Source: Chromobacterium sinusclupearum
GTDB lineage: Bacteria; Pseudomonadota; Gammaproteobacteria; Burkholderiales; Chromobacteriaceae
Assembly: GCF_002902845.1 (NCBI RefSeq)
Contig: NZ_PPTF01000065.1
Location: 1-26,394, forward strand
Direction of reading: 5' to 3'
DNA: 26,394 bases
Shown here one piece after another: positions 1 through 26,394 of this stretch. The stretch's first letter is position 1. The number at the start of each line of letters is the position of its first letter. Under the pieces are notes generated by a model that was not told the origin of the DNA, did no database searches, and saw only the letters and a list, made by a program, of their open reading frames with translations. The translations under genes and the position numbers were made by a program.

Positions 1-54
1 GGCTAAAAAGAGTGTTGCACTTCCGCAACTATATGCCAGCAGCAACGGCTTAAC

Positions 55-549
55 ATGACAAACGCAACCAACCAGCGCCCCGCCCGTCGGGGCGCAATCT
101 TTTGCGGGAGTCAGAAATTGAAACGCGTATTCAGCCCACGAACAGATTTCGTATGCGATCAAATGGAACTCGGCGTGCTGATGTTCACAAACGACGATGC
201 GGCTACAGCGAAACGATTGGGCGTTACCGTAACGGAATGGCAGAAATGGAAATATGGCGACAAGCCCGTACCGCGCTGGCTATGGCTACTGCTACGGCTA
301 GAGAAAGAAGCCGAACGACGCGGGCCATGGCGAGGCTTCCGCGCCGACGGCGACCGCATCATATCGCCATGGGGTGACAGCATGCGCTTTGACGAATGGA
401 TGCAGCTTCAGGAATACCGCCGCGCGTCCCGCCTGGCTACCGAACAAGCTGAACTGATAGAACGACTCATGGCTGAACGCGATTTCTACAAGGAAAACTG
501 CACACGTCAGGCCCGATTCGGACTGATGCTGAACAGGCTGTTCAGGTAG
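55..549 (+). CDS. Small phage regulator-like protein, paralogue A (homologous to 8956..9381)
   Basis: The C-terminal half aligns by eye with the 8956..9381 product: KPVPRWLWLL vs EPVPKAVSLWL, and EYRRASRLATEQAELIERLMAERDFYKENC vs EYRRANKLAERQAELIEKLMTDRNFYRDNC. Family name not established. Start uncertain. Confidence 0.6.
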   Translation: MTNATNQRPARRGAIFCGSQKLKRVFSPRTDFVCDQMELGVLMFTNDDAATAKRLGVTVTEWQKWKYGDKPVPRWLWLLLRLEKEAERRGPWRGFRADGDRIISPWGDSMRFDEWMQLQEYRRASRLATEQAELIERLMAERDFYKENCTRQARFGLMLNRLFR

Positions 550-571
550 ACCATGACAAAGACGTAGCGAT

Positions 572-1255
572 ATGATTGACACCCTCGAAGAAAGCACCGG
601 AGCAAAGCCAATGACAGGCTTCCTTATATTCCTAACCATCATGATCGGGGCAGCTGCCGCACTCAAAAAGAACAAGCCAAAGACCACTAAAAAGCCTCCG
701 AAAACAGAACTGCAGATCAATCCAATACCACCGCAACCACAGCCACAACGCCCGCAAGTCCAGCGTATCAACGCGCACGAAGTCGAAAAAGTCATTGAGA
801 GCGAGCCGGAAAAAAAGATCGACTTCGGAAATGCACGATTCGTATTAAAGAGAAAAACAATTCTCACCGAGCGGGAAATCGAGTGTTACCAGCGCCTAGT
901 CAAAAGTCTGTCACCCAATTTCCTTGTCTTCCCGCAGGTCGCCTTTAGCCAAATCCTTGACGCAAAAGGCGGAAGTCACAAGCAAAACATGTGGCTGCAC
1001 AGAACCATGAGCCAAAAGGTGGCGGATTTTCTGATCTGCAAAACAGACTTGACCATGGTTGCCATCATCGAATTAGACGACAGCTCACACGCAGGAAAGG
1101 AAGACAAAGACCGGCAGCGCGACAGCGTGGTACGACAAATCGGCCTACTTCCATTGAGACTACCGAGAACGCCGAAGCAGGAGCTACTAGACCGCTATGC
1201 AGAAATCTTGCAAAAGCTGCACAGCCCAACAAACCGCGAAAGCGTTACAAGCTAA
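572..1255 (+). CDS. Membrane-anchored DUF2726 (restriction-endonuclease-like / Vsr-like fold) protein
   Basis: N-terminal TM helix GFLIFLTIMIGAAAAL, followed by a Lys/Pro-rich linker. The C-terminal domain has the hallmark LTEREIECYQRL ... VADFLICK ... AIIELDDSSH ... RQRD. An alternative start at 611 has a better SD (GGAG). Confidence 0.8.
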   Translation: MIDTLEESTGAKPMTGFLIFLTIMIGAAAALKKNKPKTTKKPPKTELQINPIPPQPQPQRPQVQRINAHEVEKVIESEPEKKIDFGNARFVLKRKTILTEREIECYQRLVKSLSPNFLVFPQVAFSQILDAKGGSHKQNMWLHRTMSQKVADFLICKTDLTMVAIIELDDSSHAGKEDKDRQRDSVVRQIGLLPLRLPRTPKQELLDRYAEILQKLHSPTNRESVTS

Positions 1256-1565
1256 ATACAAACCAGCCCTCGCCGGGCAGGCGTCCCCGGGTGATGTTTG
1301 CAACATCACCCAGGGAGCGCTAAAGGGTATCAGATCGCAGGGCGTCAAGGACCGGCCGCCGCTTTGCGGTCTCCCGAGCCGATCCTTGACACCCCACCAC
1401 AATCCAGCGCGCCCGATGGCGCGAACAAGCCAATAATAAAAAGTGACTATCCGGATGTGACTCGCCGGCGCCGGGTCACGCCTGGTCAGTCACTGTGACA
1501 GAATGATCGACGACGGCGGCAGCTCAGTCACTGTGACCATCCAGGCGTGACGAGTACCAGGTGTG
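1256..1565. other. Structured intergenic region, candidate inovirus IG (origin / packaging-signal hairpins)
   Basis: About 310 bp with no credible CDS. Hairpins at 1286-1315 (13-bp stem with one bulge), 1344-1390 (12-bp arms with one mismatch) and 1475-1551 (25-nt arms). Dense GTSAC motifs. Confidence 0.5.
1475..1551. repeat. Long imperfect inverted repeat (GTCACGCCTGG..GTCACTGTGAC / GTCACTGTGAC..CCAGGCGTGAC)
   Basis: The 11-bp outer arms 1475-1485 and 1541-1551 are exact reverse complements. Each arm also carries the self-palindrome GTCACTGTGAC (1489-1499 and 1527-1537). About 21 of 25 arm positions pair, and the loop is 27 nt. Confidence 0.65.
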
Positions 1566-2330
1566 TCACGCCGGCACAGTCACACGACGACGACTGACCC
1601 TCTTTCGACAGGCAACAGTTGCAAGGCGGGCCCTTCCCTCGACTTCACGGCCACAGCCGCACTCGCAAACGCGGACATCCTCGGGAGAGCGCAGATTGAG
1701 AATGCCACGGGCCAACATTCTGGCCATATCCACCGGCACACCATTACCGACTGCGCGGTAACGCGCAGAGAGGGTGAACGATGGCAGATCTATTCCTTCA
1801 GGAAGTCCCTGCAACTGGCAAAAACGCAACCAGTCGCGCCGGCCAAGCTGCGCGCCTTCACTGGCGACACAACACGGCTCAACATCCTGAATGGGAGGCT
1901 GTCGGTCGACGGTGAGAATAAGGCCATCCCGATGACCGAACTGGAAGTGACGAAGACGATTCTGATGCAAACCACACTCAGAAGCGTTGATATCGATGCG
2001 TTGATGGCTGTATCCGTCAATGATCATGTCGGGAACACCGGACACATTCTCCATCAACCACCAAACCGGATCAGCTTCAATGACACAACGACGATACTCG
2101 GCCAACATTTCCAATCCGTAGCCAGTCGGCTCACCGCGCTGGGCCCTGCTGAAATCAGGACACGGAGGACCGCCGATAATGCCATCAAAACGCCCCCGGG
2201 CAGGATGGAATGTGCGAATGTCGCCACCATAGATGATGTCAGGACCGCGCACCACACAGAAACCCTCAGCCTCAAAACCGCGCCCGAACAAATCGATTCC
2301 CGGAAATACGCTCAGAACAAGCTGTGACAT
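1566..2330 (-). CDS. DNA (cytosine-5)-methyltransferase, short phage-type, no adjacent cognate endonuclease of a known type
   Basis: Motif I is FPGIDLFGRGF, motif IV is GGPPCPDFS, motif VI is LMENV, then QNRLR, and motif X is AVGNGVPV. The tail is Cys-rich (CECGCG...ACRKR). ATG at 2330 has GAGG 10 nt upstream. The longer ORF-track start at 2405 has no such support. Confidence 0.9.
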   Translation of the reverse strand: MSQLVLSVFPGIDLFGRGFEAEGFCVVRGPDIIYGGDIRTFHPARGRFDGIIGGPPCPDFSRAQRGEPTGYGLEMLAEYRRCVIEADPVWWLMENVSGVPDMIIDGYSHQRIDINASECGLHQNRLRHFQFGHRDGLILTVDRQPPIQDVEPCCVASEGAQLGRRDWLRFCQLQGLPEGIDLPSFTLSARYRAVGNGVPVDMARMLARGILNLRSPEDVRVCECGCGREVEGRARLATVACRKRVSRRRVTVPA

Positions 2331-2356
2331 GTTGTGTTTACCTCGAGCCTGGCGGA

Positions 2357-2394
2357 TCACAGTTAATTGTGACCGACCAGGCGTGACCTGTCCA
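2357..2394 (-). promoter_or_regulatory. Putative sigma-70 promoter (TGGACA-17 nt-CACAAT) overlapped by the palindrome TCACAGTTAATTGTGA, upstream of the methyltransferase
   Basis: On the minus strand, TGGACA lies at 2394-2389 and CACAAT at 2371-2366 with a 17-nt spacer. The 16-bp near-palindrome at 2357-2372 overlaps the -10 element. Sequence inspection only. Confidence 0.3.
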
Positions 2395-2418
2395 GGACGA
2401 ATCACCGCAGCTCAGTCA

Positions 2419-3666
2419 CTAAAATCCACTCTTGATCGACAATTCACGCTTCGGGTAGCGCGTATGATCTTCAAGAGCGTAAACATGCGATGTCGCCGGC
2501 TGCGACGCATCCATGCGAACCGGAGGCGGCACAGACTGGCCCGTCCCTGATTTGTTGTCCTGGGCTTTGCCCCATTGATCTATCGGCCACGCGGTGACAA
2601 CGTGAGGACCGCCCGTGCCATCAAGGCGGGTGAGTACGACATAATCGCCGCGCAGCTCATAGCGATAGCCAAAATAGACCAGACCAGACAAGCGGAACTG
2701 CTCGCGGACGTGGTAGGCCTCATCCATGACCTCTACCAGACCGTCAGTTTGTTTGGCGTTGCGCACCAGAACAGCAAGCCGCGGACGGTATTTGGTCAAC
2801 ATGCTAGTAACGTAGTCCGCCGGCTGCTGACTGGTATTCTCGTTAACGCCCTGCCCTTGCACCGGCTTGACCTGCTGCGCGCCGGTAGCGCTAGTGACAG
2901 CAGCCGTAGCCGAGACCGCAGCGCCCTGCCCTTGCGTCTGAGTTTGCGCTTGCGCATTACCTGCCAGCGGCGTTGCACCATGAAAGAAGCCCCACAGAAA
3001 ATAGACGGCCGCGCCCGCCAGCAACACAAACACCGGGATGACGGTAGTGAAAAGCTTGGACCTAAAAATACTGGCGCGTTCGTCCTTGAGATTGCCCTTG
3101 TTATTAACGCCATCGACATGGCTTTTGTAAATCCCGTAATATTTCTGATCGTATCGTTCGACACCGCTTTGCACTTTGGCGAACTTGTCAGGGCCGGAAC
3201 GCTCATTCATCACCCACTGGTAACGACCCTCAGCACCAAGAGCAGACAACTTTTTAAAATAAATCAGACGCTGAACGCGATCACGCCAAAATGCATGGAT
3301 GTTCTTAAATGCTTGACCACACAGCACGACGTCAATACCGCGCTGCCCGTGCTGAGTGATAAATTCGACTTGAGCGGGACTCAATTTAAACTTCGGCGGA
3401 TGAAAATCCTGCACTTCATCGAAAATGACAAGGCAGTCATTAACCGCGAATTCGTGGATATCGCCGGACTTGTCCCACGGCACTTGAATCAACATCTTTT
3501 CAACCGCTTCCAATTCCATTTCAAGAATTTCAGCGACCTTTTCATGATTCAAGCCTTTTATATTCGTGACCACGACACGGCCATTCTTGATAGCTGGAAG
3601 CGCCTGCTTAACCATGGCCTCCCAGCTCTTACCCGCACGCGGCAGACCCTCGTGGAAAACGATCAT
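2419..3666 (-). CDS. Zot / pI-family inovirus assembly ATPase
   Basis: N-terminal Walker A in FHEGLPRAGKSWEA. Central TM helix TTVIPVFVLLAGAAVYFLWGFF. C-terminal periplasmic domain. ATGA overlap with the upstream ORF. AGAGGA SD. Confidence 0.9.
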   Translation of the reverse strand: MIVFHEGLPRAGKSWEAMVKQALPAIKNGRVVVTNIKGLNHEKVAEILEMELEAVEKMLIQVPWDKSGDIHEFAVNDCLVIFDEVQDFHPPKFKLSPAQVEFITQHGQRGIDVVLCGQAFKNIHAFWRDRVQRLIYFKKLSALGAEGRYQWVMNERSGPDKFAKVQSGVERYDQKYYGIYKSHVDGVNNKGNLKDERASIFRSKLFTTVIPVFVLLAGAAVYFLWGFFHGATPLAGNAQAQTQTQGQGAAVSATAAVTSATGAQQVKPVQGQGVNENTSQQPADYVTSMLTKYRPRLAVLVRNAKQTDGLVEVMDEAYHVREQFRLSGLVYFGYRYELRGDYVVLTRLDGTGGPHVVTAWPIDQWGKAQDNKSGTGQSVPPPVRMDASQPATSHVYALEDHTRYPKRELSIKSGF

Positions 3667-3890
3667 TTTAATTGTCCTCTACGAATACGCATGAACTTGC
3701 GGTTAATTCTGAAAGCAACTCGATACACGCGTTGACGCAGGTATTTGTTATAAACGTATTCAGTAATCGACTTGCCAAAAACAAACGCCATACCAAACGC
3801 CATTCCAAAGGTAATTGCCATGGAAATCGTGTAAAACATTGTCGCCCTAACAATTAAATCTATGTCAGCTGTCGAGATTGTATAAGTCAT
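3663..3890 (-). CDS. Small inner-membrane phage protein (75 aa from ATG 3890)
   Basis: TM segment MFYTISMAITFGMAFGMAFVFG and a basic C-terminus. Its stop overlaps the zot ATG (ATGA). ATG 3890 is itself overlapped by the stop of the upstream micro-ORF. The ORF-track start at 3905 lacks an SD. Confidence 0.55.
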   Translation of the reverse strand: MTYTISTADIDLIVRATMFYTISMAITFGMAFGMAFVFGKSITEYVYNKYLRQRVYRVAFRINRKFMRIRRGQLK

Positions 3891-3964
3891 TTGAGTGCCA
3901 CCCATACAAAAAAGGCCATAAACAATAACACCATAAATAATTCAATAATTTCTGTTGTTATCAT
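3887..3964 (-). CDS. 25-aa hydrophobic micro-ORF (MITTEIIELFMVLLFMAFFVWVALK), pVII/pIX-like candidate
   Basis: Not in the ORF track. Its ATG lies 4 nt after the pVI-like stop (GGTGAtgacATG). Its stop overlaps the next start (ATGA). Confidence 0.4.
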   Translation of the reverse strand: MITTEIIELFMVLLFMAFFVWVALK

Positions 3965-3968
3965 GTCA

Positions 3969-4271
3969 TCACCATTGGAATAGCGTTACAAACTTGCGAA
4001 TTACGCGAAACACGTAAGCCGCGCCGATAATAGACATCCCTGTTGCAAAGCCTGTCACGCCGAGAAAATAAAGAATGTCCCCACCCAAGCCGTCCAAAAA
4101 CGATTGCAAACCACCCGCCAGCGCTTGCGGAAATGGGATCAGCGATATGATAAACGTGACCAGATTCAAAAGCTCACCGAATATTTTCACCGCGACATCG
4201 TAAAGCATATCCGGGATGGCTTTTAAAATTGCCATCATCAAATTGATGCAGTTCTGAAAAAAGGCTGTCAT
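3969..4271 (-). CDS. pVI-like minor coat / membrane protein
   Basis: 100 aa with 2-3 hydrophobic segments. It sits between the adsorption protein and pI, as in other inoviruses. SD is AAGGGG. Confidence 0.6.
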   Translation of the reverse strand: MTAFFQNCINLMMAILKAIPDMLYDVAVKIFGELLNLVTFIISLIPFPQALAGGLQSFLDGLGGDILYFLGVTGFATGMSIIGAAYVFRVIRKFVTLFQW

Positions 4272-4280
4272 GACTACCCC

Positions 4281-5687
4281 TTATTCAATGGCGCGACGGA
4301 AAGCGAAGAACGCACACATGACGCACCAAACGCCATATATGACGTGGAACATATTCTGCGCTGGCTGAGAACAAAACTGATCTATCGTTGCAGGCGGCAA
4401 TGAACCCGCGCCGTCAATCTGAATTGCCGGAATGGTATAGGTCGGGCACGCACCCGCGCCAATACTGACCTTGAAAAATCCCGCCGTGGCATTCACAAAT
4501 GGCGTCGCCGTGACTGCCTGCTGAAATGACTGGAACTTGCTTTGAAACGTGTCCTTGTTTGGCGTATAGACTTGCGGCATTTGTATAACCGTCGTGAAAT
4601 TCGCAAAAAAATCTTTCATCGACGCAGCAACATCTTTCAGCGTGCCATCTTGCGCCACACCGCAGGTATTCACGTCCTTACACGTGATGCTTACTGCACC
4701 GCCATGACCAGTGTCAGAACCGGTACCAGTTCCCGTGCCGGGATTAGTACCCGTACCCGGCTTAGTACCAGTGCCAGCACCCGGAACGCCAAGAGAAACG
4801 CCATTAGTCGTATTGCCCTTTTCCACGCCCTGCCCTGTCACCACGCCACCCACTATATTCGTGACATTAGTTTGATCGTTAGCAGCATCATATTGTTTGA
4901 CCTGAATACCACCAGCAATAGGAAATGATACGGCGGCAGGTTTATCAGGGTTATTTTTCGCAGCATCTTTTGACATATACATTTTTATATTGTCATTCGA
5001 CACTACAGAAAATGTTCCATTTTTCATGGCTATGCCACCATCAGCTGCAACAGGACCACAAGCAGGATTTCGAGAATCAATAGATGGGTTATCACCAGTT
5101 GCATCGATTTGACAAGGATTGCCGGGAGGCATAGGAACCTGAGAAGGGTCAGATAAATTACACGTATCACCCGAGCAGGTATAACCGGCTTGCGTATTAG
5201 GAAAATTCACAGGCGCATTGCCATCAACAGACGAACCATTAGACAACACGCACGACGCACCACCATTAGCATATGAAACATATTTCACATCAGGAAAACG
5301 CCAAGCCCAGTTACTTTGGCAATATGCGTCCCCACTACTCTGTTTTCCAGCAGGGCTATTAGGGCTAGGAACAGTTGCAGGCGGCGTAGGCCTGCCAGAT
5401 GAGTCACGCCCCCAATTAGCACCAGAACCAGTTGAGGGCGGGAGTGGAATGCAAGCAGGGTTTACGGCAATCTGACAATCCGATGCATCGCCCGCCGAAT
5501 TTGACCAGAGCGCCACGCCTAATATCGGATTGCCCGCCACAACATCCGTCAGCACTTTGGCAACGCCGCCCGCACCAATCCCCATCAGCGCAGCCGGAGC
5601 AATCGGATTAGCATACGCACGTATCGGGATAATGATCTGCGCAAACATAAACGTGACCAGCAACGAAAATCGGAGCAGTTTTTGCAT
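4281..5687 (-). CDS. pIII-like adsorption / minor coat protein
   Basis: Signal peptide MQKLLRFSLLVTFMFAQIIIPIRAYA. Cys-rich N-terminal region. Gly/Thr linker GTGTKPGTGTNPGTGTGTGSDTG. C-terminal membrane anchor VIYGVWCVMCAFFAF. Located after the major coat gene. Confidence 0.75.
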   Translation of the reverse strand: MQKLLRFSLLVTFMFAQIIIPIRAYANPIAPAALMGIGAGGVAKVLTDVVAGNPILGVALWSNSAGDASDCQIAVNPACIPLPPSTGSGANWGRDSSGRPTPPATVPSPNSPAGKQSSGDAYCQSNWAWRFPDVKYVSYANGGASCVLSNGSSVDGNAPVNFPNTQAGYTCSGDTCNLSDPSQVPMPPGNPCQIDATGDNPSIDSRNPACGPVAADGGIAMKNGTFSVVSNDNIKMYMSKDAAKNNPDKPAAVSFPIAGGIQVKQYDAANDQTNVTNIVGGVVTGQGVEKGNTTNGVSLGVPGAGTGTKPGTGTNPGTGTGTGSDTGHGGAVSITCKDVNTCGVAQDGTLKDVAASMKDFFANFTTVIQMPQVYTPNKDTFQSKFQSFQQAVTATPFVNATAGFFKVSIGAGACPTYTIPAIQIDGAGSLPPATIDQFCSQPAQNMFHVIYGVWCVMCAFFAFRRAIE

Positions 5688-5688
5688 G

Positions 5689-5763
5689 TCACCCCCTAAA
5701 CCCCTTGATTATCGACCACGCGCACAGCGCGCCCAGTGCTAACGCCAGAAATTGCCAGACCAT
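5689..5763 (-). CDS. 24-aa hydrophobic micro-ORF (MVWQFLALALGALCAWSIIKGFRG), minor-coat-like candidate
   Basis: Not in the ORF track. GGTGAG SD 2 nt upstream of the ATG (tight spacing). Its stop TGA lies 1 nt before the pIII-like ATG (GGGGGTGAcATG). Confidence 0.4.
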   Translation of the reverse strand: MVWQFLALALGALCAWSIIKGFRG

Positions 5764-5775
5764 ATCTCACCCCGG

Positions 5776-5805
5776 AATAAAAAATGGGGAGGCCGCAGCC
5801 TCCCC
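5776..5805 (-). terminator. Rho-independent terminator downstream of the major coat gene
   Basis: On the minus strand, GGGGAGGC-tgcg-GCCTCCCC is followed by ATTTTTTATT. The position matches the terminator that follows gVIII in Ff phages. Confidence 0.7.
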
Positions 5806-5824
5806 TTGCACGGCTGCGATGCGC

Positions 5825-6046
5825 TTACTTCAGCATGGACATCACGGTACGGAAACCCCACTTGGCCACACGCGGCAGCATCAGCACGGCGGCAATGGCG
5901 GCGATACCCGTCACAACAGTGCCAGCATTCACGGAACTTGTGATGGACGAGTAGTCCACGCCACCGCCATCAGCAAAGGCCGGAACGGCCAAAATGGCGG
6001 CAGGAACAGCAGCGGCATATTTCTTAGCGATGTTGATGAATTTCAT
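5825..6046 (-). CDS. Major coat protein precursor (pVIII-like)
   Basis: From ATG 6046 (SD AGAGGA) the signal peptide is MKFINIAKKYAAAVPAAILAVPAFA. The mature protein is about 48 aa with an acidic N-terminus, the hydrophobic core VVTGIAAIAAVLML and the basic C-terminus RVAKWGFR..K. Confidence 0.8.
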   Translation of the reverse strand: MKFINIAKKYAAAVPAAILAVPAFADGGGVDYSSITSSVNAGTVVTGIAAIAAVLMLPRVAKWGFRTVMSMLK

Positions 6047-6297
6047 GGTCGATCCTCTTCTATAAATCGAATGAATTGCCCGAATGCGTCCGAAACAACG
6101 AAGCACATCAGGACCAGGACAAACGACGCGCCAAACGCTTGGCCTAGCGTCGCCGTATCGGTTTTCCAGATATTCTCGGCAGTCTGGAGGCTGGCATAGT
6201 CAGACGGCTGTAAAACAATCAGCGCCTGACACTGCTCAGGTGGCGTCTGCAATAGATGCACCTGACCGGAATCTGTAATTTCCATGCATTGGGCCAT
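6043..6297 (-). CDS. Small phage protein with one TM segment
   Basis: ATGA overlap with the coat gene start. Hydrophobic stretch FGASFVLVLMCFVV. No family recognised. Confidence 0.5.
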   Translation of the reverse strand: MAQCMEITDSGQVHLLQTPPEQCQALIVLQPSDYASLQTAENIWKTDTATLGQAFGASFVLVLMCFVVSDAFGQFIRFIEEDRP

Positions 6298-6306
6298 TTC
6301 AGTCCC

Positions 6307-6513
6307 TCAATACGACGGCAATGTGTCGTAGAAATGTGCGACATGAAACTGAGCGCCCAAATGGAATTTGGCTGTTTCAATAGCCGATTCAGCTGAATCG
6401 AACCGGCCAGCGTCGGACAGGAATTTCGTATACCCGACATCCCCGTCAGGCGACGGATACAGAAACAATCCCGTATCGGTATCCTGAACGACCCAAACCG
6501 GCCCGATAGCCAT
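6307..6513 (-). CDS. Hypothetical small soluble phage protein
   Basis: 68-aa ORF starting directly after the ssb-like stop (TAAATG). No recognisable motif. Confidence 0.45.
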   Translation of the reverse strand: MAIGPVWVVQDTDTGLFLYPSPDGDVGYTKFLSDAGRFDSAESAIETAKFHLGAQFHVAHFYDTLPSY

Positions 6514-6840
6514 TTACGCCCCCTTGACCGGAGCCGCAGCAGCTTGCGCGGGTTGAGCGGTTACAGGGCGCAGAGAATGGATAACCGTCTTGGAGACCTT
6601 ACCATTCGTGACCATTTCCATTTCGCATTCGGCCATGAACGGAAATTTCAGGTTGGAAATCTGGCTGAAATTCTCAGACGTGCCCCATTCAAATTCGGAG
6701 GCAGCAAAGCCGATGGCATTGCCGGTTTTGTCGTTGAGCTTAACCTCAGCGAACAGCTTGGTATTGTCGTAACGCGTGCCGTCCACAACATCATTGAAAC
6801 GCTTGGCACCCATGATTTTCATAACATTGGTAAATTGCAT
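6514..6840 (-). CDS. Putative ssDNA-binding protein (gV-like), assigned by position
   Basis: 108 aa, immediately downstream of Rep as in inoviruses. GGAG SD. Ala/Gln-rich tail. No sequence motif confirmed. Confidence 0.5.
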   Translation of the reverse strand: MQFTNVMKIMGAKRFNDVVDGTRYDNTKLFAEVKLNDKTGNAIGFAASEFEWGTSENFSQISNLKFPFMAECEMEMVTNGKVSKTVIHSLRPVTAQPAQAAAAPVKGA

Positions 6841-6869
6841 TTTTCAGTCTCCAAACGGCGTTTAAACCC

Positions 6870-8345
6870 TTAAATCCCCGACACGCCCAAATCGAAGAGG
6901 GTTGTTTTGTTTGCGCGGCAGAATGCCTTCCAGCCTTCTTTTGTCGTCGGCAGTTCGACTTCCGGCTCCACATGCTTAGGGCGCACAAATTCGTCAAAGT
7001 CGTAATCGACATGAGCGTAATCGTGGACAAAGGAGCGATTGCCGAGATCTGCGGAAATATTGGCGAGCTTCAAGCGCTGGGGAAAACCTACGCCCGGGCG
7101 GGCCAAGGTTTCGACAATGGTCGATTCGGACCATTTAGCAACATCGCGCATGTAGTTGACGAGGCGGCCAACTTGCAGGGCGGCATAATGCAAATAGTGA
7201 TCTAGCGCGTGTTCCGCTTCTTTGATGATGGTGGTAATCCGCTCAGGCGCTTTCTTACCCCGGAACCGCTCAAACGCGGGATATGCACCGGCGAGATAGG
7301 CGCCAGCATTAAGCAAAATGTCCAAAGGAATGATGCGGTCAATGTTCTTGAACTCGACTTCGACGCGAAACCATTCGCTCGTTTTACAGCCCTGTTCCCT
7401 GCCCTTCTCATAGCCACGGCAGAATTTGCCATTGCTACGCTTGCCGATATACAGCGTGCGGCCCGAGCCGTCCGGGTTATCCCAATCGGAGCGCTTTTCC
7501 ACGAACGGGTTGCGGCCACCGCAATTGAACAAACCGGCTTGGACATCGGAATACATCAGATCGACGTTATATTCCCCGGCAAAGTCGTCATAGGCGACGT
7601 CAACGCGGGTCAGACGCGGATTGACGGCATCGCGGTCAAGAAAGTCGTACAGGCGTTTTTCCCAGCCAGACCGAGCAGCCATGCAGCCAACGGCAGTCAG
7701 CTGGATACACATCGTGTTTCGCTGACCACCAAACGATAGATTGCCGTAGCAAACATCCTCTTGGCCCAACACCCATGTATCGCGGTAAAAGTTCATGCCC
7801 TTCGGACGCTTGGAGCAAACGCCGAAGCCAAAAATCTGCTCTAATTTCCACGACATCGTGGCGATGAAATCGTCATCGGATACCATTCTGTGACCGGCTA
7901 TGACATGGCAGGTGTCTTCATGGACGGAGAACGTCAGCTGGTCAACGTGGGCAAGATCATCGCCCCAGCCTTGAGCGCGAACGGTAACGATTTTTACCTG
8001 CCCATCGTCAAGAACCAGCTCAACGGGGCACAGGTAATCCGGTGGAGTTTCAAAAGCGGTCGCGCCGGTACGTTGGCACTTTCCCCCCGTGTTACTAGTG
8101 GGGGGAAGCACCCCCGAAGTGGTGGCCGCTGGCGCGTCCACAACTTCGGTGGCGCTTCTGCCAGCACTCGGCAGCGGCAGGTCCGCCACAGTAGGCAGCG
8201 TCAGCCAGTAACGAATATCCCGGATTGCGCGGACAGATTGAGCCGGCTGAGCGGGCTTGGAAGGGTCAAAGACGGCCCGATAACGCGGCTCGCCGCCGGT
8301 CTCTTTCCGCAGGTTTACAGCTTCCATCGGGCGTCTTTTAGACAT
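6870..8345 (-). CDS. Rolling-circle replication initiation protein (Rep_trans / phage gII-like family)
   Basis: Family-typical blocks are LTRVDVAYDDF, LYIGKRSNGKFCRGYEKG and WFRVEVEFKN. ATG 8345 has an AGGA SD. The ORF-track start at 8372 has none. Confidence 0.85.
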   Translation of the reverse strand: MSKRRPMEAVNLRKETGGEPRYRAVFDPSKPAQPAQSVRAIRDIRYWLTLPTVADLPLPSAGRSATEVVDAPAATTSGVLPPTSNTGGKCQRTGATAFETPPDYLCPVELVLDDGQVKIVTVRAQGWGDDLAHVDQLTFSVHEDTCHVIAGHRMVSDDDFIATMSWKLEQIFGFGVCSKRPKGMNFYRDTWVLGQEDVCYGNLSFGGQRNTMCIQLTAVGCMAARSGWEKRLYDFLDRDAVNPRLTRVDVAYDDFAGEYNVDLMYSDVQAGLFNCGGRNPFVEKRSDWDNPDGSGRTLYIGKRSNGKFCRGYEKGREQGCKTSEWFRVEVEFKNIDRIIPLDILLNAGAYLAGAYPAFERFRGKKAPERITTIIKEAEHALDHYLHYAALQVGRLVNYMRDVAKWSESTIVETLARPGVGFPQRLKLANISADLGNRSFVHDYAHVDYDFDEFVRPKHVEPEVELPTTKEGWKAFCRANKTTLFDLGVSGI

Positions 8346-8372
8346 TGTTGCAAGTCCTAGAATCGTTAACAT

Positions 8373-8469
8373 TCTGCGAGACCGGAACTAATCGCGGTCG
8401 CTATAATCAATCAAGACTTTGAACTAACTAAAAGCCTTGAACTAACGATCCAAAGACTAGCTCAAGGGC
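8373..8469. promoter_or_regulatory. Divergent rep/repressor control region with direct repeats
   Basis: TTGAACTAAC occurs twice (8419-8428 and 8437-8446), 18 bp apart. TATAAT lies at 8402-8407 on the plus strand. (A)AGACT is repeated at 8414-8418 and 8454-8458. Confidence 0.5.
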
Positions 8470-8493
8470 ATGAATGACTCAAGGGATTTAGCT

Positions 8494-8880
8494 ATGAAAA
8501 AATCGGTGGAATACCTGCGGGAAGCCAAAGAAGCACTTGGCTGCGAATCGGACTACCAACTTGCAAAGGCGCTGAAGACAAGCACAGTCAACATCTCAAA
8601 CTACATGAATGGGATCAGCAAAATGGACGACTACCATTGCATCAAAGTCGCCCAGGTGCTGGGCATCGATCCCATGGAAATCATTGCTGCTGCTCAAGAA
8701 GAGCGGGAAAAGTCGGAAGAGAAAAAGGAGTTCTGGCGGGATTTTCGGAAGGCGCGAGGCAACATCCTCGGGGCAGCAATCGCGCTGGCGCTGGGCCTGA
8801 CGACGGCCCTATCCCCGAGCCATACTGAGGCAAAGTCCTATGGCCCTCTATATTATGTCAAATACAGTATGTCGTATTAG
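8494..8880 (+). CDS. XRE/cI-type HTH repressor with a C-terminal hydrophobic segment
   Basis: HTH is DYQLAKALKTSTVNISNYMNG. C-terminal TM-like stretch is ILGAAIALALGLTTAL. Divergent from Rep. ATG 8494 has an AAGGGA SD 7 nt upstream. The ORF-track start is 8470. Confidence 0.75.
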   Translation: MKKSVEYLREAKEALGCESDYQLAKALKTSTVNISNYMNGISKMDDYHCIKVAQVLGIDPMEIIAAAQEEREKSEEKKEFWRDFRKARGNILGAAIALALGLTTALSPSHTEAKSYGPLYYVKYSMSY

Positions 8881-8955
8881 GAATGCAATGCAGATCGCTA
8901 TGACATCAACTACGTCGCTGAAATACGACACTTAGGCCGCATTCAGCGCATCCCA

Positions 8956-9381
8956 TTGTACAACCGCAGCCTCATGAAACGCAGCAAACCTATTTCTACA
9001 TTTCCATGCAACCCGGACGAACTCTACCGGGCTGTTTGTTTTGGTGACATCAATGAAGTGGCCGATGAGCTAGCCGTTACAACGGAACAAATCCACCGGT
9101 GGCGAACCGGGCAAGAACCTGTTCCCAAGGCTGTTTCCCTATGGCTCAAGCATCGCAACTGCACCACGCTAGGCGCTCAGTTTGGTCCGTTCAAAGGGTT
9201 TCGCCTATGCGATCGCGGCGACGCCCTGGTATGTCCAGCCAGCGGCATGAGGATCAACTTCTCTGAAATCCCGCTGCTGGATGAGTATCGGCGCGCTAAT
9301 AAATTAGCCGAGAGACAGGCTGAACTGATCGAAAAGCTAATGACGGATAGGAATTTCTACAGGGACAATTGCCACCTGTAA
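8956..9381 (+). CDS. Small phage regulator-like protein, paralogue B (homologous to 55..549), ended by TAA before a conserved tail
   Basis: Aligns with 55..549 (see that feature). 8956 is a TTG; ATG 8974 is an alternative start. Homology to paralogue A continues in frame after the TAA at 9379-9381. Confidence 0.6.
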   Translation: MYNRSLMKRSKPISTFPCNPDELYRAVCFGDINEVADELAVTTEQIHRWRTGQEPVPKAVSLWLKHRNCTTLGAQFGPFKGFRLCDRGDALVCPASGMRINFSEIPLLDEYRRANKLAERQAELIEKLMTDRNFYRDNCHL

Positions 9382-9421
9382 GCCCGCTACGGACTGATGT
9401 TCAACATATTCAGGTGACAAT

Positions 9422-9799
9422 ATGAACAAATGGATAGCTATCGCAAGCGCCCTAGCATCAATAAGCGCACACGGAGCCGTGATCGAATGCAAGATCGACA
9501 ACACGGAATCAACGATATTCACCAGCGCACAATTCTGCCCGGCTGGCACCACATACAAACGCATGATGCTGAACGTTGACGACCCCAGCATCGCTGCCAT
9601 CAAGGCGCAAAGCGAAAATCGCCAACCTATGCAAGCGGCGGCGCCACGCTACACATGCGATCAGCTACGCGCTCAGCGTGACTACCTATACCAAGTGTTA
9701 GATCCTCACAGCATTTATCATGACAGAGAACCGCAGCCGCTAACCAAACTGCACAACGTCAAGGCCCAGATGAACGAGCAGAACTGCAAGATGATGTAA
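9422..9799 (+). CDS. Secreted Cys-containing hypothetical protein (prophage cargo)
   Basis: Signal peptide MNKWIAIASALASISAHG. Four Cys in the mature part. SD is AGGTGA. No family recognised. Confidence 0.6.
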   Translation: MNKWIAIASALASISAHGAVIECKIDNTESTIFTSAQFCPAGTTYKRMMLNVDDPSIAAIKAQSENRQPMQAAAPRYTCDQLRAQRDYLYQVLDPHSIYHDREPQPLTKLHNVKAQMNEQNCKMM

Positions 9800-9864
9800 T
9801 GCCACACTGGCAGTCGGCCACACAGCCCAAACTCGCAACGCGTCTAAGCCAAGATTGGCACGCG

Positions 9865-10755
9865 CTACTTCCAGAACGCCCCTGCCTGACGCAGCCTCCG
9901 CAAAGCCTTCTGTACCTCGGAGGCCGCCGGCGGATCCTGTTGCATCAGCACGTTGCACAGCTGATTTGCTTCGCCGCGCAAGGCTGGCGCATCCTGGGCG
10001 CATTGCTCAAGCAGGCTCTGCGCCGCCGCCCTGTCGTTGATGGTTCCCAGCAGTTGCTGCACCTCCTGCAAGGGTTTCAAGTATTGCTTGACCGACTTGC
10101 GCCGGTACAAGGCAGAGAAGAATTCGACCGAATAGCGCAGCTTCTTCGCCCGCTTGCGCAAATCGTGACGTTGCTCCGCATCCAGCGTGTGCCAGCGTCG
10201 GGCTAGACGGCGCACCGTTTTCCAACTGCGCCGCAGAGACTTCCTAGCAAAACCAGGTTGTTTCTCTTGCTCATCAGTCCCCGGAGGCTGATTCAACAAA
10301 CCAAGCAGCGCGCCGCACCAGGCCATATGATCGGGCGAGGACAAACTGGCGCGCACGGCGGAACGGGCCTGCTCTCGACGCTGCCGCAATGCCCGGCGCA
10401 GGGCGCTCAGTCTCAGGCAGCGGGCGCTGGCCTGCTCCGCCTCAGGCAGTATCTGCAGCAGCAATACGTCCAAGTCTCGAAGCCGCCCCAGCGCGGCGGC
10501 CAGCCGTTGCGCCTGGGCCATCACCGGCTCCCAGTCGGCGCCGCTCGTCAGCGGCGCGAAGGCCTTGCCGGCCGCGCGCAGCCGGCGCAAGGCGACTCTT
10601 GCCTGATGCACGTATTCCGGATCGTCGCAGGACAGGATGCCTGGCACATTGGACGACAGATGGCGCAGACTCTCCAGCATGACGCTGCGCAGCGCCTGCC
10701 TGGGCGTCATGCTGGCGCGCAGCGCGGGTTGGCGGGCTGTCGATGGCGTGGGCAT
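9865..10755 (-). CDS. CHAD domain-containing protein
   Basis: Repeated helical His/Arg motifs are typical of CHAD: VHQARVALRRLRAA and RHDLRKRAKKLRYSVEFF. Confidence 0.85.
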   Translation of the reverse strand: MPTPSTARQPALRASMTPRQALRSVMLESLRHLSSNVPGILSCDDPEYVHQARVALRRLRAAGKAFAPLTSGADWEPVMAQAQRLAAALGRLRDLDVLLLQILPEAEQASARCLRLSALRRALRQRREQARSAVRASLSSPDHMAWCGALLGLLNQPPGTDEQEKQPGFARKSLRRSWKTVRRLARRWHTLDAEQRHDLRKRAKKLRYSVEFFSALYRRKSVKQYLKPLQEVQQLLGTINDRAAAQSLLEQCAQDAPALRGEANQLCNVLMQQDPPAASEVQKALRRLRQAGAFWK

Positions 10756-10818
10756 CTGGGCCTCCTTTTCATGTGTGACGGCCGCAGGAGATATTCCAAG
10801 ACTAGAGAATGCCTTATG

Positions 10819-10854
10819 CCATGAGCCTGGCGGCGCAAACCGGCAGGCTCATGG
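10819..10854 (-). terminator. Perfect 11-bp stem-loop downstream of cysN (possible terminator or REP-like element)
   Basis: CCATGAGCCTG (10819-10829) and CAGGCTCATGG (10844-10854) are exact reverse complements. No clear U-tract follows. Confidence 0.3.
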
Positions 10855-10882
10855 GGGCAGCCATCATCGCGCAGCGGCCGCT

Positions 10883-12322
10883 CTAGTCGTCAGCGGACCC
10901 CAACAGCTTGCGCGCCAGTTCCGAGCGACTTAGCCCCGGAAGATGCTTTTGCAGCAGCACGTCCAGTTCCTGCTCAAACAATTGCCACTGGGACAGCTCG
11001 GCCAGCGCAGAATCATCATTGTGCGAGCGGATCATGCCGGCGGCTACCGTGCCGTTGTTCAAGCGGTCGATCACGATCAGGCTGCCGCTGCCGCGGCATT
11101 CGCGGTAGGAATCGAATACGGCGGAGCTGTTCAGCGCGATGCGGCACAGGCCAATCTCGTTCAAGGCCAGCGTATCGGCCGGATTGTTCTGCAGAGTATT
11201 GACGTCGGTGCGATGCAGGACGGACTCGATGCGGCCCGTGACGTATTTTCCTGCCAGCTTGAAACCATACTCCTTGCCCGGCCGCAGCGGCGCTTCGCTC
11301 ATTGCCACCAGATGAGCGTCGAAACTGCGCGATACATGGGGCATTTGTTCGTCGGCCCGTACCAGCATGTCGCCGCGCGAGACGTCGATTTCATCCTCCA
11401 GCGTCAGCGTCACCGCCTGGCCGGCCGAGGCGCGCGCCAACTTGCCATCATAGGTGACGATATCCTTGACCCGGCTTTGCTTGCCGGATGGCAGCGCCAC
11501 GATCAGGTCGCCAGGATGGATGGCGCCACTGGCAATGGTGCCGCAGAAACCGCGAAAATCCAGATTGGGCCGGTTGACATACTGCACCGGCAGGCGAAAC
11601 GCATCCAGGCCGGCGTCATGGTTGATCTGGATGTTTTCCAATAGATGCATCAGCGTGGCGCCTTGGTACCACGGCGCGGCCTCGGTGCGGCTGACCACGT
11701 TGTCGCCGCGCAAAGCGGAGATCGGCACGAAATGGATGTCGGGAATATCCAGATGCTCGGCAAAGGTCAGGTATTCGTCGCGGATGCGGTTGAATACTTC
11801 CTCGCTGTAGTCCACCAGGTCCATCTTGTTGACGGCGACGATGACATGGCGGATGCCCAGCAGGCTGACGATATAGCTGTGGCGGCGGGTTTGCGTCTGC
11901 ACGCCGCGCCGCGCGTCGATCAGGATGATGGCCAGATTGCTGGTGGACGCGCCGGTGGCCATATTGCGGGTGTACTGCTCGTGCCCGGGGCAATCGGCAA
12001 TGATGAACTTACGCTTGTCGGTGCTGAAATAACGATAGGCGACATCGATGGTGATGCCCTGCTCCCGCTCCGCCTGCAAGCCGTCTACCAGCAGCGCCAG
12101 ATCGATTTCCTGATCGGTGGTGTTGTACTTTTTCGAGTCGCGCTCGATCGCCGCCAGCTGGTCTTCGAAAATCAGCTTGGAGTCGTGCAGCAGGCGGCCG
12201 ATCAGCGTGGACTTGCCGTCATCCACGCTGCCGCAGGTGATGAAGCGCAGCAAGTCCTTGTTCTCATGCTGCTTCAGGTATTCCAGGATATCCCCGGCGA
12301 TCAGTTCGGATTGGTGAGACAT
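10883..12322 (-). CDS. cysN: Sulfate adenylyltransferase subunit 1 (GTPase)
   Basis: G1 motif is [15 protein letters not shown]. The protein is EF-Tu-like with DCPGHEQY and NKMD. ATGA overlap with cysD. No APS-kinase domain. Confidence 0.95.
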
Positions 12323-13248
12323 CAGAAATACCCTTCCATTTTCTTCTTTTCCATCGAGCCCGCGCTGTCGTGGTCGATCAACCTGCCCTGCCGCTCCGAG
12401 GTCTTGGTCAGCAGCATTTCCTGAATGATTTCCGGCAGCGTGGCGGCGTCAGACTCCACGGCGCCGGTCAGCGGATAACAGCCCAGCGTGCGGAAGCGCA
12501 CTTTGCGCGTTTCGATGCGGGCTTTCTCCTCCGGCGTCAGGTACTGCAGGATGCGCTCATCGTCGATCATGATCAGCATGCCGTCGCGCTCCACCACCGG
12601 GCGTTCGGCGGCAAAATACAGCGGCACGATCTCGATGTTTTCCAGATAAATGTATTGCCAGATGTCCAGCTCGGTCCAGTTGGACAACGGGAATACGCGT
12701 ATGCTCTCGCCCTTGTCTATTTTGCCGTTGTAGAGGTTCCACAGCTCCGGCCGCTGGTTTTTCGGGTCCCAACGGTGGTTCTTGTCGCGGAAGGAATAGA
12801 CGCGCTCCTTGGCGCGGCTCTTTTCCTCGTCGCGGCGCGCGCCGCCGAATGCGGCATCAAACTTGTATTTGTTCAAGGCCTGCTTCAGTCCCTCGGTCTT
12901 CATCACATCGGTATGCTTGGCGCTGCCGGCGGTGAACGGGTTGATGCCGGCGTCGACGCCATCCTGATTGATATGGACCATCAAGTCCCAGCCGTTCTCC
13001 TTGGCTTGCTTGTCGCGCAGCGCGATCATGTCGCGGAACTTCCAGGTGGTATCGACATGCATCAGCGGAAACGGCGGCGTACCGGGATAGAACGCCTTCT
13101 TCGCCAGGTGCAGCATCACCGCGGAGTCTTTGCCGATGGAGTAGAGCATCACCGGGTTTTCGAACTCCGCCGCCACCTCGCGGATGATGTGGATGGACTC
13201 CGCCTCCAATTGTTGCAGGTGAGTCAGTCTTGCTTGATCGATATCCAT
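12322..13248 (-). CDS. cysD: Sulfate adenylyltransferase subunit 2
   Basis: [29 protein letters not shown] closely matches the E. coli CysD N-terminus. The ORF-track start at 13278 is a TTG upstream. Confidence 0.95.
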
Positions 13249-13425
13249 GCTTGCAGCCCGTTCTATGGTTGCAGCCAATCTACCGGAAAGGTTCCAGCGC
13301 GTTCAAAACCAATTGGATATATCAATATAAACTTAGTAAATCTTAAAAATTGAAATGTGGGAATAAGGGAATCTACGGTGCAGCCCGTATCCATAACCGT
13401 TAACATTTGCGTTAAGCCAAAAATT

Positions 13426-13452
13426 TAAAGTTGCTCTGAATGCGGACGATAA
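13426..13452 (+). promoter_or_regulatory. Sigma-28 (FliA) class promoter for fliD
   Basis: TAAAGTTG, an 11-nt spacer, then GACGATAA, compared with the consensus TAAAGTTT-N11-GCCGATAA. It lies about 144 nt upstream of the fliD ATG. Confidence 0.65.
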
Positions 13453-13595
13453 TGGCTTGAAGAGATTGTGTGTCATCCTCCGCATGAGCGGACAAGAACA
13501 ACGCCGTTCGTGATGACAACTTGGCGAGATTAGCCACCCCAATTCGCAATATTTCCGCCGGATGGCAGCGCCGGCGAGAAACGGGAGAAGTCTTC

Positions 13596-14987
13596 ATGTC
13601 ATCCTCATCCATCAGCGCCAGCGCCGGTCCGCTGGACGTCCAAAGCATTGTCAGCCAGCTGGTTCAAGCCGACTCTCAGCCTTTGACCCAAAGCCAGCAA
13701 AGGCAATCGACCTACCAGTCCGAGATCAGCACGCTGGGCCAGGTCAGTTCCGCGCTGTCCGCCTTGCAAACCGCCGCGTCTACGCTGGCTTCCGGAACCT
13801 TCCTGCAGCAGTTCAGCGCCACTTCGTCGGACTCCACGGTGGCTGCCGCCTCCAGCACATCCGGCGGCACCGCCGGCACCTATGTGCTGAATGTGACGCA
13901 AATGGCGCAAGCGCGGCAGCTGGTTTTTGACAAAAACCCGGATGGCAGCGCCATCACCGACCAAAACGCCGCGATCGCTGGCGCGCCGTCTTCGCTGACC
14001 TTCAATGTCGGCGGCACCAGCAGCACGGTGAGTCTGAGCAGCGGCGGCAGCGCGGTCTCGCTGTCGTCCATCGCCAGCAGCATCAACGGCGCCGGCATCG
14101 GCGTGTCCGCCTCCATCGTGCAATACAACAATAATTATTCGCTGGTGCTGAACTCCACGCAGGCCGGCACCAGCAACGCTTTCTCCATCACGGCAGGCGG
14201 GAGCGACAGCAACAGCACATCAGGCAACACCCTGGCCGGCCTGCAGCAAAGCGCCACCGCAGCCGGCGAGTCTGCCAATGCCGCCAACGCCTTGATGACA
14301 GTCAATGGCGTCAATGTTTCCTCGGGCAGCAACACCGTGAGCAATGTGATCAACGGCGTCAATCTCACGCTGGAAAAAGTGGGGCAAACCACGATCAACA
14401 TGAGCCAGAACACGGCAAACATCACGTCAACGCTGCAAAGTTTCGTCAGCGCATACAATCAAGTGGTGGGGGCGATCAACTCCGCTACCACCAGTTCAAA
14501 AACCGTAGGCAGCACGCCGCAAAATACCGACATCAGCAGCGATCTGACCAATTTGCAACAGCAATTGACCGATATCCTGGGCACGCCAGTAAAAGGAGTA
14601 GATCCAATCAGCTCCTATGCCTATTTGGCGCAAGTGGGCATCACCCAGAATGTCGACGGCACGCTGGCCTTGAACTCCACAACATTCAATGCCGCGCTGA
14701 CCGCCAACCCCTCTGCCGTAAACAACCTGTTCGGCAATGCGCAAAACACCGGGGTCGGCAATGTATTCAACAGCACAATCAACAACTTGCTGGGTCCGAC
14801 TGGCACGATCACCATCAGCCAGAACAATCTGAATAGCCAGGTGACGACTGAGCAGCAATTGCAGCAACGCTTGCAGGACCAACTTAATTCCGAACAAAGC
14901 AGCTTGTTGACCGAGTACTCCAACCTCAACAGCGAGTTGGCATCGATGGAGCAGTCTTCCACCAGCATGGCCAATCTGATTGCCTGA
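13596..14987 (+). CDS. fliD: Flagellar filament capping protein (hook-associated protein 2)
   Basis: N-terminal GPLDVQSIVSQLVQADSQPL...YQSEISTLGQV. C-terminal heptad region. Ser/Thr/Asn-rich centre. ATG 13596 has a GGGAGAAG SD. Confidence 0.9.
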   Translation: MSSSSISASAGPLDVQSIVSQLVQADSQPLTQSQQRQSTYQSEISTLGQVSSALSALQTAASTLASGTFLQQFSATSSDSTVAAASSTSGGTAGTYVLNVTQMAQARQLVFDKNPDGSAITDQNAAIAGAPSSLTFNVGGTSSTVSLSSGGSAVSLSSIASSINGAGIGVSASIVQYNNNYSLVLNSTQAGTSNAFSITAGGSDSNSTSGNTLAGLQQSATAAGESANAANALMTVNGVNVSSGSNTVSNVINGVNLTLEKVGQTTINMSQNTANITSTLQSFVSAYNQVVGAINSATTSSKTVGSTPQNTDISSDLTNLQQQLTDILGTPVKGVDPISSYAYLAQVGITQNVDGTLALNSTTFNAALTANPSAVNNLFGNAQNTGVGNVFNSTINNLLGPTGTITISQNNLNSQVTTEQQLQQRLQDQLNSEQSSLLTEYSNLNSELASMEQSSTSMANLIA

Positions 14988-15023
14988 TTGCGCAACCTAA
15001 ACATTCGCCCCACAGGCGAAACC

Positions 15024-15054
15024 AAAAAAGGCGCCGCGAGGCGCCTTTTCTTTA
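15024..15054. terminator. Bidirectional rho-independent terminator between fliD and the SDR gene
   Basis: AAAAAA-GGCGCC-gcga-GGCGCC-TTTTCTTT. Confidence 0.7.
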
Positions 15055-15073
15055 TCCAACTGAACATTATCGC

Positions 15074-15910
15074 TCAAGCGCTCGCGCGCGACAGCGTGTC
15101 CAGCCAGCGTGTCGGCAGCAGGCGTTTCAGATACCAGAACAATTTAGTGGGAAACGTCACCCGGTAGCGCGCACGCGGCCGCTTGCTGGTCACAGCCAGC
15201 CAAACCGCCTCGGCCACGGCGCTGGCCGGCAAGGTGAACGGCGCGGCATGGCCCTCTTTCTTCAAGCGCTCCAGTTGCTTGCGGTAGTTGTCGCGGTGCA
15301 CGCTGCCATCGATATCGACATGCTTGAGGAATTTTTCCAAGGCATTGGGCCGGAAGCGGCTCTCGATCGGCCCCGGCTCCACCAGCGCAACATGGATGTC
15401 CGTGCCATGCAGCTCTTGCCGCAGGGTGTCGCACAGCCCTTCCATCGCATACTTGCTGGCATTGTAAGCGCCGCGCCAGCGCATGGCGGCAAAGCCCAGT
15501 ATCGAGCTGTTGAACACGATGCGGCCATGGCCTTGCGCGCGCATCGCCTTTAGCACCGCGTTAGTCAGCTCCCATGGCCCGAACAGATTGGTTTCAAACT
15601 GCTCTCGCATCGCCAGCCGCGTAATGTCTTCCGCCGCGCCTGGCTGGCCGAAACCGGCGTTATTGAACAAGGCGTCTAACCGTCCCCCGCTTCTGGCCAG
15701 CACCTCGTCCAAAGCGGTCTGGATCGATGTCGTGTCGTCCACGTCCAACTGCAAGCAGTCGAACCCCTCCGCCCGCAGCCTTTCCACATCCTCTGGTTTG
15801 CGGCAGCTGGCAAACACGCGCCAGCCCTTGTCGCGAAACCATTTGGCCGTGTGATAGCCAATGCCGCTGGAGCAGCCGGTAATCAGAATGGAACGCGCCT
15901 GGGCCGTCAT
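15074..15910 (-). CDS. Short-chain dehydrogenase/reductase family oxidoreductase
   Basis: Cofactor motif TGCSSGIG, then NNAG, and the catalytic motif YNASK. Confidence 0.9.
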   Translation of the reverse strand: MTAQARSILITGCSSGIGYHTAKWFRDKGWRVFASCRKPEDVERLRAEGFDCLQLDVDDTTSIQTALDEVLARSGGRLDALFNNAGFGQPGAAEDITRLAMREQFETNLFGPWELTNAVLKAMRAQGHGRIVFNSSILGFAAMRWRGAYNASKYAMEGLCDTLRQELHGTDIHVALVEPGPIESRFRPNALEKFLKHVDIDGSVHRDNYRKQLERLKKEGHAAPFTLPASAVAEAVWLAVTSKRPRARYRVTFPTKLFWYLKRLLPTRWLDTLSRASA

Positions 15911-16061
15911 GACAAACCTCTTTCGGTGGATAAGCCCCCAACCCTACACGAATCGCCGCCGCGCCGGAATCCGCCGTATTGCCCGCAAGCGGCGACGACA
16001 CTGTCGTTTTGAGGTGGAATTGGACTAGAATGTCGGCCTGACACGTACGAGGAAGACCGCC

Positions 16062-16295
16062 ATGGCAAAAGCCGCCAAAGCCCCGGCTAGTTTCGAGAGC
16101 GCGCTGGCCCAGCTGGAGGACATCATCCAGGCGATGGATAGCGGCGACATGCCGCTGGAGACCGCCCTCGCCTCCTACAAGCAAGGCACCGAATTGATCA
16201 AGTTCTGCCAGGGTAAGCTGGCCGACGCGGAACAGCAGTTGAAAATACTGGAAAACAACGAACTGAAGACGCTGGACCTGCCCAATGGCCAATGA
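16062..16295 (+). CDS. xseB: Exodeoxyribonuclease VII small subunit
   Basis: FESALAQLEDIIQAMDSGDMPLETALASYKQG. Conserved xseB-ispA-dxs synteny. Confidence 0.9.
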   Translation: MAKAAKAPASFESALAQLEDIIQAMDSGDMPLETALASYKQGTELIKFCQGKLADAEQQLKILENNELKTLDLPNGQ

Positions 16296-17181
16296 AACCT
16301 TCATCGGCTGGATGACCTTCATCCAGCAATACATGGAAAGCGCGCTGGAACGCTTGCTCCCTTCCGCCGACTGCGCACCGCATAAATTGCATGAAGCCAT
16401 GCGCTACGCCACGCTGGAAGGCGGCAAGCGCGTGCGGCCGCTGCTGGTCTTCGCCGCCGGCGAACTGGTGGGCGCGGAGCAGGACAACCTTGCGCGCATC
16501 GGCGCGGCGCTGGAAATGATCCACGCCTATTCGCTGGTGCATGACGACATGCCGTGCATGGACGACGATGTGCTGCGCCGCGGCAAGCCGACCTGCCACA
16601 TAGCCTACGACGAGGCCACCGCGCTGCTGGTGGGCGACGCGCTGCAAACCCGCGCCTTCGAGCTGATTGCCCAAGCCATGCCAGGCATCGCTGCGGCCAG
16701 CCAGATGGAAATGGTGCGCGCGCTGGCGCACGCGTCCGGCCATGCCGGCATGGCCGGCGGCCAGGCGATTGACCTGGCCAGCGTCGGCCAGCCGCTGACG
16801 CTGCCGGAGCTGGAATTCATGCACATGCTGAAAACCGGCGCGCTGATCCGTGCGGCGGTGATGATGGGCGCCATGGCCGGCCGCGAGCTGAACGCGCAGG
16901 AAAAAGAAGCGCTGGACGCCTTCGCCAAGCGCATCGGACTGGCCTTCCAAGTGGTGGACGACATCCTGGACTGCGAGGCCGATACCGCCACCTTGGGCAA
17001 GACCGCCGGCAAGGATGCCGCCCACGACAAACCCACTTACGTCAGCCTGCTGGGCCTCGCCGAGGCCAAGCGGATGGCGAAGGATTTGCATGACCAGGCG
17101 TTCGCCGCGCTGGAGGGCTTTGGCCCGCAGGCCGATCGCCTGAAACAACTGGCCGACTACATCGTCGCCCGCTCGTTTTGA
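16285..17181 (+). CDS. ispA: Farnesyl diphosphate synthase
   Basis: The two Asp-rich motifs are LVHDDMPCMDDD and FQVVDDILD. Overlaps the xseB stop by 11 nt. Confidence 0.9.
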   Translation: MANETFIGWMTFIQQYMESALERLLPSADCAPHKLHEAMRYATLEGGKRVRPLLVFAAGELVGAEQDNLARIGAALEMIHAYSLVHDDMPCMDDDVLRRGKPTCHIAYDEATALLVGDALQTRAFELIAQAMPGIAAASQMEMVRALAHASGHAGMAGGQAIDLASVGQPLTLPELEFMHMLKTGALIRAAVMMGAMAGRELNAQEKEALDAFAKRIGLAFQVVDDILDCEADTATLGKTAGKDAAHDKPTYVSLLGLAEAKRMAKDLHDQAFAALEGFGPQADRLKQLADYIVARSF

Positions 17182-17246
17182 ACCGCTCGTAGAGAAACCA
17201 TCAGGGCGGACCACCGCCCGGCGAGCCCATCCGCAGAATCACAACA

Positions 17247-19097
17247 ATGTATCCTCTGCTTGAAAACATAAACAGCCCTGCCGACCTGCGGCTGTTGCCG
17301 CGCACGCAGTTGCCGCAGCTGGCGCGCGAACTGCGCGAATTTCTGGTGGAGTCGGTCAGCAAGACCGGCGGCCACTTCGCGTCCAATCTGGGCAGCATCG
17401 AGCTGACCATCGCGCTGCATTACGTGTTCGACACGCCGCATGACCGCCTGGTGTGGGACGTCGGCCACCAGACCTATCCGCACAAGATCCTGACCGGCCG
17501 CCGCGAGCGCATGGACACCATGCGCCAGTTCGGCGGGCTGGCCGGATTCCCCAAGCGCGAGGAGTCCGAGTACGACACCTTCGGCGTCGGCCACTCGTCC
17601 ACTTCCATCGGCGCGGCCCTGGGCATGGCGGTGGCGGCCAAAACCCTGGGCATCGAACGCAAGAGCGTGGCCATCATCGGCGACGGGGCCATGACGGCCG
17701 GCCAGGCCTTCGAGGCGCTGAACAACGCCGGCGCGATGGATACCGATTTGCTGGTGATCCTCAACGACAACGATATGTCCATCTCGCCCAATGTCGGCGC
17801 GTTGAACAACTATCTGGCCAAACTGATGTCCGGCCGCTTCTACGCGGCCATGCGCCAAGGCTCCAGCAAGGTGCTGGGCATCGCCCCGCCCTTGAAGGAA
17901 ATCGCCAGCAAGATGGAGGAGCACGTCAAAGGCTTCTTCACCCCGGGCACATTGTTCGAGGAATTCGGCTTCAATTACATCGGCCCCATAGACGGCCACG
18001 ATCTGGATGCTTTGGTCGATACGCTGAAGAACATCCGCAGCCTGAAAGGGCCGCAGTTCCTGCACATCGTCACCAAGAAGGGCCAGGGCTATAAGCTGGC
18101 CGAGAACGATCCGGTCAAATACCACGGCGTGACCAAGTTCGACCCGGCCAACGGCCTGTCCGGCGGCAAAGGCGGTTCGGGCAAGCCGCAATACACCCAG
18201 GTGTTCGGCGACTGGCTGTGCGACATGGCGAAGCAGGATCCGCGTTTGGTGGGCATCACGCCGGCCATGCGCGAAGGCTCCGGCATGGTGCGCTTCGAAA
18301 AAGAGCATCCGGACCGCTACTACGACGTGGCCATTGCCGAACAGCACGCGGTCACCTTTGCCGGCGGCATGGCCTGCGACGGCCTGAAGCCGGTGGTGGC
18401 GATCTACTCCACCTTCCTGCAACGCGGCTACGATCAGCTGATCCACGACGTGGCCTTGCAGAACCTGCCGGTGATGTTCGCGCTGGACCGCGCCGGCCTG
18501 GTGGGGGCGGACGGCCCGACCCATGCCGGCGCCTTCGACCTCAGCTACCTGCGTTGCATCCCCAATATGCTGGTGGCCGCGCCGTCGGATGAGAACGAAT
18601 GCCGCCAGCTGCTGTACACCGCCTTCCAGCACAATGGCCCCAGCGCCGTGCGCTATCCGCGCGGCACCGGCCCCGGCGCGGAGATTCAGCAACAGATGAC
18701 CGCCCTGCCCATCGGCAAAGGCGTGCTGCGCCGCCAGGGCCAGAAGATCGCCATCCTGGCCTTTGGCAGTATGGTGCATCCGGCGCTGGCCGCCGCCGAA
18801 CAGCTGAACGCATCGGTTGCCGACATGCGCTTCGTCAAGCCGCTGGATGCCGAGCTGGTGCGCCAGCTGGCCGAGAGCCATGAGCTGATCGTCACCGTGG
18901 AGGAAAACGTGGTGATGGGCGGCGCCGGCTCGGCCTGTATCGAGACGCTGCAAGCGCTGCAGCTGACCGTGCCGGTACTGCAGCTGGGGCTGCCGGACGA
19001 CTACGTGGAACACGGCGACCCGGCGCTGCTGTTGAAGAACTGCGGCCTGGACGCGGCCGGCATCGAAGCCAGCATTCGCCAACGGCTGGCCGACTGA
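17247..19097 (+). CDS. dxs: 1-deoxy-D-xylulose-5-phosphate synthase
   Basis: [36 protein letters not shown] and a transketolase-like C-terminus. Confidence 0.95.
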
Positions 19098-19099
19098 GC

Positions 19100-19675
19100 A
19101 TGCAGGCCTCGCTGCCGCTTCCCACGCTGGAAACGCGGCTGCAGCTGCATGCCAGCACCGCGTTGTCGCTGATCAGCGCGGTGCTGCTGACCTGGCTGTG
19201 GCATGGGGCGAATCTGCATGCACTGCTGCCGCGCCAGGGCGAACAGTGGCTGGCCTGGACCCTGTTCTTTCTGCCTATCTACCGCACCATACGCCATATC
19301 CTGCGCCGGCCGCGCCAGCGCCAGCTGGGCGATCTGATCGGCCTGTACATCGGCCTGGTGCTGCAGTTCGCTGTAGTCTACTACTTGTTCGCGCTCTTGC
19401 TGGTCAACGGCCATGCCTTTCACGGCATGACCGCGCTGTATGACGGCCATGGCGGTTTTCTGCCCGACTTTTACAGCCATGCGGCGCTGCTGTTCCTGGA
19501 TTGCTTCCACCTGTCCATCGCCACCGCCGCTACCGTGGGTTATGGCGACATGTATCCCACCTACTGGCCGATCCGGCTGCTGGCGGATTTGCAGATCATT
19601 TTTACCAGCGCGCTGGTCATCATTGGCTTCGGCCGGCACTTTTCCGGCCATGGCGCGAAGAGCCAGTCGAGCTGA
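19100..19675 (+). CDS. Minimal potassium channel (pore-loop, Ion_trans_2-like), no cytosolic regulatory domain
   Basis: Selectivity filter TVGYGD flanked by hydrophobic helices. Starts 2 nt after the dxs stop. Confidence 0.8.
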   Translation: MQASLPLPTLETRLQLHASTALSLISAVLLTWLWHGANLHALLPRQGEQWLAWTLFFLPIYRTIRHILRRPRQRQLGDLIGLYIGLVLQFAVVYYLFALLLVNGHAFHGMTALYDGHGGFLPDFYSHAALLFLDCFHLSIATAATVGYGDMYPTYWPIRLLADLQIIFTSALVIIGFGRHFSGHGAKSQSS

Positions 19676-19688
19676 GTCGATCGCGCAA

Positions 19689-19721
19689 TAAAAAAGCCGG
19701 ACATCTGTCCGGCTTTTTTTA
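19689..19721. terminator. Bidirectional rho-independent terminator between the K+ channel gene and pepD
   Basis: AAAAAAGCCGGAC-atct-GTCCGGCTTTTTTT. Confidence 0.75.
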
Positions 19722-19737
19722 TTCAAGCGCGTCGCAA

Positions 19738-21192
19738 TCACCGCTTGGGGATGGCTTTCAGCACCGCCTGCAGCAACTGCCAGGCTTTGTCGACCGATTC
19801 CACTTCCACACGCTCGCCAGGGGCGTGCGCGCCGCGGATGTTCGGACCGAAGGACACCATGTCCAGGTTCGGGTACTTGGAACCCAGGATGCCGCATTCC
19901 AGACCCGCGTGGATCACCTGCACTTCGGCTTCGCCGCCGAATTCCTGACGGTACACATCCTTGAACAGGGCCAGCAGTTTGGATTGCGGATTCGGCGCCC
20001 AGCCCGGATAGCCGCCTTCCATTTCCACCTTGAACGCGGCCAGCTTGAACAGGCTTTCCACTTCGCGCGCCAGCATCCAGGTGCCGGAATCAAGCAGCGA
20101 ACGCACCATCAGGTTGGCGAAGACCTTGCCGTCGGCCACAGTGACCACGCCCAGGTTGTTGGACGTTTCCACCACGCCTTCCACGCGCTGGCTCATGCGC
20201 TTCACGCCATGCGGCGCGGCATGCAGCGCGGACAGGATGGCGGTTTGGTCGGCGCGGGCCAGCACATCGGCTGCGGCGGCGGCTTCAGACAGCACCACCA
20301 CGCCCTCGTCCACGCCGGCCAGTTCGAAGCGCATCAGCGCCTGGAAGGCATCCAGCTTGGCCGCCACCTTGGCCGCGTCGGCGGCCGGATAGGCCACCAC
20401 GGCAAAGGCTTCGCGCGACAGCGCGTTGCGGGCGGTGCCGCCCTTCAGCGAGGCCAGGCGAAGGTCGGTTTCCGCTTCCAGTTCGCGGATCAGGCGGATC
20501 AACAACTTGTTGGCGTTGCCGCGGCCCAGGTGGATGTCGGCACCGGAGTGGCCGCCTTTCAATCCCTTGATGGTCAGGCTGGCAGTCTGGAAGCCGGCCG
20601 GAACCGCTTCCGCCGCATATTCGCGGGTGACGTTCACGTCCACGCCGCCGGCGCAGCCCATGTAGAACTCGCCCCACTCTTCGGTATCGATATTGATCAG
20701 GTACTGGCCTTGCAGCAGGCCGGTTTCCAGGCCCAGCGCGCCGCCCATGCCGGCCTCTTCGTCCAGCGTCAGCAGCACTTCCACCGGGCCGTGGGCGACG
20801 TCGTCGCCGGACAGCACCGCCATGCCCAGCGCCACGCCGATGCCGTTGTCTGCGCCCAGCGTGGTGTTCTCGGCGACCAGCCAGCCATCCTTCAGCACCG
20901 GGCGGATGGGGTCTTTGAAGAAGTCGTGCTCGGTGCCGCTATTGGCCTGGCACACCATGTCCAGATGGCCTTGCAGCACCACGCCGGCGCGGTCTTCATA
21001 GCCGAGGGTGGCCGGCTTGCGGATGATCAGATTGCCCACCTGGTCCACAATGGTTTCCAGGCCGCGCAGCTCCGCCCAGCCTTTCATGTAGTCGCGCACC
21101 TGCTCTTCGTGCTTGGACGGGCGCGGAATGTCGCACAGGGTTTGGAAGTGCTCCCAGACGGCTTTGGGTTCGAGTTGGGCGATATCGGTCAC
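19738..21192 (-). CDS. pepD: Aminoacyl-histidine (Xaa-His) dipeptidase, M20C family
   Basis: LEPKAVWEHFQTLCDIPRPSKHEEQVRDYMKGWA..DQVGNLIIRKPAT parallels the E. coli PepD N-terminus. GTG 21192 has an AAGGAA SD. The ORF-track start at 21252 is probably too long. Confidence 0.9.
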   Translation of the reverse strand: MTDIAQLEPKAVWEHFQTLCDIPRPSKHEEQVRDYMKGWAELRGLETIVDQVGNLIIRKPATLGYEDRAGVVLQGHLDMVCQANSGTEHDFFKDPIRPVLKDGWLVAENTTLGADNGIGVALGMAVLSGDDVAHGPVEVLLTLDEEAGMGGALGLETGLLQGQYLINIDTEEWGEFYMGCAGGVDVNVTREYAAEAVPAGFQTASLTIKGLKGGHSGADIHLGRGNANKLLIRLIRELEAETDLRLASLKGGTARNALSREAFAVVAYPAADAAKVAAKLDAFQALMRFELAGVDEGVVVLSEAAAAADVLARADQTAILSALHAAPHGVKRMSQRVEGVVETSNNLGVVTVADGKVFANLMVRSLLDSGTWMLAREVESLFKLAAFKVEMEGGYPGWAPNPQSKLLALFKDVYRQEFGGEAEVQVIHAGLECGILGSKYPNLDMVSFGPNIRGAHAPGERVEVESVDKAWQLLQAVLKAIPKR

Positions 21193-21365
21193 AGCGTATT
21201 CCTTGATTCGGTGTCGCGACGCGGCCGATTTCAAGCACTGCCACGCCGCCATATACTACATTCGCCATTGCGGCGAAGGCCGGAAAAATAGTGTTTCACT
21301 TTAACACGATGCCGCGGCAACGTCATGCCCATTGCCATGATCGTCGCCGCGGCTGGCGTGCGGTT

Positions 21366-22685
21366 TTACAGGCTGAAACGCAAGGATTTGACCAAGGCGC
21401 CTGGCAGCAGCTTGCTCTGCGTGGCGCGTCCGCCGTAGCTGCCGGCATCCACCAGCAGTTCGCGCTCGGCCGTCAGCGCCTCCAGTTGCTCGCCCAGCAG
21501 GCTGAACAGGCTGTCGTCGAAGCGCATCACGCCCAGGGGCGCGACGATCTTGCCGTCTTCCACCCAGAAGCAGGCAAAGCGGGTCATGCCGGTGATGCGG
21601 CAGGCTGAGCGGTCGGAAAAGTTCAGATACCACAGATTGGACAGGTAGACGCCGGTGCCCAGCGCCTGCAGCGCCTGATCGCGCGGCAGATCGCCGGCTT
21701 GCAGCTGCATGGCCTCGGCAAACTCCATGCTGCCCGTATTGGGCTGCAGGCCATACTCGCGCGCGCTGCGCGGGTCGATCAGGCTGTTGCGGTGCTCGCC
21801 GCCGGCGATCAATTCCACGCGCTCCGGCCGGATGAATCCTTCGCGCTGGAACAAGGGCGACAAACCCTCGCCGCCCGCCTCCGCCAGATGCACCAGCGGC
21901 GACAGCTTGACCTCGCCCTCCGCCAGTTTCAGCAACGGACTGCGCTTGCTGCGGACTTCCTTTTCCGACACCCCGCCCCAGTTCAGCATGTTCAGCAGCG
22001 CGCCCAGCGCGCTGGGCGTGAAGTAAGCGCGATACTCGCCCGGCTCCAGCGTCTTCACCGGCAGCTTCAGCCACTCCAGCTGTCCGGCCGCCTCGTCAAT
22101 GGCGCGGCCCAGCGCCGCGGCGTCCCACGCCGTGCCGGCCTGGCTGCGCTTGACCGCCTTGTCGCCATGCGAATACAGGCTCCAGTCAAAGTTCCAGCTC
22201 TCGCCTTGCTGCCAGTTGAACTGGCCCAGATGGTTGGCAAAGCCGAAACTCATCTGGCCGCTGGCCAGGATGCCCACCAGATCGTGGCCTTCTGCGGCGG
22301 CCAGAATATCGGCGACCATGCTTTCCGCCGGCGGCAACGTGTGCTGGCCTATGCGCTCGCTGCTTTGCGGCTGTTCGTTCAGCAGCAGGAAAGGGTCCTC
22401 CTGCACTTGCTCCAAGGCCGCGCGCAATTCCGGCAATGCGGCTTCTAGCAGCGCCAGATCGTCCGCGCCGCCGCTTAAGGACAATTGTTGCGTGGCCTGG
22501 CGCTGGCCGCGGATCAGCCGCATGTCCAGATACGCCTGCTCCACCGCTCCGGCTTGCCTGACCTTGCCATGATTGAAACGGACGAAATCGGTCTGTTCCG
22601 CCTCCAGCCACAAGGTATAGCCTTCCCCCTCACGCAGCAGGCTGCTCAGCGCCGCCGCCAATGCTTGCAAATGCGCGCGCATCAT
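21366..22685 (-). CDS. TldD/PmbA-family protein, PmbA(TldE)-like partner subunit (no HExxxH)
   Basis: Family-typical C-terminus with ...GVYLSNLWYLNFSD and ...TGMTRFACFWVEDGK. ATGA overlap with the upstream TldD-like gene. Confidence 0.8.
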   Translation of the reverse strand: MMRAHLQALAAALSSLLREGEGYTLWLEAEQTDFVRFNHGKVRQAGAVEQAYLDMRLIRGQRQATQQLSLSGGADDLALLEAALPELRAALEQVQEDPFLLLNEQPQSSERIGQHTLPPAESMVADILAAAEGHDLVGILASGQMSFGFANHLGQFNWQQGESWNFDWSLYSHGDKAVKRSQAGTAWDAAALGRAIDEAAGQLEWLKLPVKTLEPGEYRAYFTPSALGALLNMLNWGGVSEKEVRSKRSPLLKLAEGEVKLSPLVHLAEAGGEGLSPLFQREGFIRPERVELIAGGEHRNSLIDPRSAREYGLQPNTGSMEFAEAMQLQAGDLPRDQALQALGTGVYLSNLWYLNFSDRSACRITGMTRFACFWVEDGKIVAPLGVMRFDDSLFSLLGEQLEALTAERELLVDAGSYGGRATQSKLLPGALVKSLRFSL

Positions 22686-24142
22686 GCCGCTCCTCCAAAT
22701 ACGTCCACGTCGCCGAATACGCAGGCCGGCGAGGCATGGCCCACTCGCACCACCTGGTTAGGCTCCCCCTTGCCGCAATACGGCGTGCCCATCACATTGA
22801 AGGTGGAGGCATCGCCGACCCCCTTCAGCGAGCGCCAGAAATTGGCGGAAATGCCGCGATAGTTGGGATTGCGCACCACGCCTTTCAGCTCGCCGTTCTC
22901 GATCAATTGTCCCCACTCGCAGCCGAACTGGAACTTGTTGCGCGAGTCGTCGATGGACCAGCTGACATTGGTCTGCATCAGCACGCCGCGCTCGATGCCG
23001 GCCACCAGTTGCGCAAGGCTTTGGTCGCCCGGCTCCACGTTCAGATTGGCCATGCGGTCTATCGGCGCCCGGTTCCAGTTGCAGGCGCGGCTATTGGCCA
23101 CGCCATCCAGCGCAAAGCCGTTGAGGCGAGCGCGCGCGGCGGAAATGTCGCCGCCCAGCGGTCGCTCCAGAATGCCGTTGCGGATCAGCCAGACCTTCTC
23201 TGCCGCCTTGCCGTCATCGTCCCAGCCATAGCTGGCCAGTTCGTTTTTCAGCAAGGGATCAAACGTGACATTCAGCAATTCGGAGCCATAGCGGTAATGG
23301 CCGAACATGTCCGGCGTGACAAAACTGGTGCCGGCATAGTTGCGCTCATCGCCCAGGATGCGGTCCAGCTCCAGCGGATGGCCGATGCTCTCGTGGATTT
23401 GCAGCATCATCTGTTCCGGCATCAGCAGCAGATCCATCTTGCCGCTGGGGCAGTTCGGCGCGTACAGCAGTTGCAGCGCCGCGTCTGCCACGCGGCGGCC
23501 CGCGCCGCGCAGGCCGGCCTCGGCGATCAGGTCCACGCCGCCTTGACGGCCCAGGCCGCCGTACTGGCCGCCCAGGCTGCGGGTTTGCACCCGGCCCTCG
23601 GCAAACGCGGTCACCACTAGGGACGGCGTCAACGCGCGCAGGCGCTGCTCGGCTTCGCCGCCGTCGGAAGTCAGGTACAACTGATGGATGTCTTGCCGGA
23701 ACAGGCTGGCCGACCAGTCCACCACGCGGCTGTCGTTGCCCTTTGCGGCGGCCGATTCGCTCAGCAGCAGGTCCAGCAGCGAAGCGCGCGGCCACACGGA
23801 CGCGGCGTCGCTGCCCGCGCCCTGATAACGGCCTTGCGGTTTGGGCAGTTGAATCTGCCGGTAATCGAACACCCCTTGGCCGGCGGTGGCGCGCGCCCAG
23901 CCGCGGGCGTGCTCGAAGGCGGCGCGCAGGCCCGCCTCGCTCAAATCGGCGGTGGCGGCGTAGCCATAGCCGCCGCCATCGCACACGGCGATCATCGCGC
24001 CGCGATCATGGCGGCGGGTCAGCGGCTGCTGCCGCCCCTGGCGAACGGACAAGCGCTCATTGTCTTCCTCCACATAGCGCAAGGAACAGAAATCCGCTTG
24101 GGGCTGCAGCGCCTGGAAGCGCCGACGGATGGTTTCAAGCAT
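22682..24142 (-). CDS. TldD/PmbA-family metallopeptidase, TldD-like catalytic subunit
   Basis: HExxxH motif in QIHESIGHPLELD. Gly-rich C-terminal barrel motifs. ATG 24142 has a GGAG SD. Clearly diverged from canonical E. coli TldD. Confidence 0.85.
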   Translation of the reverse strand: MLETIRRRFQALQPQADFCSLRYVEEDNERLSVRQGRQQPLTRRHDRGAMIAVCDGGGYGYAATADLSEAGLRAAFEHARGWARATAGQGVFDYRQIQLPKPQGRYQGAGSDAASVWPRASLLDLLLSESAAAKGNDSRVVDWSASLFRQDIHQLYLTSDGGEAEQRLRALTPSLVVTAFAEGRVQTRSLGGQYGGLGRQGGVDLIAEAGLRGAGRRVADAALQLLYAPNCPSGKMDLLLMPEQMMLQIHESIGHPLELDRILGDERNYAGTSFVTPDMFGHYRYGSELLNVTFDPLLKNELASYGWDDDGKAAEKVWLIRNGILERPLGGDISAARARLNGFALDGVANSRACNWNRAPIDRMANLNVEPGDQSLAQLVAGIERGVLMQTNVSWSIDDSRNKFQFGCEWGQLIENGELKGVVRNPNYRGISANFWRSLKGVGDASTFNVMGTPYCGKGEPNQVVRVGHASPACVFGDVDVFGGAA

Positions 24143-24223
24143 GGATAGCTCCAGACAAGGAAATGCCAAAGGCATTCATACTAATCAGTCACACCTTGCC
24201 CTGTCCATCGAATGTTGCAGGCT

Positions 24224-24691
24224 TTACAAACCCAATTCGCTCAGCCCGGGATGGCCGTCCGGGCGGCGGCCCATCGGCCAGAAGAACTTTCGCTCGTCCT
24301 CGCGAATTGGCAGGTCGTTGATGCTGGCGTGGCGATGCGTCATCAGGCCATCCGCCGCGAACGCCCAATTCTCGTTGCCATAGCTGCGGTACCACTGCCC
24401 GGCATCGTCATGCCATTCATAGGCAAAGCGGACGGCGATGCGATGGCCATCATGGGCCCATAACTCCTTGATCAAGCGATAGTCCAATTCCCGCCGCCAT
24501 TTGCGCTCCAGCAGCGCCTGAGCTTGCGCGCGGCCCTGCGGAAAATCGACGCGGTTGCGCCAGCGGGTATCGGGACTGTAGGCCTGCACGATGCGCGCTG
24601 GGTCGCGGCTGTTCCAGGCATCCTCGGCCAGCCTGATTTTTTCGATGGCGGTTTCACGGCTGAATGGCGGCAATGGCGGGCGGATTTCCAA
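24224..24691 (-). CDS. DUF1348 (NTF2/SnoaL-like fold) protein
   Basis: [27 protein letters not shown]...WRNR...YRLIKELWA...YGNENWAF...ASINDLPI is the DUF1348 pattern. TTG 24691 has a GGGAGA SD 6 nt upstream. The ORF-track start at 24730 is also a TTG. Confidence 0.8.
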
Positions 24692-24722
24692 AATATTTCT
24701 CCCTTGGCTGCGTTTTAACAAA

Positions 24723-24779
24723 GTAGACAAGTCTGTCTGCCTCGCATCAGCCTATACCCAAGTAGACAAATCTGTCTAC
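24723..24779. promoter_or_regulatory. Two palindromic operators (GTAGACA-N4-TGTCTAC), probable TetR binding sites
   Basis: 24762-24779 is GTAGACAAATCTGTCTAC, with perfect 7-bp arms. 24723-24740 is GTAGACAAGTCTGTCTGC, with one arm mismatch. Both lie in the divergent intergenic region. Confidence 0.7.
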
Positions 24780-24789
24780 AATCATTGCC

Positions 24790-25356
24790 ATGCATACTCC
24801 AGCCTCCAGCCTCATCGCCGAATTGCCGCCGCGCGAGCGCATTCTTGCCACCGCCCACCGCCTGTTTTACCTGGAAGGCATCCGCGCAAGCGGCATAGAC
24901 CGCATCATCGCGGAGTCCGGCGTCAGCAAAGTCACCTTCTACCGCCACTTTCCCAGCAAGAACGAGTTGATCCTGGCTTATCTGCAGCAGCGTCACCAGC
25001 TATGGATGCAGTGGTTTCAGGATGCCCTGCATCGCCATGCCGAAGCCGGCCCGGCGGCGCTGGCGGAGGCCTTGGCCGAATGGTTCGCCAGCGCGGATTT
25101 CCGTGGCTGCGCCTTCATCAACGGATTGGGCGAAATCCCCGCCGATCCTGCCGTGGCCGATGCGGTCCGGCGCCATAAAACGGAGATGCGCCAGGCGATA
25201 GCCTCGCTGCTGCCGGAGGACGCCCAGCAGGCGCGGCAAGCCGGCATGCTGGCGCTTGCGGCAGATGGCGCGATTGTCCGCGCGCAGATCGAGGGCTCGC
25301 CAGACGCGGCGATAGCGGCGCTCCGCCAGATGATCCCATTGCTGACGGCAAGATGA
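24790..25356 (+). CDS. TetR/AcrR family transcriptional regulator
   Basis: N-terminal HTH is RILATAHRLFYLEGIRASGIDRIIAESGVSKVTFYRHFPSKNEL. Confidence 0.9.
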   Translation: MHTPASSLIAELPPRERILATAHRLFYLEGIRASGIDRIIAESGVSKVTFYRHFPSKNELILAYLQQRHQLWMQWFQDALHRHAEAGPAALAEALAEWFASADFRGCAFINGLGEIPADPAVADAVRRHKTEMRQAIASLLPEDAQQARQAGMLALAADGAIVRAQIEGSPDAAIAALRQMIPLLTAR

Positions 25357-25410
25357 CGGCAGCCGGGCAGACATGCTAGCTTCGAGCGACACAGAATCAG
25401 GAGGGTCATC

Positions 25411-25905
25411 ATGGAACATGCCCTGTATCGCCTGCTGGATGAGCAGCGAATCCGCTACCAGCGTTTCGAGCATCCGCCGGTCTATACCTGCGAAGAAGCG
25501 GCGCGGCTGATCCCTGAACTGCCCGGCGCGGAATGCAAGAATCTTTTCCTTTGCGACGCCAAGGGGCGCAGTCACTTTCTGGTGGCCGTGCCCGCCGAAG
25601 CCGGCGTCGACATCAAGACGCTGGGCGATATGCTGGGCGTCAAAGGCCTGCGTTTTGCCTCGCCGGAGCGGCTGAAGAAATACCTGGGCTTGGAGCCGGG
25701 ATCGGTCACTTTGCTGGCCGCCGTCAACGACGGCAATCAACACGTCACTATCGTGGTGGACGAGGCTCTGTGGGCGGCGGACGCCATCCTGTGCCACCCG
25801 CTGGTCAATACCGCCACCTTGAGCGTGCCGGTGGCCGATCTGGCGCGCCTCTTGGCTCACTGCGGCCACGCGCCGCGCATCCTGGCCGTGCCGCGCAGAA
25901 GCTAG
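25411..25905 (+). CDS. YbaK/ProX-type aminoacyl-tRNA deacylase domain protein
   Basis: CKNLFLCDAKG...LGLEPGSVTLLA...HPLVNTATL is the pattern of prolyl-tRNA-synthetase-associated editing domains. SD is AGGAGG. Confidence 0.8.
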   Translation: MEHALYRLLDEQRIRYQRFEHPPVYTCEEAARLIPELPGAECKNLFLCDAKGRSHFLVAVPAEAGVDIKTLGDMLGVKGLRFASPERLKKYLGLEPGSVTLLAAVNDGNQHVTIVVDEALWAADAILCHPLVNTATLSVPVADLARLLAHCGHAPRILAVPRRS

Positions 25906-26102
25906 CGCGCGGCATCTGACGCCACCGGCGCGCTCTTACTTTCGCCTTGACGCCTCCCTCCCCTGATCCATTGGGGGAGCCATCCTTTGCCATCCCCGTT
26001 TCAAGCCGCTTGCCTTCCACGCTCACCCCGCCATCGCCGATATCGCGACGAGGGGCGGCCTGGCCATGCGCAAGAGTTCCTTGACAAGCACTCTTACGAT
26101 AT

Positions 26103-26130
26103 ATATCTTAAGACTCATATCTTAAGATAT
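26103..26130. promoter_or_regulatory. Repeated ATATCTTAAGA motif including a perfect 14-bp palindrome, candidate PadR operator
   Basis: ATATCTTAAGATAT at 26117-26130 is self-complementary. ATATCTTAAGA is also present at 26103-26113. Both are just upstream of the PadR SD and ATG. Confidence 0.5.
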
Positions 26131-26143
26131 AAAAGAGGATGCC

Positions 26144-26394
26144 ATGAGAGCAAAACACCTTTTCCATCTGTGCGCGCATGCCTTTGGCCGTGGCCATGGC
26201 GGACGCGGCCACCGCGGCGGCGACGGCGAAATGACGCGCGGCCGCAAGTTCGGCGCGGACGATCTGCAGCTCTTGCTGCTGGCGCTGATCAATGAGCAAC
26301 CGGCTCACGGTTATGAGTTGATCAAAGAGCTGGCCAGCCGCTCCAACGGCTATTACAGCCCCAGCCCGGGCATGGTTTACCCGGCGCTGACCTA
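26144..26394 (+). CDS. PadR family transcriptional regulator (3' end outside the window)
   Basis: Not in the ORF track because there is no stop in the window. AGAGGA SD. LLLLALINEQPAHGYELIKELASRSNGYYSPSPGMVYPALT is the PadR winged-helix signature. Confidence 0.8.
   Translation, partial: MRAKHLFHLCAHAFGRGHGGRGHRGGDGEMTRGRKFGADDLQLLLLALINEQPAHGYELIKELASRSNGYYSPSPGMVYPALT

Follow-up and report, generated by a model that had tools for sequence, protein, structure and literature searches.

Do a membrane-anchored nuclease-fold protein and a C5-cytosine methyltransferase encoded by adjacent convergent prophage genes act as one defense module or as two unrelated cargo genes? The original prediction for this locus, which lies in a 26,394-nt stretch of Chromobacterium sinusclupearum DNA (the window), favored a restriction–modification (R-M)-like module in which the methylase guards self DNA, and named independent action of the two genes as an alternative. 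The host element is an inovirus (filamentous phage) prophage of Chromobacterium with minus-strand genes for Zot (PF05707), a rolling-circle Rep (PF02486, Rep_trans), DUF2523 and a 93-aa coat-like ORF. The Zot or gene I-like assembly ATPase (2419–3666, minus strand; PF05707 E = 7.3e-32) closes the series of morphogenesis genes and is followed immediately by the methylase cassette. In deposited phage genomes, relatives of the DUF2726 protein are limited to two Acinetobacter contigs and those of the methylase to a single 42% match in Pseudoalteromonas phage GXT1010, with no Pf phage record among 18 tblastn methylase matches; because almost no relatives of either gene occur there, no characterized phage can serve as a guide. 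A megablast search of window positions 1–9500 against deposited phages likewise returned no match, and the window contains no tRNA genes. We propose, with slightly less than even confidence in the account as a whole, that the two genes are accessory modules lying side by side where the morphogenesis operon ends, a membrane-tethered DUF2726 nuclease and an orphan methylase.

The plus-strand gene at 572–1255 encodes a protein of 227 aa, or of 214 aa from ATG 611, in which Pfam detects only DUF2726 (PF10881; E = 2.8e-19, 69.5 bits against a cut-off of 24.7, aa 95–190) and DUF559 (E = 3.7e-5, 24.0 bits against a cut-off of 20.6); no PADLOC or NCBIfam model matches it. Translation may begin at ATG 611 (M14) instead of 572, since a GGAG lies 8 nt upstream of ATG 611, the C. 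amazonense homolog P0002 begins at the equivalent position, and the −10 element of a promoter-like site at 547–576 overlaps ATG 572. The DUF2726/DUF559-like domain (827–1222, plus strand) is predicted to adopt a Vsr-type restriction-endonuclease fold on the basis of Pfam matches, invariant residues, a structural model and a match to PDB entry 3HRL. Residues E102, Q122, K149, D152, E167, D169, D170, H173, D180 and R183 are invariant in 19–20 DUF2726 sequences with identity down to 31%, and D152, E167, D169, D170, H173 and D180 compose the Vsr/DUF559-type pattern D...E-x-D-x3-H...D around the motif IELDDSSH (aa 166–173, nt 1067–1090). The profile search and residue alignment by which the nuclease assignment was to be checked accordingly found the nuclease-type residues intact, and invariant in 19 homologs. 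A PDB sequence search aligned the DF, E-A-D and H positions of the 'endonuclease-like protein' 3HRL with DUF2726 (E = 0.027). The AlphaFold-type model of the domain is confident, with a pLDDT of 87.8 and a pTM of 0.77. Foldseek matches to full-length and domain-only models are weak, with VRR_NUC (4qbn) best (E ~0.1, probability 0.85–0.89, target TM 0.6), followed by other weak matches to Mus81, FAN1 and EcoT38I; Vsr, DUF559 and 3HRL structures do not appear among the top matches. These matches lend weak support to a restriction-endonuclease fold and add no functional detail. Judging from sequence conservation and the model, DUF2726 is probably a conserved, active enzyme; a literature search found no functional study of the family.

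The N-terminal region of the protein consists of an acidic or very short tail, a transmembrane helix (aa 15–31, 614–664) seen in the AlphaFold model and as hydrophobicity in relatives, and a Lys/Pro-rich linker (665–826) that directly follows the helix as KKNKPKTTKKPPK. In the near-identical proteins of loci L001 and L002, the hydrophobic 17-mer scores 2.2 and the next 15 residues include 7 K/R against 1 D/E. A hydrophobic N-terminal segment is present in 76 of 81 DUF2726 genome loci and in 131 of 134 family representatives, and positive charge is greater after the helix than before it in 118 of those 131. In longer relatives the helix is preceded by a signal peptide and a DUF4124 domain. From these sequence features and the model, we predict a single-pass inner-membrane protein oriented N-out/C-in. 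The prior description of a transmembrane helix, basic linker and DUF2726 domain was therefore borne out, and its placement of the C-terminal domain in the cytoplasm agrees, as a prediction, with both the positive-inside charge bias and the architecture of the longer variants. The residue pattern D...E-x-D-x3-H...D...R and the DUF559 and 3HRL matches ally DUF2726 with the Vsr/DUF559/EDxHD enzymes, including E. coli Vsr, N. gonorrhoeae 3HRL and I-Bth0305I; those proteins are soluble, whereas DUF2726 is predicted to be membrane-anchored and is linked to neither a dcm gene nor an intron. We also considered a homing endonuclease, given that the gene is a discrete single-gene indel and that the EDxHD group includes I-Bth0305I, and rejected it because an anchor conserved in ~95% of relatives does not fit.

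On the opposite strand, 1566–2330 encodes a compact C5-cytosine methyltransferase of 254 aa recognized by Pfam (PF00145, E = 1.5e-17) and PADLOC MTase models. Its core motifs I (FPGIDLxGxGF), IV (GGPPCPDFS), VI (ENV), VIII (QNRxRHF) and X (GNGVP) show little or no variation among 22 homologs, in agreement with the initial reading of the gene as a methyltransferase with all core motifs. The variable region is short, and the protein ends in a CxCxC...C motif and a basic tail, with C222, C224, C226 and C241 invariant in the family alignment. PDB profile matches include M.HaeIII (2.7e-18), DNMT3A (1e-6) and M.HhaI. A point against an active enzyme is motif I, an FxGI-type variant that reads FPGID instead of FxGxG, although it resembles the form in DNMT3. 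The family comprises 2474 matches, many of the best of them on short contigs. Within a 979-bp cassette the methylase is the sole gene, no endonuclease is present in the unit, and the antisense ORF at 1563–2327 has no family match. We consider an orphan anti-restriction enzyme the most likely identity of the methylase. A precedent exists in Pf filamentous prophages, 11.5% of which carry dcm as variable cargo after PA0718 (PMC7549136). The likeness lies in a variable single-gene C5-methylase cargo of filamentous prophages with no partner endonuclease; the family here differs in its compact size (~250–300 aa), four-Cys C-terminus, basic tail and GTGAC-N27-GTCAC arrays.

Comparison with relatives separates the two genes. 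The closest relative, L001, shares DUF2726 (97% identity), Zot (96%) and pVI (99%) and has no methylase, and L002 likewise retains DUF2726 (88%) with the methylase absent. Conversely, the Chromobacterium element L003 carries the methylase cassette (75% DNA and 88% protein identity), the XafT-like gene and the intergenic hairpins, and has no DUF2726. An HMM of the methylase family found no member within ~10 kb of DUF2726 at any of 81 genome and 56 viral loci, and a lookup of P0046 for possible co-occurrence in C. haemolyticum returned nothing on record. The methylase is found without DUF2726 in L003, in L004 and at 80 viral loci, and 13 example loci inspected in detail have other neighbors; its contexts include a Mob plasmid beside a Type III R-M system (L004), tailed-phage contigs and very different inoviruses. 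Because L001 and L002 hold only DUF2726, L003 holds only the methylase and none of 137 loci holds both, we conclude that DUF2726 and the methylase are two independent single-gene modules, adjacent by coincidence of two insertions. The alternative of independent action raised at the outset is thereby upheld. The survey of co-occurrence had been named beforehand as a point on which the R-M-like module could fail, and it found no joint occurrence elsewhere.

These distributions bear on two readings that would couple the genes. The first casts DUF2726 as a restriction endonuclease tethered to the membrane and the convergent methylase as its cognate protective enzyme, the two making up an R-M or exclusion module of the Type II kind. 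The nuclease-fold and C5-methyltransferase genes are indeed convergent and adjacent in this one window, as in Type II R-M systems, and comparative work calls DUF2726 a restriction-endonuclease-fold DNase (PMC3710099, PMC3424549). The two genes are nevertheless not co-inherited, each occurs without the other in the relatives described above, and the methylase forms part of a separate insertion bounded by inverted repeats, all of which make a cognate pair highly improbable. Viewed as an R-M-like pair, the locus is unremarkable, because two insertions merely happen to lie next to each other. In the second reading, vsr genes classically accompany dcm-type methylases, and DUF2726 would by the same logic repair T:G mismatches arising from deaminated 5-methylcytosines of the neighboring methylase. 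The PD-(D/E)xK classification includes DUF2726 twice, once in a row of its own and once with DUF559 in the VSR row (PMC3424549). Against a repair partnership stand the absence of co-occurrence, the convergent arrangement of the genes in separate modules, and a membrane anchor ill-suited to genome-wide mismatch repair, and we regard it as scarcely credible.

The insertion boundaries can be placed closely. The DUF2726 module spans 552–1265 (plus strand) and is an indel relative to L003, in which the stop codon of the XafT-like gene is followed by ~5 nt and then by the conserved intergenic hairpins; in blastn alignments window 50–548 corresponds to L003 3191–3692 and window 1266–1424 to 3698–3856. 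L001 contains the same module, with the leader ATGACAAAsACGTAG, behind a different XafT-like variant. The methylase cassette (~979 bp, 1442–2420, minus strand) is defined as an insertion relative to L001, where the alignment breaks at 1425 and 2416, corresponding to L001 10854 and 10861, so that window 1425–2416 is represented by 6 nt in L001 as against 990 nt here. Between the two genes, which are convergent, 1256–1565 had been described as one structured region. The convergence and the structure both stand, and the single region resolves into two elements: the hairpins at 1266–1424 and a repeat array at 1443–1583 that belongs to the methylase cassette. The first is a conserved phage intergenic region of three hairpins that belongs to neither cargo module. 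It is 88% identical to L003, where coding DNA is 75–77% identical, and 91–95% identical to L001/L002, and it folds as ssDNA at −54.5 kcal/mol (z = −6.27). Rfam at gathering thresholds identified no family in 1–10000, this region included. The hairpins probably act as a packaging signal and/or complementary-strand origin.

TM-DUF2726 proteins are a large uncharacterized family found mainly in filamentous phages and also on conjugative or mobilizable plasmids, elements whose DNA comes into the cell single-stranded. The family comprises ~2,700 sequence clusters at E ≤ 1e-10. Zot is present in 55 of 56 IMG/VR loci bearing DUF2726, and in the virus database the family is thus almost confined to inoviruses. 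A locally built Zot profile found no Zot in 56 of 81 genome loci, which leaves the mobile-element share outside the virus database uncertain. In L239, a complete 9-kb inovirus, DUF2726 comes last in the gene order, following the secretin; in L237 it adjoins a relaxase and a TrwB/TraG coupling protein; and in PLSDB it occurs on 58 plasmids, 27 of them conjugative. C. violaceum retains a remnant composed of the XafT-like gene and DUF2726 with no phage structural genes on 24 contigs, including ATCC 12472 (the 24 contigs read, from an index that gives 59 blocks of the collection), which suggests a benefit to the host. The phage life cycle does not depend on DUF2726, given that the gene is missing from L003, a related element.

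The gene directly upstream of the DUF2726 module offers another possible partner. The XafT-like ORF at 55–549 (plus strand) is distantly related to the Xer-activation factors of the VC1465 family (NCBIfam NF040522, E = 1.3e-7, 31.7 bits, under the cut-off of 70), is 77% identical in DNA to L003 3191–3692, and has a second paralog at 8956–9381. Relatives of one or the other ORF lie near DUF2726 in several elements, being adjacent in the window, L001, L002, L010, L011 and L236 and within ~1 kb in L012, L013 and L239. The host repair enzyme Endo III assists CTX phage integration, and by analogy DUF2726 could be a membrane- or septum-tethered, structure-specific endonuclease acting together with the XafT-like factor in integration or excision, for example in processing junctions after one-strand XerC/D exchange at dif. 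The usual presence of the XafT-like gene beside DUF2726 in the Chromobacteriaceae clade fits such a role, as do the best, though weak, structural neighbors of the domain, the junction and flap nucleases VRR_NUC, Mus81 and FAN1. Yet L003 keeps the XafT-like gene without DUF2726, an XafT-like gene is detectable in only 2 of 56 viral and 6 of 81 genome DUF2726 loci, the XafT assignment itself falls under the family cut-off, and searches of the window with three patterns for dif-like Xer sites gave none or only chance-level matches. We consider an integration role unlikely.

A nuclease confined to the membrane could instead defend the cell by location. SNIPE is a membrane-bound anti-phage system with DUF4041 and GIY-YIG domains, in which a single N-out helix holds a cytoplasmic nuclease that cleaves phage DNA during injection and is toxic without the helix (Saxton et al., bioRxiv 10.1101/2025.11.03.685801). 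DUF2726 resembles SNIPE in its predicted N-out helix and cytoplasmic nuclease domain, and in joining a conserved domain to an N-terminal region variable in length and sequence. It differs in having a predicted Vsr/DUF559-type fold and not GIY-YIG, in having no DUF4041 and a short Lys/Pro-rich linker, in being about half the size, and in being carried by inoviruses and plasmids where SNIPE occupies chromosomal defense loci. By this analogy, the resident prophage would most likely make the DUF2726 protein with its Vsr/DUF559-type domain facing the cytoplasm, and the enzyme would cut DNA just as that DNA reaches the cytoplasmic side of the inner membrane, its targets being superinfecting phage genomes or conjugative or transforming DNA. 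Self and non-self could then be told apart by membrane location and not by methylation, a principle for which the unrelated nuclease SNIPE provides experimental precedent. Superinfection exclusion by DUF2726 alone is a plausible outcome of this mechanism.

The toxicity of SNIPE once its helix is removed also favors a different function, in which DUF2726 serves as a toxin or as an effector of abortive infection that stays harmless at the membrane until infection releases or activates it, or instead as a non-catalytic anchor of phage DNA at the membrane assembly site. In keeping with such functions, the gene stands by itself as an accessory module of mobile elements and often adjoins the assembly genes Zot or secretin. 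The invariant metal-binding and catalytic-type residues argue against a purely structural role, however, no antitoxin-like partner is consistently adjacent, and dispensability in L003 argues against a part in assembly, leaving this function quite unlikely. For entry exclusion, membrane-anchored DUF2726 is a testable candidate in filamentous prophages and plasmids, with a predicted topology like that of SNIPE. A broader proposal, which we advance tentatively and consider rather doubtful as a whole, is that membrane-anchored DUF2726 proteins are widespread entry-exclusion nucleases of mobile elements, a minimal counterpart of SNIPE with another fold, by which filamentous prophages and conjugative plasmids destroy incoming DNA at the inner face of the inner membrane without recourse to a methylation mark, and that the methylase and its GTNAC-N27-GTNAC arrays are a self-recognizing unit, in which the enzyme binds or methylates the sites on either side of its gene and so controls its own expression or its spread between phages. 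If correct, cutting DNA at its point of entry would be a general strategy with at least two evolutionary origins, and DUF2726 would add a class of defense or exclusion genes missed by current defense-finder models.

The methylase cassette has a distinctive architecture of its own. Its ends are imperfect 52-nt inverted repeats (1442–1493 and 2369–2420, 73% complementary) built of GTGAC-N27-GTCAC units. The 3′ repeat array (1443–1583; fold z = −4.3) contains five such units, with pentamers at 1443/1475, 1457/1489, 1495/1527, 1533/1565 and 1547/1579, and overlaps the last methylase codons. The 5′ module (2369–2419) reads GTGAC-N9-GTGAC-N13-ATCAC-N9-GTCAC and holds a weak sigma-70-like match to a methylase promoter (2394–2366, minus strand, 9/12 positions). 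The cassette flanks read ...AATAAAA/AGTGAC...GTCACT/AAAATCC as against the L001 empty site CATTAAAAACCACTC, and the only possible target-site duplication is AAA(A), a run of A. Inverted-repeat ends and a precise empty site are transposon-like features, whereas the A run and the absence of any transposase or recombinase from the cassette tell against transposition as its possible means of movement. As a self-contained unit of ~1 kb with its own putative promoter, the cassette would most likely supply a methylase that modifies replicative-form phage DNA as well as the host chromosome, allowing escape from host restriction.

Cassettes directly after Zot also occur in L085, L222, L230, L231 and L232. 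In these five inoviruses methylase identity is 67–73% and Zot identity ranges from undetectable to 53%, from which we infer horizontal spread of the cassette; orphan methylases thus appear to move as a unit between very different filamentous phages, to the same site after gene I. The repeats travel with the enzyme. Over 64 arrays, the spacing N27 occurs 32 times, N13 25 times and N9 29 and 25 times, and the motif co-varies with enzyme clade, being GTGAC-N27-GTCAC in most arrays and GTTAC-N27-GTAAC in the clade of L099 and L102–L105. GTSAC, a known Type II target (for example of Tsp45I), is enriched 26-fold in arrays. The methylase probably recognizes the flanking 37-bp GTGAC-N27-GTCAC units, whether as its target or as binding or regulatory sites.

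Clusters of methylation sites act as switches at the Dam sites of P1 pac, at oriC with SeqA and at IS10 ends, and some methylases regulate their own promoters. The arrays share with these systems a dense cluster of one short palindrome-type motif, GTSAC, beside the methylase that overlaps its promoter match, together with a motif that changes with the enzyme clade; those systems have neither the strict 27-bp spacing nor the interleaved units. Clade-linked spaced arrays could reveal the methylase target, or a new form of self-regulation or mobility. CCWGG was set aside as the key array motif, being enriched merely 3.8-fold compared with 26-fold for GTSAC. Integron attC sites, REP/BIME elements, CRP sites and DNA-uptake sequences were likewise rejected as identities for the arrays, since their motifs differ and the arrays accompany the methylase in a wide range of taxa.

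Profile matches confirmed both genes of the original prediction, a membrane-anchored DUF2726 protein encoded at 572–1255 on the plus strand and a compact C5-cytosine methyltransferase at 1566–2330 on the minus strand, and comparison with related elements separated them. The prediction had proposed the two as a candidate R-M-like or superinfection-exclusion pair, a nuclease with its protective methylase, while allowing that they might act independently, and had itself staked this linkage on co-occurrence elsewhere; we looked for such co-occurrence, and the outcome spoke against linkage. The closest phage relative, from Chromobacterium sp. ASV23 (L001), and a C. amazonense locus (L002) carry DUF2726 and lack the methylase, whereas another Chromobacterium element (L003) carries the methylase and lacks DUF2726; both genes are present in the window. 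A methylase-family profile matched none of 81 genome and 56 viral DUF2726 loci at E ≤ 0.01, each searched together with as much as 10 kb of flanking sequence. We therefore reject R-M-like linkage with high confidence and regard the two genes as independent. A Vsr–Dcm-type repair pairing fails on the same lack of co-occurrence, and a membrane anchor would make little sense in such a role. The finding is less remarkable than first proposed; its remaining value lies in a large family of uncharacterised DUF2726 genes on inoviruses and plasmids, and in the highly ordered, as yet unexplained repeats that accompany a compact methylase family.

The window derives from a Chromobacterium chromosome, with top protein matches in Chromobacterium sp. 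ASV23, C. amazonense and C. violaceum, and its first 9.8 kb or so belong to a filamentous (inovirus) prophage that begins upstream of position 1. The minus strand of the prophage encodes Zot/gene I (2419–3666), a DUF2523/pVI protein (3969–4271), a pIII-like protein (4281–5687), a coat-like ORF (5825–6106), a 108-aa protein (6514–6840) and a Rep_trans initiator (6870–8372), and the plus strand encodes an HTH repressor (8470–8880) and two XafT-like ORFs (55–549 and 8956–9381), distant relatives of the Xer-activation factor VC1465/XafT. These two paralogues lie one at each prophage end, score below the VC1465-family cut-off and share 72% DNA identity in their 3′ parts (444–535 versus 9315–9406); no dif-like site was found within the window. 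Past the prophage end, a CHAD host gene (9865–10755, minus strand) is followed by the host genes cysN and cysD (from 10883). The CHAD gene, in the region 9803–10812 between prophage end and cysN, is missing from the same junction in C. amazonense, and the plus-strand ORFs that overlap it (9799–10206 and 10258–10824) are probably spurious.

The plus-strand protein matches Pfam DUF2726 (E = 2.8e-19) and also DUF559, and its gene may start at ATG 611 instead of 572. Ten residues are invariant across 19 homologues with identity down to 31% (E102, Q122, K149, D152, E167, D169, D170, H173, D180 and R183), which backs the earlier claim of intact catalytic residues. They form a D...E-x-D-x3-H...D pattern as in the DUF559/Vsr group, with which 3HRL, an 'endonuclease-like protein' of N. 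gonorrhoeae, also aligns (E = 0.027). AlphaFold predicts a confident alpha/beta domain, with pLDDT >90 across most of amino acids 90–215 and values of pLDDT 87.8 and pTM 0.77 for a domain-only model, and Foldseek comparison of the models to the PDB returns weak matches that all have the restriction-endonuclease-like fold (VRR_NUC, Mus81, EcoT38I and YaeQ). All homologues in the initial comparison begin with a hydrophobic helix and continue with a K/R-rich stretch. The feature recurs in 76 of 81 genome relatives and in 131 of the 134 family representatives that an exhaustive profile search supplied, and positive charge is greater after the helix than before it in 118 of the 131 helix-bearing representatives. 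In longer relatives (P0016, P0024, L007 9548–10519 and L009 9554–10429), a signal peptide, a DUF4124 domain and a Pro-rich spacer precede the TM helix and DUF2726, an order that fits an N-out/C-in orientation and, with the helix counts and charge bias, supports the topology originally predicted.

The DUF2726 family is large: a profile search gathers 7,895 clusters with a cut-off of E ≤ 1e-3 and 2,695 with one of E ≤ 1e-10, and most of its proteins are 145–250 aa long. Fifty-six IMG/VR loci encode a relative, nearly all on 5–14 kb contigs, and 55 of them have a gene for a Zot-like ATPase as well; in L239, an inovirus complete at 9 kb, DUF2726 is the final gene, past Zot and secretin. Zot was detectable near DUF2726 in 25 of the 81 genome loci, relatives occur on 58 PLSDB plasmids (27 conjugative), and at one locus (L237) its neighbours are a relaxase gene and one for a TrwB/TraG coupling protein. 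Carriers of this kind are elements whose own DNA crosses the inner membrane in single-stranded form. In the window, DUF2726 forms a discrete module (552–1265). L003 lacks this module and carries the conserved intergenic hairpins directly 3′ of its XafT-like gene (window 50–548 matches L003 3191–3692, and window 1266–1424 matches L003 3698–3856), and the gene is therefore accessory and the phage life cycle does not depend on it. The XafT-like and DUF2726 pair also occurs without phage structural genes in the 24 C. violaceum contigs read, ATCC 12472 among them; the index of the collection lists 59 blocks of this remnant. The remnant (in ATCC 12472 at L236 8552–9615; AE016825.1 about 2,619,500–2,620,560) adjoins an OspG-like kinase, a Metallophos protein (phosphatase) and a CHAT–TPR protein (CHAT-protease island), with a Tle1-like lipase gene nearby.

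A nuclease acting on DNA as it enters would agree with the conserved, putative active-site pattern, the membrane-tethered cytoplasmic domain, the accessory status, the carriage by elements that enter as ssDNA and the persistence of the gene after prophage decay, and a role for DUF2726 as an exclusion nuclease is plausible. The nuclease domain, held in the cytoplasm at the inner membrane, would attack incoming DNA at the membrane and so cause superinfection or entry exclusion, and self and incoming DNA would be told apart by location. The main rival is a role in Xer-dependent integration, in which DUF2726 would be the partner of the XafT-like factor: the two genes adjoin in the Chromobacteriaceae clade, but L003 and the wider distribution of DUF2726 speak against such a role. 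For an entry-exclusion nuclease, the membrane-bound anti-phage system SNIPE, for which this mode of action has been demonstrated, offers an inferred functional likeness. In SNIPE an N-out helix is joined to DUF4041 and to a GIY-YIG nuclease in the cytoplasm; the system cuts lambda DNA during injection and becomes toxic when the helix is removed (bioRxiv 10.1101/2025.11.03.685801). The window protein is not a member of that system because its fold differs and it has no DUF4041, and the DUF4124-containing N-terminus of its longer relatives would be a periplasmic 'adapter' that varies, much as the N-termini of SNIPE homologues do. The combined explanation, DUF2726 as an entry-exclusion nuclease beside an independent orphan methylase, is one we advance tentatively, at slightly under even odds.

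The methylase matches PF00145 (E = 1.5e-17) and, in PADLOC, many models for methylases of the Type II, orphan and DISARM kinds; it lies on DNA additional to L001. The two prophages are 97% identical in DUF2726, 96% in Zot and 99% in pVI, and window 553–1425 and 2416–5140 match L001 9982–10854 and 10861–13576; between the intergenic hairpins and the stop codon of Zot there are 6 nt in L001 versus 990 nt in the window. The added cassette (1442–2420) begins with AGTGAC and ends with GTCACT, has 52-nt inverted repeats at its ends that are 73% complementary, and is flanked by A-runs; the corresponding empty site is CATTAAAAACC. The methylase is its sole ORF content, and the upstream repeat holds a weak promoter match. 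An antisense ORF of 254 aa across the whole gene (1563–2327, plus strand) had no family match and probably reflects nothing more than the G+C richness of the coding sequence. L003 has the same cassette and repeat architecture at another position, between two small ORFs and a Rep gene, and a small plasmid-like contig (L004) encodes a 71%-identical methylase past a relaxase and ahead of a Type III R-M system, with repeats downstream only. In five inoviruses the cassette directly follows Zot as in the window (L085 4585–5502, L222 969–1844, L230 6973–7842, L231 1773–2654 and L232 8085–8894), and their methylases are 67–73% identical to that of the window while their Zot proteins reach at most 53% identity and in part cannot be aligned, which suggests horizontal spread to a preferred landing site after Zot. 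The most plausible role of this orphan, horizontally moving methylase would be to protect the replicative form, which is double-stranded, against host restriction; dcm genes are already on record as variable cargo of Pf filamentous prophages (PMC7549136).

The interval between the two genes, originally described as one structured region, is indeed structured and is composed of two parts. The first, 1266–1424, is conserved non-coding phage DNA (88% identical to L003 versus 75–77% for coding DNA) that folds as ssDNA into three strong hairpins (z = −6.3) and is probably a packaging signal and/or complementary-strand (minus-strand) origin of this phage group. The second, 1443–1583, belongs to the methylase cassette as its 3′ repeat array (fold z = −4.3).

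All GTGAC/GTCAC pentamers of 1443–1583 and 2369–2419 fall in GTGAC-N27-GTCAC pairs, and the 51-nt modules consist of two such units interleaved at a 14-nt offset. GTGAC arrays also occur in L003 (453–503 and 1318–1496), L004 (3778–3870), L085, L086, L090, L095, L100 and others, and interleaving of two units by 14 or 17 nt is frequent beside this methylase family. Across 64 arrays beside methylase relatives, spacing peaks sharply at N27, N13 and N9 (or N12 and N10), junctions are 1–4 nt, and GTSAC, a known Type II target (of Tsp45I, for example), is 26-fold enriched. The first pentamer of the array sits in the final codons of the methylase, producing a recurrent ...RRR-x-V-T tail. A distinct methylase clade (L099 and L102–L105; 71–76% identity within the clade, at most 57% to others) has GTTAC-N27-GTAAC arrays with the 27-nt spacing unchanged, and this co-variation of pentamer and clade points to recognition by the enzyme itself. 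The 3′ C of GTSAC is the sole cytosine common to both strands and both pentamer variants, and GTNA(m5)C can therefore reasonably be guessed as the target. The arrays could serve in autoregulation, as loading sites or as ends for mobility. The exact 51-nt module is present on 14 IMG/VR contigs, with the methylase adjacent on nine, and solo modules with no methylase nearby occur on two tailed-phage contigs (L221 1423–1473 and L233 about 4430–4602), flanked by a 174-aa (L221) or 134-aa (L233) ORF and an ORF of roughly 500 aa that by inspection appear to be terminase subunits. Packaging sites, pac or cos, are usually located at terminase subunit genes, and the position of these solo modules recalls the methylation-controlled pac site of P1.
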